DNA of 56,364 nt, taken from assembly GCA_045591745.1 (NCBI GenBank), contig JAZNTL010000120.1:1-56364 (forward strand), written 5' to 3'. Below the pieces are notes generated by a model that had not been told where the DNA came from, did not search any database, and worked only from the letters and a program-made list of their open reading frames with translations. Positions 1-56,364 of the stretch are shown here, one piece after another. A program made the translations under genes and the position numbers. This stretch comes from Lawsonibacter sp. Lineage in GTDB: Bacteria; Bacillota; Clostridia; Oscillospirales; Oscillospiraceae. Each line of letters opens with the position of its first letter. Position 1 is the stretch's first letter.

Positions 1-975
1 CGTTTCTTCGGTTACAACAACATCCCCTGCACCCTCGTCAGCGGCGAGACCACTCAGGGCGGCTATTCTCCCGAGCAGAAGCTGGAGCAGCTGCTGGGCA
101 GCGTGTGCCGTACCTGCGGCTATGACGAGATCATCACCTACTCCTTCATCAGCCCCACCTATTATGACAAGATCCGCTGGGCCGCTGACGATGCCCGCCG
201 CGCCTCCTTCAAGATCCTGAACCCCCTGGGCGAGGATACCTCCATCATGCGCACCACCGTGCTGCCCTCCATGCTGGAGATCCTGACCCGCAATTACAAC
301 TTCCGTAACAAGGCCGCCAAGCTGTACGAGGTAGGCCGCATCTACCTGCCCGGCGGCGAGGACGGTCTGGCCGTGGAAAACAAGGTACTGTCCATGGGCG
401 CTTACGGCGCGGACATGGACTTCTTCGCCATGAAGGGTGTCATCGAGGCCATTCTGAAGAACATCCGGGCAGAAGACGTGCGCTTTGAGCTTCCCTGCCG
501 CCCCAATCCCTCCTACCACCCCGGCCGCTGCGCCGATGTGTATGCCGGCGACCGCCGCTTGGGCGTGTTCGGTCAGATCCATCCTCTGGTGGCCCAGAAC
601 TATGGTGTGGATACCGAGCTGTACTGCGCGGAGCTGGACTTTGGCCAGCTGATGTGCGCCAAGGGCGCGGACGCGGTGTACGTACCCCTGCCCAAGTTCC
701 CCGCCGTCACCCGCGACATCGCCGTGGTGTGTGACGAGGCCGTCACCGTAGGCCAGCTGGAGGCCGCCATCCGCAAGGGCGGCAAGAACCTGCTCAAGGA
801 AGTGGCCCTGTTCGACATCTATCGCGGCAAGGGCGTGGACGCGGGCAAGAAGTCCGTGGCCTTTAATCTGGTCCTCCGGGCCGATGACCGCAGCCTGACC
901 GCAGACGAGGCCGATGCGGATGTCAAGTCTATTTTGGAGACTTTGGCCAAGGAGTGCGGCGCTGTCCTGCGCTAA
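1..975 (+). CDS. pheT: Phenylalanine--tRNA ligase beta subunit (5'-truncated by window edge)
   Basis: Frame is open from base 1 (RFFGYNNIP...). It has NPLGEDTSIMRTT, YHPGRCA and the C-terminal FDX-ACB domain (PKFPAVTRDIA...LFDIYRG...KKSVAF). Confidence 0.97.
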   Translation, partial: RFFGYNNIPCTLVSGETTQGGYSPEQKLEQLLGSVCRTCGYDEIITYSFISPTYYDKIRWAADDARRASFKILNPLGEDTSIMRTTVLPSMLEILTRNYNFRNKAAKLYEVGRIYLPGGEDGLAVENKVLSMGAYGADMDFFAMKGVIEAILKNIRAEDVRFELPCRPNPSYHPGRCADVYAGDRRLGVFGQIHPLVAQNYGVDTELYCAELDFGQLMCAKGADAVYVPLPKFPAVTRDIAVVCDEAVTVGQLEAAIRKGGKNLLKEVALFDIYRGKGVDAGKKSVAFNLVLRADDRSLTADEADADVKSILETLAKECGAVLR

Positions 976-1004
976 GTGACCTTCAACAATGAAATACGCA
1001 GCCC

Positions 1005-1130
1005 AAAAGCTTCCCCTCGGGGGAAGCTGGCGAGCGCAGCGAGACTGATGAGGGGGCGATCAACCGGGATTTTCCGGCATCGCCCCCTCATCCGGCCCTT
1101 CGGCCCACCTTCCCCCAAGGGGAAGGTTTT
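1005..1130. repeat. REP-like palindromic doublet (CTTCCCC..GGGGAAG family)
   Basis: Terminal hairpins aagcttcccctcgggggaagct and ccttcccccaaggggaagg flank an inner IR gatgagggggcgat...atcgccccctcatc. Related copies are at 7293 and 23307. Confidence 0.75.
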
Positions 1131-1145
1131 TTATTTGGTTTTTTC

Positions 1146-1298
1146 CTATGATCCTTCCGCTATATACTGCTCCTCCGCCTCCTGCTGGGCGGCAATGAGC
1201 CGCTGACGGGCCAGACCGTAGTTGTCTTCCTCCATGTGTTCCAACGCGTCCGCCACCGCTCCAAACAATTTAAAGTATAGCGCCTGATAATCCGGCAT
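1146..1298 (-). CDS. Small hypothetical protein (50 aa)
   Basis: Translated by hand as MPDYQALYFKLFGAVADALEHMEEDNYGLARQRLIAAQQEAEEQYIAEGS*. GAGGTG RBS upstream; below the ORF-track length cutoff. Confidence 0.6.
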   Translation of the reverse strand: MPDYQALYFKLFGAVADALEHMEEDNYGLARQRLIAAQQEAEEQYIAEGS

Positions 1299-1418
1299 AA
1301 AATCACCTCATCGGACAAGTTAGCACAGATATTATATCAAACTCAACTTTAGAGGTCAAGTGACCTCATATAATTCTTCTCCTCTTGCTATCATAACAGG
1401 CAAGAGGGGAGTGATCAT

Positions 1419-1664
1419 ATGGTCAGCGCAGAATTGATCGGCAGTGTTATCGCAAGCCATCGCAGATCCAAAGGCCTTTCTCAGGAGGTCCTAAGTGGCC
1501 TTGCCGGACTGGACCGGACACATTACAGCAAAATCGAACGTGGTCTGCGCAGTCCCACCATTGACACTCTTTTTAAAATCGCACACGCTTTGGATATGCC
1601 CGCCCATGAGCTGGTCCACGCCATTGAAACCGCTTTCAAGGAACAAAATGGCCATGCGCTATGA
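1419..1664 (+). CDS. XRE-family HTH transcriptional regulator
   Basis: GLSQEVLSGLAGLDRTHYSKIERGLRSPTIDTLFKIAHAL is a cro/C1 HTH; GAGGGGAG RBS. Confidence 0.9.
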   Translation: MVSAELIGSVIASHRRSKGLSQEVLSGLAGLDRTHYSKIERGLRSPTIDTLFKIAHALDMPAHELVHAIETAFKEQNGHAL

Positions 1665-1890
1665 AATGATGAAGTTCGAAACCATCCGCAATCTTCGTAT
1701 CGACGGTGGCTATACGCAAGCACAAATTGCAGAATATTTGAATGTAAAGCAAAACACCTATTCTCAATACGAAATTGGAACGCTAAATTATCCTATTGAT
1801 GTGCTGATAAAACTCGCTGACTTCTACGATGTCAGTGTGGATTATTTGTTGGGCCGTACGACCGTAAAGGCTCCTTATCCCAAAAAGTAA
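1648..1890 (+). CDS. XRE-family HTH transcriptional regulator
   Basis: IRNLRIDGGYTQAQIAEYLNVKQNTYSQYEIG...LIKLADFYDVSVDYLLGRT. Start uncertain (1648, 1666 or 1669). Confidence 0.88.
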   Translation: MAMRYEMMKFETIRNLRIDGGYTQAQIAEYLNVKQNTYSQYEIGTLNYPIDVLIKLADFYDVSVDYLLGRTTVKAPYPKK

Positions 1891-1901
1891 TACACCTTGT
1901 G

Positions 1902-1928
1902 CCCCACCGTCTTTGGCGGTGGGGTTTT
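1902..1928 (+). terminator. Rho-independent terminator
   Basis: ccccaccgtc-ttt-ggcggtgggg followed by tttt, directly after the XRE pair. Confidence 0.6.
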
Positions 1929-1945
1929 CCCTATGCCGAGAAGAA

Positions 1946-2062
1946 AAGGCTCCCCTGTGTAAGGGGAGCTGTCAGCCGTCAGGCTGGCTGAGGGGTTGTC
2001 CGTCCCTATGCAAACAATCCCTCCGCCCCTTCGGGGCACCTCCCTTTACACAAGGGAGGCTT
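1946..2062. repeat. REP-like palindromic doublet (CTCCC..GTGTAA..GGGAG family)
   Basis: gctcccctgtgtaaggggagc ... cctccctttacacaagggagg. A related copy is at 19622-19768. Confidence 0.75.
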
Positions 2063-2143
2063 AAACATATACCCTCTCCGCAAATTGTATTGCCGCGTCA
2101 TTTGTGATATAATAATACCATCCTGTTTTAACGGAGGCACAAC

Positions 2144-2827
2144 ATGTTCTACTGGGACTCCACCTATTTCCTCGTTCTCATCGGCGCGGTCATTTCCCTG
2201 ATCGCCTCGTCCAACGTCACACGCACCTTCAACAAATTCAAAACCTTTCCCAATGCCCGGCGGCTGACCGCCGAGACAGTTGCCGCCAATATCCTGCGTC
2301 TGTCCGGCATCACCGACGTGCGCATTGAGCGCATCAAGGGCAACCTCACCGACCACTACTCCCCTACGGAAAAGGTGCTGCGCCTGTCCGACAGCGTGTA
2401 CGGCCAGACCTCCGTGGCTGCGTTGGGTGTAGCCGCCCACGAATGCGGCCATGCCATCCAGCATCACGTGGGCTACGCGCCTTTGAAGCTGCGCTCCCTG
2501 TCCGTGCCCGCCGCCAACTTCGGCTCCAAGCTGTCATGGCCGCTCATTCTCATCGGCATCCTGATGGGCAACACCGGACTTGCTCAGGCGGGTGTGCTGC
2601 TGTTCTCCTTCGTGGTGGCCTTTCAGCTCATCACCCTGCCCGTGGAGTTCAATGCTTCCCGCAGAGCCATGGTCATCCTGCGGGACGCGAACATCCTGTA
2701 TGGCGAGGAACTGACCGGCGCGCAAAAAGTGCTGTCCGCCGCCGCGCTGACCTATGTGGCCGCCGTGGCCTCCAGCCTGCTGCAGCTTCTGCGGCTGGTG
2801 CTGCTGACCCGCAGAAGCAGACGCTGA
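2144..2827 (+). CDS. Membrane neutral zinc metallopeptidase (YugP/Zn_peptidase_2 family)
   Basis: GNLTDHYSP, AAHECGHAIQH (HExxH), TLPVEFNASRRA, AAALTYVA. Confidence 0.93.
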   Translation: MFYWDSTYFLVLIGAVISLIASSNVTRTFNKFKTFPNARRLTAETVAANILRLSGITDVRIERIKGNLTDHYSPTEKVLRLSDSVYGQTSVAALGVAAHECGHAIQHHVGYAPLKLRSLSVPAANFGSKLSWPLILIGILMGNTGLAQAGVLLFSFVVAFQLITLPVEFNASRRAMVILRDANILYGEELTGAQKVLSAAALTYVAAVASSLLQLLRLVLLTRRSRR

Positions 2828-2833
2828 TCTCAT

Positions 2834-2870
2834 AAAAAATGAGGATGTCCGTTGGACATCCTCATTTTTT
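2834..2870. terminator. Bidirectional terminator
   Basis: aaaaaatgaggatgtcc-gtt-ggacatcctcatttttt between convergent genes. Confidence 0.75.
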
Positions 2871-2876
2871 ATTCTC

Positions 2877-3368
2877 TTACAGCAGGTTTTCCAGTTCTTC
2901 TGGGGTAAAGGAAAGCACGCCTTTCTCTTTGGCGGCCTGCCAGCCGTCGTAATATGCCTGCATATCCCCCGGTGCGGCAGGGTCAAACCAGTCCCGCTGT
3001 CCCGGATTTTCATAGTTGAGATAATAGACCCGCTGGAGGGTTTCCCCCGCCTTGGTCACATAGGTCACATGGGTATAGTACCCTTTCTCCTTGACCCACG
3101 CCATCTCCACCGCAGTCACCCGCTGGATGTTGTCCCGCTCCTCCTGAAGCATCAGGTGAACGGACTGCTCCGCCGCACTCTGAGGATCCGACCGGTCGCC
3201 TTGGGGCAGCAAAAACGCAAGTGCCGCCACGATGGCCACAAACGCGATTCCTGCGGCGGCCAGAAACAGCAAGGTTTTGGGCCGGACAGGAATGGGTCTC
3301 AGCAGGGTGTGGTCCTGCGTATGGGCAAATTCATGCATATGATTTTCGTTCCAGTCGGCTACTTTCAT
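2877..3368 (-). CDS. Hypothetical single-TM membrane protein
   Basis: GGAGG RBS before the ATG at 3368; hydrophobic span LLFLAAAGIAFVAIVAALAFLL. Confidence 0.65.
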   Translation of the reverse strand: MKVADWNENHMHEFAHTQDHTLLRPIPVRPKTLLFLAAAGIAFVAIVAALAFLLPQGDRSDPQSAAEQSVHLMLQEERDNIQRVTAVEMAWVKEKGYYTHVTYVTKAGETLQRVYYLNYENPGQRDWFDPAAPGDMQAYYDGWQAAKEKGVLSFTPEELENLL

Positions 3369-3440
3369 CCATACCCCTCCTAATTGGCACATTTTATTTG
3401 TTAATATTTTAACATACTCATTTCTCGGTGTCAACTGAAT

Positions 3441-5027
3441 TTATACACCGCTAATGGCCACAGCCTCCGCCACCCGGATGCCGTCCACGGCAGCGGATAC
3501 GATACCGCCGGCATAGCCCGCGCCCTCGCCGCAGGGAAACAGCCCCCGCACAGCGGACTGGCAGGTCTCGTCCCGGATGATGCGCACGGGAGAGGACGAC
3601 CGGGTCTCCACACCCGTCAACACTGCCTCCGGATGGGCAAAGCCCCGCAGCTTGCGGTCCAACAGAGGGATAGCCCCCCGCAGGGTGTCGGTCACATAGT
3701 CGGGCAAACAGCCCTCCAGCCGCGTCCACTTCACACCGGGGCGGTATGTGGGCAGGATGCTCCCCGCCCCCTCTGAGGGACAGTCAGCCAGAAAGTCGCC
3801 CACCAGCTGGGCGGGGGCAAACCAGTTTTCCCCTCCCAGCTGATAGGCTGCCTGCTCCCACTGTTCCTGAAAGCGCACACCGGCCAGCGGGTCGCCGCCG
3901 GGGAAGTCACCGGGACCAACTCCCACCAGAAAACCACCGTTGATATTCTCTGCATCCCGGGCGCGCAGGCTCATGCCGTTGGTCACCAGCTGACCCGGCT
4001 CGCTGGCGGCTGCCACTACCTGTCCGCCGGGGCAGACGCAGAAGGAAAAGGCCGAGCGTCCGTTGGGCAGATGGCAGGCCAGCTTATAGTCCGACGGGGG
4101 CAGCCGCTCCCATGCAGGCCCGTACTGACGCAGGCTCACCGCCTTTTGGCTGTGCTCGATACGCACACCGATGGCAAAGGGCTTCTGCTCCATAGGTACA
4201 CCCGCCTGTTCCAGCATGCGGAAGGTGTCCCGGGCGGAATGCCCCGGAGCAAGTATAAGCGCTTTACACAGAAGTTCATATCTGCCGTTCGGCCCTTCCA
4301 CCGTGACGCTTTCCACACCGTCAGCGCCCGTTTTTACCCCGCACAATTTACTTTCAAAGCGTACGTCGCAGCCCAGCTCTATCAGCTCCTGCCGCACACT
4401 TTTCACCACGTCCCGCAGCACGTCTGTGCCGATGTGGGGCTTGTGGGACCAGACCACGTCCTCCGGCGCGCCGTGGGCGACCAGTGTGTCCAGCACGGCA
4501 CTGATGCGGCTGTCGTGGGTGCCGGTGGTCAGCTTCCCGTCGGAGAATGTGCCTGCGCCACCCTCGCCAAACTGCACGTTGGACCCCGGGTCCAGCGGTC
4601 CGCCGTTCCAGAACGTCTCTACGTTCCGGGTGCGTTCTTCCACCTTGCGCCCCCGCTCCAGCACGACGGGCGGCAGGCCCGCCCGGGCCAGAAACAGTGC
4701 GGCAAACAAGCCCGCAGGCCCCATTCCCACCACCACAGAGGGGACACCGCCCTTGCGCCGCACCGCGGGGAACTCATAGGGCTGGGGTGCGTACAGCGCG
4801 GCCTTGGAGTTGCCTGCGCCACGAAGCACTGCTTCCTCCCGGGCCACGGTCACATCCACGGTGTAGACATAGTGCACGTCGTTCTTGTTGCGTGCGTCGA
4901 TGGACTGCCGGGCAACGGTCATTTCCTCAATGGTGCCGGGCTTGATGTTCAGCGCCCGGGCCGCGCGCTTTTTCAGTTGTTCCATGTCGCCGTTCAGTGG
5001 CAGGACAAGGTCGCGGACTCGGATCAT
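3441..5027 (-). CDS. NAD(P)/FAD-dependent oxidoreductase (COG2509-like)
   Basis: VVVGMGPAGLFAA, SNVQFGEGGAGTFSDGKL, GVETRSSSP, GEGAGYAGGIVSAAVDG. Confidence 0.92.
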   Translation of the reverse strand: MIRVRDLVLPLNGDMEQLKKRAARALNIKPGTIEEMTVARQSIDARNKNDVHYVYTVDVTVAREEAVLRGAGNSKAALYAPQPYEFPAVRRKGGVPSVVVGMGPAGLFAALFLARAGLPPVVLERGRKVEERTRNVETFWNGGPLDPGSNVQFGEGGAGTFSDGKLTTGTHDSRISAVLDTLVAHGAPEDVVWSHKPHIGTDVLRDVVKSVRQELIELGCDVRFESKLCGVKTGADGVESVTVEGPNGRYELLCKALILAPGHSARDTFRMLEQAGVPMEQKPFAIGVRIEHSQKAVSLRQYGPAWERLPPSDYKLACHLPNGRSAFSFCVCPGGQVVAAASEPGQLVTNGMSLRARDAENINGGFLVGVGPGDFPGGDPLAGVRFQEQWEQAAYQLGGENWFAPAQLVGDFLADCPSEGAGSILPTYRPGVKWTRLEGCLPDYVTDTLRGAIPLLDRKLRGFAHPEAVLTGVETRSSSPVRIIRDETCQSAVRGLFPCGEGAGYAGGIVSAAVDGIRVAEAVAISGV

Positions 5028-5119
5028 GGAGCTCACCTCACAAATTGCTATGCTTAGTTTAACACACAGCTGCAGGAAAAGAAATACACAGATAAATGAT
5101 GATTTACACCAGCGCGCAG

Positions 5120-5152
5120 AAAAAGCGGCTCGCCAAGGCGAGCCGCTCTTTT
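5120..5152 (-). terminator. Terminator downstream of mreB
   Basis: aaaaagcggctcgcc-aa-ggcgagccgct; the T-run lies on the minus strand. Confidence 0.65.
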
Positions 5153-5153
5153 A

Positions 5154-6197
5154 TCAGTAATTCATCTGCTTTCTTCTGGACAGGTTCATGGTGCCGTCCT
5201 GCATAGCGTCCAGGCTGTCCAGGCTCTTGCCGGTGCCGTAAGCCACACAGGAGATGGCATCGTCAGCCACGTGGGTCTGGATGCCAGTATGGGACTCGAT
5301 GAGCTTGTCAAAGCCCCACACAAGACTGCCGCCGCCGGTCATGACGATACCGTTGGTGGAGATGTCGGCCACCAGTTCGGGGGGAGTGCGCTCCAGAACA
5401 CCGTGGATGGCCTCCAGAATGTGGCCGGAGACCTCTTCAAAGGCCTCGGTAGTCTCGCTGGAGGAAACGGTGAATTCACGGGGCAGACCGGTCATCAGGC
5501 AGCGGCCCTTGATCTGCATGGAGACCTCCTCCGGACGGGGGAATACGCAGCCGATGGTCATCTTCAGTTCCTCTGCAGTACGCTCACCGATGAGCACGTT
5601 GTACTTGCGGCGGATGTACTTGATGATGGCTTCGTCAAACTTGTCACCGCCAGTCTTGATGGAGGCGGACTCCACCACGCCGGACAGGGAGATGACCGCA
5701 ATGTCAGCCGTACCGCCGCCGATGTCCACGATCATGTGGCCGTCGGGCTTGGCAATGTCGATGCCGGCGCCGATGGCGGGGGGAACAGGCTCTTCGGTCA
5801 GATAGACCTTGCGGGGACCCGCCTGAATACCTGCGTCAATGACGGCGCGCTCTTCCACTTCGGTAATGCCGGAGGGCACGCAGATGATGAGCCGGGGCTT
5901 GAACACGCTCACGTTGCTCACCTTCTTGATGAACTCCTTGAGCATGCGCTCGGTCATGTCGTAGTCGGAGATCACACCCTCGCGCAGAGGACGCATGGCA
6001 ACGATGTTGCCGGGGGTACGGCCCAGCATGGCCTGGGCGTCCGCGCCCACCTTGAGCAGCTTGCCGGTGTTTCGGTCCATAGCCACCACGGAGGGCTCAC
6101 GCAGTACCACGCCCTTGCCCTTGATGTAAACCAGAATGGTGGCAGTACCAAGGTCGATACCGATATCCTTGCTGAAAAGTCCGCTGAAAATTCCCAT
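5154..6197 (-). CDS. mreB: Rod shape-determining protein MreB/Mbl
   Basis: DIGIDLGTA, REPSVVA, VDIGGGT, ERTPPEL, MTGGGSL. Start moved to the ATG at 6197. Confidence 0.93.
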   Translation of the reverse strand: MGIFSGLFSKDIGIDLGTATILVYIKGKGVVLREPSVVAMDRNTGKLLKVGADAQAMLGRTPGNIVAMRPLREGVISDYDMTERMLKEFIKKVSNVSVFKPRLIICVPSGITEVEERAVIDAGIQAGPRKVYLTEEPVPPAIGAGIDIAKPDGHMIVDIGGGTADIAVISLSGVVESASIKTGGDKFDEAIIKYIRRKYNVLIGERTAEELKMTIGCVFPRPEEVSMQIKGRCLMTGLPREFTVSSSETTEAFEEVSGHILEAIHGVLERTPPELVADISTNGIVMTGGGSLVWGFDKLIESHTGIQTHVADDAISCVAYGTGKSLDSLDAMQDGTMNLSRRKQMNY

Positions 6198-6341
6198 AAT
6201 CACACACCTGTCCGTTTCGCTTGTCAGCGTAATAGTTTTATCCAAATGGGGCGGGCAATATCCGCGCTCCACTTCTTTGCCCAAATATTATATCGGTTTC
6301 CCGGGCGCATTTCAACCGCAATTTATGAACATTTGCAGAAA

Positions 6342-7007
6342 TTATCTCCGCGTGCCCTCACCGGTCATGGCCAACGTGACGCAGCTCACCTGCTTTGCCC
6401 CTGCGGTGAGCAGCATCCGGGCGCACTCGGACAGGGTGGCTCCGCTGGTCATCACATCGTCCACCAGCAAAACACGCTTACCCTGCACCTGTTCGGGACT
6501 GAGCACAGCATAGGCACCCAAAACATTGGCCCGCCGCTCACTCTCGCTTTTCAGGGAGGATTGGGGCTTTGTGTGCCGCTTTCGTAAAAGCGGCTGACAG
6601 GGCATGTCCAGTTCTGCCGCAAGGCCATCTGCCAACAGTCGGGCCTGATCGTAGCCCCGCCTGTATCGCCGCCACCAGCTGACGGGAGCCCACGTAAGCA
6701 CATCAAACTCGCCGTCCAAATGGTCGTTTACGCATTGGGCCATCAGGGTGACATAGGGCCGGGTATAGGCACGCACACCGGAAAACTTGAAGCGGTGGTG
6801 ACTTTTCCGCACCGAGTCCCGATACCACAGGGGCGCCACGCAGACTTTGAAAAACTCTCCCTTGCGCTCCCCTGCCTTTCCCTGTGTCCACGGCAGGTCA
6901 CGCTGGCAATCCGGGCACAGCAAAGTCTGCCCCTTCTCCAGCAGTCTGCCGCAAAAGGGACATTTGGGCGGAAAGAGCAGGTCAAGAAAAGTGGAGGCAA
7001 GCCTCAA
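6342..7007 (-). CDS. ComF family competence protein (zinc finger + PRTase)
   Basis: LLFPPKCPFC...CPDC, RGYDQA, VLLVDDVMTSGAT. Confidence 0.92.
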   Translation of the reverse strand: MRLASTFLDLLFPPKCPFCGRLLEKGQTLLCPDCQRDLPWTQGKAGERKGEFFKVCVAPLWYRDSVRKSHHRFKFSGVRAYTRPYVTLMAQCVNDHLDGEFDVLTWAPVSWWRRYRRGYDQARLLADGLAAELDMPCQPLLRKRHTKPQSSLKSESERRANVLGAYAVLSPEQVQGKRVLLVDDVMTSGATLSECARMLLTAGAKQVSCVTLAMTGEGTRR

Positions 7008-7183
7008 GCTTCCAGATCCTCCGGGGTAATGGGGCCATGCTCTTTTTCAAAGTCGCGGATACACTTGTTAAACAGGTGCATCGCCAAGCTATTGACTGTT
7101 CTGTCATCGTACTTTGCGATATATACCAGTTTTTTGTGTATCTCCGGCGAAACCCGCAATCCGACATATTTGATCTCGTTCAT
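7004..7183 (-). CDS. Arc/ribbon-helix-helix family small DNA-binding protein (59 aa)
   Basis: Translated by hand as MNEIKYVGLRVSPEIHKKLVYIAKYDDRTVNSLAMHLFNKCIRDFEKEHGPITPEDLEA*. GAGGA RBS; its stop overlaps the comF TTG start. Confidence 0.75.
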   Translation of the reverse strand: MNEIKYVGLRVSPEIHKKLVYIAKYDDRTVNSLAMHLFNKCIRDFEKEHGPITPEDLEA

Positions 7184-7292
7184 ATGACCACATCCTCAAT
7201 GCACGCATCTGCGTGCTATCTGAGTTTATGGTATCCATATTTTCTTGTGACGAGTTCATTATGCACACAAAAGCGCGCACTATTTGTGTGAT

Positions 7293-7344
7293 AAAACCTT
7301 CCCTTGGGGGAAGGTGGCATTGCGAAGCAAATGACGGATGAGGG
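7293..7344. repeat. REP-like half element
   Basis: aaaaccttcccttgggggaaggtggc...gacggatgaggg resembles the reverse complement of the right half of 1005-1130. Confidence 0.7.
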
Positions 7345-7396
7345 ACTGAGGTGCGCGGATTGCGCGCACCACAATATCTCCGCAATGCTTTGTATC

Positions 7397-7579
7397 TTAC
7401 TTCTCCATGTCTTCCGGGTTAATCGGTCCGTTGGTTTTCTCAAACTCCCGAACGCACCGTTGCATCAGATACAAGATCTGTCCGCTCATGGTGCGTCCCT
7501 CCGCCCCGGCCACATATTGAAACCGGTCGTGCAGCTCCGGGTTCATGCGGATGCTCAAGTGGACTTTCTCTTTCCCCAT
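7397..7579 (-). CDS. Arc/ribbon-helix-helix family small DNA-binding protein (60 aa)
   Basis: MGKEKVHLSIRMNPELHDRFQYVAGAEGRTMSGQILYLMQRCVREFEKTNGPINPEDMEK; paralogous to 7004-7183. Confidence 0.78.
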   Translation of the reverse strand: MGKEKVHLSIRMNPELHDRFQYVAGAEGRTMSGQILYLMQRCVREFEKTNGPINPEDMEK

Positions 7580-7604
7580 GCTTCTTTCCCCTTTTATTTT
7601 ATAT

Positions 7605-7920
7605 TTCGCCCCGCGGGGCGAGTTCCTTTGCAACGATGCAAAGGAACCAAAAATCGCCGGGGGTGGACACGATGAAACTTCGGCGCATCCGCCTTGTTTC
7701 ATATGCTGTCCCACCCCCGGACCCCCATTACGGAGAACGCATTCCCGTTAATTGTATCGCGTTTCCGGCGCGCAAAATTTGAGTGGTCTACGCCTTTTTA
7801 TCCGGGGCGCCCTGCCCCTGCTTCCATCAAAATTTGTTTGCTTTGCGCATTTTATTTCCGCGCCTTCGTATCCAAGCTACGGCAGTTTTCCGATACTTGC
7901 AGAGGTAGTCCACTCACCTG
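7605..7920. repeat. Multi-hairpin intergenic element (MITE-like or structured RNA)
   Basis: Hairpins tcgcccc-gc-ggggcga, gttcctttgca-acga-tgcaaaggaac, ccgggggtgg...ccacccccgg and tgagtgg.ctac...gtag.ccactca. Confidence 0.55.
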
Positions 7921-7940
7921 CGGAAGCGACGAAAGCCCCC

Positions 7941-10154
7941 TTAACTCCCCGCAATCAGCGCCAGCCGCGCCCGCAGGCCGGAATAGCGCCGGGTCTGGCG
8001 GTCGTTTTCCACCATGCGGGCCACCACGTTTTCGTCACCCACGACGATAAACAGCTCTCTGGCCCGAGTAATGGCAGTATACAGCACCCCACGGGTCAAC
8101 AGCATGGGCGCTCCGTCCACGGCGGCCAGAATGACCGCCCGGTACTCACTGCCCTGCGCCTTATGTACCGTCACGGCATAGGCGGGCTCCAGCTCTCCCA
8201 GCATATCCGGGCTGTACTCCACCTGCCGCCCATCAAAGTCCACGGTAATGGTCTCACCCTTGGGCGCTACGGCGATGATTCGGCCGATGTCGCCGTTGAA
8301 CACTCCCATGCCGGAGTTGCCGCTGTCCGGCTCCCGCCAGAGCACATCATAATTGTTTCTGACCTGCATCACCCGGTCGCCCAGACGGAAAATATACTCC
8401 CCAAAGCGCCGCTCTTCCTTGTCCTCCCGGGCGGGGTTCAAGGCATCCTGCAAGGCCCGGTTCAAGGCCGCAGTACCTGTGCCGCGCCGTCGTGTGGGAG
8501 ACAGCACCTGGATCTGGTCAGTGGGGATGCCCATGCGCTCCGGCAGTCGTCGGCGGCACAGGTCCACGATGGTGTCCGCCGCGGTCACAGGGTCCCGGCG
8601 ACTCAGGAAGAAGAAATCGTTGTCGTTGGCCCGCAGGTCGGGCATTTGACCCGCGTTGACCATGTGGGCGGTGCGCACGATGGCGCTCTGTGCCGCCTGA
8701 CGGAAAATTTGGGTCAGCCGCACCGTGGGTACTGCCCGGCTGCGGATCAGGTCGGCAAAGACACAGCCCGGCCCCACCGAGGGCAGCTGGTCCGGGTCGC
8801 CCACCAGCACCAGCCGGCAGTTCTCCCCCAGCGCGTCCAGCAATGCCGCCATCAGCGATACGTCCACCATGGATGCCTCGTCCACGATAACTGCGTCCGC
8901 CTGCAAAGGCTCATCCGCGTTTCTGCTGAACACCAGTCGTCCGCTGTACGGGTCAAAGCCCGTCTCCAGCAGGCGGTGGATGGTGGCCGCTTCCGTGCCG
9001 CACAGTTCGCCAAGCCGCTTGGCCGCCCGTCCGGTGGGGGCGGCAAGGGCGGTGTCCAGCCCCATACTGTCAAACAGGGCCAGCACACCCCGCAGAGTGG
9101 TGGTCTTACCGGTACCGGGACCACCGGTGAGCAGCATGACCTGACTTTGTGCCGCCAGCTCCACCGCCTCCACCTGCTGGGGGGCATAGGTCATCCCCTG
9201 CCGGCGCTGGATGTCTTTCAAAATGGTTTTTATGTTCTTTGGCACAGCGGGCCGCTGCTCACTCATGATGCTCAGCCGCTGAGCCACGTAGGTCTCGGCG
9301 GCATACAGGTCGTCAAGGTAAACTGCCGTCTCCCCCGCCACCTCGTCCTGCACCACTTCTCCCCGCTCCAGCAGTGCGTCCAGACAGCATTCCAGCTTGT
9401 CCTCACTGACCTCAGCCAGCTGCTCCGTGGCTCGCAGCAGCTTATTACGGGGCAGGAAGGTATGTCCGTTATTCAGGTTATAGGAAAGCTCGAACAGCAA
9501 GGCGGCCTCCAGCCGCAGAGGGTCATCCACCCCCACACCCAGCGCATCGGCCACACCGTCCGCAATGGCAAAGTCCACTCCCCACTCCTCACTCACCAGC
9601 AGGTAGGGATTAGACTTGATCACATCCAGAGCCACGTCCCCCCACTGGCGGTAGAGGGCCGCGCCCAGCTGAACGGGCAGGTCGTGCTTGGACAAAAACT
9701 CCAGCAGACGGCGCATGCCCATCTGCTGGCGGAATGCCTGACTCATTTCCTTGGCCCGCTTGAGGGAGATGCCCTTGATGACCGTCAGCTTCTCAGGTTC
9801 CTCCTCCAGAATGTTCAGAGCCTCCTCGCCGAACTCCTCCACCATGCGCCGGGCGGTGGACTGGCCGATGCCCTTGACCACGCCGGAGGCCAGATAGTGA
9901 AACACCTCTTTCACCCCCCGGGGCAGACGCCGCTCGATGCTCTCGGCCTTGAACTGCTCGCCGTAGGAGGGGTGCCGCACCCAATTGCCCCGGACGGACA
10001 GGGATTCACCGGGGGCCACACCGGGCATGCAACCCACCACGGTGACCTCCCCCTGTCCCGCCTCCAGCCGCAGGATGGTATAGCCGTTCTCCTCGTTTTG
10101 GAAGATGATGGAGGAGACAGTGCCCTCTATGAGATTTAAAGTCTGCTCTTCCAT
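7941..10154 (-). CDS. recD2: ATP-dependent RecD-like DNA helicase RecD2
   Basis: IFQNEENGYT N-terminus, TGGPGTGKTT, APTGRAAKR, IVDEASM, GDPDQLPSVGPG, YAVTVHKAQGSE. Confidence 0.95.
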   Translation of the reverse strand: MEEQTLNLIEGTVSSIIFQNEENGYTILRLEAGQGEVTVVGCMPGVAPGESLSVRGNWVRHPSYGEQFKAESIERRLPRGVKEVFHYLASGVVKGIGQSTARRMVEEFGEEALNILEEEPEKLTVIKGISLKRAKEMSQAFRQQMGMRRLLEFLSKHDLPVQLGAALYRQWGDVALDVIKSNPYLLVSEEWGVDFAIADGVADALGVGVDDPLRLEAALLFELSYNLNNGHTFLPRNKLLRATEQLAEVSEDKLECCLDALLERGEVVQDEVAGETAVYLDDLYAAETYVAQRLSIMSEQRPAVPKNIKTILKDIQRRQGMTYAPQQVEAVELAAQSQVMLLTGGPGTGKTTTLRGVLALFDSMGLDTALAAPTGRAAKRLGELCGTEAATIHRLLETGFDPYSGRLVFSRNADEPLQADAVIVDEASMVDVSLMAALLDALGENCRLVLVGDPDQLPSVGPGCVFADLIRSRAVPTVRLTQIFRQAAQSAIVRTAHMVNAGQMPDLRANDNDFFFLSRRDPVTAADTIVDLCRRRLPERMGIPTDQIQVLSPTRRRGTGTAALNRALQDALNPAREDKEERRFGEYIFRLGDRVMQVRNNYDVLWREPDSGNSGMGVFNGDIGRIIAVAPKGETITVDFDGRQVEYSPDMLGELEPAYAVTVHKAQGSEYRAVILAAVDGAPMLLTRGVLYTAITRARELFIVVGDENVVARMVENDRQTRRYSGLRARLALIAGS

Positions 10155-10169
10155 CTTCTCCCCTCCTTT

Positions 10170-10502
10170 TCATTCTTCCTTCAGCCGCCGTTCCAGTTCC
10201 TGCCGGGTACACAGGGTCAGGCCGGGATAGCGTCCGGCCAGCCGGACGGCCAGTGCCCGGCCGCCCTCGTCCAAACTGACATCCGCAAGAACCAGTCTGC
10301 CGCGCAGCAGACCACAGCTTTGCAGCCACACCAGACTGCGCACCCGCTGTTCCAGTCCCTCGCCTCCACCAAAGCCCCACACCACGGCCCACGTCCCTTG
10401 ATTGGTGCATGGGCGCAGGAGATAGCTGTAAAGCAGACAAGCTGTACAGCATATGCCTGTCAATGCAGACAGAGCCAGCGCTGTTGCCAATATGATACGC
10501 AC
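10170..10502 (-). CDS. Hypothetical membrane-anchored protein
   Basis: Co-oriented in the operon, GAGG RBS, N-terminal hydrophobic segment. Confidence 0.65.
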   Translation of the reverse strand: MRIILATALALSALTGICCTACLLYSYLLRPCTNQGTWAVVWGFGGGEGLEQRVRSLVWLQSCGLLRGRLVLADVSLDEGGRALAVRLAGRYPGLTLCTRQELERRLKEE

Positions 10503-10550
10503 GCCCTCACCTCCGGCTTATTCTATGAAAAGAGCCGAAAGGATGTGTTT

Positions 10551-11051
10551 TTACGCGATCACACTGGAAAACAGGTTGATACCCACATGGGTCAGAGCCA
10601 GCATAATGCACCCGGCGGTGATCACACCCAGAATCACAGCGGGCAGGGCCTTCTTCAACCGCATGTCCAAAAAGGCCGCCGCCAGTGAACCTGTCCACGC
10701 GCCTGTTCCGGGCAGGGGAATGGCCACGAACAGCCACAGGCCGATGTGCTGGTATTTCAATACGGTTGCCCCCTTGAGATGAGCCTTTTGTTCCAGCTTG
10801 TCCACCAGTCCGCCCAATCGGGGCATATAGTGCCGCATCAGCATAAAAATGCGCCGAATAAACACGATAATAAAGGGTGCAGGAAGCAGATTGCCGATCA
10901 CGCCGGCCAGAAATGCCAGATGATAGGGCAGGCCCAGCGCCACACCGAAGGGCAGGCCGCCGCGCAGCTCGATAATGGGGATCATGGACACCAGCATGGT
11001 GAATACAAATTGTCCCGCGGTGGTATCGGTCAGAAAATCAAACAGTTCCAT
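10551..11051 (-). CDS. Small multidrug export family membrane protein (COG2426)
   Basis: SMIPIIELRGGLP and FVAIPLPGTGAWTGSL motifs. Confidence 0.9.
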   Translation of the reverse strand: MELFDFLTDTTAGQFVFTMLVSMIPIIELRGGLPFGVALGLPYHLAFLAGVIGNLLPAPFIIVFIRRIFMLMRHYMPRLGGLVDKLEQKAHLKGATVLKYQHIGLWLFVAIPLPGTGAWTGSLAAAFLDMRLKKALPAVILGVITAGCIMLALTHVGINLFSSVIA

Positions 11052-11104
11052 ATCGTTCCTCCACGCTCTATTTTTCTGTGAAGTAATTCCACTTGCTTAT
11101 AAGC

Positions 11105-13930
11105 TCACTTCAACACTTTTGCAAGATATTGTCCTGTATAGGAGCCGGGACAGGCGGCCACTTCCTCCGGTGTGCCCACGCACACGATACTGCCGCCGCC
11201 GTCGCCGCCCTCGGGTCCAAGGTCGATGATGTGGTCGGCGGTTTTGATTACATCCAGATTATGCTCAATGACCACCACCGTGTTCCCCGTGTCCACCAAG
11301 CGCTGAAGTACCTGAATGAGCTTGTGCACGTCGGCGGTATGCAGGCCCGTGGTGGGCTCGTCCAGAATATAGATGGTCTGACCGGTGGAGCGCTTGGACA
11401 GCTCCGTGGCCAGCTTGACACGCTGGGCGTCACCGCGGGACAGAGTGGTGGATGCCTGACCCAGCTTTACATAGCCCAGTCCCACGTCTGCCAGTGTCTG
11501 GAGGCGATTATGAATGCGGGGCAGATTTTCGAAGAAGGGCAGTGCCTCGTCCACCGTCATCTCCAGCACTTCATAAATGCTCTTGCCCTTGTAACGCACT
11601 TCCAGCGTCTCCCGGTTATAGCGGCGGCCCTTACAGACCTCACAGGGGACGTAGATGTCGGGCAAAAAGTGCATTTCGATCTTCAAAAGACCGTCGCCCT
11701 GACATGCCTCGCACCGGCCGCCACGGGTGTTAAAGGAGAAGCGGCCCGGGCCATAGCCCCGGCTTTTGGCATCGGGGGTGGAGGCGAATAGGTCCCGAAT
11801 GTCATTGAACAGCCCGGTATAGGTGGCGGGATTGGACCGGGGAGTACGTCCGATGGGAGACTGGTCAATGTTGATGACCTTGTCCAGATACTCCTCACCT
11901 TCGATCCGCTCATGCTTGCCTGCCCGGGTCTTGGTCCGGTTCAGATCGGCGCCCAGCTTCTTATACAAGATCTCGTTGACCAGTGAGGACTTGCCGCTTC
12001 CGGACACACCGGTAACGCAGGTAAAGGTCTCCAGCGGAAATTCCACGTCCACACCCCGCAGGTTGTTCTCTGCCGCCCCGATTACCCGCAGGAATTTACC
12101 ATTTCCGGTCCGTCGCTTGACAGGCACAGGGATCTTTTTGCGGCCGGAAAGATACTCTCCGGTGATGGAATTGGAGTCGGCCATGATCTGCTCGGGTGTG
12201 CCCGCCGCCACGATATAGCCGCCGTGGATGCCCGCACCGGGGCCCACGTCCACGATATAGTCCGCAGCCCTCATGGTATCCTCATCATGCTCCACTACCA
12301 AAAGGGTATTGCCCAGATCACGCAGGTGCTTCAGGGTATCCAGCAGTTTGTCATTGTCTCGCTGATGCAGGCCGATGGACGGCTCGTCCAGAATATAGAG
12401 CACCCCCATCAGAGAAGAACCGATCTGGGTGGCCAGACGAATGCGCTGGCTTTCGCCGCCGGACAGAGAGGCCGCCCCTCGGGACAGGGTCAGATACTGC
12501 AGACCCACACTGCTCAGAAAGCCCAGCCGGGCTTTGATTTCTTTCAGGATGCGTTCGGCAATGAGCATCTGACTGTCAGACAGCTTCAGCCCGTCCACAA
12601 AGCTCAGCGCGTCGGTGACCGACTTATCGCAAAAGCGGTCAATGGGCAATTCGCCCACCGTCACCGCCAGCGACTCCCGCCGCAGGCGGCGGCCCTGACA
12701 GTCGGGGCAGGGTGACTGGGACATACACTCCTCCAGTTCCCGCTTCACCGCGTCGGACTGGGTCTCCCGGTAGCGGCGCTCCAGATTGTTGCAAATGCCC
12801 TCGAAAGCCTGATAGAGGGTCCCCTGACCCCGGGGCTGGTCATAGAACAGCTGAAGCTTTTCCCCGTTGGTGCCGTACAAAATCACGTCAATGACCTCTT
12901 GAGACAGGTCCTTGACCGGGGTGTTCAACTTGAATTTATACCGTTTGGCCAGCGCGTCAAAGTACATGCGGCAGATGCCGTCCGACTTGATGGAATTCCA
13001 GCCGGAGGCGGTGATGGCTCCCTCCAGAATGGACAGGTTTTTATTGGGGATGATCAGCTCGGGGTCCACCTTCAGCTGTGCGCCCAGACCGGTACAGGTG
13101 GGGCAGGCACCGAAGGGGTTGTTAAAGGAGAACATGCGGGGGGTAAGCTCTTCAATGGATACCCCGCAGTCCTCACAGGCATAGTTCTGGGAAAACAGGA
13201 TGTCCCTGTCCTCCCCCACGATGTTGATCAGCACAAGGCCGCCGGACAGGTTGGAGGCCACCTCCACACTGTCGGTGAGCCGCCGGGAAATATCCTCCCG
13301 AATGACCAGACGGTCCACCACCACCTCGATGTGGTGCTTTTTGTTCTTATCCAGCGCGATCTCTTCGGACAGGTCGTACAAAGAGCCGTCCACCCGCACG
13401 CGGACATAGCCGGACTTGCGGGCATCTTCAAAAATCTTCTGATGCTCACCCTTCTTGCCCCGGATGACAGGGGCCATGACTTGAATGCGGGTGGCCTCGG
13501 GCAGGGTCATGACCTGATCTATGATCTGGTCGATGGTCTGCTGTTTGATCTCCTTGCCGCACTGAGGACAGTGGGGAGTGCCCACCCGAGCCCACAAAAG
13601 ACGCAGATAGTCGTAGATCTCCGTCACCGTACCCACGGTGGACCGGGGGTTCTTGCTGGTGGTCTTCTGGTCGATGGAGATGGCAGGACTCAGACCGTCG
13701 ATATAGTCCACATCCGGCTTCTCCATCTGGCCCAAAAACATCCGGGCATAGGAGGACAGCGACTCCACATAGCGGCGCTGACCCTCGGCATAGATGGTGT
13801 CAAAGGCCAGAGAGGACTTGCCCGAGCCGGACAGTCCTGTGAGCACCACCAGCTTGTCGCGCGGGATCTCTACGTCGATATTTTTTAAGTTGTTCTCTCG
13901 CGCGCCCTTGATATAAATTTTGTCCTGCAT
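11105..13930 (-). CDS. uvrA: Excinuclease ABC subunit A
   Basis: [40 protein letters not shown], a second Walker [10 protein letters not shown], and zinc fingers. Start at MQDKIYIKG. Confidence 0.98.
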
Positions 13931-13952
13931 GAGAGTTCTCCTTTTCAGCCGC

Positions 13953-14369
13953 TTACTCCAAATCAAAGGCATCCAGACAGGTTTGAATTGCCTTTTCCGC
14001 TGTGTGCTGCTTAATAATGCCTTCCTTTGCCCAAGCGGTGATTTCCATGTGCGCGTCACCGAAAGACAATTCAACAACAGCAGGATTCATGCTCCACACA
14101 CCGCTTCCAACAATGCAGATCATGTAGTTTTCCTCATTATGCACCTGAGCCGCCACTACCTCCTGCATTTTTTCCCACGCACAGAAGTAAAGGTTTTCTT
14201 GTGTTTCGATATTTGTGCACAATTTCACCGTTTTACTTTTGATATAACTACGCATAGACATCTTATGGGTAAATTTCCCCCGGTACATCCACGATACTTC
14301 TCCCAGAACAAGCATTTCGGCACTGAACGCTTCTGCAAGCAACTGTTCTGCTTCTTCTTGTCTCAGCAC
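13953..14369 (-). CDS. Hypothetical protein
   Basis: Co-oriented ORF filling the gap between ybaK and uvrA; more AT-rich than its neighbours. Confidence 0.55.
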
Positions 14370-14371
14370 AA

Positions 14372-14866
14372 TTATCCCTCCACCGTAATATCCGCCATCT
14401 GTCCATCCACCAGCGCCATCAGTTCATCCGGTGCCAGCTCCACCTGATAGCCGATCTTTCCCGCAGACACCATAATGGTGTCCACAATCTCAGCCGTTTC
14501 GTGGAAGGTGGTGGTATAGTCCTTTTTCATGCCCACCGGGGAGCATCCGCCCCGGACGTAGCCGGTCAGGGCATTGATCTCCTTGACCGCCACCATCTCA
14601 ACGGCCTTCTCCCCTACGGCCCGGGCGGCTTTTTTCAAATCAAGGCTGTCTGCCACGGGGATAACGAACACATAAATATTCTTGGATGCCCCTCGGGCCA
14701 CCAGCGTCTTGAACACGCACTCCGGGTCCTGACCCAAACTCTGGGCCACGGTAACACCGTCCACCGCCACTCCCTCTTCATGCTCATAGGTGTGAGCGGT
14801 ATAGGCGATCCCCTTTTGCTCCAGTATGCGCATGACGTTGGTTTTTTCTTCTTTTTGCTTTGCCAT
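14372..14866 (-). CDS. ybaK: Cys-tRNA(Pro) deacylase
   Basis: KTNVMRIL, VFKTLV, TGYVRGGCSPVGMKK, VSAGKIG. Confidence 0.93.
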   Translation of the reverse strand: MAKQKEEKTNVMRILEQKGIAYTAHTYEHEEGVAVDGVTVAQSLGQDPECVFKTLVARGASKNIYVFVIPVADSLDLKKAARAVGEKAVEMVAVKEINALTGYVRGGCSPVGMKKDYTTTFHETAEIVDTIMVSAGKIGYQVELAPDELMALVDGQMADITVEG

Positions 14867-14878
14867 GCTCTCACCTCG

Positions 14879-15631
14879 TTACAGGCTGATTCCCGCCATT
14901 GCCAGCAGAGCAAGGATCAGCATGTGCGCCGGGTAGAATACATAGCCGAAATACTGCCACTTCTTCCCTCCCGGGCCGCGCTGCCCGTTATACAACCATA
15001 TGGGGATCAGTGCCAGCAGAGCAAAGGCCTGCTGAGGCACCCAGATTTCCCTGCCCCACAGGTTCAGCACATAGCTCATGCCGCCCATCAGTTCCAGATT
15101 GAAGCAGCCAAGGGCCACCAATTCCAACAGCCAGCCGAAGCGCACCTTTCCGGCCAGCCAGAACACCAGCACGGTCAGCACCCCACAGCCGTAGTAATCC
15201 ACAAAGGTGAGAAAGCCCAGCCCATAGCCAAGGCAGGCGGCAAACACAGTCACCAACATACCCTGCCACCAGCTGCGCTGCCATACCTTGTCCACCTGCC
15301 GCAGCAGCAAAAGGGCAATACAGAACGTAAACATCACGTTCTGGTGGAAGGGATTGATCAGCCCTCCCCCGGTCATCAGGTTAAAGGGTACCTCACTGAC
15401 TAACGCAAACAGGAACATCCGCTTGAGATAGCGTTTGAAGTCCCGGGTGTGGTTGTACCCCTCCGCAACAAGGAACGCAAACAGAGGAAATGCCACCCGG
15501 CCCGCACAGGTCATCCATTGGTGCTCAAAGGCAATGGTCCAGCAGGTATGATCCAGAAACATCAGCACCATGGCCAGCGCTTTCAGGGCCGTGCCATTCA
15601 GACACTTCATATTGGAGCGTACTGTGGTCAT
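14879..15631 (-). CDS. TraX family membrane protein
   Basis: LKALAMVLMFLDH, GRVAFPLFAFLVAEG, QNVMFT, YNGQRG, FYPAH. Confidence 0.88.
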   Translation of the reverse strand: MTTVRSNMKCLNGTALKALAMVLMFLDHTCWTIAFEHQWMTCAGRVAFPLFAFLVAEGYNHTRDFKRYLKRMFLFALVSEVPFNLMTGGGLINPFHQNVMFTFCIALLLLRQVDKVWQRSWWQGMLVTVFAACLGYGLGFLTFVDYYGCGVLTVLVFWLAGKVRFGWLLELVALGCFNLELMGGMSYVLNLWGREIWVPQQAFALLALIPIWLYNGQRGPGGKKWQYFGYVFYPAHMLILALLAMAGISL

Positions 15632-15653
15632 AGTGGCTCTCCTCTCTTTTTCG

Positions 15654-17624
15654 TCACTTCTCCCCCCGCAGGCGGATGATCTGATCACGCAGGTTGGCGG
15701 CCAGCTCGAACTCCAACATCTTTGCCGCCTCTTTCATGGCCTTTTCCAGTCGGGCGATCTCCACGGCCCGCTCCTGCTTGGTCATGGCCTTGCCTGTGCC
15801 CCGGCGCTGTTCGGACTCCTCCGACACACCGGACACCTCCAGCAGTTCCCGCACGGACTTGATGACGGTCTTGGGCACGATGCCGTTGGCCTTGTTGAAG
15901 GCATCCTGCTTCTCTCTTCGGCGGGCGGTCTCGTCCATGGCCTTGCGCATGGACGGGGTAATGGTGTCGGCATACATGATGACCTTGCCTTCCGCGTTGC
16001 GGGCGGCACGACCGATGGTCTGGATCAGTGAGGTCTCACTGCGCAGAAAGCCTTCCTTGTCCGCGTCCAGAATGGCCACAAGGGACACTTCGGGCAGGTC
16101 CAGGCCTTCGCGCAACAGGTTGATGCCCACCAGTACGTCAAAGTTGCCCAGGCGCAGGTCACGGATGATCTCCATGCGCTCAATGGTGTCGATGGCATGG
16201 TGCATATAGCGCACCCGGATGCCGGTATTTTGCAGATAAGCCGTCAGGTCCTCCGCCATCTTCTTGGTCAGGGTGGTAACCAGCACACGCTCTTTTCGGG
16301 CGGTACGCTGGTTGATCTGGTCGATCAGATCGTCGATCTGGCCCTCCACCGGGCGCACCTCCACCTCCGGGTCCAGAAGACCGGTGGGGCGAATGACCTG
16401 CTCCACGATCTGTCCGGAGCGGGTGCGTTCATATTCGCCGGGTGTGGCAGAGACATAGACGATCTGGTGCACCCGGTCCTCAAACTCGTCAAATTTCAAG
16501 GGCCGATTGTCAAAGGCACAGGGCAGGCGGAACCCATACTCCACCAGACTGTTTTTGCGGGCCCGGTCACCATTATACATGGCCCGGACCTGAGGCAGAG
16601 TCACGTGGCTCTCGTCAATAAACAGCACGAAATCCTCCGGGAAATAGTCCAGCAGGGTGTGGGGCGGCGAGCCAACGGGCCGCCCCTCAATGACCCGAGA
16701 ATAGTTCTCGATGCCGGAGCAATAGCCCAGCTCCTGCATCATCTCCACATCGTACATGGTGCGCTGCTTCAGCCGCTGAGCCTCCACCAGCTTGCCGTTG
16801 GCCTCGAAAAAGGCCACCTGTTCCTCCAATTCCTTGTAGATCTGCTGGACGGCGGCATCCATTTTCTCCTTGGGGGTAACGTAGTGGGTGGCGGGCCAGA
16901 CGGGAACGTTGATGAGCCTGCGGACAGGGGCGCCGGTGACCACATTTACCTCGCTGATGCGGTCGATCTCGTCTCCGAAAAACTCAATGCGCAGGGCGGT
17001 ATCCTTCCAGTAGGCGGGCCAGATCTCCACCGTATCTCCCCGCACCCGGAACATATTTCGCTCCCACGCAATGTCGTTGCGCTCATAGCGAATGTCCACC
17101 AGCTTTTTCAGCAGATCCTCGATCCTGATCTGCATACCCACACGCAGGGATACCATCATTTTGGCAAAATCCGCCGGCTCACCCAAGCCGTAGATGCAGG
17201 ACACGGAGGACACCACGATCACGTCTCGCCGCTCCATGAGCGACGCGGTAGCAGAAATGCGCAGACGGTCGATCTCGTCATTGACAGAGGAGTCTTTTTC
17301 GATGAACGTATCCGTATGAGGGATATATGCCTCAGGCTGGTAGTAGTCGTAATAGGACACAAAATACTCCACCGCGTTGTCGGGGAAGAACTCCCGGAAC
17401 TCCGCCCACAGCTGGGCGGCCAGCGTCTTGTTGTGGGCCAGCACCAGCGTGGGCCGCTGAATTTTCTCAATAATTTTGGCCATGGTAAAGGTCTTGCCCG
17501 AACCGGTCACGCCCAAAAGGGTCTGCTCGTCCAAGCCCATCTCAATGCCCTGCGCCAGCGCGTCAATGGCTTGCGGCTGGTCGCCTGCAGGCTGATAATC
17601 GGACACCACTTTAAATTCCGGCAT
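15654..17624 (-). CDS. uvrB: Excinuclease ABC subunit B
   Basis: [42 protein letters not shown] and a C-terminal UVR domain. Confidence 0.98.
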
Positions 17625-17664
17625 GGTTTTCCCCCCTTCCTATGGAGTATACCCCATTATATCA

Positions 17665-17676
17665 GAACGTTTGTTC
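17665..17676. promoter_or_regulatory. LexA (SOS/Cheo) box
   Basis: GAACgtttGTTC matches the Bacillota GAAC-N4-GTTC consensus. It lies 41 bp upstream of uvrB, next to a TATAAT on the minus strand. Confidence 0.85.
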
Positions 17677-17760
17677 GATATCAAGAACAAATTAATATTT
17701 AGTATGTCGTCACTCTTCTATATTCCATATTAAGCCTCGCCTGCTCACAACGGCTCAGAC

Positions 17761-18447
17761 TCAAAAAATCATACTGTCCTTCATGGACACCATATCGTCG
17801 TCGCAAAAGACCACGTGGTCCAAAAGCTCGATTCCGATCGGTTCCAGCACTTGCTTGAGATAGCGGGTGGTGGCACAGTCCTCCTGAGACGGGATGGCGA
17901 TGCCGCTGACGTGGTTATGGGCCAGAATGACGGCGCTGGCGCGCAGGCTCACCGCCTCCTCCGCAATGCGGCGGCTGGTCACCTCTGCGGCATTGATACT
18001 GCCTTCGGTGATTTTGCGCACACCCAGCACCTTGCGCTTGCCGTCCAAACAGACAAGATACACCATCTCGTTGCGAGCGCCGAAGAAATAGGGTTCCAAC
18101 ACCTCACGCACCCGAGCCGAGCAGTCCACAATGTGTCCCACAGCACTGCGGCTTGCTACGTAGCGGCCGCACAGCGCCGGGATCATACGCAGAAGCACAG
18201 CGGTATGCTTCCCTACTCCGGGCACGGTGCACAGGTCCTCCGCCGACGCGTCCAGCACTCCGGCAAGGGACCCGAACCGTTCTATCAGCCGATGGGCCAG
18301 TTCATTGGTGTCCTCCTGGGGGATGGCATAAAAGAGCAACAGCTCAAGCACACGATGCTCGGCAAAAGAATCGAGACCGCGCCGGAGAAATTCCTCTTTG
18401 ACCCGACTGCGGTGTCCGGCATGCAGGTTTCCTTCTTTCTTCGGCAT
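17761..18447 (-). CDS. radC: RadC / JAB domain protein
   Basis: HAGHRSR, ELLLFYAIP, an HhH motif VPGVG, LAHNHVSG..PSQED, LLDHVV. Confidence 0.92.
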   Translation of the reverse strand: MPKKEGNLHAGHRSRVKEEFLRRGLDSFAEHRVLELLLFYAIPQEDTNELAHRLIERFGSLAGVLDASAEDLCTVPGVGKHTAVLLRMIPALCGRYVASRSAVGHIVDCSARVREVLEPYFFGARNEMVYLVCLDGKRKVLGVRKITEGSINAAEVTSRRIAEEAVSLRASAVILAHNHVSGIAIPSQEDCATTRYLKQVLEPIGIELLDHVVFCDDDMVSMKDSMIF

Positions 18448-18632
18448 GGTCTCACATTCTTTCTGTCTGTATTTGTCAGGCTCTGGGTCCGTACTCCGCC
18501 AGATAGGCCTCCATCCAAAATGCGGGATTTTTCTGCGGAAAAATCTTGTGCTTCGCACGCCGCATTTTCAGGTGGGAACCAGTTCCCCCCTGATGCCCCC
18601 CTCCGCTCTCCGAGGGGACGGGGTTTTTAAAA

Positions 18633-19310
18633 TCAAACCTTCGGTCCGTACTCCTTCAGGTAAGCCTCCATCTTCGCCTTCATCTCGTCGTCAATATAGA
18701 CCTTTCCATCCACGGGGCGGTTGTGGAGATAGGCAATGATGTCACGCACGGTGACGATGGGATAGACCTGAATGCCGTACTCCCGGCGCAGTTCGTCCAG
18801 TGTGGTGCAGTCGCCGGTGCCACGCTCCATACGGTCCACGCTGACAAACAGAGCCTTCAGATTGACCTTGGCCACATGCTTGAACAACTCAATGGTCTCG
18901 CGCACAGCAGTACCGGCAGTGACCACGTCTTCCACGATGGCGATGTCGTCCCCATCCTGAGGCTTGTAGCCCACCATGGAGCCGCCCTCACCGTGGTCCT
19001 TGACCTCCTTGCGGTTGAAGCAGTAGGGCAGGTCTCTGTCATAGTTGCGGTACAGGGATGCGGCGGCGGTCACCGCCAGAGGGATTCCCTTGTAGGCAGG
19101 GCCAAACAGAGCAGTGATGCCTTCGGGCAGATTTTCCTGAATGCAGGCGGCATAGTAGTCGCCCAGCCGGGCGGCCTGCGCGCCGGTCTTGTAGTTGCCG
19201 GTGTTGATGAAATAGGGGGTCTTGCGTCCGCTCTTGGTGGTGAAATCACCAAAAGTCAGCACACCGGAGCGCACCATAAAGGTGATAAATTCTTCCTGAT
19301 ACTTCGTCAT
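18633..19310 (-). CDS. pyrE: Orotate phosphoribosyltransferase
   Basis: FGDFTTKSGR, FGPAYKGIP, NRKEVKDHGEGG, IVEDVVTAGT. Confidence 0.96.
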   Translation of the reverse strand: MTKYQEEFITFMVRSGVLTFGDFTTKSGRKTPYFINTGNYKTGAQAARLGDYYAACIQENLPEGITALFGPAYKGIPLAVTAAASLYRNYDRDLPYCFNRKEVKDHGEGGSMVGYKPQDGDDIAIVEDVVTAGTAVRETIELFKHVAKVNLKALFVSVDRMERGTGDCTTLDELRREYGIQVYPIVTVRDIIAYLHNRPVDGKVYIDDEMKAKMEAYLKEYGPKV

Positions 19311-19445
19311 AAAAACAGCCTTCTTTCCTTGTTTTGGGGTGGGCATCCCGCACCCTGAAAAATGTCGCAAATATTATATCATTTTCACACAGTGGTTACA
19401 AGGAAATACGTCATTTTTGTTTTTGATTTGCTGTCACGGGGCATA

Positions 19446-19831
19446 ATAAAAATCCCCCCGCATAGCGGGGGGGTTTCATTTTCGGGCATAGCTCTAATAT
19501 TACTGGCTGCGCACAAGTGCGCCTTTTATTGGCTTGCCAGCCGTGCATCTGTTACTTGCTACCCGTAAACGGGTCTTGCTTTTTGCTGTTTTCCGCACTC
19601 CAACACATTTCCCGTCCTCTATAGCCTCCCTTGTGTAAAGGGAGGTGGCACGGCGACAGCCGTGACGGAGGGATTGTTGCTGCTCAGCCTTCTTGTGAGT
19701 TCCTTTCCCAACACAATCCCCCAGTCTCCGCTTACGCGGAGCCAGCCCCCTTTACACAAGGGGGCCCTCGCTGCGGCGAACTTTTTTAACTCTTAAGCTC
19801 TTTTGAACCACGCGACTATCGCGTGGTTTTC
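19446..19831 (-). mobile_element. IS200/IS605-family remnant (both ends, transposase mostly deleted)
   Basis: The minus strand has gacccgtttacgggtagcaagtaa (DPFTGSK*), which resembles clostridial IS200 TnpA C-termini as I recall them. It is followed by the terminal hairpin cccccccgctatgcgggggg; a second end-like hairpin aaccacgcgatagtcgcgtggtt is at 19805-19828. Confidence 0.55.
19622..19768. repeat. REP-like palindromic doublet
   Basis: cctcccttgtgtaaagggagg ... gccccctttacacaagggggc; same family as 1946-2062. Confidence 0.75.
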
Positions 19832-19841
19832 TTTATACAAG

Positions 19842-19871
19842 AAAACGGACGGTGTGCACACCGTCCGTTTT
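19842..19871 (-). terminator. Terminator downstream of rnc
   Basis: aaaacggacggtgtgcacaccgtccgtttt is a perfect inverted repeat. Confidence 0.7.
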
Positions 19872-19877
19872 TGATCT

Positions 19878-20549
19878 TTATTTACTTTCCATCTTTTCAA
19901 TGGCCGCCTTAGCCGCCATCTGTTCCGCTGCTTTTTTGCTGTGACCTCTGCCTTCGCCCATCATCTCGCCGTCTACGCACACCTGCGTGACGAATACCCG
20001 GCAGTGGTCCGGCCCGGTCTCGCCCACCAGCTTGTATTCAATAGCCTTACCCGGTGGGCGCTGGACCAGCTCCTGCAGGGCGGTCTTGTAATCCCGGGGG
20101 GCACCGGCCTGCTGGCTGCGGCTGAGCACGTAGCGGTGGATGATCTTGCGTGCGCTGCCAATTCCGCCGTCCAGATAGACTGCGGCCAGCACCGCCTCCA
20201 CCGCGTCGGCCTGAATGGAGGGTCGGTTGCGGCCACCGCACAGTTCCTCGCCCTTGCCCAGACGCAGATGGCTGCCCAGATTCAGTTCATGGGCCACTTC
20301 CACCAGACTCTCTTCACATACAAGGGCCGCCCGGGTACGGGTCAGCTCCCCCTCCGGCATGTCCGGACAGGTACGATAGAGATGATCTGCCACCACCATG
20401 CCCAGCACCGAGTCACCCAAAAACTCCAGCCGCTCGTTGCTGGTATAGCGGCCCCGGCTCTCGTTGGCATAGGAGCTGTGAGTCAGCGCGTGCTCCAGCA
20501 GGGAAATATCCTGAAAGGTATAACCCAGCTTTTCTTGCAGAGATTTCAT
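19878..20549 (-). CDS. rnc: Ribonuclease III
   Basis: ALTHSSY, NERLEFLGDSVL, and a dsRBD (DYKTALQE...SKKAAEQMAA). Confidence 0.97.
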   Translation of the reverse strand: MKSLQEKLGYTFQDISLLEHALTHSSYANESRGRYTSNERLEFLGDSVLGMVVADHLYRTCPDMPEGELTRTRAALVCEESLVEVAHELNLGSHLRLGKGEELCGGRNRPSIQADAVEAVLAAVYLDGGIGSARKIIHRYVLSRSQQAGAPRDYKTALQELVQRPPGKAIEYKLVGETGPDHCRVFVTQVCVDGEMMGEGRGHSKKAAEQMAAKAAIEKMESK

Positions 20550-20610
20550 TTCCTCACCCGTTTCAGCGAAAGCAAAGCTCCGCCAATGGCGGAGCTTTGT
20601 CTTGTTTTTG

Positions 20611-20847
20611 TCAGTTATCCACCCGGCTCTGCAGGAAGCGGACCAGATCACCCACGGTGGTGATACCGGAAATTTCCTCCTCGGTCAGCTCCTCCACACC
20701 AAAAACTTCTTCCAGAGCCATGGACATGTCCACAAGGTCCAGAGAGTCGGCGCCCAGATCCTCTTCAAAAGAGGTGTCCATGGTGATGGTGTTGGCCTCT
20801 ACACCGAACTGCTCGGCCAGCAGGTCCTTCAACTGTTCAAAGATCAT
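20611..20847 (-). CDS. acpP: Acyl carrier protein
   Basis: DLGADSLD phosphopantetheine site in an acidic 78-aa protein. Confidence 0.95.
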   Translation of the reverse strand: MIFEQLKDLLAEQFGVEANTITMDTSFEEDLGADSLDLVDMSMALEEVFGVEELTEEEISGITTVGDLVRFLQSRVDN

Positions 20848-20881
20848 ACGTTTTCAAACTCCTTACCCAAGGTATACACCT

Positions 20882-20910
20882 AATATAGGCATGATTTCCT
20901 GTCGTGTCAA
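20882..20910 (-). promoter_or_regulatory. Sigma-A promoter for acpP-rnc
   Basis: TTGACA-N17-TATATT. Confidence 0.6.
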
Positions 20911-20934
20911 TAGGTTTCGAAAAATTTCTCCCGG

Positions 20935-21966
20935 TCATTCCTGAACATCCCGGCCCAGACGCATATAGTCCACGTTTTCCGTGATGTTCTCCACGATGCC
21001 GGAGGAAGCCACCTGCATAGCCTGCCGCACCGCGTTCTTGATGGCATATTCATTGGAAGAACCGTGGGCCTTGATCACCGGCTTGGAAATACCCAGCAGA
21101 GGAGTTCCACCCACCTCGTCAGAGCTCATGAGCTTTTTCAGCTCCCGGACCCCACCGGACACGATCAGCGCCGCCAGCTTGGTCAGCAGGTTCTTCTTAA
21201 ACACCTTTTTGATCTCACGCATCAGGAACAGGGCGCTGCCCTCAATGGCCTTGAGGAAGATGTTGCCGGAGTAGCCGTCGGCCACAATGACATCCACCGC
21301 GCCCTCTACGGCATCCCGGGCCTCCACGTTGCCCACGAAGTTCAGCCGGCCTTCCTGCTTGGCCTGCATGAGCTTGGCATAGGTCTCCCGCTGCAGGTCA
21401 GTGCCCTTGCTGGGCTCCGTACCGATGTTCAAAAGGCCCACCTTGGGTTCGGGGCGGCCCAAAATATGTTCGGCATAGTATGCACCCATATAGGCGAACT
21501 GAAGCAGATACTCAGTGCTGCACTCGGCATTGGCACCACAGTCCACCAGGACCGCACCACCGTTGCCTGTGGGGATGACGGGAGCCATAGCCGCCCGGCG
21601 GATGCCCCGGATCCGTTTGACGATCAGGGTGGCCGCAGACAGCAGCGCACCGGTAGAGCCTGCGCTGACAAAGGCATCCCCTTCCCCATTCTTCAGCAAA
21701 TTCAGACCCACAGTCAAAGATGAGTCTTTCTTCTCACGGAAAGCTGTTGCGGGGTTGTCACAGATCTCTACCACTTCACTGGCATGGGCGATCTCCACCC
21801 CGGCGGGCAACTGCTCGATGCCGTTTTCCTTTAGCACGGTCAGAATGTCCTCTCCCCTGCCCACTAGAGTAATGTCCACACCATATTCCTTGTTGGCCTG
21901 AACCGCACCCAGCACAGGTGCCTTTGGGGCGTTGTCACCGCCCATAGCGTCTACAATAATGCGCAT
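20935..21966 (-). CDS. plsX: Phosphate acyltransferase PlsX
   Basis: VDAMGGDNAP, SAGSTGA, VGLLNIGTE, DGYSGN, IKAHGSS. Confidence 0.97.
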   Translation of the reverse strand: MRIIVDAMGGDNAPKAPVLGAVQANKEYGVDITLVGRGEDILTVLKENGIEQLPAGVEIAHASEVVEICDNPATAFREKKDSSLTVGLNLLKNGEGDAFVSAGSTGALLSAATLIVKRIRGIRRAAMAPVIPTGNGGAVLVDCGANAECSTEYLLQFAYMGAYYAEHILGRPEPKVGLLNIGTEPSKGTDLQRETYAKLMQAKQEGRLNFVGNVEARDAVEGAVDVIVADGYSGNIFLKAIEGSALFLMREIKKVFKKNLLTKLAALIVSGGVRELKKLMSSDEVGGTPLLGISKPVIKAHGSSNEYAIKNAVRQAMQVASSGIVENITENVDYMRLGRDVQE

Positions 21967-21981
21967 ATGCGTTACCTCACT

Positions 21982-23289
21982 TTATAGATCCGGCTCCAGC
22001 TGGGAAAGCGCCTCCAGAGCGCGTTTGGAAAGCTCTGCGTTCTTGTTTCGCTTGCCCTTCACCCGATAGCCAAGCTGCGGGATCAGGCCGAAATTGATGT
22101 TCATGGGCTGGAACTGGACCACCGATTCGTCGCTGATATAAAGGGCCAGCGCTCCAAGTGCCGTCTCCCGTGGAAAATCTACCGGCGGCTTTTCCAGCAG
22201 CCGGTGGGCAAGCTCCACCGCCGCTACAAAGCCGGAGGCTGTGGACTCTACATAGCCCTCCACTCCGGTGATCTGCCCGGCAAAGGTGATGCGCTCGTTG
22301 CCCCGCACCCGGTAATAACGGTCCAGCAGACGGGGCGAATCCAAATAGGTGTTACGGTGCATCACTCCGTAACGGACGAATTCCGCGTTTTTCAGCGCGG
22401 GGATCATGGAGAACACCCGCTTCTGCTCCGGCCACTTCAAATGGGTCTGGAATCCTACGATGTTATAGATGGATCCCTGAGCATTGTCCCGCCGCAGCTG
22501 CACCACCGCAAAGGGCTCTTTTCCGGTCTTGGGGTCCTTCAGTCCCACGGGCTTGAGGGGCCCATAGCACAGGGTCTGCTTGCCCCGCCGGGCCATGACC
22601 TCCACCGGCATACAGCCCTCGAACACACCCGCATCCTCAAAGCCGTGGACCTCGGCCTCCTGCGCGCTGACAAGCTGCGTCCAGAAGGCATCGTATTCTT
22701 CCTCGGTCATGGGACAGTTGATGTAATCCGGTGTGCCCCGGTCATAGCGGGAGGCAAAATACGCGCTGTCCATGTCCACACTCTCAAAGGTGACAAGGGG
22801 TGCGGCGGCATCAAAGAAATTCAGGTACTTGCTGTCCGGAAACAGCTTGGAAATGGACGCAGACAGGGCATCCGAGGTCAGCGGGCCGCTGGCAACGATG
22901 ACCTGCCCTTCAGCGGGAATTTCCGTGACCTCCCCCTCTACCACGGTGATGAGGGGATGGTTTTTGATTTTTTCCGTGATGGCCGCGGCAAAGGCATGGC
23001 GGTCCACCGCCAGCGCACCACCGGCCTGTACCCGGGTGGCATCGGCGCACTCCATAATGAGCGAGCCGCAGCGGCGCAGCTCTTCTTTGAGCAGTCCCAC
23101 CGCGTTTTCCAGCTGGTCGGAGCGCAGGGAGTTAGAGCACACCAACTCGCCAAAGTCCGGGCTGTGGTGGGCAGGGGTCATTTTATGGGGCTTCATCTCC
23201 CGCAGCTCCACGGGGATGCCCCGCTTGGCCAGCTGCCACGCCGCTTCACTGCCTGCCAGACCCGCGCCGATAACAATAACAGGTTGCAT
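21982..23289 (-). CDS. trmFO: tRNA (uracil-5-)-methyltransferase TrmFO
   Basis: GAGLAGSEAA, ELVCSNSLRS, FFDAAAP, GFQTHLK, YGVMHRN, GVEGYVES. Confidence 0.97.
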   Translation of the reverse strand: MQPVIVIGAGLAGSEAAWQLAKRGIPVELREMKPHKMTPAHHSPDFGELVCSNSLRSDQLENAVGLLKEELRRCGSLIMECADATRVQAGGALAVDRHAFAAAITEKIKNHPLITVVEGEVTEIPAEGQVIVASGPLTSDALSASISKLFPDSKYLNFFDAAAPLVTFESVDMDSAYFASRYDRGTPDYINCPMTEEEYDAFWTQLVSAQEAEVHGFEDAGVFEGCMPVEVMARRGKQTLCYGPLKPVGLKDPKTGKEPFAVVQLRRDNAQGSIYNIVGFQTHLKWPEQKRVFSMIPALKNAEFVRYGVMHRNTYLDSPRLLDRYYRVRGNERITFAGQITGVEGYVESTASGFVAAVELAHRLLEKPPVDFPRETALGALALYISDESVVQFQPMNINFGLIPQLGYRVKGKRNKNAELSKRALEALSQLEPDL

Positions 23290-23306
23290 GATTTTCCTCC
23301 TGTCTT

Positions 23307-23336
23307 AAAAACTTCCCCCCAAGGGGAAGCTTTTTT
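23307..23336. repeat. Single REP-like hairpin
   Basis: aaaacttccccccaaggggaagcttttt; same core as 1005-1130. Confidence 0.55.
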
Positions 23337-23541
23337 ATGCTCTCTTGTCGGTGCGGCCTACCAGATAGTCGATGGTGACACCGTAAAAATCAGCCAACAT
23401 AGTCAAAACCTTGACATTGGGCTCATTTACTTCACTTTCGTAAAACTGATACCCTCTTACACTAATGCCCAAGAGGTCTGCCAGTTCTTTTTGCGGCACT
23501 TTTCTTTCTTTACGCAATAATTTTAATCTCTCTCCGTACAA
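23335..23541 (-). CDS. XRE-family HTH regulator
   Basis: RLKLLRKERKVPQKELADLLGISVRGYQFYE...LADFYGVTIDYLVGRT; TTG start with a GAGGGG RBS. Confidence 0.88.
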   Translation of the reverse strand: MYGERLKLLRKERKVPQKELADLLGISVRGYQFYESEVNEPNVKVLTMLADFYGVTIDYLVGRTDKRA

Positions 23542-23556
23542 ATTGCATTCCCCCTC

Positions 23557-23602
23557 TTGACATGAATGTTTTATTCGTGTATAACATGTATATAATATAC
23601 AT
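23557..23602 (+). promoter_or_regulatory. Sigma-A promoter with palindromic operator
   Basis: TTGACA-N17-TATAAC followed directly by atgtata-taa-tatacat. Confidence 0.6.
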
Positions 23603-23618
23603 ATTTGGAGGTATCTTA

Positions 23619-23882
23619 GTGACCGACTTAATGCTCGCCCTATATCAGTTTGCCGTCACCCGCCGCATGGGCAGTCTGATGGAAGACCCGGAATATGCCG
23701 ATTTCTCCCGCTGCGCCAAGCAGCAGGAGGAAAGCCTGCGCACCCGGCTGGATGCCGCGGGAAAGAAAAATCTAGACGACCTGCTGGGCGAGCTGGAGCT
23801 TGAGCACAGTGCGCAACAGGAGGCCGTATTCCAGGCCGCCTTCTCCCTGTCCCGGGAGCTGAACGGTCTGCTGTGGCCTTAA
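23619..23882 (+). CDS. Hypothetical protein divergent from the XRE gene
   Basis: GGAGG RBS with a GTG start; 87 aa, helical-looking. Confidence 0.65.
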   Translation: MTDLMLALYQFAVTRRMGSLMEDPEYADFSRCAKQQEESLRTRLDAAGKKNLDDLLGELELEHSAQQEAVFQAAFSLSRELNGLLWP

Positions 23883-26143
23883 CTCTGCGCTTTCTTGGTG
23901 GTCTTTTTCGCGGTGGTTTTCTTTGCCGCAGACTTTTTTACAGTGGGCTTCTTCGCCGCAGTCTTTTTAGCTGTCTTCTTCTCCCCCTCGGCATCGGCGG
24001 CAGGCTTTTTCCAGCCGCCGCGCTTGTCCTCCGGGGTGAAGTTGGAGCAGTCCTCATGGATGCAGAAGGGCTTTTTGGCGCCGCGGCCGGACTTCTTGAA
24101 CATGGTGCGGCCGCACACGGGGCAGTTGTCCTTTACCGGCACGTCCCAGGTCATAAAGCCGATCAGCTCGCCACCCTCGGCGCTGACACCGCGCCAGGGG
24201 CATTCCTTGCCCTTTTCGCAGGCATAGTAGGTGTGGCCGTTACGGCTGGTGCGCTTGAGGATACGGCTGCCGCAGCCGGGGCACTTGCCGGGCATCTCCA
24301 CCACCAGCGGCATGGTAAAGCCGCACTCGGGATAGCCGGGGCAGGCCAGGAAACGGCCAAACCGACCCGACTTGACCACCAGATTGCGTCCGCAGTCGGG
24401 GCAGACCTCTTCGGAAACCTCCGCCTCGATCTGCTGGCGCTCACCCTCCTCCGCCACCTTTAGCTTTTCCTCAAAGCCGCCGTAGAAGCCTCGCAGGATG
24501 TCCTTCCATGCCACTGCGCCGTGCTCCACGCCGTCCAGCTGCTTTTCCATGTCGGCGGTGAAGCCCACGTCTACGATATTGTCAAAGTACTTCTTCATCC
24601 ACGCAGTCACACCCTTACCCAGCGGGGTGGCACGCAGATACTTGCTCTCCTTGACCACATACTCACGATTCAGAATAGTGGAGATGGTAGGTGCGTAGGT
24701 AGAAGGACGGCCAATGCCCTTTTCCTCCAGCGCACGGATGAGGGTAGCCTCGGTATACCGGGCGGGGGGCTGGGTAAAGTGCTGGGCCTTCTTGATCTCG
24801 GCCAACCGGACCCGTTCCCCCTCCTTCAGGTCGGGCAGGGGCGACTGAGCGACCTCTTCTTCCTCGTCTTTCCCTTCCTCATAAACAGCTGTAAAGCCGC
24901 CAAACTTCACAGAAGAATGGTTGGCTCGGAACAGATAGCCCGCAGATTCCACATCAATGGACACGCTGTCATACACCGCGTTGGCCATCTGACAGGCCAG
25001 AAAACGGCTCCAGATCAGCTTGTAAAGGCGGTACTGCTCTCCGGTCAGGTCCTTGCGGATGTCCTCGGGCACCAGCGTCACATCGGAAGGACGGATGGCT
25101 TCGTGGGCATCCTGCGCGCCGGACTTGGTCTTAAAGCGGCGGGTCTTTTCCGGATAATACTGCGCGCCGTAGCGGCTGTGGATAAACTCCTTGGCCTGAG
25201 CCGGCGCCTCGTCAGACAGGCGCAGAGAGTCAGTACGCATGTAAGTGATCAGACCCACGGTGCCCTCACCGGAGATGTCAATGCCCTCGTACAGCTGCTG
25301 GGCAATGGACATGGTGCGGGCAGGGGTCATATTCAGTTTGCGGGACGCCTCCTGCTGGAGGGTAGAGGTAGTAAAGGGAGGGGCGGGCTGGCGGCTCTTG
25401 TCCTGCCGCTTGACCTTTGCCACGGTAAAGGGCGCATCCTTCACAGCACTGACCACCTGCTCAGCCTGCTGCTCGCTGTCCAGCTCCATCTTTTTGTCCT
25501 TGCCGTGGAACTGGGCCTTAAAATCACCCAGATTAGGGGCAATGCGGGACAGGTCGGCTTCCAGCGTCCAGTACTCCTGGCTCTGGAAGGCCTGGATCTC
25601 CTCCTCCCGCTCCACCACAAGCCGGGTGGCCACAGACTGCACACGGCCGGCAGACAGGCCACGGCGGATCTTCTTCCACAGCAGCGGGGACAGCTGATAA
25701 CCCACGATGCGGTCCAACACGCGCCGGGCCTGCTGGGCATCCACCAGGTTGGAGTCGATGGGCCGGGGTGCGGCGATGGATTCGGTGACCACCCGCTTGG
25801 TGATCTCGTTAAAGGTCACGCGGTAGGTCTTCTCGTCCGGGATATCCAGCAGCTCCTTCAAATGCCAGGAGATGGCCTCACCCTCGCGGTCCGGGTCGGT
25901 TGCAAGGTAGACGTTCTTGCTGGCCTTGGCCGCCTTCTTCAGGTCCTTGATGGTGTCTTCCTTACCCTTGATAGGCTGGTAATCGGGCCGAAAGTCCTGC
26001 TCAATATCCACACCGATCTTGCTTTTGGGCAGGTCACGCACATGGCCCATGGAGGCCTTGACCTCGTACTCCGGGCCCAAATATTTGCCAATGGTTTTCG
26101 CCTTGGACGGTGACTCCACGATCACCAGATTGGTCTTTGCCAT
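23879..26143 (-). CDS. topA: DNA topoisomerase I
   Basis: IVESPSKAKTI, ATDPDREGEAI, SAGRVQS, ITYMRTDS, zinc ribbons and a Lys/Ala-rich tail. Confidence 0.98.
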   Translation of the reverse strand: MAKTNLVIVESPSKAKTIGKYLGPEYEVKASMGHVRDLPKSKIGVDIEQDFRPDYQPIKGKEDTIKDLKKAAKASKNVYLATDPDREGEAISWHLKELLDIPDEKTYRVTFNEITKRVVTESIAAPRPIDSNLVDAQQARRVLDRIVGYQLSPLLWKKIRRGLSAGRVQSVATRLVVEREEEIQAFQSQEYWTLEADLSRIAPNLGDFKAQFHGKDKKMELDSEQQAEQVVSAVKDAPFTVAKVKRQDKSRQPAPPFTTSTLQQEASRKLNMTPARTMSIAQQLYEGIDISGEGTVGLITYMRTDSLRLSDEAPAQAKEFIHSRYGAQYYPEKTRRFKTKSGAQDAHEAIRPSDVTLVPEDIRKDLTGEQYRLYKLIWSRFLACQMANAVYDSVSIDVESAGYLFRANHSSVKFGGFTAVYEEGKDEEEEVAQSPLPDLKEGERVRLAEIKKAQHFTQPPARYTEATLIRALEEKGIGRPSTYAPTISTILNREYVVKESKYLRATPLGKGVTAWMKKYFDNIVDVGFTADMEKQLDGVEHGAVAWKDILRGFYGGFEEKLKVAEEGERQQIEAEVSEEVCPDCGRNLVVKSGRFGRFLACPGYPECGFTMPLVVEMPGKCPGCGSRILKRTSRNGHTYYACEKGKECPWRGVSAEGGELIGFMTWDVPVKDNCPVCGRTMFKKSGRGAKKPFCIHEDCSNFTPEDKRGGWKKPAADAEGEKKTAKKTAAKKPTVKKSAAKKTTAKKTTKKAQS

Positions 26144-26184
26144 ATTATCCTCCAATCGCCTGTCCCGCAAAGGGACGGGCGTTT

Positions 26185-27399
26185 TTATTCCTCTTCCAGT
26201 TCCACCAGGGAAACAAACCGCTTGCCCGGCTTTTCCGCCACACAGCCCCCGATTTGAAGCATGGTCAGGGCTGACAGCACCCGCTTGGCCGGGATCTGGG
26301 TGCGCTCCACCAGCTCGTCCGCCTGACAGGTTTTTCCCTGCATGGCGTGGAGAATGGCCAGCTCATCGTCGGTAAAGCCGTCCGGTTTGCGCTTGACGAT
26401 ACTATATTCCCTGTCTTTTCCCTTGTCAACAGTGGTTTTTTGTCGAACGGCCGGCTCCGGATTCGAAATTGCCTCCAGCCTTTGCTGTTCTTCCTGCGCA
26501 GTCAGCCTGGGCACCCGGGCCAGTTTGACCGGGTAGCGGTCCCGGTATTCCACCAGAACATCCTCCGCGGACAGCACCGGTTTGGCCCCCTGCTGTATCA
26601 AACGCAGGCAACCTCGGCTGTTGACCGCGTCCACATTGCCGGGCACGGCGAACACGTCCCGGTTCTGTTCCAGCGCCCGCTCCGCGGTGATCAGGGCGCC
26701 GCTGTTAAATTCCGGCGCTTCCACCACGACCACCCCCAGCGACAGGCCGCTGATGATGCGGTTGCGCACCGGGAAGTGACTGCCCAGATTCTCCGTTCCG
26801 GGAGGATACTCACTCATAAGCAGTCCGGATGCGGCCACATCCTCGTACAAAAAGCGGTTGGCCCACGGGTAGGGCACGTCGATACCGCCGCCTACCACGC
26901 TGACTACCGTTTTTCCGCCCTGAAGGGCCCCGCGCACAGCGCAGGTATCGATTCCCGCCGCCATACCGGATACCACCAGTGCGCCGCCCCGGGCCAGTTC
27001 AAGTCCCAGTCGTTTTGCCACGGTCTTTCCGTACTCGGTGGCCTCCCGTGTGCCTACGATGCCAACGGCTACCTCCTCGTCAAAGTCGGGCAGCTTTCCT
27101 TTCAGATAGAGCACGCAGGGCGCGTCATCCAGCTGACGCAGCCGCTCCGGGTAGTCGGCATCCTGCAGGGTCATAATGCGGATGCCCAGCCGGTCACAGT
27201 CGGCCAACACTTTATCAGCCTCAGACATGGAGCGGTCCTGCAAGGCACGGCTCAGCCCGGGTGACAATAACTGATACTCCTCCGGGTCTGCAAAGAAGGC
27301 CCGCTCCGGTGTTCCGAAATGGTCCAGCACCGTGTGCATCCCCTGCACACCCACGCCCCTGCGCGTAGCCAGCCACAGCCAGTATTTCAGTGATGACAC
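26185..27399 (-). CDS. dprA: DNA-processing protein DprA
   Basis: IVGTR, VSGMAAGID, FPVRNRIISGLS, SGALITA, LIQQGA and a C-terminal winged helix. Confidence 0.95.
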   Translation of the reverse strand: MSSLKYWLWLATRRGVGVQGMHTVLDHFGTPERAFFADPEEYQLLSPGLSRALQDRSMSEADKVLADCDRLGIRIMTLQDADYPERLRQLDDAPCVLYLKGKLPDFDEEVAVGIVGTREATEYGKTVAKRLGLELARGGALVVSGMAAGIDTCAVRGALQGGKTVVSVVGGGIDVPYPWANRFLYEDVAASGLLMSEYPPGTENLGSHFPVRNRIISGLSLGVVVVEAPEFNSGALITAERALEQNRDVFAVPGNVDAVNSRGCLRLIQQGAKPVLSAEDVLVEYRDRYPVKLARVPRLTAQEEQQRLEAISNPEPAVRQKTTVDKGKDREYSIVKRKPDGFTDDELAILHAMQGKTCQADELVERTQIPAKRVLSALTMLQIGGCVAEKPGKRFVSLVELEEE

Positions 27400-27423
27400 C
27401 TTGCGTCCTCCTCTCGTTTTTTG

Positions 27424-28182
27424 TCAGCGGGCCATCTCCCACAGCACCACCGCAGCGGCGGCTGCGGCATTCAGCGATTCACACCGCTCCCGCATAGGGA
27501 TCTTCAGGGTCTTTTTGCTCATGGCGAGCATTTCTTCGGATACCCCCCTGCCCTCGCTGCCGATGACCACGGCGCAGCGGCTCAGGTCCGCGTCACGCAG
27601 GTCGAGGGTATCCTCTCTCAGTGCAGTCGCATACAACGGCAGGCCGGACCGCTCCAACAGAGCGGGGAGGTCCTGCCGTTTTACTTCGTGTACCGGCAGT
27701 CGGAAGCAGGCACCCATGGTAGCCCGCACCGTCTTCCAATTCCACGGGTCGGCACATTCCCCCGTCAGAATCAAGCCATCTGTCCCAAGGGCATCTGCCG
27801 TGCGCCAGATGGTGCCCACATTCCCCGGGTCCTGCACCCCGTCCAGCACCATATAACGCTGGCCGGGCAGTTTTTGGGGCACATCCTGTCCCGGCATGCC
27901 GCACAGGAACAAAGCCCCCTGCGGGGCCTTCATGGGCGAAATAGAGGCCATAACATCCTCTGGCACCTGCACCACCCGCACTCCTGCGGGCAGGGTCGGC
28001 AACTGTGTCCCAGTGCTGTGTACCACACAGGTCAGTGGTGCGTTCCAGCGCACCGCTTCTTCCAGCATTTTTGTTCCGTCACCCAGAAATTCACCGCTTT
28101 CCCTGCGGTAAGCGCGATCACTGATCAGCTTGCGGATGTGGGTAATGAGAGGATTTTTCCGGCTGGTGATCTGTTCCATCAC
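27424..28182 (-). CDS. TrmH/SpoU family RNA methyltransferase
   Basis: VQDPGNVGTIWRTA, GSEGRG, ESLNAA. Confidence 0.93.
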   Translation of the reverse strand: MMEQITSRKNPLITHIRKLISDRAYRRESGEFLGDGTKMLEEAVRWNAPLTCVVHSTGTQLPTLPAGVRVVQVPEDVMASISPMKAPQGALFLCGMPGQDVPQKLPGQRYMVLDGVQDPGNVGTIWRTADALGTDGLILTGECADPWNWKTVRATMGACFRLPVHEVKRQDLPALLERSGLPLYATALREDTLDLRDADLSRCAVVIGSEGRGVSEEMLAMSKKTLKIPMRERCESLNAAAAAAVVLWEMAR

Positions 28183-28826
28183 AGTCCCTCCAGCCCTCGA
28201 ATATCCTCATTGCGACCCAGTACCACCATGCAATCCTCCGTTTGGAATACAAAGTCTCTGCCCGGAGAAATGGTCATGCCATCTTCCCGGCGCACCGCAA
28301 TGACGCTCAAATGGTACTTGGCGCGGATATTCAACTCTACAAGGGAGTGGCCTGCCCAGCTTTGGGGCACGCGCTGCTCCACCATGGAGTATTCATTAGA
28401 CAGCTCTATAAAGTTCAGAATATCGCCGTTGGACAGGCTGTGCGCCAATCGCAGCGCCATCTCCTGCTCGGGAAAGACCACCTGATCGGCACCGATTTTT
28501 TCCAACACCTTTCGATGGACCGCGCTGCTGGCCTTGCTGACCACACGGGCCACACCCTGCTCTTTCAGGTTCAGTGTGATTAGGGCACTGTCTCCCACGT
28601 CTGCGGAAAAGGCCACCACGGCACAGTCGAAATTACGTGCACCAACATCCCGCAGCACGTCCGGGTCTCGGGCATCGCCGATCACCGCCTGAGTCAGTAC
28701 ATCGGCCACCGCCTGTACCTTGTCCTTGCGCACATCCATACCAAGCACCTCGTGCCCCTGCTCTCGCAGGCGCAGTGCTAGCGCCATACCAAAGCGGCCC
28801 AAGCCGATTATAAAAAAGCTTTTCAT
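28179..28826 (-). CDS. TrkA/KtrA family K+ uptake regulatory subunit
   Basis: IGLGRFG RCK_N domain, GADQVVFPE and an RCK_C domain. Confidence 0.93.
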   Translation of the reverse strand: MKSFFIIGLGRFGMALALRLREQGHEVLGMDVRKDKVQAVADVLTQAVIGDARDPDVLRDVGARNFDCAVVAFSADVGDSALITLNLKEQGVARVVSKASSAVHRKVLEKIGADQVVFPEQEMALRLAHSLSNGDILNFIELSNEYSMVEQRVPQSWAGHSLVELNIRAKYHLSVIAVRREDGMTISPGRDFVFQTEDCMVVLGRNEDIRGLEGL

Positions 28827-28844
28827 GTGCAGCTCCTCTCCCTG

Positions 28845-30209
28845 TCAACCAATAAGCACTTCCACCGTAGGATAGCGCAGCTTTTCGGCCCCCTGTCGTC
28901 GGGCCATAAATGCCACCGAGAAGGACAGGATACCAACTCTTCCCATATACATAAACAAAATGATCAGTAAACTGCCTGCAGCACTCAAGCCGGGGGTCGC
29001 CCCCATTGACAGGCCCACCGTTCCAAGCGCCGAGGCCGCCTCATAGGCGGCGGGAATGAAAGGCATTCCTTCTGTCATAGACAGCACCATGGCCCCGCTC
29101 ACAAACAGGATGCTGACCGTCAGGCTCAGTGTCATGGCATCCAGCACCCGGCGTGCAGAAATGGTGCGGCCGCAGAGGACCACCCGCTCTCTGCCCCGGA
29201 GACTGTCCCACAGAGCTATAAGCAGCACACCCACCGTAACCGTCTTCAATCCGCCGGCCGTAGAGCCGGAAGATCCACCGACGAGCATGAGGATCGTGGA
29301 AAAGACCGCGCCGCTCTCACTCAGCGCCCCCTGATCCAGCGTAGCAAAACCCGCGGTACGCAGGGTCACGGATTGGAACAGGGCATTGAGCACCTTTTCG
29401 CCCCCGGTCATCGCTCCCAATGTGGCGGGATTGTCCCCCTCCATCCACAAGAAAAACACCGTGCCGCATACGATCAGACCTGCAGTGATGGTAAGCACCA
29501 GCTTGGAGTACAGGGAAAGCTTGTCCCATCGTCTTTTTTCTATGATGTCTTCCCAGACGAAAAAGCCCAAACCGCCGACAACGATCAGGACCACGATGGT
29601 CAGCAGTACCACGGGGTCGTTCCTAAACGCAACCAAACTGGAGTATTCACCGCTGTACTCTCCCATCAGGTCAAAACCACCGTTACAGAAAGCGGATACA
29701 CTGTGGAACAGGGAAAACCAAATTCCTCTCCCCCAGCCAAACACCGGTATAAAGCGGGTACTCAGTATCAGTGCTCCTGCACCTTCGAAAAGGAATGTGC
29801 CAGCGAGCGCATGGCGCACTACCCGCACCGCTCCGGCGGTAGTTGGCAGATTCAGTGCGGAGGCCATCACCATTCGCTGAGACAGTCCGATACGACTGCC
29901 CAACGCAAAGGACACCAGCGACAACAGGGTCACAAAACCCAGACCCCCCAGCTGGATCAGCATCAAGAGCACCGCTTGCCCATAGCCACTCCAATGCAGA
30001 AAGGTGTCCACCTGCACCAGTCCGGTCACACAGGTGGCAGAGGTGGCGGTGAACAGACAGGTCAACCAAGATGTTGCCTGACCGCTGCGCACCGCAAAAG
30101 GCAGGCGGAGCAACAGCGTTCCCAGCAGGATCACCGCTGCAAATCCCACTGCGATCATCCGTGTAGGATTCCAAGCTTTTTTCCCCAATACCTTAGCAAT
30201 CAGTCTCAC
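28845..30209 (-). CDS. TrkH/KtrB family K+ uptake membrane subunit
   Basis: TSATCVTGL, SAFCNGGF, RTAGF, GSTAGGLK, GTVGLS, GRVG. Confidence 0.93.
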   Translation of the reverse strand: MRLIAKVLGKKAWNPTRMIAVGFAAVILLGTLLLRLPFAVRSGQATSWLTCLFTATSATCVTGLVQVDTFLHWSGYGQAVLLMLIQLGGLGFVTLLSLVSFALGSRIGLSQRMVMASALNLPTTAGAVRVVRHALAGTFLFEGAGALILSTRFIPVFGWGRGIWFSLFHSVSAFCNGGFDLMGEYSGEYSSLVAFRNDPVVLLTIVVLIVVGGLGFFVWEDIIEKRRWDKLSLYSKLVLTITAGLIVCGTVFFLWMEGDNPATLGAMTGGEKVLNALFQSVTLRTAGFATLDQGALSESGAVFSTILMLVGGSSGSTAGGLKTVTVGVLLIALWDSLRGRERVVLCGRTISARRVLDAMTLSLTVSILFVSGAMVLSMTEGMPFIPAAYEAASALGTVGLSMGATPGLSAAGSLLIILFMYMGRVGILSFSVAFMARRQGAEKLRYPTVEVLIG

Positions 30210-30346
30210 AAAGCCCACCTCCGTCCGCTCAGCAGTCTTCCAATCGCTTATATGGTAAAGCCATATAAGGGCGCTTGTCAAGCAAAATGCGTTTATACAT
30301 TATAATAAAGAATTGCACTTGTCAAGGGTTTCTTTTGGGCGCAAGC

Positions 30347-30386
30347 AAAAGCCTGTGTATCCGCATGCGGATACACAGGCTTTTTT
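30347..30386 (-). terminator. Terminator
   Basis: aaaagcctgtgtatccgcatgcggatacacaggctttt is a perfect inverted repeat. Confidence 0.7.
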
Positions 30387-31278
30387 AGTGATGGTGATGG
30401 TGGTGATGTCCTGCCACCAGCTGAACATCCACATGACAGTGCGCTTCATGGCAGTGCTCGTTTTCCGCTTCCAGCTCCAGTGTCGCGTGACCGATACCAT
30501 GTTCCCGTAGTTCCTCACGGATCGCCTCCTTAATTTGGTGCGAGTCGGAATTTGTCACAACGTGCATGGTTGCATAGTTGTTTTGCCCGTCCATGCTCCA
30601 AATATGGATGTGATGAACGTCAAGGACTCCGTCGATGGCAGAAACATGCTCTTTGATCTGCCCCACATCAATACCGTGCGGTATTTTTTCAAGGAAGGTA
30701 TCAAGGCCCTCCTTCAGGTTGCTCACCGCATTCACAAGAATAAATACCGACACTCCAATGGACATGAGCGGGTCGAGCCACACAAAATCGGTAAATCGCA
30801 TTACAATGGCACCAACCAGCACCACCGCCCAACCCAGCACATCTTCCAGCATATGCAAATTGACCGCCTTCTGGTTCAGTGAGCCGCCCTCACGGGTAAC
30901 GAAAGCCGCCCCAAAATTCACACAAACACCGACCAGCGCAAAAACGATCATGCCGTCATAATGGATCGGCGCAGGCTCGATCAATCTGCCGACTGCGTTA
31001 CAGATCACCAAAACAGAACCGAGCAAAAGGATCAGCGTGGTGATCATGCTGCCGATCACCGAGTATCTGGCATACCCGTAAGTATAGGTTTCATCGGGCT
31101 GCCGCTTGCTTTTCTTTTCCAGAAAATAAGACAGCCCGATACTGGCCGCGTCCCCAAGATCGTGCACCGCATCGGATGCAATGGCCACGCTGCCGGTCAG
31201 CATCCCGCCCACAAACTCAAAAACGGAAAAGGCAAGATTTAATACGAATGCGATTAGAATGTTCTTCTCAGTTTTCAT
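30385..31278 (-). CDS. Cation diffusion facilitator (CzcD-like Zn/Co/Cd exporter)
   Basis: SDAVHDLGD, YTYGYARYS, HMLEDVLGW, HHIHIWS and a His-rich C-terminus. Confidence 0.92.
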   Translation of the reverse strand: MKTEKNILIAFVLNLAFSVFEFVGGMLTGSVAIASDAVHDLGDAASIGLSYFLEKKSKRQPDETYTYGYARYSVIGSMITTLILLLGSVLVICNAVGRLIEPAPIHYDGMIVFALVGVCVNFGAAFVTREGGSLNQKAVNLHMLEDVLGWAVVLVGAIVMRFTDFVWLDPLMSIGVSVFILVNAVSNLKEGLDTFLEKIPHGIDVGQIKEHVSAIDGVLDVHHIHIWSMDGQNNYATMHVVTNSDSHQIKEAIREELREHGIGHATLELEAENEHCHEAHCHVDVQLVAGHHHHHHH

Positions 31279-31353
31279 ACAGTCCTCCCAAGCTGCGGTT
31301 TTACCTATGAAATCACCCAAGACATCTTAGATGCCTTGGGCGATTATAACCTA

Positions 31354-32859
31354 TTAGTCCAGCGGCTTCATAGTGGGGAACAGGATGACCTCGCGGATGG
31401 TGTCCTGGCCGGTAAGCAGCATGACGCAGCGGTCGATGCCCATGCCCATGCCGCCCGTGGGAGGCATGCCGTATTCCAGCGCGGTGAGGAAATCCTCGTC
31501 CATCATCTCCGTCTCGTCGTCGCCACGCTCGCGCTGCTCCACCTGCTTCTGGAAGCGGGCACGCTGATCGATGGGGTCGTTCAGCTCGGAGTAGGCATTG
31601 GCCAGCTCGCTGTGGCAGATGAACAGCTCAAAGCGCTCGGTCAGGCGGGGATCAACGGGAGAGCGCTTGGTCAGCGGAGAGACCTCCACAGGGTACATGG
31701 TGATAAAGGTAGGCTGGATCAGCTTCTCCTCTACCCGCTGGTCGAAGCAGGCGTACAGGGCGTTGCCCCAGGTCTTTTCCGCGGCATCCGCCAGCTCCAC
31801 GCCGATGGCCTTGGCAGCGGCAACCGCCTCGGCATCGTCGGGAATGGCACCAAAGTCGATGCCCACGTACTCCTTGACCGCGTCCACCATGGTCAGGCGG
31901 CGCCAGCCGGGGGTCAGGTCGATCTTCTCGCCCATCCACTCCACTTCATAGGTGCCCAGGATCTCCTTGGCCGCGCCGGAGAGAATGCCCTCGGCAATGT
32001 CCATCATATCATGGAAGTCGGCATAAGCCTGATACAGCTCCACGGTGGTGAACTCGGGATTGTGCTTGGGGTCCATACCCTCGTTTCGGAAAATGCGGCC
32101 GATCTCGTACACACGCTCCATGCCGCCCACAATGAGCCGCTTCAGGGGCAGCTCGGTGGCAATGCGCATGTACATGTCGATGTCCAGCGTATTGTGGTGG
32201 GTGATGAAGGGCCGGGCGGAGGCACCGCCGGCAATGGTGTTCAGAACGGGGGTCTCCACCTCGATATAGTCCATGTTGTCCAGATAGTTGCGCATGAACT
32301 TGATAAACTGAGAGCGGATGACAAAATTACGCTTCACATCGGGGTTGACCATCAGGTCCACGTAGCGCTGACGGAAACGCAGCTCGGTGCTGGTCAGGCC
32401 GTGGAACTTCTCAGGCAGGGGGAGCAGGTTCTTGGACAGCAGGGTAACGTCCTTCACCCGCACGGACATCTCGCCGCGCTGGGTGCGAAACACCTCGCCC
32501 TTGATGCCCACGATGTCGCCGATGTCGTACTTTTTAAAGCGGTTATAGACTGCTTCGTCCATGTCGTCCTTACGGGCATAGATCTGAATGCGGCCGGACT
32601 TATCCTGCAGGTCGCAGAAGGACACCTTGCCCATGCCGCGCTTGGACATGAGGCGGCCGGCGATGGACACGTCGCTGCCCTCCAGAGCGTCAAAGTTTTC
32701 CTTGATGTTGGCAGAGTGGTTATCCACCTCGTACTTGGTGATCTGGAAGGGGTCGTTTCCGCTTTCCTGCAGCTCCTTGAGCTTGTCGCGGCGGATCTGA
32801 AGCAGCTGGCTCAGGTTCATCTCCGGCTGCTGGTTCTGGTTGTTCTTCTGTTCAGCCAT
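31354..32859 (-). CDS. lysS: Lysine--tRNA ligase
   Basis: FRQRYVDL, GGASARPF, FRNEG, HNPEFT, EYGMPPTGG. Confidence 0.98.
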   Translation of the reverse strand: MAEQKNNQNQQPEMNLSQLLQIRRDKLKELQESGNDPFQITKYEVDNHSANIKENFDALEGSDVSIAGRLMSKRGMGKVSFCDLQDKSGRIQIYARKDDMDEAVYNRFKKYDIGDIVGIKGEVFRTQRGEMSVRVKDVTLLSKNLLPLPEKFHGLTSTELRFRQRYVDLMVNPDVKRNFVIRSQFIKFMRNYLDNMDYIEVETPVLNTIAGGASARPFITHHNTLDIDMYMRIATELPLKRLIVGGMERVYEIGRIFRNEGMDPKHNPEFTTVELYQAYADFHDMMDIAEGILSGAAKEILGTYEVEWMGEKIDLTPGWRRLTMVDAVKEYVGIDFGAIPDDAEAVAAAKAIGVELADAAEKTWGNALYACFDQRVEEKLIQPTFITMYPVEVSPLTKRSPVDPRLTERFELFICHSELANAYSELNDPIDQRARFQKQVEQRERGDDETEMMDEDFLTALEYGMPPTGGMGMGIDRCVMLLTGQDTIREVILFPTMKPLD

Positions 32860-32879
32860 TGTGCAAACTCCTATCTGTC

Positions 32880-33350
32880 TTACTTCTCCACGCTGATGAT
32901 CTTGTACTCCACAGCGCCGCCGGGAGCATCTACCACCACGTCCTCACCCGCGGTCTTGCCCAGCAGAGCCTTGCCAAAGGGAGAATCCTCGGAGATGGCA
33001 CCGTTCATGGGGTCGGCTTCCTGAGAACCAACAATCTTATATGTGGTCTCCTCGTCAAACTCTTTGTCCAGCACCTTCACGGTGCAGCCAAGGCGAACGT
33101 AGTCGCCCTCAGTCTCTTCTTCGATGACCACGTAGTTGGACAGGATCTCGTCCAGCTGGGCAATGCGGGAATAGAGCTTGCCCTGCTCGTTCTTGGCCTC
33201 GTCGTATTCGCTGTTCTCAGACAGGTCACCAAAGGATCGGGCCTCCTTGATCAGCTCGGCCACTTCCTTCTCCCGGACGGTTTTCAGGTAGGTCATTTCC
33301 TCCTGCAGTTCCTTCAGCCGCGCGGGGCTGAGCTTGTATGCCTTAGCCAT
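32880..33350 (-). CDS. greA: Transcription elongation factor GreA
   Basis: ARSFGDLSENSEY, ISEDSPFGKALLG. Confidence 0.96.
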   Translation of the reverse strand: MAKAYKLSPARLKELQEEMTYLKTVREKEVAELIKEARSFGDLSENSEYDEAKNEQGKLYSRIAQLDEILSNYVVIEEETEGDYVRLGCTVKVLDKEFDEETTYKIVGSQEADPMNGAISEDSPFGKALLGKTAGEDVVVDAPGGAVEYKIISVEK

Positions 33351-33441
33351 AATCGTTGCACACCTTTCCCGCCGCACCCGCCTTTCGGGTCGGCTATATA
33401 CATTATAATAAAGAAATGGGCATGAGTATAGAGCGTGACAC

Positions 33442-33470
33442 ATTATAGACTGTTTGTCACCGGATGTCAA
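33442..33470 (-). promoter_or_regulatory. Consensus sigma-A promoter of greA-lysS
   Basis: TTGACA-N17-TATAAT, an exact consensus match. Confidence 0.8.
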
Positions 33471-33475
33471 GAAAT

Positions 33476-34153
33476 TTATTGTAAACTCGCACCGTTTTTA
33501 TCACATACAAACAAATCTGACGCATTTATTTTCCCCGCTTGCCACAGGGCACTGAGCACAGGCACCGCTTCTACCTGCTCCGGCAGGCAAATCCCCGGCA
33601 ACTCCAACTTCAGTCCCAACAGTTCCGGTTTGCCGCACAACACCAATTCACCGGGTCGTGATGCACCGCTGAACCGCACGCACACATCCGCCTGTCCGCC
33701 GATTCCCACCGGCGCACCAAATTCCCAGTAAAGCTCCCGGGCCAGCCGTTCCCCACCATATCCCACCTCCAGCAGCAACGTACGCACACGGGGACAAAGC
33801 AACCGGGCTGTTCGGGCCAGGTCTGCGTCCACCTGTTCCCCCGCCAGTGCCACTGTCGCACAACAAGGTTCCTTTTCCCCGCGTTTCAACACCGCCAGAA
33901 CGATTCTGTCTGCAATAGCACGGTACAGTGGCAGCGGGTCTGCTTCGGGCAAAGACGGTTTCCACCCCGGCGCATCCCGCAAAGGCAGAAGCCGCCGCAC
34001 ACCCTGTCGAAGCAGCAAATGCTCTGCCCGAGCCAATCTGTGCTTTTCCCAATATCCACCCAAAGGCACATAGACCCAGAGGACAGGAAGGCCAAGAATT
34101 TCGCGCCGTTCCACCTTTATTCTCCCCTGTCCCGGACACAGCACACCCAGCAT
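33476..34153 (-). CDS. Hypothetical protein
   Basis: GGAG RBS, 225 aa, no recognised motif. Confidence 0.65.
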   Translation of the reverse strand: MLGVLCPGQGRIKVERREILGLPVLWVYVPLGGYWEKHRLARAEHLLLRQGVRRLLPLRDAPGWKPSLPEADPLPLYRAIADRIVLAVLKRGEKEPCCATVALAGEQVDADLARTARLLCPRVRTLLLEVGYGGERLARELYWEFGAPVGIGGQADVCVRFSGASRPGELVLCGKPELLGLKLELPGICLPEQVEAVPVLSALWQAGKINASDLFVCDKNGASLQ

Positions 34154-34242
34154 ACCACTCCCCCTCCTGTTTGTATCAATCTATGCCGTTTGCCCCAAAA
34201 AAGAATGTCCGCTGCTTTGTGCAGCGGACATTCAACACTTTA

Positions 34243-35052
34243 TTAGCCCCAGAATTCAGGGAACAGCAGTTCGCTCCCCACCTTGAGTACAAGGAGGATC
34301 AGCACCACCGCAACCGCGGGGCGCACCAGCTTGCTGCCATTCTTAATGGCAAGGCCTGCCCCGATGTAGTGGCCGACAATAGAAGCCACGGCTGCGATCA
34401 GCCCAACCCGCCAATAGACATACCCGGCCGCCACCGCGGTGACCAGACTGCCCACATTGGACGACAGGTTAATTACCTTCACACCTCCTGCGGCATGGCG
34501 GGTATCCAGCTTTGCTAACCGCACAAAGGTGATCATAAGGAAAGTGCCAGTACCCGGCCCGTAATAACCGTCATAAGCGCCGATGATCAGTGCCGCCGCC
34601 CAGACAATAAGGGCCTGCTTCTTAAATTCCATGGGCTCCGGCTCATCCGGCCAGTCCCGCCCTTTCAGGGTAACGAGAGCTACCACCGGAAGCACCACCA
34701 GCAGCATGTACTTAAGGACCGCATCGGGGGTATGGTGCTGAAGCCACGTCCCCCCCGCCGAGCCCAACAGGGCAAAAGCAACGGAAGGGGCAAACAGCTT
34801 CCACTCCACAAGTCCGTTTTTTACAAACCGGGCGGTGGAAAAGAACGTCCCCACGCAACTGGACAGCTTATTGGCGCCAAAAGCGTAATAAAACGGGAGG
34901 CCGTGAAAGGCCATGAGGTAGGTGGGCAGGGAGATAATGCCCCCGCCCCCGGCGATGGCATCCATAAAACCAGCCAGAAATACGCCCAGACAGATGAGGG
35001 CCACCACCCACAGAGCAAGACCGTCGATGGAAACATCAGTAAGGAAAGACAT
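34243..35052 (-). CDS. TSUP (TauE/SafE) family transporter
   Basis: AGFMDAIAGGGG, GAYDGYYGPGTGTF. Confidence 0.92.
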   Translation of the reverse strand: MSFLTDVSIDGLALWVVALICLGVFLAGFMDAIAGGGGIISLPTYLMAFHGLPFYYAFGANKLSSCVGTFFSTARFVKNGLVEWKLFAPSVAFALLGSAGGTWLQHHTPDAVLKYMLLVVLPVVALVTLKGRDWPDEPEPMEFKKQALIVWAAALIIGAYDGYYGPGTGTFLMITFVRLAKLDTRHAAGGVKVINLSSNVGSLVTAVAAGYVYWRVGLIAAVASIVGHYIGAGLAIKNGSKLVRPAVAVVLILLVLKVGSELLFPEFWG

Positions 35053-35172
35053 GTGCACAGCACCTCACGCAAAGTTATACTTCATTTTATCAAATACAGC
35101 CCGCATTTGCAACCGGGTCACAGAAAAACACCGGCGCGTTTGCGCCGTTGTTTTGAGTGCTGAGTATGAAAT

Positions 35173-37380
35173 TTACTTGGCAATGGCAATTTTCTTGCCC
35201 TGCCACCACTGGATAGCCAGCATGATGACCAGAACGGCGATGCCCGCCACATCGGTGACAGTGCCGGGGATGATGAGGCACAGACCGCCGATCACGCAGA
35301 TGGTGCGCATGATGCCGTTCAGATCCCGGGTCATATAGCCCATCAGACCGGAGGAGATCAGGAACATACCAACAAAGGAGCTGATGACCACCTGAACAAC
35401 CTCAAAAGGCGTGGTATTGATGAACAGCATGGCGTTGTTGAATGCAAAGATATAGGGCACGATAAAGGCAGCAATGGCCAATCGGGTGGCGTTGAACGCC
35501 GTCTTCATGGGAGGTGCCTTGGCAATGGCGGAGCCGGCGTAGGCGGCCAGAGCCACGGGAGGCGTGATGTCGGCCACGATGCCGAAGTAGAACACAAACA
35601 TGTGGGCGGCGATCAGTTCCATCTTCATACCTGTGACCAGGATGGGAGCACAGGTGGTGGCCATGATGACGTAGTTGGCGGTGGTGGGAACGCCCATGCC
35701 CAGCACGATACAGCACAGCATGGTCAGCACCAAGGCAATGATCAGCTCATCACCGGCGATGCCCACGATGGCAGAGATCAGCACCTGACCCAGACCGGTC
35801 ATAGTGACCACGCCGGCGATGATACCCGCGATACCGCAGGCCACAGCCACGGACAGGCAGCTCTTGGCGCCGCCCTCCAGCGCGTCCACGAAGGTGCCCA
35901 GCTGCTTCTGGTTGTCCTTGCTGATAAACAAGGTGAGGACCGTCAGGACCATGTAGACGACCATCATCACGGTGGAGAACTTGACCTCCATGCCGTTGCT
36001 GAGCACGAAACGCACACCCTCAAAGAAGGAGGTTGCGTTCAGTGCAGTGGTGACCTGAGTTTCAAAGAAGGTCAGCACCAGCATGGGCAGCAGGGGGATA
36101 GTCAGCACGATCTTCTTCCACATGGTGGGCTCACGGTTAATGAGACACACGGTGATGGTGTAGAAGATGGAGTACACGGCGGCGGCAGCCATGGTCTTGC
36201 CGTCGATGATCATATAAACCAGAACGATCAGGGGGATGATCAGATATATCTTGGGCAGAATGTCCTTGATCTTGGGCAGGTCCTCCTTGGGCAGACCCTT
36301 CAGCCCCATCTTCTTGGCCTTGAAGTGGACCATAAGGAAGATGCCGGTGAAGTACAGGGCCGCAGGCAGGATGGCGCGGACCAGGATGTAGGAATAGGTG
36401 TTGTTGGTCATCTCCGCCATGAGGAAGGCGGCAGCGCCCATGATGGGGGGCATGATCTGACCGCCGGTGGAGGCGGCAGCCTCAACGGCACCGGCGAATT
36501 CGCCGGGATAGCCCGTCTTCTTCATCAGGGGGATGGTAACGGAACCGGTGGTCACGGTGTTGCCCACGGAGGAGCCGGACACCATGCCGCACAGAGCGGA
36601 GGAGATAACAGCCACCTTGGCGGGACCGCCGGTAGCAGCACCGGCCAGAGCGTTGGCGCAGTCAATGAAGAACGCGGCAATGCCGGTGGCTTCAAGGAAA
36701 GCACCGAAGATGACGAACAGAACGATGTAGGTAGAGCACACACCGATGGGGGTACCAATAACACCGGTAGTGGTATAGAACAGGTTGAACACCACGGAAA
36801 CCAGGGACTTTTCCGCACCGATAAAGGCATACAGCACGAAAGCAGTGGCCACGAAGATGATGGGCAGGCCCACCACGCGGCGGCAGCATTCCACCAGCAC
36901 CAGGATGCCTACGATGCCGAAAATCACCAGCAGGGGGATACCGTCCTTGAAAAGGCCGTCTCCAAAGCCGGGACCAACCAGGAAGCCCTTGTTGATACGG
37001 GAGCCCAGATCAACGATCTTCTCCAGATTGACGCTGTAGAAGAAGAAGCTGAAGGAGCCGGCCGCGGCCAGCAGGATGTCATACCAGGGGACATAGTTGG
37101 CTTTCTTTACCCCACCCTTCTTCATGGGGTAGAACAGGAACACAGCGATAATGACGATGCCCAGGAACAGAGGGCGGCGGAACCGCTCGTCTGAGGTGGC
37201 AAACAGATTCATCCAAATCAGATAGAGCGAAAAGAATGCCATAAGAACCCGCAGGATCATGCCCGGGATACCGGTCCAGACGCGGGTGTTGGACTCGCGG
37301 TCGTACTTCTTCATAATGGCGTCTACGTCAGCAGCGGTGCCAACGTCGACCTGACCGGAAGTGTTGACGACATCAGACAT
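35173..37380 (-). CDS. TRAP transporter fused permease (4TM/12TM, TAXI-associated)
   Basis: GGPAKVAV, EAAASTGGQIMPPIMGAAAF, GMGVPTTANY, DITPPVALAAY. Confidence 0.94.
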   Translation of the reverse strand: MSDVVNTSGQVDVGTAADVDAIMKKYDRESNTRVWTGIPGMILRVLMAFFSLYLIWMNLFATSDERFRRPLFLGIVIIAVFLFYPMKKGGVKKANYVPWYDILLAAAGSFSFFFYSVNLEKIVDLGSRINKGFLVGPGFGDGLFKDGIPLLVIFGIVGILVLVECCRRVVGLPIIFVATAFVLYAFIGAEKSLVSVVFNLFYTTTGVIGTPIGVCSTYIVLFVIFGAFLEATGIAAFFIDCANALAGAATGGPAKVAVISSALCGMVSGSSVGNTVTTGSVTIPLMKKTGYPGEFAGAVEAAASTGGQIMPPIMGAAAFLMAEMTNNTYSYILVRAILPAALYFTGIFLMVHFKAKKMGLKGLPKEDLPKIKDILPKIYLIIPLIVLVYMIIDGKTMAAAAVYSIFYTITVCLINREPTMWKKIVLTIPLLPMLVLTFFETQVTTALNATSFFEGVRFVLSNGMEVKFSTVMMVVYMVLTVLTLFISKDNQKQLGTFVDALEGGAKSCLSVAVACGIAGIIAGVVTMTGLGQVLISAIVGIAGDELIIALVLTMLCCIVLGMGVPTTANYVIMATTCAPILVTGMKMELIAAHMFVFYFGIVADITPPVALAAYAGSAIAKAPPMKTAFNATRLAIAAFIVPYIFAFNNAMLFINTTPFEVVQVVISSFVGMFLISSGLMGYMTRDLNGIMRTICVIGGLCLIIPGTVTDVAGIAVLVIMLAIQWWQGKKIAIAK

Positions 37381-37406
37381 ATATAACTTCCTCCTTCTTT
37401 CTTTTT

Positions 37407-37898
37407 TCAGAACCACAAGAACTCATAGTTAAAGCAGACCTTTGTGTTTTTCCCACACAGTCGGCGCAGATTGACCTGCTGTTCGTTCACCGTAAGGATA
37501 TGGTCATAGAGCGTCCCCACGATATACTGCACGTTGTTGCGCTGCTGATGGATATTGCTCACGATCATAGAGCCGTCCTCCCCATAGCTCAGGGTCTCCC
37601 CCTCGTTGAGCTGGGTCTGGACACCGGCGCCAAAGTGGTAATACACGGTCTCTTCCACATAGATGTCCCCGCCCTGGATCTCGTAAATATCGATCACCGG
37701 GCTGAGGTTCACCGAGTGCTTGAATTCGATGGAAAAGCGGTCTCCCTCCCCCATGGGGTAGCGGGCATACAGCTCTCCCGTGTCACGGTCTTTGACCGTG
37801 AGATAGTGCTTGGGCCAAAAAATACCCATAAAAAGGGTCGCCGCGATAATCAATATTATCGCGGCGACCACCTTTACTCGTCCGCAGGAAATTCGCAC
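37407..37898 (-). CDS. DUF1850-like protein (TAXI-TRAP associated)
   Basis: FSIEFKHSVN..P..D.Y and FGAG motifs; lies between the TAXI receptor and the permease. Confidence 0.8.
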   Translation of the reverse strand: MRISCGRVKVVAAIILIIAATLFMGIFWPKHYLTVKDRDTGELYARYPMGEGDRFSIEFKHSVNLSPVIDIYEIQGGDIYVEETVYYHFGAGVQTQLNEGETLSYGEDGSMIVSNIHQQRNNVQYIVGTLYDHILTVNEQQVNLRRLCGKNTKVCFNYEFLWF

Positions 37899-37907
37899 GA
37901 TGAGAAA

Positions 37908-38903
37908 TTACTCGATGATGCCGATTTCCTTGTAGTACTTCTCAGCGCCGGGATGCAGAGGCACAGTGCCCTTGGCGGCATAGGCGGCATCCAGGTACTC
38001 GAACTTGGCGTGAGCGGCCTTCAGAGAGTCGGCGTTGTCGAACATGGCCTTGAGCAGCTCATACACCACGTCCTCGGACACGTCCTTGGAAGCAACCAGA
38101 GCGGCCTGAACGGCGACGCACTTGGTCTCCTCATCGATACCGGTGTAGGTGCCGGCGGGCAGGTTATCCTGAACCAGGAAGGGGAAGTTCTCGGCGATGT
38201 AGGCCAGAGCCTCATCGGTCAGGGAGATCAGGCTGAACTCGTTGGCAGTGGCCAGGTCGGTGATAGCAGTGGTGGGAGCGCCGGCCACGGTGAAGGCGGC
38301 GTCGATCTTGCCGTCCTTGATGCCGTCCACGCCGTCCTGGAAGGAGCCGGACACGGCATTCACGTCATCAGCGGTCATGCCGTAAGCGGCCAGGACCTGC
38401 TCAGCGTTGATCCAGGTGCCGGAGCCAACGTCGCCCATGCACACGGTCTTGCCGCGCAGCTGGGACACGTCAGTGATGTCGGGGGTGGCGATGATCTGCA
38501 CGGTCTCGTTGTACAGGCCGGCGATCCACAGGGCGTTGTCCTCGGCGCCGGTCTCAGCAAAGGTGTTGGTACCGGTGTGAGCGTAGGAGATAACGTCGGA
38601 CTGCAGGATGGCCATCTCAGCCTCGCCGTCAGTGATCATGTTGACATTGACCTTGGAAGCGCCGGTAGAGGTCACGTTCAGGTCGGACAGAGCCAGCTTC
38701 TCGTTCAGAACGGTCTGCATAGCGCCGCCAACAGCGTAGTAGGTACCGGAAGTACCGCCGGTAGCCAGGGTGATCTTGGCTTCTTCAACAGGGGCTTCGC
38801 CGGAGGCGGAACCGGAGCCGGAAGCAGTTCCGGCAGTGCCGCAAGCGGTCAGGGAGGCCAGCATCATAGCGCCGGCCAGGATCAGCGCGAGTCTCTTCTT
38901 CAT
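37908..38903 (-). CDS. TAXI family TRAP solute-binding lipoprotein
   Basis: Lipobox LTAC, ATGGTSGTYY, STGASKVN, QSD, GSGT, PLHPGAEKYY. Confidence 0.94.
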   Translation of the reverse strand: MKKRLALILAGAMMLASLTACGTAGTASGSGSASGEAPVEEAKITLATGGTSGTYYAVGGAMQTVLNEKLALSDLNVTSTGASKVNVNMITDGEAEMAILQSDVISYAHTGTNTFAETGAEDNALWIAGLYNETVQIIATPDITDVSQLRGKTVCMGDVGSGTWINAEQVLAAYGMTADDVNAVSGSFQDGVDGIKDGKIDAAFTVAGAPTTAITDLATANEFSLISLTDEALAYIAENFPFLVQDNLPAGTYTGIDEETKCVAVQAALVASKDVSEDVVYELLKAMFDNADSLKAAHAKFEYLDAAYAAKGTVPLHPGAEKYYKEIGIIE

Positions 38904-39090
38904 AGTTTGTTCCTCCAATCATATTTTTCCGCTATACATATGTATAACGGAACTGCCCATCAGGCAGTTCTTTCACGAGCCTTATTATAGCACATTCTCA
39001 CAAAAAAGCAACCCACTTTTTGTCGAATTGTTGCATTTGCACAACCCAACACATTTGCGTTAAATTTTTCACGATTTTTTGTTAATCTTT

Positions 39091-39783
39091 TCACATTTTC
39101 TCCTCCATAGCCTCCTCAAGCTTTTTCAGCGCCCTCTTTTCGATACGCGATACATAAGACCGAGAAATACCGCATTTGTCCGCTATTTCCCGCTGAGTGC
39201 GGGGCGGCTTGTCATCCAGTCCGTAGCGCATGGTGATGATGGCCTCCTCCCGGGGCGTCAGGCAGCTGCGCACGCAACGGCGCACCTTGGCACAGGCATC
39301 CCGGGTGTCCAAATCTTCCAGCATGGTATCGTCCACGCTGATCACGTCCATCAGAGACAGGGAATTCCCCTCATTATAGTTATCCAATGTGTCGGACAGT
39401 GACACCTCCCCCTGCAGCTTGCGCTGGGATCGGAAGTGCATTAGAATTTCGTTTTCAATACACCTGCTGCAGTAGGTCGCCAGCTTCACATTTTTGTCCG
39501 GTTTAAACGTGGATATTCCTTTGATAAGGCCGATCGTGCCAATGGAGATCAGATCCTCCTGTTCCCCCGACTGGGCATAGTATTTCTTGATAATGTGTGC
39601 CACCAGACGCAGGTTACGCTCAATGAGCACATTCCGCGCCTCCATGTCTCCCTTCGCCAGCCGCTCCAAATATCGTTTTTCCTCTTCCGGCTTGAGGGGC
39701 TTGGGGAACGACCCTCCACCCCCGGACAGGCGCAGGGTAAAAAACAGACTGTTGCTCAGCAAATAGACCAATGCAGAGAGCAT
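39091..39783 (-). CDS. sigK: RNA polymerase sporulation sigma factor K (pro-sigK)
   Basis: Pro-peptide then SFPKPL, LIERNLRLVAHIIKKY, EDLISIGTIGLIKG, ENEILMHFR, GISRSYVSRIEK. Confidence 0.93.
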   Translation of the reverse strand: MLSALVYLLSNSLFFTLRLSGGGGSFPKPLKPEEEKRYLERLAKGDMEARNVLIERNLRLVAHIIKKYYAQSGEQEDLISIGTIGLIKGISTFKPDKNVKLATYCSRCIENEILMHFRSQRKLQGEVSLSDTLDNYNEGNSLSLMDVISVDDTMLEDLDTRDACAKVRRCVRSCLTPREEAIITMRYGLDDKPPRTQREIADKCGISRSYVSRIEKRALKKLEEAMEEKM

Positions 39784-39915
39784 ACCTTTCACCTCTCCCC
39801 TACTCTATTGCCGTGGTGCAAGTCCCTATACTACATTTATAAAATTCCGGGGCAACTCGGCGCATAGTGGTATATTTTTTTGCAAAACCTATCCAAAAGG
39901 TGGTGGGAATTTAAA

Positions 39916-41031
39916 ATGAGAAATAATCACACGCAGGCGGCATATCCAGTCCGCCTCCCTGAACAAAGCGAGAATGGATGCTATGAAATTCGACTGGAAA
40001 GCATTGGCGGTCTCGGCGCCAACCTTTGCGGAAAGCTGTTGGGTGAACTCGGTGCCGCTTATCTGGGGTTGAACGCATCAGCTTTTTCCAGCTATGGCTC
40101 CGAAAAACGTGGCTCACCCGTAAAATCCTTTGTGCGCTGGAGCGCTCCGGAACGGGAGATCCGGCACAACAGTCCCGTGGAGCGCCCTGACCTTCTGGTC
40201 ATATTCCACGCGGCACTCGCCAATACCTTGCCCGTGACCGCCGGTGTGGAAGAAGATTGCACTGTATTGGTAAACACAAACACCGACCCGAACGATGTGC
40301 GTGAGCAGCTTCATCTGCACGCCGGTACCATCTGCTGTGTGGATGGGTTGGAGCTGGCTTTGCGCAGCAAAAGCAGGGTGAATATGGTAATGCTTGGAGC
40401 GATTGTAAAGGTATCCGGCTTTATCCCTCTCGAGGCGGCGAAGGAACTGGTCACGAACACCCTGGGCAAAAAATATCCCTCCGCGCTGGAAGCTAACCTG
40501 GCCGGTCTGGAGCTTGGATTCGCGCAAGTTCGCAGCCAGCACTTCTCCCCCGACGACCGCTACGCCACCGTCCCCTATCAGGAAATAAAAAGCCGCTGGG
40601 GGTATGCCAACGCACCGTTGGGCGGGGCTAATCCCCACATCGGCAGCACGTTCTCCAACGACCTGTCCCCCTCCCGCGAGGGATATATCCCGCTGTTTCT
40701 CCCGGAAAAATGCATCCATTGCGGCCTGTGCGACTCTACGTGCCCGGACATGGTCTTTCAGTTCCTGCCCGGAACATACCGCAACCGCCCGTCCATGCTG
40801 AATCGTGGTCTGGATTATCACCACTGCAAGGGCTGTATGCGCTGCGTCAATGTATGTCCCACCGGCGCACTGGTGGCCGGAAAGGAACGGGAACACCCGA
40901 ACAAACGGTGGTTTGTTCGCAACAAGGACCTGATCACGCAGGAGATTGATTTTGAACCGGCAGGTGCCGACCCGTGGGTCACCGGAGAATCCTACCTGAC
41001 CGAAAAACGAGTGGACGGAGGGCTGATGTAA
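39916..41031 (+). CDS. 2-oxoacid:ferredoxin oxidoreductase gamma+delta fusion
   Basis: EIRLESIGGLGA and YGSEKRGSPV, with two C-terminal [4Fe-4S] motifs CIHCGLCDSTCP and CKGCMRCVNVCP. Confidence 0.9.
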   Translation: MRNNHTQAAYPVRLPEQSENGCYEIRLESIGGLGANLCGKLLGELGAAYLGLNASAFSSYGSEKRGSPVKSFVRWSAPEREIRHNSPVERPDLLVIFHAALANTLPVTAGVEEDCTVLVNTNTDPNDVREQLHLHAGTICCVDGLELALRSKSRVNMVMLGAIVKVSGFIPLEAAKELVTNTLGKKYPSALEANLAGLELGFAQVRSQHFSPDDRYATVPYQEIKSRWGYANAPLGGANPHIGSTFSNDLSPSREGYIPLFLPEKCIHCGLCDSTCPDMVFQFLPGTYRNRPSMLNRGLDYHHCKGCMRCVNVCPTGALVAGKEREHPNKRWFVRNKDLITQEIDFEPAGADPWVTGESYLTEKRVDGGLM

Positions 41032-41032
41032 T

Positions 41033-43261
41033 ATGGAGCTCAAGGAACAGCGCCTGCTGTTTGAAAGCGGCAATGAACTGGCCGCCTTTGCCGCCAAACA
41101 GATCAACTACCATGTCATGGGCTACTATCCCATCACCCCCTCCACCCAGATTGCGGAACATCTGGACCAAATGGGTGCCGACGGCCAGCACAATATCGCA
41201 CTGATGCCCGCAGAAGGGGAGCACAGCGCCGCCGGGATCTGCTACGGTGCCTCCGTCGGAGGTGGCCGGGTATTCAATGCCACCTCGGCCAACGGCCTGC
41301 TCTATGCACTGGAGCAGCTTCCGGTCCAATCAGGCACCCGGATGCCCATGGTGCTGAACATCGCGTGCCGCACCGTGTCCGGCCCGCTGTCCATTAAGGG
41401 CGACCACAGCGACCTGATGTACACCCTGAACACCGGCTGGGTGATCCTGTTTGCCGACTCTCCTCAGGAGGTCTATGACTGTAACCTTTGCGCCCTGAAG
41501 CTGGCAGAAAAGCTGCTTCTTCCGGTCATCGTTGCCTTTGACGGTTTTTTTACCAGCCACCAGAAGCGCAATTGCCATGTGTTTGCCCGGGGCGAGGATG
41601 TGCGGGCCTTTATCGGCCCCCTCCCGGAGCGTACCAGTGCGTTAGACCCGGAAAACCCGGTCACCATCGGCTCCTACATGAACGAGCCGGACCTGCTGAA
41701 TAACAAGTACCAGCTCCATCTGGCCATGGAGCAGGCACGCACCCAAATCCCCGAGGTATTCCGGGAATATGCCTCCCTGTCCGGACGGGAATTGAGCATG
41801 GTAAAGGGATATCAAGTGCAGGATGCCGACGTGCTGCTGTTTGTGCTGGGCTCCGCCTACCTCACCGCCAAATCCGCCGTAGATGCTCTGCGTGCACAGG
41901 GAAAACAGGTCGGAGTATTTACCCTTGGCGTTCTGCGCCCCTTCCCCGCCCGGGAGGTCGCCCAGCTGTGCAAACAGGCCAAAACGATTTTGGTGGCTGA
42001 CCGTCAGGACAGCTACGGCGCAGGCGGCGGCAATCTGTCTCTGGAGATCCGGGCCGCCCTGCAGCAGTTCGGCATCACCGCCCGGGTGCTTAGCCGTATT
42101 TACGGTTTGGGCGGCCGTGATTTTTACGAAAAAGATGCCATGGAGCTGCTGCAGCTGTGCTATGATGAGCATGCTCCTCAGTTTGATTATCTGGGCGCTG
42201 ACCCGGGCAGTGCGGATTATACCCCCACCCCCTACTTCAAGCCTGTCACAAAAGATACCGCCTCCCCCGGTCTGACACAGTGCGTGCAGGAGGACGGACG
42301 GGTGATGGTCAAGGGCGGCACGGTACGGGATACCACCGCCATGCCCAAGCGGCTGGCACCGGGCCACGGCGCCTGTCCCGGCTGCGGCATCCCGGTCAAC
42401 GTAAATCTGCTTCTGCGGGGCATTGAGGGCAACGTGGTCCTCCTGTTTCAAACTGGCTGCGGCATGGTGGTAACCACCGGATACCCCAACACGGCATTTA
42501 AGGTTCCCTATGTGCACAACCTGTTCCAAAACGGCGCGGCAACTCTGGCAGGTCTGGCCAAAATGTATCACCAGCGGCAGGCCCGTGGCGAACTGCCTCC
42601 CGGCCCCATCACCTTTATCATGGTCAGCGGTGACGGGGGCATGGACATCGGCATGGGTTCCGCTCTGGGTACGGCACTTCGGGGCGATCCGGTCATCCTG
42701 TTCGAGTATGATAACGGTGGCTACATGAACACCGGCTATCAGCTCTCCTACTCCACCCCTATGGGGGCAAAAAGTGCGACCTCACACCTTGGTCCAAACC
42801 GGTGGGGTAAGGATTTCTTCCACAAGGACATGCCTCAGATCATGGCTGCCACCGGAATACCCTACGTGGCCACCGCCGCGGAGTCTGACCCCACAGACTT
42901 CATCAAAAAGGCCGCGAAAGCGCAATATTACGCTTTGCATCACGGGACAGCGTACGTCAAATGTCTGTCCGCTTGTCCTCTAAACTGGGGTGATCAACCC
43001 GGCACAGAACGAAAGGTCATTGCAGCCGCGGTGGACAGCTGTTATTTCCCTTTGTACGAAGTGGAGCAGGGCCACACCGCCCTTTCCTATGATCCAGAAC
43101 ACAAGGGGAAGAAGATCCCGGTGGCGGACTGGCTTGGCATGATGGGCCGGACCCGGCATCTGCGCGGCGAACAGTACCGATCCGTAAGCCAGCAGATCCA
43201 GAACGAGGTGGATCGGCGCTGGGAGCGTTTGAAAGCCCGGGCTGAGCACCCAGCATTGTAA
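41033..43261 (+). CDS. 2-oxoacid:ferredoxin oxidoreductase alpha+beta fusion (TPP-dependent)
   Basis: YYPITPST, EGEHSA, ATSANG, DGFFTSH; beta part GACPGCG, GDGGMDIG...YDNGGYMNTG. Confidence 0.9.
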   Translation: MELKEQRLLFESGNELAAFAAKQINYHVMGYYPITPSTQIAEHLDQMGADGQHNIALMPAEGEHSAAGICYGASVGGGRVFNATSANGLLYALEQLPVQSGTRMPMVLNIACRTVSGPLSIKGDHSDLMYTLNTGWVILFADSPQEVYDCNLCALKLAEKLLLPVIVAFDGFFTSHQKRNCHVFARGEDVRAFIGPLPERTSALDPENPVTIGSYMNEPDLLNNKYQLHLAMEQARTQIPEVFREYASLSGRELSMVKGYQVQDADVLLFVLGSAYLTAKSAVDALRAQGKQVGVFTLGVLRPFPAREVAQLCKQAKTILVADRQDSYGAGGGNLSLEIRAALQQFGITARVLSRIYGLGGRDFYEKDAMELLQLCYDEHAPQFDYLGADPGSADYTPTPYFKPVTKDTASPGLTQCVQEDGRVMVKGGTVRDTTAMPKRLAPGHGACPGCGIPVNVNLLLRGIEGNVVLLFQTGCGMVVTTGYPNTAFKVPYVHNLFQNGAATLAGLAKMYHQRQARGELPPGPITFIMVSGDGGMDIGMGSALGTALRGDPVILFEYDNGGYMNTGYQLSYSTPMGAKSATSHLGPNRWGKDFFHKDMPQIMAATGIPYVATAAESDPTDFIKKAAKAQYYALHHGTAYVKCLSACPLNWGDQPGTERKVIAAAVDSCYFPLYEVEQGHTALSYDPEHKGKKIPVADWLGMMGRTRHLRGEQYRSVSQQIQNEVDRRWERLKARAEHPAL

Positions 43262-43269
43262 CAAGACAA

Positions 43270-43308
43270 GTCATAACCACCGGCTAAGCCAGTGGCTTGC
43301 GTAACCAG
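43270..43308. mobile_element. Isolated IS200/IS605-like end hairpin
   Basis: gtcataaccaccggctaagccagtggcttg resembles HUH/Y1 element subterminal palindromes. Confidence 0.4.
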
Positions 43309-43310
43309 TA

Positions 43311-43354
43311 AAAATACCGCTCCGGATACATTACGTATCCGGAGCGGTATTTTT
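43311..43354. terminator. Bidirectional terminator
   Basis: aaaataccgctccggatac...gtatccggagcggtatttt between convergent genes. Confidence 0.75.
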
Positions 43355-44171
43355 ATTGCTGTAAAAGCTGTCCCGCCTTGATCTCATAAGTTCCCACACC
43401 CGGTTGGTATACCCAAACGCTTCTGGGACCCGGATTATAAACCATGGTCCCGTCCGCGGAATACTCCAGCCGCTTGTAGTCGCGCCAGGCAAGATAGACT
43501 TCCTCGTTGGTGGCATACCAGATGTCATCCCTGCCGGCGATCTCATCGGCAAAGCGTTCCATCACGTCCCAGTTGTTCCGGTCGTCAAACTGATAGGCAT
43601 GGCCCCACACCAGAAACAGCTGGGGGTTTTTCACCGGATTTGATGCCATAAAACGCTGCGCCAACTCCATGAGCATAGCGTTGTTGTGGTGGCAGGTGGG
43701 GTGCAAGCGCAGCCAGTTTTCCGGCAGGTAAAAATCCTTTGTGGACTTGGCCGTGCGGCCATACCAAATGCCCGCACTCCGGCACAGACTATCCACTTCC
43801 TCGTTTACCGAACCGTTGGCATAGGCAAGACCGTGAATCTGCCGTCCAAACAGGCGCTCCAGATTTCTTCTGTCATCCAGCACATCAAGACTTGCCACCG
43901 CGGTATCCAGAATAGCCAGCGTACCGTGCCGGGCACCATGGCAGGCCACCTCGCACACATCGGTGGTATAAACTTGCTGCACCTCTTGCTCGGTCAGACG
44001 GCGGTGCTTGTCCTGCTGTCCGAACAAGCCGGAGTTCAGGTTAAATGTGCCCTTTAAGCCGTGCTGTCGGAATATGTCGATCAGGCGGATGTCCTGCTCC
44101 ACACCGTCGTCATAGCTAAAGGTCAGCACCTTCGCCTTTCCGCCCGGAAAGCGCAAATAACGGTTTATCAT
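43353..44171 (-). CDS. Polysaccharide deacetylase (CE4/NodB-like)
   Basis: TFSYDDG, KGTFNLNSG, EVACHG..H, AYANG, WGHAYQF. Confidence 0.88.
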   Translation of the reverse strand: MINRYLRFPGGKAKVLTFSYDDGVEQDIRLIDIFRQHGLKGTFNLNSGLFGQQDKHRRLTEQEVQQVYTTDVCEVACHGARHGTLAILDTAVASLDVLDDRRNLERLFGRQIHGLAYANGSVNEEVDSLCRSAGIWYGRTAKSTKDFYLPENWLRLHPTCHHNNAMLMELAQRFMASNPVKNPQLFLVWGHAYQFDDRNNWDVMERFADEIAGRDDIWYATNEEVYLAWRDYKRLEYSADGTMVYNPGPRSVWVYQPGVGTYEIKAGQLLQQ

Positions 44172-44258
44172 ATGTGCTCTCCCCTTTCAGAGATGATGCT
44201 CACTTAAAGCATTCTGTCAGATAGTCCTTGGTGCACTTCATCTCCTTGCACCTTTGGC

Positions 44259-45482
44259 TCAAAACTGAAAGTAATCCTTTGCGTTCTGGTAGCAGATGCC
44301 GGTGACGATCTGCTTCAGAGTCTCCCAGTCGGCGGGATATTCTCCTTCTTCCACCCACTGGCCCAGCACGTTGCACAGGATGCGGCGGAAATATTCGTGG
44401 CGGGGGTAGGACACAAAGCTGCGGGAGTCGGTGGTCATACCCACGAAACGGGGCAGCAGGGACAGGTTGGCAAGGGCCTTCATCTGGGCCTCCATGCCGT
44501 CGCGCTGGTCGTTGAACCACCAGCCGGAGCCAAACTGCACCTTGCCGGGCACGGGTGCCTTCTGGAAGCAGCCCATCAGGGTGCCAATGGAGTAGTTGTC
44601 CTTAAGATTCAGATTATAGAGAATGGTCTTGGGCAGAGCATCCTCTTTTTCCAGCGCGTCCAGCAGCCATGCAAGACCGTGAACGATCTCCATATCGTTG
44701 GCGCAGTCGTAGCCGGTATCCGGACCAAGGCGCTCAAACATGGGGGTGTTGTTGTTGCGCACCGCACCCACATGCAGCTGCATGGTCCAGCCACGCTTGG
44801 CATACTCCTTGCCCAGGAACACTAAAGTTTCCAAGGTTTCAGGCTTCATGTCGTCCACTGCGTGGTCAGACAGACGGCAACCGTGGTCATGGAAGAAATC
44901 CATATGCTTTGTAATGCTGCCGTCCACCTTGCTCAGGTCGGGGCGGAACGCAGGCAGTACCCGCACAGGGAAGTCTTTCAGCTGCTCGTGATATTCCAGC
45001 GTGTCACCGGGGGCATCGGTGGTGCAAACCAGCTCTACGTTGGAGCGCTGGATCAGACCCCGGGCGGTAAATTCATCCTTGGCAAGGCAGGCATTGACCT
45101 GCTCCCAGATGGCCTTGGCAGTGGCGGGGGTCAGGGTCTCGTCCACGCCGAAGTAACGCTTGAGCTCCAGGTGGGTCCAATGGTACATGGGGTTACCAAT
45201 GCAAAGGGGCAGGGTCTGCGCAAAGGCCATCCACTTGTCATAGTCATCCCCGTCGCCGGTGATGAGCTTCTCATCGATACCGTTGGTGCGCATCTGACGC
45301 CACTTGTAGTGGTCGCCGCCCAGAAACAGCTCGGTAGCGTTGCGGAAGCGGTGATCCTTTGCCATCACCTCGGGAGACAGGTGGCAGTGGTAGTCAATGA
45401 TGGGCAGGCCCTCAGCAAATTCGTGGTAGAGCTTCTGCGCCGTTTTGTTCTTCAGCATGAAATCAGAATGGATAAACGCCAT
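44259..45482 (-). CDS. uxaC: Glucuronate isomerase (compact form)
   Basis: IIDYHCHL, DHYKWR, GNPMYHWTHLEL, CTTD, MQLHVG, GWWFND, TDSRSF.SYPRHEYFRR. Confidence 0.93.
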   Translation of the reverse strand: MAFIHSDFMLKNKTAQKLYHEFAEGLPIIDYHCHLSPEVMAKDHRFRNATELFLGGDHYKWRQMRTNGIDEKLITGDGDDYDKWMAFAQTLPLCIGNPMYHWTHLELKRYFGVDETLTPATAKAIWEQVNACLAKDEFTARGLIQRSNVELVCTTDAPGDTLEYHEQLKDFPVRVLPAFRPDLSKVDGSITKHMDFFHDHGCRLSDHAVDDMKPETLETLVFLGKEYAKRGWTMQLHVGAVRNNNTPMFERLGPDTGYDCANDMEIVHGLAWLLDALEKEDALPKTILYNLNLKDNYSIGTLMGCFQKAPVPGKVQFGSGWWFNDQRDGMEAQMKALANLSLLPRFVGMTTDSRSFVSYPRHEYFRRILCNVLGQWVEEGEYPADWETLKQIVTGICYQNAKDYFQF

Positions 45483-45503
45483 GTTCTTTTCCTCCTTTTT
45501 CTC

Positions 45504-46082
45504 TTAACCTAAATACTTATGTACCATGGGCTACGCGGCATCGGCATAGAAGCGATGGCCGCCCTCGCCAAAGCTGCGCTGCTCCATGGCGATGGCCGCA
45601 AAGCCCTCTTTCACCGTGCGCACACAGAAGTCACGGTCGCCGCCCTCGATGCTCTTTGTATCATTCAGGTACTTGGGCCGCCCCATGGAGATGTGCATGC
45701 CCTTAGAATGGCCCTGCAGACAGATGATGACGGGAGGATTCTCCACACCGTCGGGCAGGAACAGATGGCAGGGCACCCGGTACCCGTCCTCGCTGCGGAA
45801 GGTGAAGCGGATCTCGGTTGCACCCTCCACCTTCTTTTCATAGACGATCTCCAGTTCGGGAGCCACCTTTTCAAACTGATCCATACCAAGCAGGGCACGC
45901 AGCTTTTCACGGGCGCCCACCTTCCATGCATCCAGATCCTTGCCGGGATAGCTCATATCGGGCTTGATGCTGTTGAATCGTTTTTTGCTCTGCTCTACCG
46001 CAGGCATCGCCACAGGTTCAAAATCAAAATGCTCGGGATCGGGAACAAACTCAATCACTTCGGACGTAATTGCGTCAGACAT
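45504..46082 (-). pseudogene. Alpha/beta hydrolase (esterase-like), internally deleted and with a premature stop
   Basis: The N-terminal part (ICLQGHSKG...IAMEQRSFGE) joins directly to the C-terminal GGHRFYAD, and no nucleophile motif is present. A TAG at 45531 precedes PMVHKYLG*. Confidence 0.7.
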
Positions 46083-46238
46083 AATCCTCGCATCCTTTCG
46101 GTGTTATTTTACAACCATATTGTAATTGGATCAAGTCGGCAATTCTACCAATCCATTGGTTTGTTTTCAATTATTGATACTGATTTCTTGCCATATCCCG
46201 TCGTGTGTGTTATGATACAGCCAAAGGAGGGCTGCCAC

Positions 46239-47063
46239 ATGTCACACAAACCGCTGGGAATTTACATCAATAAAAGCACCTCCCGTTCCGGTCTGAGCAT
46301 GGCCAAGATGCACTCGCATAAGTCACACGAGATCTATTTTCTTCTTGCGGGCCAGCGTCGTTACTTCGTGGGCCACAGGGTTTACGAGCTGGTGCCCGGC
46401 AATCTGGCCTTTATCCCCGGAGATATGCTGCACCGCACCACGGCCTCCGGCCGCAAGGGTTACGAGCGCTATGTGGTCAATTTTTCCGAAAGGCACTTGC
46501 ACCGCTTTATCGACCTGATCGGCCGCTCCAATTTCGACAGGCTGCTGCACAGCGGCTGTGTGGACCTGCCCGCCGATATCAGCCGCCAAGTCCGACAGGA
46601 TTTGGTCCTGCTGGAACAGGAACTGAAAAACCGCACCGCCTACACCAGCGCCGTAGCGATCCATCTGCTGGAGGATATTCTGCTGTGCGCCCTGCAGCAT
46701 GGGAAGCCCACCGCGCCCTGTACGGGGGAAACCGCCGACAACATTCAGCGCGTGGCACGCTACATCAGCGAAAACTACGCCGAACCGCTGACACTGCAGT
46801 CGGCTGCCCAGATGGCCAACATGGAAAAAACCTATTTTTCCAAGCGCTTTAAGCTGCTCACCGGCTTTGGTTTCCACGAGTATCTGACCCAAACCCGTCT
46901 GCTGGCCGCCGCGCAGATGCTGAAGGAGACCGATTTGAGCATGGTAACGATCGCCGAGCGCTGCGGTTTTTCCGGCAGCAATTATTTCGGCGATAGTTTC
47001 CGCCGCTGGATGGGGATCTCGCCTTCACAATACCGCAAAAGCAAAAAGAACACAGCCAATTGA
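46239..47063 (+). CDS. AraC family transcriptional regulator
   Basis: Cupin motif HSHKSHEI and the HTH signature IAERCGFSGSNYFGDSFRRWMGISPSQYR; AAGGAGG RBS before 46239. Confidence 0.93.
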   Translation: MSHKPLGIYINKSTSRSGLSMAKMHSHKSHEIYFLLAGQRRYFVGHRVYELVPGNLAFIPGDMLHRTTASGRKGYERYVVNFSERHLHRFIDLIGRSNFDRLLHSGCVDLPADISRQVRQDLVLLEQELKNRTAYTSAVAIHLLEDILLCALQHGKPTAPCTGETADNIQRVARYISENYAEPLTLQSAAQMANMEKTYFSKRFKLLTGFGFHEYLTQTRLLAAAQMLKETDLSMVTIAERCGFSGSNYFGDSFRRWMGISPSQYRKSKKNTAN

Positions 47064-47065
47064 AA

Positions 47066-47098
47066 CAACCCCGATACCTGGATGGTATCGGGGTTGTT
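47066..47098. terminator. Hairpin between convergent araC and pflA
   Basis: aacaaccccgatacc-tggat-ggtatcggggttgtt. Confidence 0.6.
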
Positions 47099-47107
47099 CA
47101 TTATGCG

Positions 47108-47803
47108 TTATAACAGCGCATTCAGCCGATCCATCTGCTCGGGAGTCGGTTCGGGAACATGCTCCAGCGGGAACGAAACATCCAGTGCCTCGTACTTGGT
47201 GTGGCACAGCTTGCGAAAAGCCAGCAGTTCCACTTTGTCCACACAGGGATGCGCGTCCCTGATTTTTTTCAGGGCCGTGATATTTTTTTCACTGTCGTTA
47301 AGCGTTGGGATGATGACCTGCCGCAGAGTGGTTGGGATGTGCCGTTCATTCAGTAGGTGGAGAAAATCCAGCACCGGCTCCAAACCGCATCCCACGTGGG
47401 CACGATAGTCTGTATCGTTGGTATACTTTACATCCAGCAGCACCCGGTCGGTCACGGATAGAAGTCTCTTCACATCCTCGTTGAGCACAGAGCCGGAGGT
47501 GTCAAGGCAGGTATTGATGCCCTTCTCATGGCACAGGTCAAACAGCTTATATGCACTCTTTGCCTGTAAAAGCGGCTCGCCACCGGAAAGGGTAATGCCA
47601 CCCTCGGTGCCGAAATACTCCTTGTACCGCACCGCACGGCGGACCAGTTCCTCCACTGGCAGTTCATTTCCCTGCCTTGGGTCCCACGTGTCGGGATTGT
47701 GGCAGCATTTGCATCTTAAATGACAGCCCTGCACAAATACCACAAACCGCACTCCCGGGCCGTCCAGCGTCCCAAGGGACTGTATGGAATGTACCCGAAG
47801 CAT
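47108..47803 (-). CDS. pflA: Pyruvate formate-lyase activating enzyme
   Basis: DGPGVRFV, radical SAM motif CHLRCKCCHNPD, SGGEP. Confidence 0.95.
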   Translation of the reverse strand: MLRVHSIQSLGTLDGPGVRFVVFVQGCHLRCKCCHNPDTWDPRQGNELPVEELVRRAVRYKEYFGTEGGITLSGGEPLLQAKSAYKLFDLCHEKGINTCLDTSGSVLNEDVKRLLSVTDRVLLDVKYTNDTDYRAHVGCGLEPVLDFLHLLNERHIPTTLRQVIIPTLNDSEKNITALKKIRDAHPCVDKVELLAFRKLCHTKYEALDVSFPLEHVPEPTPEQMDRLNALL

Positions 47804-50034
47804 CAGATGCGCTCGTGGAAGGTGCGGCTGATGACCTCACGCTGCTGCTCGCGGGACAGCTTGTTGAAGTTCACCGCATAGCCGGACACACGGATGGTCA
47901 GGTTGGGGTACTCTTCGGGATTCTCATAGGCCTTGAGCAGCGTCTCACGGTTCATCACGTTCACATTGATGTGATGAGCCTTCTTGGCAAAGTAGCCGTC
48001 CAGAATGGACACCAGATTGCCCTTGCGCTCACCCTCGCTCTTGCCCAGGGTATCGGGAGTGATGGAGAAGGTATTGGAAACACCGTCGCGGCAATCGTCG
48101 TAGCTGATTTTTGCCACGGAGTTCAAAGAGGCCAGAGCACCGTTTTCCTCACGGTTGTGCATGGGGTTGGCGCCGGGAGCGAAGGGCTCGCCGTTGCCTC
48201 TGCCGTCGGGGGTAGCACCGGTGTTCTTACCGTACATCACGTTGGAGGTAATGGTCAGGATGGACAGAGTGTGGATGGCATTGCGGTAGGTGGGGGTCTT
48301 GCGCAGCTCGGTGATGACCTTGTGGGTCATATCCTTGGCCAGCTGGTCCACACGGTCATCGTCGTTGCCGAACTTGGGGAACTCGCCCACAGTCTCGAAG
48401 CCCTCAATGTAGCCGGCGGCATTCTTGATGGGACGCACCTTGGCATACTTGATGGCGGACAGAGAGTCGGTCACAACGGACAGGCCCGCCACACCAAAGG
48501 CCATCAGCCGCTCCACAGTGGTGTCATGCAGCGCCATCTGGGTCTTTTCATAGGCATACTTATCGTGCATGTAGTGGATAACATTCATGGTGTTCACGTA
48601 CAAGCGCATGAGCCATGCGATGTAGCTGTCAAAGCGCTCCATGACCGCATCGAAGTCCAGCTCATCACCCTCCATCACGCCCATCTGGGGACCGATGTGC
48701 ATGTCGCTGTTCAGGTCGTAGCCGCCGTTCAGGGCAATGAGCAGCAGCTTGGCCAGATTGCAGCGGGCACCGAAGAACTGCATCTGCTTGCCCACCCGCA
48801 TGGCGGAGACGCAGCAGGCGATGGCATAATCGTCGCCGTACTCGGGGCGCATAATGTCGTCGTTCTCGTACTGGATGGAGTCGGTGTCGATGGACACCTT
48901 GGCGCAGAAGCGCTTGAACGCCTCAGGCAGGGAGTTGGACCAGAGAATGGTGATGTTGGGCTCGGGCGCGGAACCCAGAGTATACAGGGTGTTGAGGAAG
49001 CGGAAGCTGCTCTTAGTAACAAGGCTGCGGCCGTCCTCACCCATGCCGCCGACCACCTCGGTGATCCACATGGGGTCGCCGCCGAACAGCTCATTGTACT
49101 CGGCGGTGCGCAGATGACGGGCAATACGCAGCTTGATGACGAAGTCGTCCATCAGCTCCTGAGCACCGGCCTCGGTGAGGATGCCGCGCTCCATATCGCG
49201 CTCGATGTAGATGTCAAAGAAGGTGCTCACGCGGCCCAGAGACATGGCAGCGCCGTTCTGCTCCTTGATGGAGGCAAGGTAGGCAAAGTAGGTCCACTGG
49301 ATGGCCTCACGGGCATTCTTGGCGGGCTGGGAAATGTCGCAGCCGTACATGGCAGCCATTTCCTTCATGAAGCCCAGAAACGCGATCTGCTGGTACAGCT
49401 CTTCGCTGGCACGGGCGGTCTCGGCGGTGAAGTCCTGCTCACCGATCTTGGCCTTATCTGCCTTCTTCATCTCGATCAGGCGGTCCACGCCGTACAGAGC
49501 CACACGGCGGTAGTCGCCGATAATACGGCCGCGGCCGTAGGCATCGGGCAGGCCGGTGATGACGTGGCAGCTGCGGGCGGCGCGCATCTCATCAGTGTAG
49601 ATGCGGAACACACCGGTGTTGTGGGTGGTACGGAACTTGAACTCGTCCTCCACCTTGTCGCTGAGCTTATAGCCGTAAGCCTCGCAAGCCTGACGGGCCA
49701 TACGGATGCCGCCGAAGGGATTGACACCGCGCTTCAGGGGGCTGTCCGTCTGCATGCCCACGATCAGTTCGTTTTCCTTGTCAATATAGCCGGGGGCATA
49801 GCTGGTCAGGGAGGACACGGTCTCGGTGTCGATGTCCAGCACACCGCCCTTTGCCCGCTCCTGACGGAACAGCTCGCGCACCTTGCCCATGACCTTTTCA
49901 GTGCGCTCAGTAGCCTTGGCTAGAAATGCCTCGTCCCCGTGATATTCCTTATAGTTGTTCTGAATAAAGTCCCGGACGTTGATCTCGTCCTGCCATGCTC
50001 CGCTGCGGAAGCCTTCCCAGTTTGCGTGCATCAT
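47803..50034 (-). CDS. pflB: Formate C-acetyltransferase (pyruvate formate-lyase)
   Basis: [23 protein letters not shown], and the glycyl radical motif IRVSGYAV. Confidence 0.98.
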
Positions 50035-50094
50035 AAGTTCTCTCTCCTTTTCTTTAAAAGCAACAAAAAATGGACAAATCAGTACGAACTGACT

Positions 50095-50166
50095 TGCCCA
50101 GACGGTCGGCTGTTTGCCTTTTGCACTCCCCCGCGGTTACCCGCTGATCCGTCAGTCATGCAAAGG
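50095..50166 (-). ncRNA. ZMP/ZTP (pfl) riboswitch
   Basis: The minus strand reads ctttgca-tgactgacgga...gcgggtaaccgc-gggggagtgcaaaag...gccgaccgtctgggca, with GACG/CGTC pseudoknot pairing. The 3' end overlaps a terminator gggcaagtcagt..actgatttgtcc-attttttg upstream of pflB. Confidence 0.92.
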
Positions 50167-50185
50167 TTTTCACTTGTGTGTTGTT

Positions 50186-50214
50186 ATTGTATCTCATTCT
50201 CTTCCTTCTGTCAA
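50186..50214 (-). promoter_or_regulatory. Sigma-A promoter of the pflB leader
   Basis: TTGACA-N17-TACAAT just upstream of the riboswitch. Confidence 0.7.
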
Positions 50215-50375
50215 ATAAAATTCGCAAAATTCCCCAAATAAGCCAATGAAGGACAAAATTAGCCCCTGCCGACCATCTTTATATGCGGATATTGTCCTTT
50301 CCTTTCGGAAAGGATGCGGAATTTCTTGCAGCTACAATTGACTTTTTCCGCTGCCCCATGTATCATAGTGCTGTC

Positions 50376-50414
50376 GCGGGCATGATGGAATTGGTAGACA
50401 TGCGAGATTTAGGT
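50376..50414 (+). pseudogene. 5' half of host tRNA-Leu(UAG), disrupted at the anticodon loop (element junction)
   Basis: gcgggcatgatggaattggtagacatgcgagatttaggt is followed by non-tRNA sequence. A promoter TTGACT-N17-TATCAT is at 50338-50366. Confidence 0.85.
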
Positions 50415-50497
50415 GCTGTCACCTCAGTGAAGGTTTTTTCTGGCGCATAATCATGATATAATTAAAACAGCCGGTGCTTGGCACCGGCTCCATATCT

Positions 50498-50582
50498 GCG
50501 GGTATGGCGGAATTGGCAGACGTGCAGGATTTAGGTTCCTGTGCCGCAAGGCGTGTGGGTTCGACCCCCACTACCCGTACCA
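50498..50582 (+). tRNA. tRNA-Leu (UAG)
   Basis: 85 nt, with D-loop GGAATTGGCAGA, anticodon arm cagga-tttaggt-tcctg, a long variable arm, GGTTCGAC T-loop and an encoded CCA. Confidence 0.95.
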
Positions 50583-50629
50583 AATAAAGGACTCGTTTTC
50601 GACACTTTTACGAAAACGAGTCCTTTATT
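50583..50629 (+). terminator. Perfect 19-bp inverted repeat after the tRNA
   Basis: aataaaggactcgttttcg-N9-cgaaaacgagtcctttatt. Confidence 0.65.
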
Positions 50630-50695
50630 AATGTGTTCAGGATTGTTTTTTGCGTCCATGTGCGATATGCTAAATGGAAGAGGTGATATTAAATA

Positions 50696-51598
50696 ATGAT
50701 TAGATTAACCGATTTTGATAAAAAGACACCTGATCCCGTCGAAATAGAATACCTTACATCTGTTTCTGGCGATATCCCTGTATATGAGATACACTCGTTT
50801 CATTCACTTACGCAGTTTATAGGCTTTGGAAAGTATTTAAATAGGGATTCTGGAAATGTGTATTTGCGTGGGCAAACAGATCTCTATAACGGAGTATTAA
50901 CACCATCGGCGTTAAGAGGAAACAAGAATCGCAAAACAAAAGTTGTGGAGCCACTTAATTGCGAAAAACGCATTAGCGATTATAAACACAATATTGCACT
51001 AAGCCTTAAAAACACAAAAAATTTCTGCGACCGCGATCCCGATATCGTGGAGCCTTTATTGCAACATTACGGTGTAAAGACATATTGGTTAGATATCGTT
51101 GACAATGTATGGATTGCATTATGGTTTGCACTTCATGAAACAGCCTCAACTATAATAGACAATCGTGAGTACATACATATCTTTGAAAACGATGAAAGTA
51201 AGTATGCCTATATATTTTTAATCGGTTGTGATGCAACAAAAGAATCCCAAACACAACCTGGCCTTTACGAAGGTACATCTTCTGTCGTAGTCGATCTAAG
51301 AAAAGCCATTCCTTCTTATTTTTTAAGGCCACACGCCCAACATGCACTTATGGTAAAGAAGCGTGGGGAACATTCATCATTTATGGATTATTCAGATACG
51401 ATAATTGCTATCGCTAAAGTATCTGTAGCCGACGGACTGAAATGGATTGGACAGACTGGATTAATGTCAGTACAAAGTCTGTTCCCGCCTCCATATTATG
51501 ATACTGGCTATGCAAGTTTGTTGAATGAATATCGAAACCAGAAAGCATATATTAATTTCGTAAAACAGTTTGGTTCCATTCAAAATATTTCTTATTGA
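50696..51598 (+). CDS. FRG domain-containing protein
   Basis: VYLRGQ...LTPSALR, LLQHYGVKTYWLD...NVWIALWFA and RPHAQ follow the FRG motif order; GAGGTG RBS. Confidence 0.85.
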   Translation: MIRLTDFDKKTPDPVEIEYLTSVSGDIPVYEIHSFHSLTQFIGFGKYLNRDSGNVYLRGQTDLYNGVLTPSALRGNKNRKTKVVEPLNCEKRISDYKHNIALSLKNTKNFCDRDPDIVEPLLQHYGVKTYWLDIVDNVWIALWFALHETASTIIDNREYIHIFENDESKYAYIFLIGCDATKESQTQPGLYEGTSSVVVDLRKAIPSYFLRPHAQHALMVKKRGEHSSFMDYSDTIIAIAKVSVADGLKWIGQTGLMSVQSLFPPPYYDTGYASLLNEYRNQKAYINFVKQFGSIQNISY

Positions 51599-51655
51599 GT
51601 CTTTTCTCAATAATCAGAACAGTGTTTCTCTTAAATGGCAATCTTGGCGCAGTGC

Positions 51656-51771
51656 TTCCATCACGATGTATTTATCCCTCCAATATCTGAACTTTCCCCT
51701 GTAATTGTAGAATATGGGTGTTGAGGACCAACTTCCTCGACACCCATATTTTGCATCTGGTCCTGTTTTTT
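51656..51771 (-). repeat. Degenerate copy of the recombinase 3' end (53803-53926) containing a 19-bp palindrome
   Basis: WVSRKLVLNTHILQLQGKVQILE aligns with the recombinase WALRKPILDAHILSLQEKVLEFE. The hairpin is at 51709-51752. Confidence 0.8.
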
Positions 51772-51806
51772 GAGTGGTGTATTCAACTGCGCCCACTCTT
51801 TCCTCG

Positions 51807-53123
51807 TCAACAGGAACTTATAGGCACATCAATTCTGCACCTGGCCACGCAGACATTGTTTTTTACCAGATAGCATTCTACATAGTGCGGGCCGAAAAAG
51901 CTCGTCCGCTCATTGTGATGATCTCGATTGGTCAAAGAAACCTGCCCGCGAATACAATCCCGCCGTTCAGCTTCAGCACCAATATTTCGCACCTTCCAAT
52001 AAATAAAGTAGGGCGGCGGACAATCTGTGCTTTTGATAAAAAAGTCGAGTTTTTTATTCCGACTTAACCAGCCGCCACCGCTGCGAAGAAACTGTAGCAA
52101 AAAGAAATCCCGCCACCCATCTTGTGAGACTTTACAGTCAATTTGCAAAGAATATCGTATATCCACTGGAAACATATGTTCAATAAACTCCTCAGTGGTT
52201 CTATAACTGTACTGGGCAAATTCTTTCAACACCCGATTCTCAGGAGAAGAAAACTGCTCCGAACCAAACAGTTTTTGGAGAACGGTTTCAATTCCTTCCG
52301 ATTTTTTGATTGCAGAGTTTAATTCATCATATGCGCTTTTCGCTTTTGATACAAATGCTCCGTTATCCGAATTATAAACTTTCTGATTGCTACCGACGGC
52401 AAACCAATAACTCTGATCCTTATCCAATCCCTTTAAGTATTCAAAGAGATTATCAAGAATCGTTATATAGTCGCCATAGCTTGTGTCTGCATAGTAATCA
52501 TTGGCAACGAAATGATTATATACAAGAGTATCAATTAGTAATCCACCAAAGGCGAAACCAATATTATTTTTCCAGCTTCGCATCATGTGGCAAAAGTCGT
52601 AATATAACCCCTCCGACTCAGAATTGCACGCTTCACATTCATCCTGCTCGCTAAGGGGATCTGTTGTCTTCCAAGACCCTCCATCATGAGTATCCGGGTA
52701 TTTGAACCGATCATCGCTCTGCTTGAATCCTGGTACAAGTTCGACAGTATATTTTGTGAATTCAATTACAACAACCTGTCCATCTCCACGCATCTTTGTA
52801 TTTGGATACCGCTCTTTTAACACTGCTTTTATGTCCTGCAGTAGTTGGGACTGCCCATTTGACTCATAGGCATTATATTTTTGGTACACGCTATCTGGCA
52901 AATCAAATATAATGTCCAGATCACTACTCCCTTTAATCGCGGTGTTGCGGCCTACCGACCCCACAACATACAGGTGGGATACCGTGTCTTTATCAATGTC
53001 ATAGTAGTGCTTGTTTAACTTTTTGGCAATCTCACCCGCAGTAGTCTGCATCTCGGAAAGATTGTCTAAACGTATTGCTTCACAGAATGATTTGAAATCA
53101 TCCGCCATACTCATGGGAGTCAT
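51807..53123 (-). CDS. SMODS / cGAS-DncV-like nucleotidyltransferase (CD-NTase) with C-terminal AGS-C domain
   Basis: VVGSVGRNTAIKGSSDLD (GS..R.T...SDxD), GQVVVIEF, VELVP, PDTHDGGSWKTTDP. The C-terminal YWKVRN...IRGQ...ERTSFFGPHYVECY...RIDVPI is AGS-C-like. Confidence 0.88.
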   Translation of the reverse strand: MTPMSMADDFKSFCEAIRLDNLSEMQTTAGEIAKKLNKHYYDIDKDTVSHLYVVGSVGRNTAIKGSSDLDIIFDLPDSVYQKYNAYESNGQSQLLQDIKAVLKERYPNTKMRGDGQVVVIEFTKYTVELVPGFKQSDDRFKYPDTHDGGSWKTTDPLSEQDECEACNSESEGLYYDFCHMMRSWKNNIGFAFGGLLIDTLVYNHFVANDYYADTSYGDYITILDNLFEYLKGLDKDQSYWFAVGSNQKVYNSDNGAFVSKAKSAYDELNSAIKKSEGIETVLQKLFGSEQFSSPENRVLKEFAQYSYRTTEEFIEHMFPVDIRYSLQIDCKVSQDGWRDFFLLQFLRSGGGWLSRNKKLDFFIKSTDCPPPYFIYWKVRNIGAEAERRDCIRGQVSLTNRDHHNERTSFFGPHYVECYLVKNNVCVARCRIDVPISSC

Positions 53124-53682
53124 CTGCCTTTCTCAGCGCTTCCGGAAGATATGAATCAATTTCTTCATCGGAAAACGTATTGTCTTTCTGAACATTAAGG
53201 GCTACCCTTGCCTTTTCTACTGCCTTATCCGTAGCCGCTGGTGCCTCCGCATAAATCTTATGAAGTCTGCTCGTCAATTCCTCGTACTTTGAAAACAGAA
53301 CATCAGGAGACTCTTTTTTCATCCGAATTTGTAAAATCAGTGTAATTAGCTCATCTCTAATTGCCAAGGTATCCGCAGCTGACTTTTTATGCGCAGTAGT
53401 CATTGTCTTTAAATCAAACGATTTAAAGAAGGCACTTACAAAAATGGAAACAAAAGATATAAGCGCAGAAACCAATTTAACCCACAATGCGTCCGTGAAA
53501 ACCAGCGACACAATACCAGCAGAAGTTAAAGATGCTGCCCATATTTTTGCGGTTTCCATGCGACGATATCTGTTAGTATAGATATCTGCCTGTTTCTCTT
53601 GGATTTTATGGGACCACACAACGCCACCATAGGTATTGCGAACAGTTGACTCAAGATAGTCATACCCAGTCAAGTTTTCCAT
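53098..53682 (-). CDS. SLATT domain 2-TM effector
   Basis: YGGVVWSHKIQEKQAD, two TM helices, HKKSA...IRD and a TFSDEEIDSYLP..LR tail; overlaps the CD-NTase start. Confidence 0.85.
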   Translation of the reverse strand: MENLTGYDYLESTVRNTYGGVVWSHKIQEKQADIYTNRYRRMETAKIWAASLTSAGIVSLVFTDALWVKLVSALISFVSIFVSAFFKSFDLKTMTTAHKKSAADTLAIRDELITLILQIRMKKESPDVLFSKYEELTSRLHKIYAEAPAATDKAVEKARVALNVQKDNTFSDEEIDSYLPEALRKADDSHEYGG

Positions 53683-53721
53683 ACCAAAACTCACACTCCA
53701 TAGCTAATAATATATGGTTAT

Positions 53722-53750
53722 ATTATACCATATCTTGGAGAAGTTTTCAA
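53722..53750 (-). promoter_or_regulatory. Sigma-A promoter of the SLATT-CD-NTase operon
   Basis: TTGAAA-N17-TATAAT with an extended -10 TG. Confidence 0.65.
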
Positions 53751-53772
53751 TACAGCCACACAACATACTGTG

Positions 53773-55053
53773 TCAATTGTAAACAGCGCCTACAAATATT
53801 TTTTCCATCACAATTTCATCTATCTCCTGCTCAAACTCCAGCACTTTCTCCTGCAATGACAAAATGTGGGCGTCGAGGATTGGTTTCCTCAACGCCCACA
53901 TTTTCTGCATTTGCACCAGTTTTTCCAGTTCCTCGGTGCACTGCTCCCGCACAGCTTCAGCATACTCCTGAACCGCTATATCCAATACCTCCTCATGAAT
54001 TCGATGGGAAGTGCAATAGGTTTTTCCGTTCCGGTGATACCCACAGCACACATATTCCACGCGGCGTTTGCCGTTCCAGTAGCGAATCATGGGGATGAAC
54101 ACATTGCCGCATCCCTGGCAGGTCAGCAGGTCCGCATAGCGGTGCTTAGATTGGTTCCCGTTCGCAGGTCGTGACTGCTGCTTGAGCAATTCCTGTACCT
54201 GTGCCCATTCATCTTTCTCTATGATAACCGGGAAGAAGTTTTCGTGACGATACCATTCTTTTTCACCGAGCCGTTTGACCTTACCATCGTTGGTTTCACT
54301 ACGGTGGTTGTTCAGCACGCCGGTGTATGCTTCCTCTTTCAGCACATTCTTCACGCTGGCATATGTCCAGAGGAACTGACCATCACGGGTTTTGTGCGTG
54401 TGCTGAACCTCTCTGCCGCACCGCTCGGCCCGGAGCTGCGCCGGTGTTTTTCGTCCCTGAGTGTTGAGCCGCCGTGCAATCTCTTTCTGCCCACACCCCT
54501 GCAAGTACAGAGAATAGATAATCTGCACCGTGACCGCCGCTTCCGCGTCGACCTTGATCTGTCCGGTATTCTTGTCCTTCCAGTACCCGAAGGGCGGCGT
54601 GATCACGATGCCTGCTTTCTGCTTTTGCCGATACCCGGCACGGATCTTCTTACCGATATCCTTTGCGTAATAGTCATTCATCAGTCCTCGGATGCCGATG
54701 ACCAAATCGTCCTCGTCCCGGAAAGTATCCACGCCCTCGGTAACGGACAGGACACGCACATTGCGCTCGCGCAAGTAGTCAATGAACAGTGCCGTTTGTG
54801 TCCTGTGGCGGCCAAGCCGGGACAAATCTTTTATGATGACCGCATCAATTTTACCAGCATCAACAACCGCCGTGAGCTCATCCAGCCCACGGCGGTTGAA
54901 TTTCATTCCACTCACGTTGTCATCAGAGGATTCACCAACGATGCGGTGTCCTTGGGCATCGGCAAACACCCGACAGATATTCCACTGATTGATGAGAGAG
55001 TTCTGCTCTGGGTCATCATCGTTGGACAGGCGGTAGTACAGCCAGACTCTCAT
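53773..55053 (-). CDS. Large serine recombinase
   Basis: Catalytic motif YYRLS, DDNVSG, KDLSRLGR, a recombinase domain (PFGY...IARRLN) and a zinc ribbon CQGC...C...C. Confidence 0.93.
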   Translation of the reverse strand: MRVWLYYRLSNDDDPEQNSLINQWNICRVFADAQGHRIVGESSDDNVSGMKFNRRGLDELTAVVDAGKIDAVIIKDLSRLGRHRTQTALFIDYLRERNVRVLSVTEGVDTFRDEDDLVIGIRGLMNDYYAKDIGKKIRAGYRQKQKAGIVITPPFGYWKDKNTGQIKVDAEAAVTVQIIYSLYLQGCGQKEIARRLNTQGRKTPAQLRAERCGREVQHTHKTRDGQFLWTYASVKNVLKEEAYTGVLNNHRSETNDGKVKRLGEKEWYRHENFFPVIIEKDEWAQVQELLKQQSRPANGNQSKHRYADLLTCQGCGNVFIPMIRYWNGKRRVEYVCCGYHRNGKTYCTSHRIHEEVLDIAVQEYAEAVREQCTEELEKLVQMQKMWALRKPILDAHILSLQEKVLEFEQEIDEIVMEKIFVGAVYN

Positions 55054-56363
55054 GCACCCACCTCCCAGAACTCTTTTCCGAGGATAGCTCCCAGACGGTC
55101 GTAGTCATAGTTCCATGCGCTCCACGACTCGGTGACATCACCGTTTTCGTAGGTTTGACCGTGTGTCCGGAAGGGAGCCTTGAGGTGAATGTCCACATTC
55201 AGCTTGCCATCCTGCTCGGTGATATAGATCTTCTCCACCAGCAGCCGCAGGTTGGCCTCGGAGATATACCCTTCCGCAAGAATGTCATCCATCAGGCTGA
55301 TGTCCCGTTTCAGAGTTGCCTGCCGCTTTTTCAATGCGGCATCCAGATTCTCCAGTTCGGATATCTGTCTTTTGATTGCCGCAATGTCTTCCTCCCGCTT
55401 CTGGATCATGCGGTCGTAGCGTTCGGCATTTGCCTTCTCCCGGATCCGTTCCATGAGGATAACCTCCATTTCTTCTTCCAGCGATTCGATTTTTGTATTC
55501 AGCTTTCGGAGCTGCTCCACCGTTTTCACCTGCTGGGGTATCCAGTGGTCGAGCATCTTTTGCAGGTTGTACCAGTTCCGCTCATACAACCGTTTCGTGT
55601 TTTTCAGTTCCTCCATGATGAGGTGGTCCAGCAGTTCCTCTCGGATCACATGGGAGGAACAGTGTTCCTTGCCGTATCGCAAATAGGTGTCGCAGATGTA
55701 TTCCACCCGCTCACGCTCTTTCAGCTTGACGCGCTTGCCCACAAAGGTGCGGCCGCAGTCATCGCAGCGGAGCAGACCGCTGTAGCGCAGGATGGGACGG
55801 TCCTCTCCCGCACGGACATTCACCTCTTTTCGCTGTGCCAGCAGGCTCTGCACTTCCTGCCACACATCCTTTGAGACGATGGGCGGGAAGAAATTCTCGT
55901 GTCGGAATTGCTCCTCCGGCTCGGTGAAGCGGAATGTCTTATTGATCTTGCTACGCTCACTTTTGTGACAGATCAGCGTTCCGATGTACGACTCATCCCG
56001 TAGGATGCGGGAGACCATGGTGGAGTCCCAGATGTTTTTCTTGCGGATGTGGTCTTGGGTGTTGGGCTGCCGTTTCTGCAGCAGTTCCACCTGAATCTGG
56101 GCGGGCGTTTTCCGCTTCTCCTCATTCAGTCTTCTGGCGATGGACTTCATACCGCAACCGGACACATACAGAGAGTAGATCAGGCGGACAGTTTCAGCGG
56201 CATCCTCCACGGGACGCCTGACGCAGTCCGAGCCGGACAGCACCGTTTCAAACTCACTTCTACTCAGATGCCTTAAGTCCTGCTTTTTCTGTGCCTGTTC
56301 CCGTTTCCGATCCTGCTCCAGGAAGTCTGCGACCTCCTTTGGCACCGATACTTGCTCACCGTT
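55050..56363 (-). CDS. Serine recombinase C-terminal part (recombinase, Zn ribbon, coiled coil) fused to an unrelated N-terminus; no catalytic domain in the window
   Basis: AAETVRLIYSLY...IARRLN, YIGTL and CDDCG are present, but YxRxS and SRxxR are absent. The frame is open to the window edge and has an ATGA overlap with the next recombinase. Confidence 0.8.
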   Translation of the reverse strand, partial: NGEQVSVPKEVADFLEQDRKREQAQKKQDLRHLSRSEFETVLSGSDCVRRPVEDAAETVRLIYSLYVSGCGMKSIARRLNEEKRKTPAQIQVELLQKRQPNTQDHIRKKNIWDSTMVSRILRDESYIGTLICHKSERSKINKTFRFTEPEEQFRHENFFPPIVSKDVWQEVQSLLAQRKEVNVRAGEDRPILRYSGLLRCDDCGRTFVGKRVKLKERERVEYICDTYLRYGKEHCSSHVIREELLDHLIMEELKNTKRLYERNWYNLQKMLDHWIPQQVKTVEQLRKLNTKIESLEEEMEVILMERIREKANAERYDRMIQKREEDIAAIKRQISELENLDAALKKRQATLKRDISLMDDILAEGYISEANLRLLVEKIYITEQDGKLNVDIHLKAPFRTHGQTYENGDVTESWSAWNYDYDRLGAILGKEFWEVGA

Positions 56364-56364
56364 G

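What the first reader, a model, noticed from the sequence alone, without database searches (positions are those of the whole stretch)
51656..53926. Defence operon bracketed by two diverged copies of a recombinase-embedded palindrome: possible cassette boundary sites
Seen: about 115 nt downstream of the CD-NTase (51656-51771) aligns in direct orientation with the last ~40 codons of the serine recombinase (53803-53926), but with frameshifts. Both copies contain a hairpin with 19-bp arms and a 6-nt loop: aaaatgtgggcgtcgagga-ttggtt-tcctcaacgcccacatttt (53861-53904) and agaatatgggtgttgagga-ccaact-tcctcgacacccatatttt (51709-51752). Two arm positions differ compensatorily (G:C to A:T and C:G to T:A). 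The internal mismatch is flipped (C/A versus T/G), as if the core had been inverted. Inference: symmetry is kept while coding capacity is lost. The palindrome may therefore be a recombination or binding site through which cargo units with their own promoter are stacked next to the recombinase, like an integron array but driven by a serine recombinase. The simpler alternative is a scar left by one related element recombining into another.
Basis: partly seen in the sequence, partly recalled or inferred. Interest (0 to 1): 0.85.

Follow-up and report, generated by a model that had tools for sequence, protein, structure and literature searches.

The report
Integrase-embedded hairpin bordering swappable defence slot
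A mobile element of gut bacteria keeps a 44-base hairpin inside its recombinase gene, right where a highly variable slot of anti-phage genes begins; the hairpin likely works as a transcription stop and a swap point, and the second copy is likely a scar left when one such element landed inside another.

Summary
The locus is the left end of a tRNA-Leu-targeting integrative mobilizable element with a relaxase and two large serine recombinases. Its integration sites lie in the tRNA anticodon loop and do not resemble the 44-mer. The palindrome is selected at DNA level: synonymous sites are nearly invariant, and paired changes alter amino acids on both arms. It marks the border of a hypervariable defence slot, and linkage between cargo and core breaks across it. 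Second copies recur (8 of 43 protein-found loci that reach the tRNA; six junction types; never three copies), always between two cargo modules. They look like decaying recombinase remnants rather than cassette sites: the central dinucleotide drifts, upstream coding remnants persist, and nested elements are seen directly. Most cargo ends tail-to-tail with the recombinase with no stronger hairpin between, so a terminator-like role is most likely (about 0.6). A recombinase-driven cassette array is not excluded (about 0.13). Three earlier scan notes describe stacked serine-recombinase islands at tRNA genes; none matched this sequence.

The parts
50376..50414 (+). 5' half of a tRNA-Leu gene, broken at the anticodon loop (left junction of the element)
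   Evidence: sequence
50408..50433 (+). attL: core shared with attR, followed by the element's att arm; crossover inferred at TT 50409-50410
   Evidence: the same arm follows tRNA 5' halves in dozens of loci, and its inverted counterpart precedes the tRNA 3' half at the far end
50498..50582 (+). complete element-borne tRNA-Leu(TAG); the only TAG tRNA-Leu found in this 81%-complete genome
50583..50629 (+). terminator-like inverted repeat behind the tRNA
   Evidence: I11
50696..51598 (+). FRG-domain gene (weak PDC-S15 match), distal cargo module; 86% identical to the FRG protein directly behind an in-frame recombinase 3' end in L088
51656..51798 (-). decayed, frameshifted remnant of an LSR2 3' end
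51709..51752 (.). palindrome copy B, core inverted; folds better on the FRG (+) strand (-35.4 vs -24.4 kcal/mol)
51807..53123 (-). CD-NTase (SMODS + AGS_C), CBASS cyclase
53098..53694 (-). SLATT_4 two-transmembrane CBASS effector
53722..53750 (-). sigma-70-like promoter match (11 of 12, extended -10) ahead of the CBASS operon
   Evidence: consensus match only
53773..55053 (-). LSR2: large serine recombinase, 426 aa, catalytic motif intact, about 130 aa shorter than LSR1 at the C-terminus
53861..53904 (.). palindrome copy A, inside LSR2 codons 384-398 (KMWALRKPILDAHIL)
55050..56364 (-). LSR1, here without its catalytic domain and open at the contig end

Best explanation
The 44-mer is a hairpin kept by selection inside the last recombinase gene of a tRNA-Leu-targeting mobilizable element; it likely terminates transcripts coming from the cargo side, it likely serves as the last crossover point for ordinary homologous recombination, and the second copy is likely a remnant of a second, nested element. 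Step 1 (shown by sequence): the element breaks a tRNA-Leu gene in the anticodon loop and brings a complete tRNA-Leu, which the next element can break in turn. Step 2 (shown): nested elements exist, with a second element's right end inside the cargo slot. Step 3 (inferred): crossover between the repeated cores removes one core and joins new cargo to an old core. Beyond the palindrome there is almost no perfect homology left, so the recombinase tail travels with its cargo. Step 4 (inferred): more rarely a deletion or an illegitimate junction keeps both cargos, leaving palindrome-tail-cargo behind the first cargo, as here (CBASS in front of FRG). Step 5 (inferred): the stranded hairpin is kept as a terminator between the FRG and CD-NTase genes; its core was probably inverted by template switching.
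For: DNA-level selection: 13 third-codon positions in and just before the arms have mean diversity 0.024, against 0.345 in the rest of the gene; the lowest equal run elsewhere is 0.169 (92 loci). One clade changes M to Q and I to C together and keeps pairing. 7 of 19 pairs have double changes. Terminator geometry: 37 of 49 cargo types start with a gene convergent on LSR2, the median gap is 12 nt, 16 of 37 overlap it, and 30 of 37 have no hairpin stronger than -15 kcal/mol before the palindrome. The Gln codon that extends the cargo-strand U-tract to six is CAA in 91 of 92 loci, while the 13 other conserved Gln codons are mostly CAG; the one exception is this window, whose adjacent cargo is co-oriented. 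The genome holds 77 palindromes with arms of 18 bp or more; 55 begin A-rich and 61 end T-rich. Second copies fold better on the cargo strand in 5 of 7 variants, coding copies in 1 of 34. Scar: attR plus a tRNA 3' half lies 169-2075 nt behind the palindrome in 7 loci, two of them the same contig. Two or more stacked attL units occur in 25 of 67 distinct loci. L088 shows the FRG module directly behind an in-frame recombinase 3' end. Crossover: distance within a cargo type relative to between types is 0.18 right of the site and 0.78-1.09 left of it; perfect 27-mers total 18.7 in the palindrome, 99 in the 635 nt left of it and 0.4 right of it.
Against: No RNA data, so termination is untested. The simple terminator scan did not call either copy. 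In coding copies the invariant T.G pair makes the hairpin stronger on the recombinase mRNA than on the cargo strand (33 of 34 variants). U-tracts of second copies are short (about 3-4 U). A terminator inside a reading frame could also cut the recombinase mRNA short. This window has one attL, whereas a nested origin predicts two unless they collapsed; loci with a second copy are not richer in stacked attL (3 of 9 vs 22 of 58). No core or far-end remnant was found between the two copies in 11 loci tested. About 12 non-coding copies begin within 10 nt of the palindrome's left edge, sharper than random trimming would give. The linkage step is equally compatible with site-specific crossover.
Confidence: 0.6

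Rival explanations
1. The 44-mer is a second site-specific recombination site, probably for the C-terminally shortened LSR2, and cargo units are cassettes that bring their own recombinase tail.
For: Its size and symmetry resemble an att site: the element's inferred attP is also a near-perfect inverted repeat with arms of about 23 bp. The element has two catalytically intact recombinases. Linkage breaks across the site (step 0.91, 95% bootstrap 0.44-1.43, 14 cargo clusters). One left haplotype carries at least 13 different tails. Module 11 stands, with the same junction, in front of two different distal modules, and in L096 the displaced tail is still in frame and 221 of 237 nt identical to a primary tail.
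Against: The att arm and the palindrome arm share at most 8 positions at the best offset. The central dinucleotide is not kept in 4 of 6 second-copy types. No locus of 160 has three copies. In most second copies the tail is frameshifted, so excision would damage LSR2. The polymorphism just right of the centre does not travel strictly with the tail (15 of 48 pairs discordant), and tails recombine internally. Paired changes point to base pairing rather than independent half-site binding (inference).
Confidence: 0.13
2. The hairpin acts mainly on the recombinase mRNA (premature termination, RNase III cutting or 3' stabilisation) or as an operator, damping recombinase output. An analogue is sib retroregulation of lambda int (recalled, not looked up).
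For: Coding copies fold better on the mRNA strand in 33 of 34 variants (-40.9 vs -34.7 kcal/mol in this window). The stem is 19 bp or longer. It is kept in cargo-less elements too (3 of 49 types).
Against: The T.G pair is also fixed by Leu387 and Asp394. The conserved extra A lies on the side that makes a cargo-strand U-tract, while the mRNA-side tract varies from position +21. Copies freed from coding shift towards cargo-strand pairing.
Confidence: 0.17
3. The second copy is a neutral scar; its symmetry comes from template switching, which copies one arm onto the other without selection.
For: An inverted core, seen here and in L032, is what template switching produces (own knowledge). The L036 and L175 variants have gathered 3-5 mismatches. 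In copy B, 7 of 38 arm positions differ from the consensus, not far from the 25% divergence of the tail.
Against: It cannot explain the constraint in coding copies. In the module-11 type the tail is deleted 34 nt after the centre while the arms differ at one position, and the hairpin begins 5 nt after a convergent stop codon.
Confidence: 0.1

Closest known systems
Integrative and mobilizable elements of Firmicutes with serine integrases, and their tandem or nested accretion (PMC5704250 and PMC12084326, matched passages read)
   Same: Own relaxase without a mating apparatus; serine recombinase; site-specific integration; nested and decayed composites; many defence genes in Oscillospiraceae IMEs.
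   Different: The passages read describe serine-integrase IMEs disrupting dispensable genes and tRNA sites used by tyrosine integrases. They do not mention a recombinase pair that cuts a tRNA anticodon loop while supplying a whole new tRNA, nor a hairpin inside the integrase gene.
Integrons (10.1101/2024.07.02.601686, search listing and start of abstract; the mechanism is recalled)
   Same: Variable, defence-rich cargo next to a recombinase, with a palindromic site at the border.
   Different: No tyrosine integrase, at most two sites per locus, cargo mostly convergent and with its own promoters, sites decaying.
Staphylococcal cassette chromosomes with CcrA/CcrB (recalled, no call)
   Same: A tandem pair of large serine recombinases, one chromosomal site, stacked composites, defence cargo.
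   Different: The target is a tRNA anticodon loop, not rlmH; a MOBP relaxase is present; the second recombinase is shortened.
Archaeal suicidal integrases SSV1, pTN3, pT26-2 (PMC8371274, matched passages read)
   Same: A functional DNA site inside the recombinase gene, and chimeric genes made by homologous recombination between co-resident elements.
   Different: Those are tyrosine recombinases whose attP splits the gene. Here the att sites lie outside the gene.
Bidirectional intrinsic terminators (own knowledge)
   Same: A-tract, GC-rich stem, short variable loop, T-tract; position between convergent genes.
   Different: This one is embedded in a reading frame and constrains the protein sequence.

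Membership tests
IME (integrative mobilizable element) | own recombinase and attL/attR ends | tested here: met
   attL at 50408-50433; attR with the matching tRNA 3' half in relatives G054, G187, G197. The window's own attR is beyond the contig end and was not found in the genome.
IME (integrative mobilizable element) | relaxase and mobilisation genes | tested here: met
   PF03432 relaxase and MobC/NikA upstream of LSR1 in relatives; no relaxase match in this incomplete genome, so this copy may be decayed.
IME (integrative mobilizable element) | excision and transfer by a helper element | not testable with these tools
   needs PCR or mating
Integron-like cassette array | array of repeated sites, one per cassette | tested here: not met
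   139 loci with one site, 21 with two, none with more
Integron-like cassette array | the same cassette with precise ends in different contexts | tested here: inconclusive
   one case, module 11
Integron-like cassette array | circular cassettes or empty sites | tested here: inconclusive
   no joint between the copies among the 15 of 46 joints shown for four contig sets; contigs drop rare forms
Serine-integrase att site | inverted half-sites of 20-25 bp around a 2-bp core | tested here: met
   44 bp, arms of 19-22 bp
Serine-integrase att site | central dinucleotide shared by partner sites | tested here: not met
   CC kept in 2 of 6 second-copy types; TT in copy B
Serine-integrase att site | bound and cut by the recombinase | not testable with these tools
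   in vitro assay needed
Intrinsic terminator | GC-rich stem with covarying pairs | tested here: met
Intrinsic terminator | U-tract behind the stem | tested here: inconclusive
   six U on the cargo strand in 91 of 92 coding copies; about 3-4 U in second copies; not called by the scan
Intrinsic terminator | placed just behind genes pointing at it | tested here: met
   37 of 49 cargo types are convergent; the distal gene points at the second copy in all six types
Intrinsic terminator | RNA 3' ends map there | not testable with these tools
   needs 3'-end RNA sequencing
CBASS type I | CD-NTase plus effector, no ancillary genes | tested here: met
   PADLOC cyclase E 1.8e-165, 2TM effector E 4.5e-62

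The most novel reading that the evidence does not exclude
LSR2, which lacks the second half of its coiled coil, is a dedicated resolvase for a site written into its own gene. After one element nests in another's tRNA, it recombines the two palindromes and shuffles defence cargo together with its own C-terminal helix: a serine-recombinase cassette exchanger with a self-renewing landing site.
Probability: 0.13. Interest if true: 0.85.

Novelty: new variant of a known kind. Interest (0 to 1): 0.52.

Why it matters
It defines, with precise borders, a defence hotspot in common gut Oscillospiraceae. The slot holds 85 protein clusters; 29 of 63 scanned match known or candidate defence systems and 34 have no PADLOC match at 1e-8, which gives a ready list of candidates. 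The element supplies a whole tRNA and so renews its own target, a simple route to repeated nesting. The recombinase pair with its inferred attP and attB can be tested directly. The hairpin is a clear case of nucleic-acid structure overriding protein sequence. If LSR2 recombined the palindrome, it would be a new kind of cassette system.

Tried and rejected
The palindrome as the integration att site: rejected. A palindrome at the matching position of LSR1: none in 4 relatives or in the window. A known RNA family: only chance-level miRNA and sRNA matches below the gathering score. More distant LSR2 orthologues for deeper covariation: in 401 genomes of the order, only 3 besides this one matched above 60% identity, and the next matches were at 40% or lower; viral contigs gave 3 loci already held. 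Plasmid and phage collections: no match. An attR motif search in 401 genomes with one mismatch was at control level; 6 exact matches. A syntenic empty site in 5 same-genus genomes: not found. Placing the crossover with polymorphisms inside the palindrome: inconclusive, since only one site is informative and it is labile. Reads: no RNA holder listed; four contig sets showed no joint between the copies among the rows displayed; a full joint list for that stretch remains open. Literature: 8 searches found no description of this element or hairpin; the library lacks most subscription papers, and the supplement of PMC12084326, not opened, might list such an element.
Full report
Observation. In copy B three of the four changed pair positions are changed on both arms; the chance of that overlap is about 0.004 if changes fell at random. 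The mismatches are G.T on the recombinase mRNA strand in copy A and on the opposite (FRG) strand in copy B. A contig from another study spans copy B and the CD-NTase.

Anatomy. From left to right: a tRNA-Leu 5' half, an att arm, a complete tRNA-Leu(TAG), an FRG gene (+), copy B, CD-NTase and SLATT effector (-), LSR2 with copy A, and a headless LSR1 at the contig end. GC drops from about 0.53 in the recombinases to 0.37-0.45 in the cargo. In relatives LSR1 is a full 552-aa recombinase, preceded by a PF03432 relaxase, MobC/NikA and an AAA_25 ATPase, so this is an IME. A family search found the LSR2 3' end in 12 of 300 genomes. A pattern scan of GTDB gave 65 stretches, nearly all Oscillospiraceae or related Clostridia. 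A protein scan of metagenomes confirmed 531 stretches, of which the best 80 were kept.

Integration sites. In dozens of loci a tRNA-Leu 5' half is joined at the anticodon loop to one conserved arm. At the far end the inverted arm is joined to a tRNA 3' half. In G054 the two halves pair as one tRNA; in G187 the 3' half matches the innermost of four stacked 5' halves. From these ends I infer an attP with arms of about 23 bp centred on TT. It shares at most 8 positions with a palindrome arm. Because the element carries a whole tRNA, the next element can integrate into it. Two or more attL units are stacked in 25 of 67 distinct loci, and in 7 loci (two are the same contig) a second element's right end sits inside the slot. 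Nested accretion is thus shown by sequence, and it is a described behaviour of Firmicute IMEs (PMC5704250, PMC12084326; matched passages only).

The palindrome is selected. It is present in 78 of 80 loci found by protein; the other two contigs end before or within it. Third-codon diversity is 0.024 there and 0.345 elsewhere. One clade reads KQW...HCL in place of KMW...HIL and keeps pairing. On 30 hand-picked distinct variants, 95.6% of cells pair and 7 of 19 pairs show double changes; 0 of 500 shuffles reach the covariation score. Caveats: many of the 30 were found by a symmetric pattern, the sequences are related, and one row (L067, a Bacteroidaceae bin) may be unrelated. LSR1 has no such hairpin.

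It bounds a defence slot. Between the palindrome and the tRNA lie 85 protein clusters. I scanned 63 of the 85; 29 matched PADLOC at 1e-8 (restriction-modification, Avs2, Septu, Abi, RmrAT, PDC systems and others). Among 65 loci of the main clade, same-cargo pairs are about as different as random pairs left of the palindrome (ratio 0.73-0.83 over 660 nt) and much closer right of it (0.13-0.27). A bootstrap over 14 cargo clusters gives a step of 0.91 (0.44-1.43). This does not require a site-specific enzyme. Perfect 27-mers are plentiful left of the site and in it, and almost absent right of it (99, 18.7, 0.4). The whole gene is mosaic, four clusters stay linked past the site, and tails recombine internally. 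The single informative polymorphism inside the palindrome did not fix the crossover point.

Second copies. Of 163 oriented loci, duplicates included, 160 have the site and 21 have two; none has three. Among protein-found loci that reach the tRNA, 8 of 43 have two. They fall into six junction types, of which two pairs may share an origin. Each lies between two cargo modules, 59-136 nt from the stop of a gene pointing at it. The window's distal FRG module stands directly behind an in-frame recombinase 3' end in L088 and behind other modules in L080, L133 and L165. For a cassette reading: module 11 has the same junction before two different modules, and about 12 non-coding copies start within 10 nt of the left edge. 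Against it: the central dinucleotide drifts, most tails are frameshifted, the window, L036 and L080 keep 45-110 nt of decayed recombinase upstream (L080 read by eye), the sharp junctions of modules 11 and 34 coincide with the upstream gene's stop codon, and two variants are losing their pairing. Against the nested origin in particular: no core remnant was found between the copies, and stacked attL units are not enriched in two-copy loci. A one-sided illegitimate insertion would give the same picture.

What the hairpin does. It has the build of this genome's long A-tract/stem/T-tract palindromes. Most cargo ends tail-to-tail with LSR2, often overlapping it, with no strong hairpin between. A synonymous A that lengthens the cargo-strand U-tract is kept against the gene's codon habit. 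Copies freed from coding shift towards cargo-strand pairing. I therefore commit to a terminator-like role that shields the recombinase and relaxase genes from cargo transcription. This is inferred; no RNA was examined. In coding copies the hairpin is stronger on the mRNA strand, so a role on the recombinase message remains a fair rival.

Comparison and novelty. It works like an IME or SCC-type island with a defence hotspot. It fails the integron tests that could be run. Eight literature searches found no description; three papers were read as matched passages, the rest as listings. Earlier scan notes had no sequence match; three word matches describe stacked serine-recombinase islands at tRNA genes in other arrangements (unchecked).

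Verdict. The feature is real, recurrent and functional, and it belongs to an apparently undescribed IME family. The integron-like mechanism has about 13% probability. Interest 0.52.

Noticed in passing
window 50376-50582; G187 (L027/L041), L096, L172, L178: The element brings a complete tRNA-Leu and inserts in the anticodon loop of the resident one, leaving stacks of up to four tRNA-half plus attL units; each insertion renews the target.
   Followed up: partly
window 55050-56364: LSR1 lacks its catalytic domain; its first 45 or so residues match nothing in the related loci. Natural deletion or contig-end chimera is not settled.
   Followed up: partly
L112-L191 and L043-L107, between palindrome and tRNA: 34 of 63 scanned slot proteins have no PADLOC match at 1e-8, among them the frequent cluster 6 (L133:1418-2395), cluster 25 (L175:13076-14212) and a 1272-aa protein (L111:4715-8530): candidate defence genes.
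   Followed up: no
window 50696-51598; L112, L120, L176, L075: FRG-domain genes recur as at least five different modules of this slot, which supports a defence role.
   Followed up: no
L104, about 33-73 nt behind the palindrome centre: A tRNA-Leu 5' half is fused into the palindrome's right arm.
   Followed up: no
L164:174-11275: Two 429-aa recombinase-family frames lie in tandem; only the second carries the palindrome.
   Followed up: no
L032:8016-8057: A second, independent case of an inverted core in a stranded palindrome beside tRNA-Leu.
   Followed up: partly
LSR2 versus LSR1: LSR2 ends after the first predicted coiled-coil helix, about 130 aa short of LSR1, and its last 25-35 residues are supplied by whichever cargo module is attached.
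   Followed up: no
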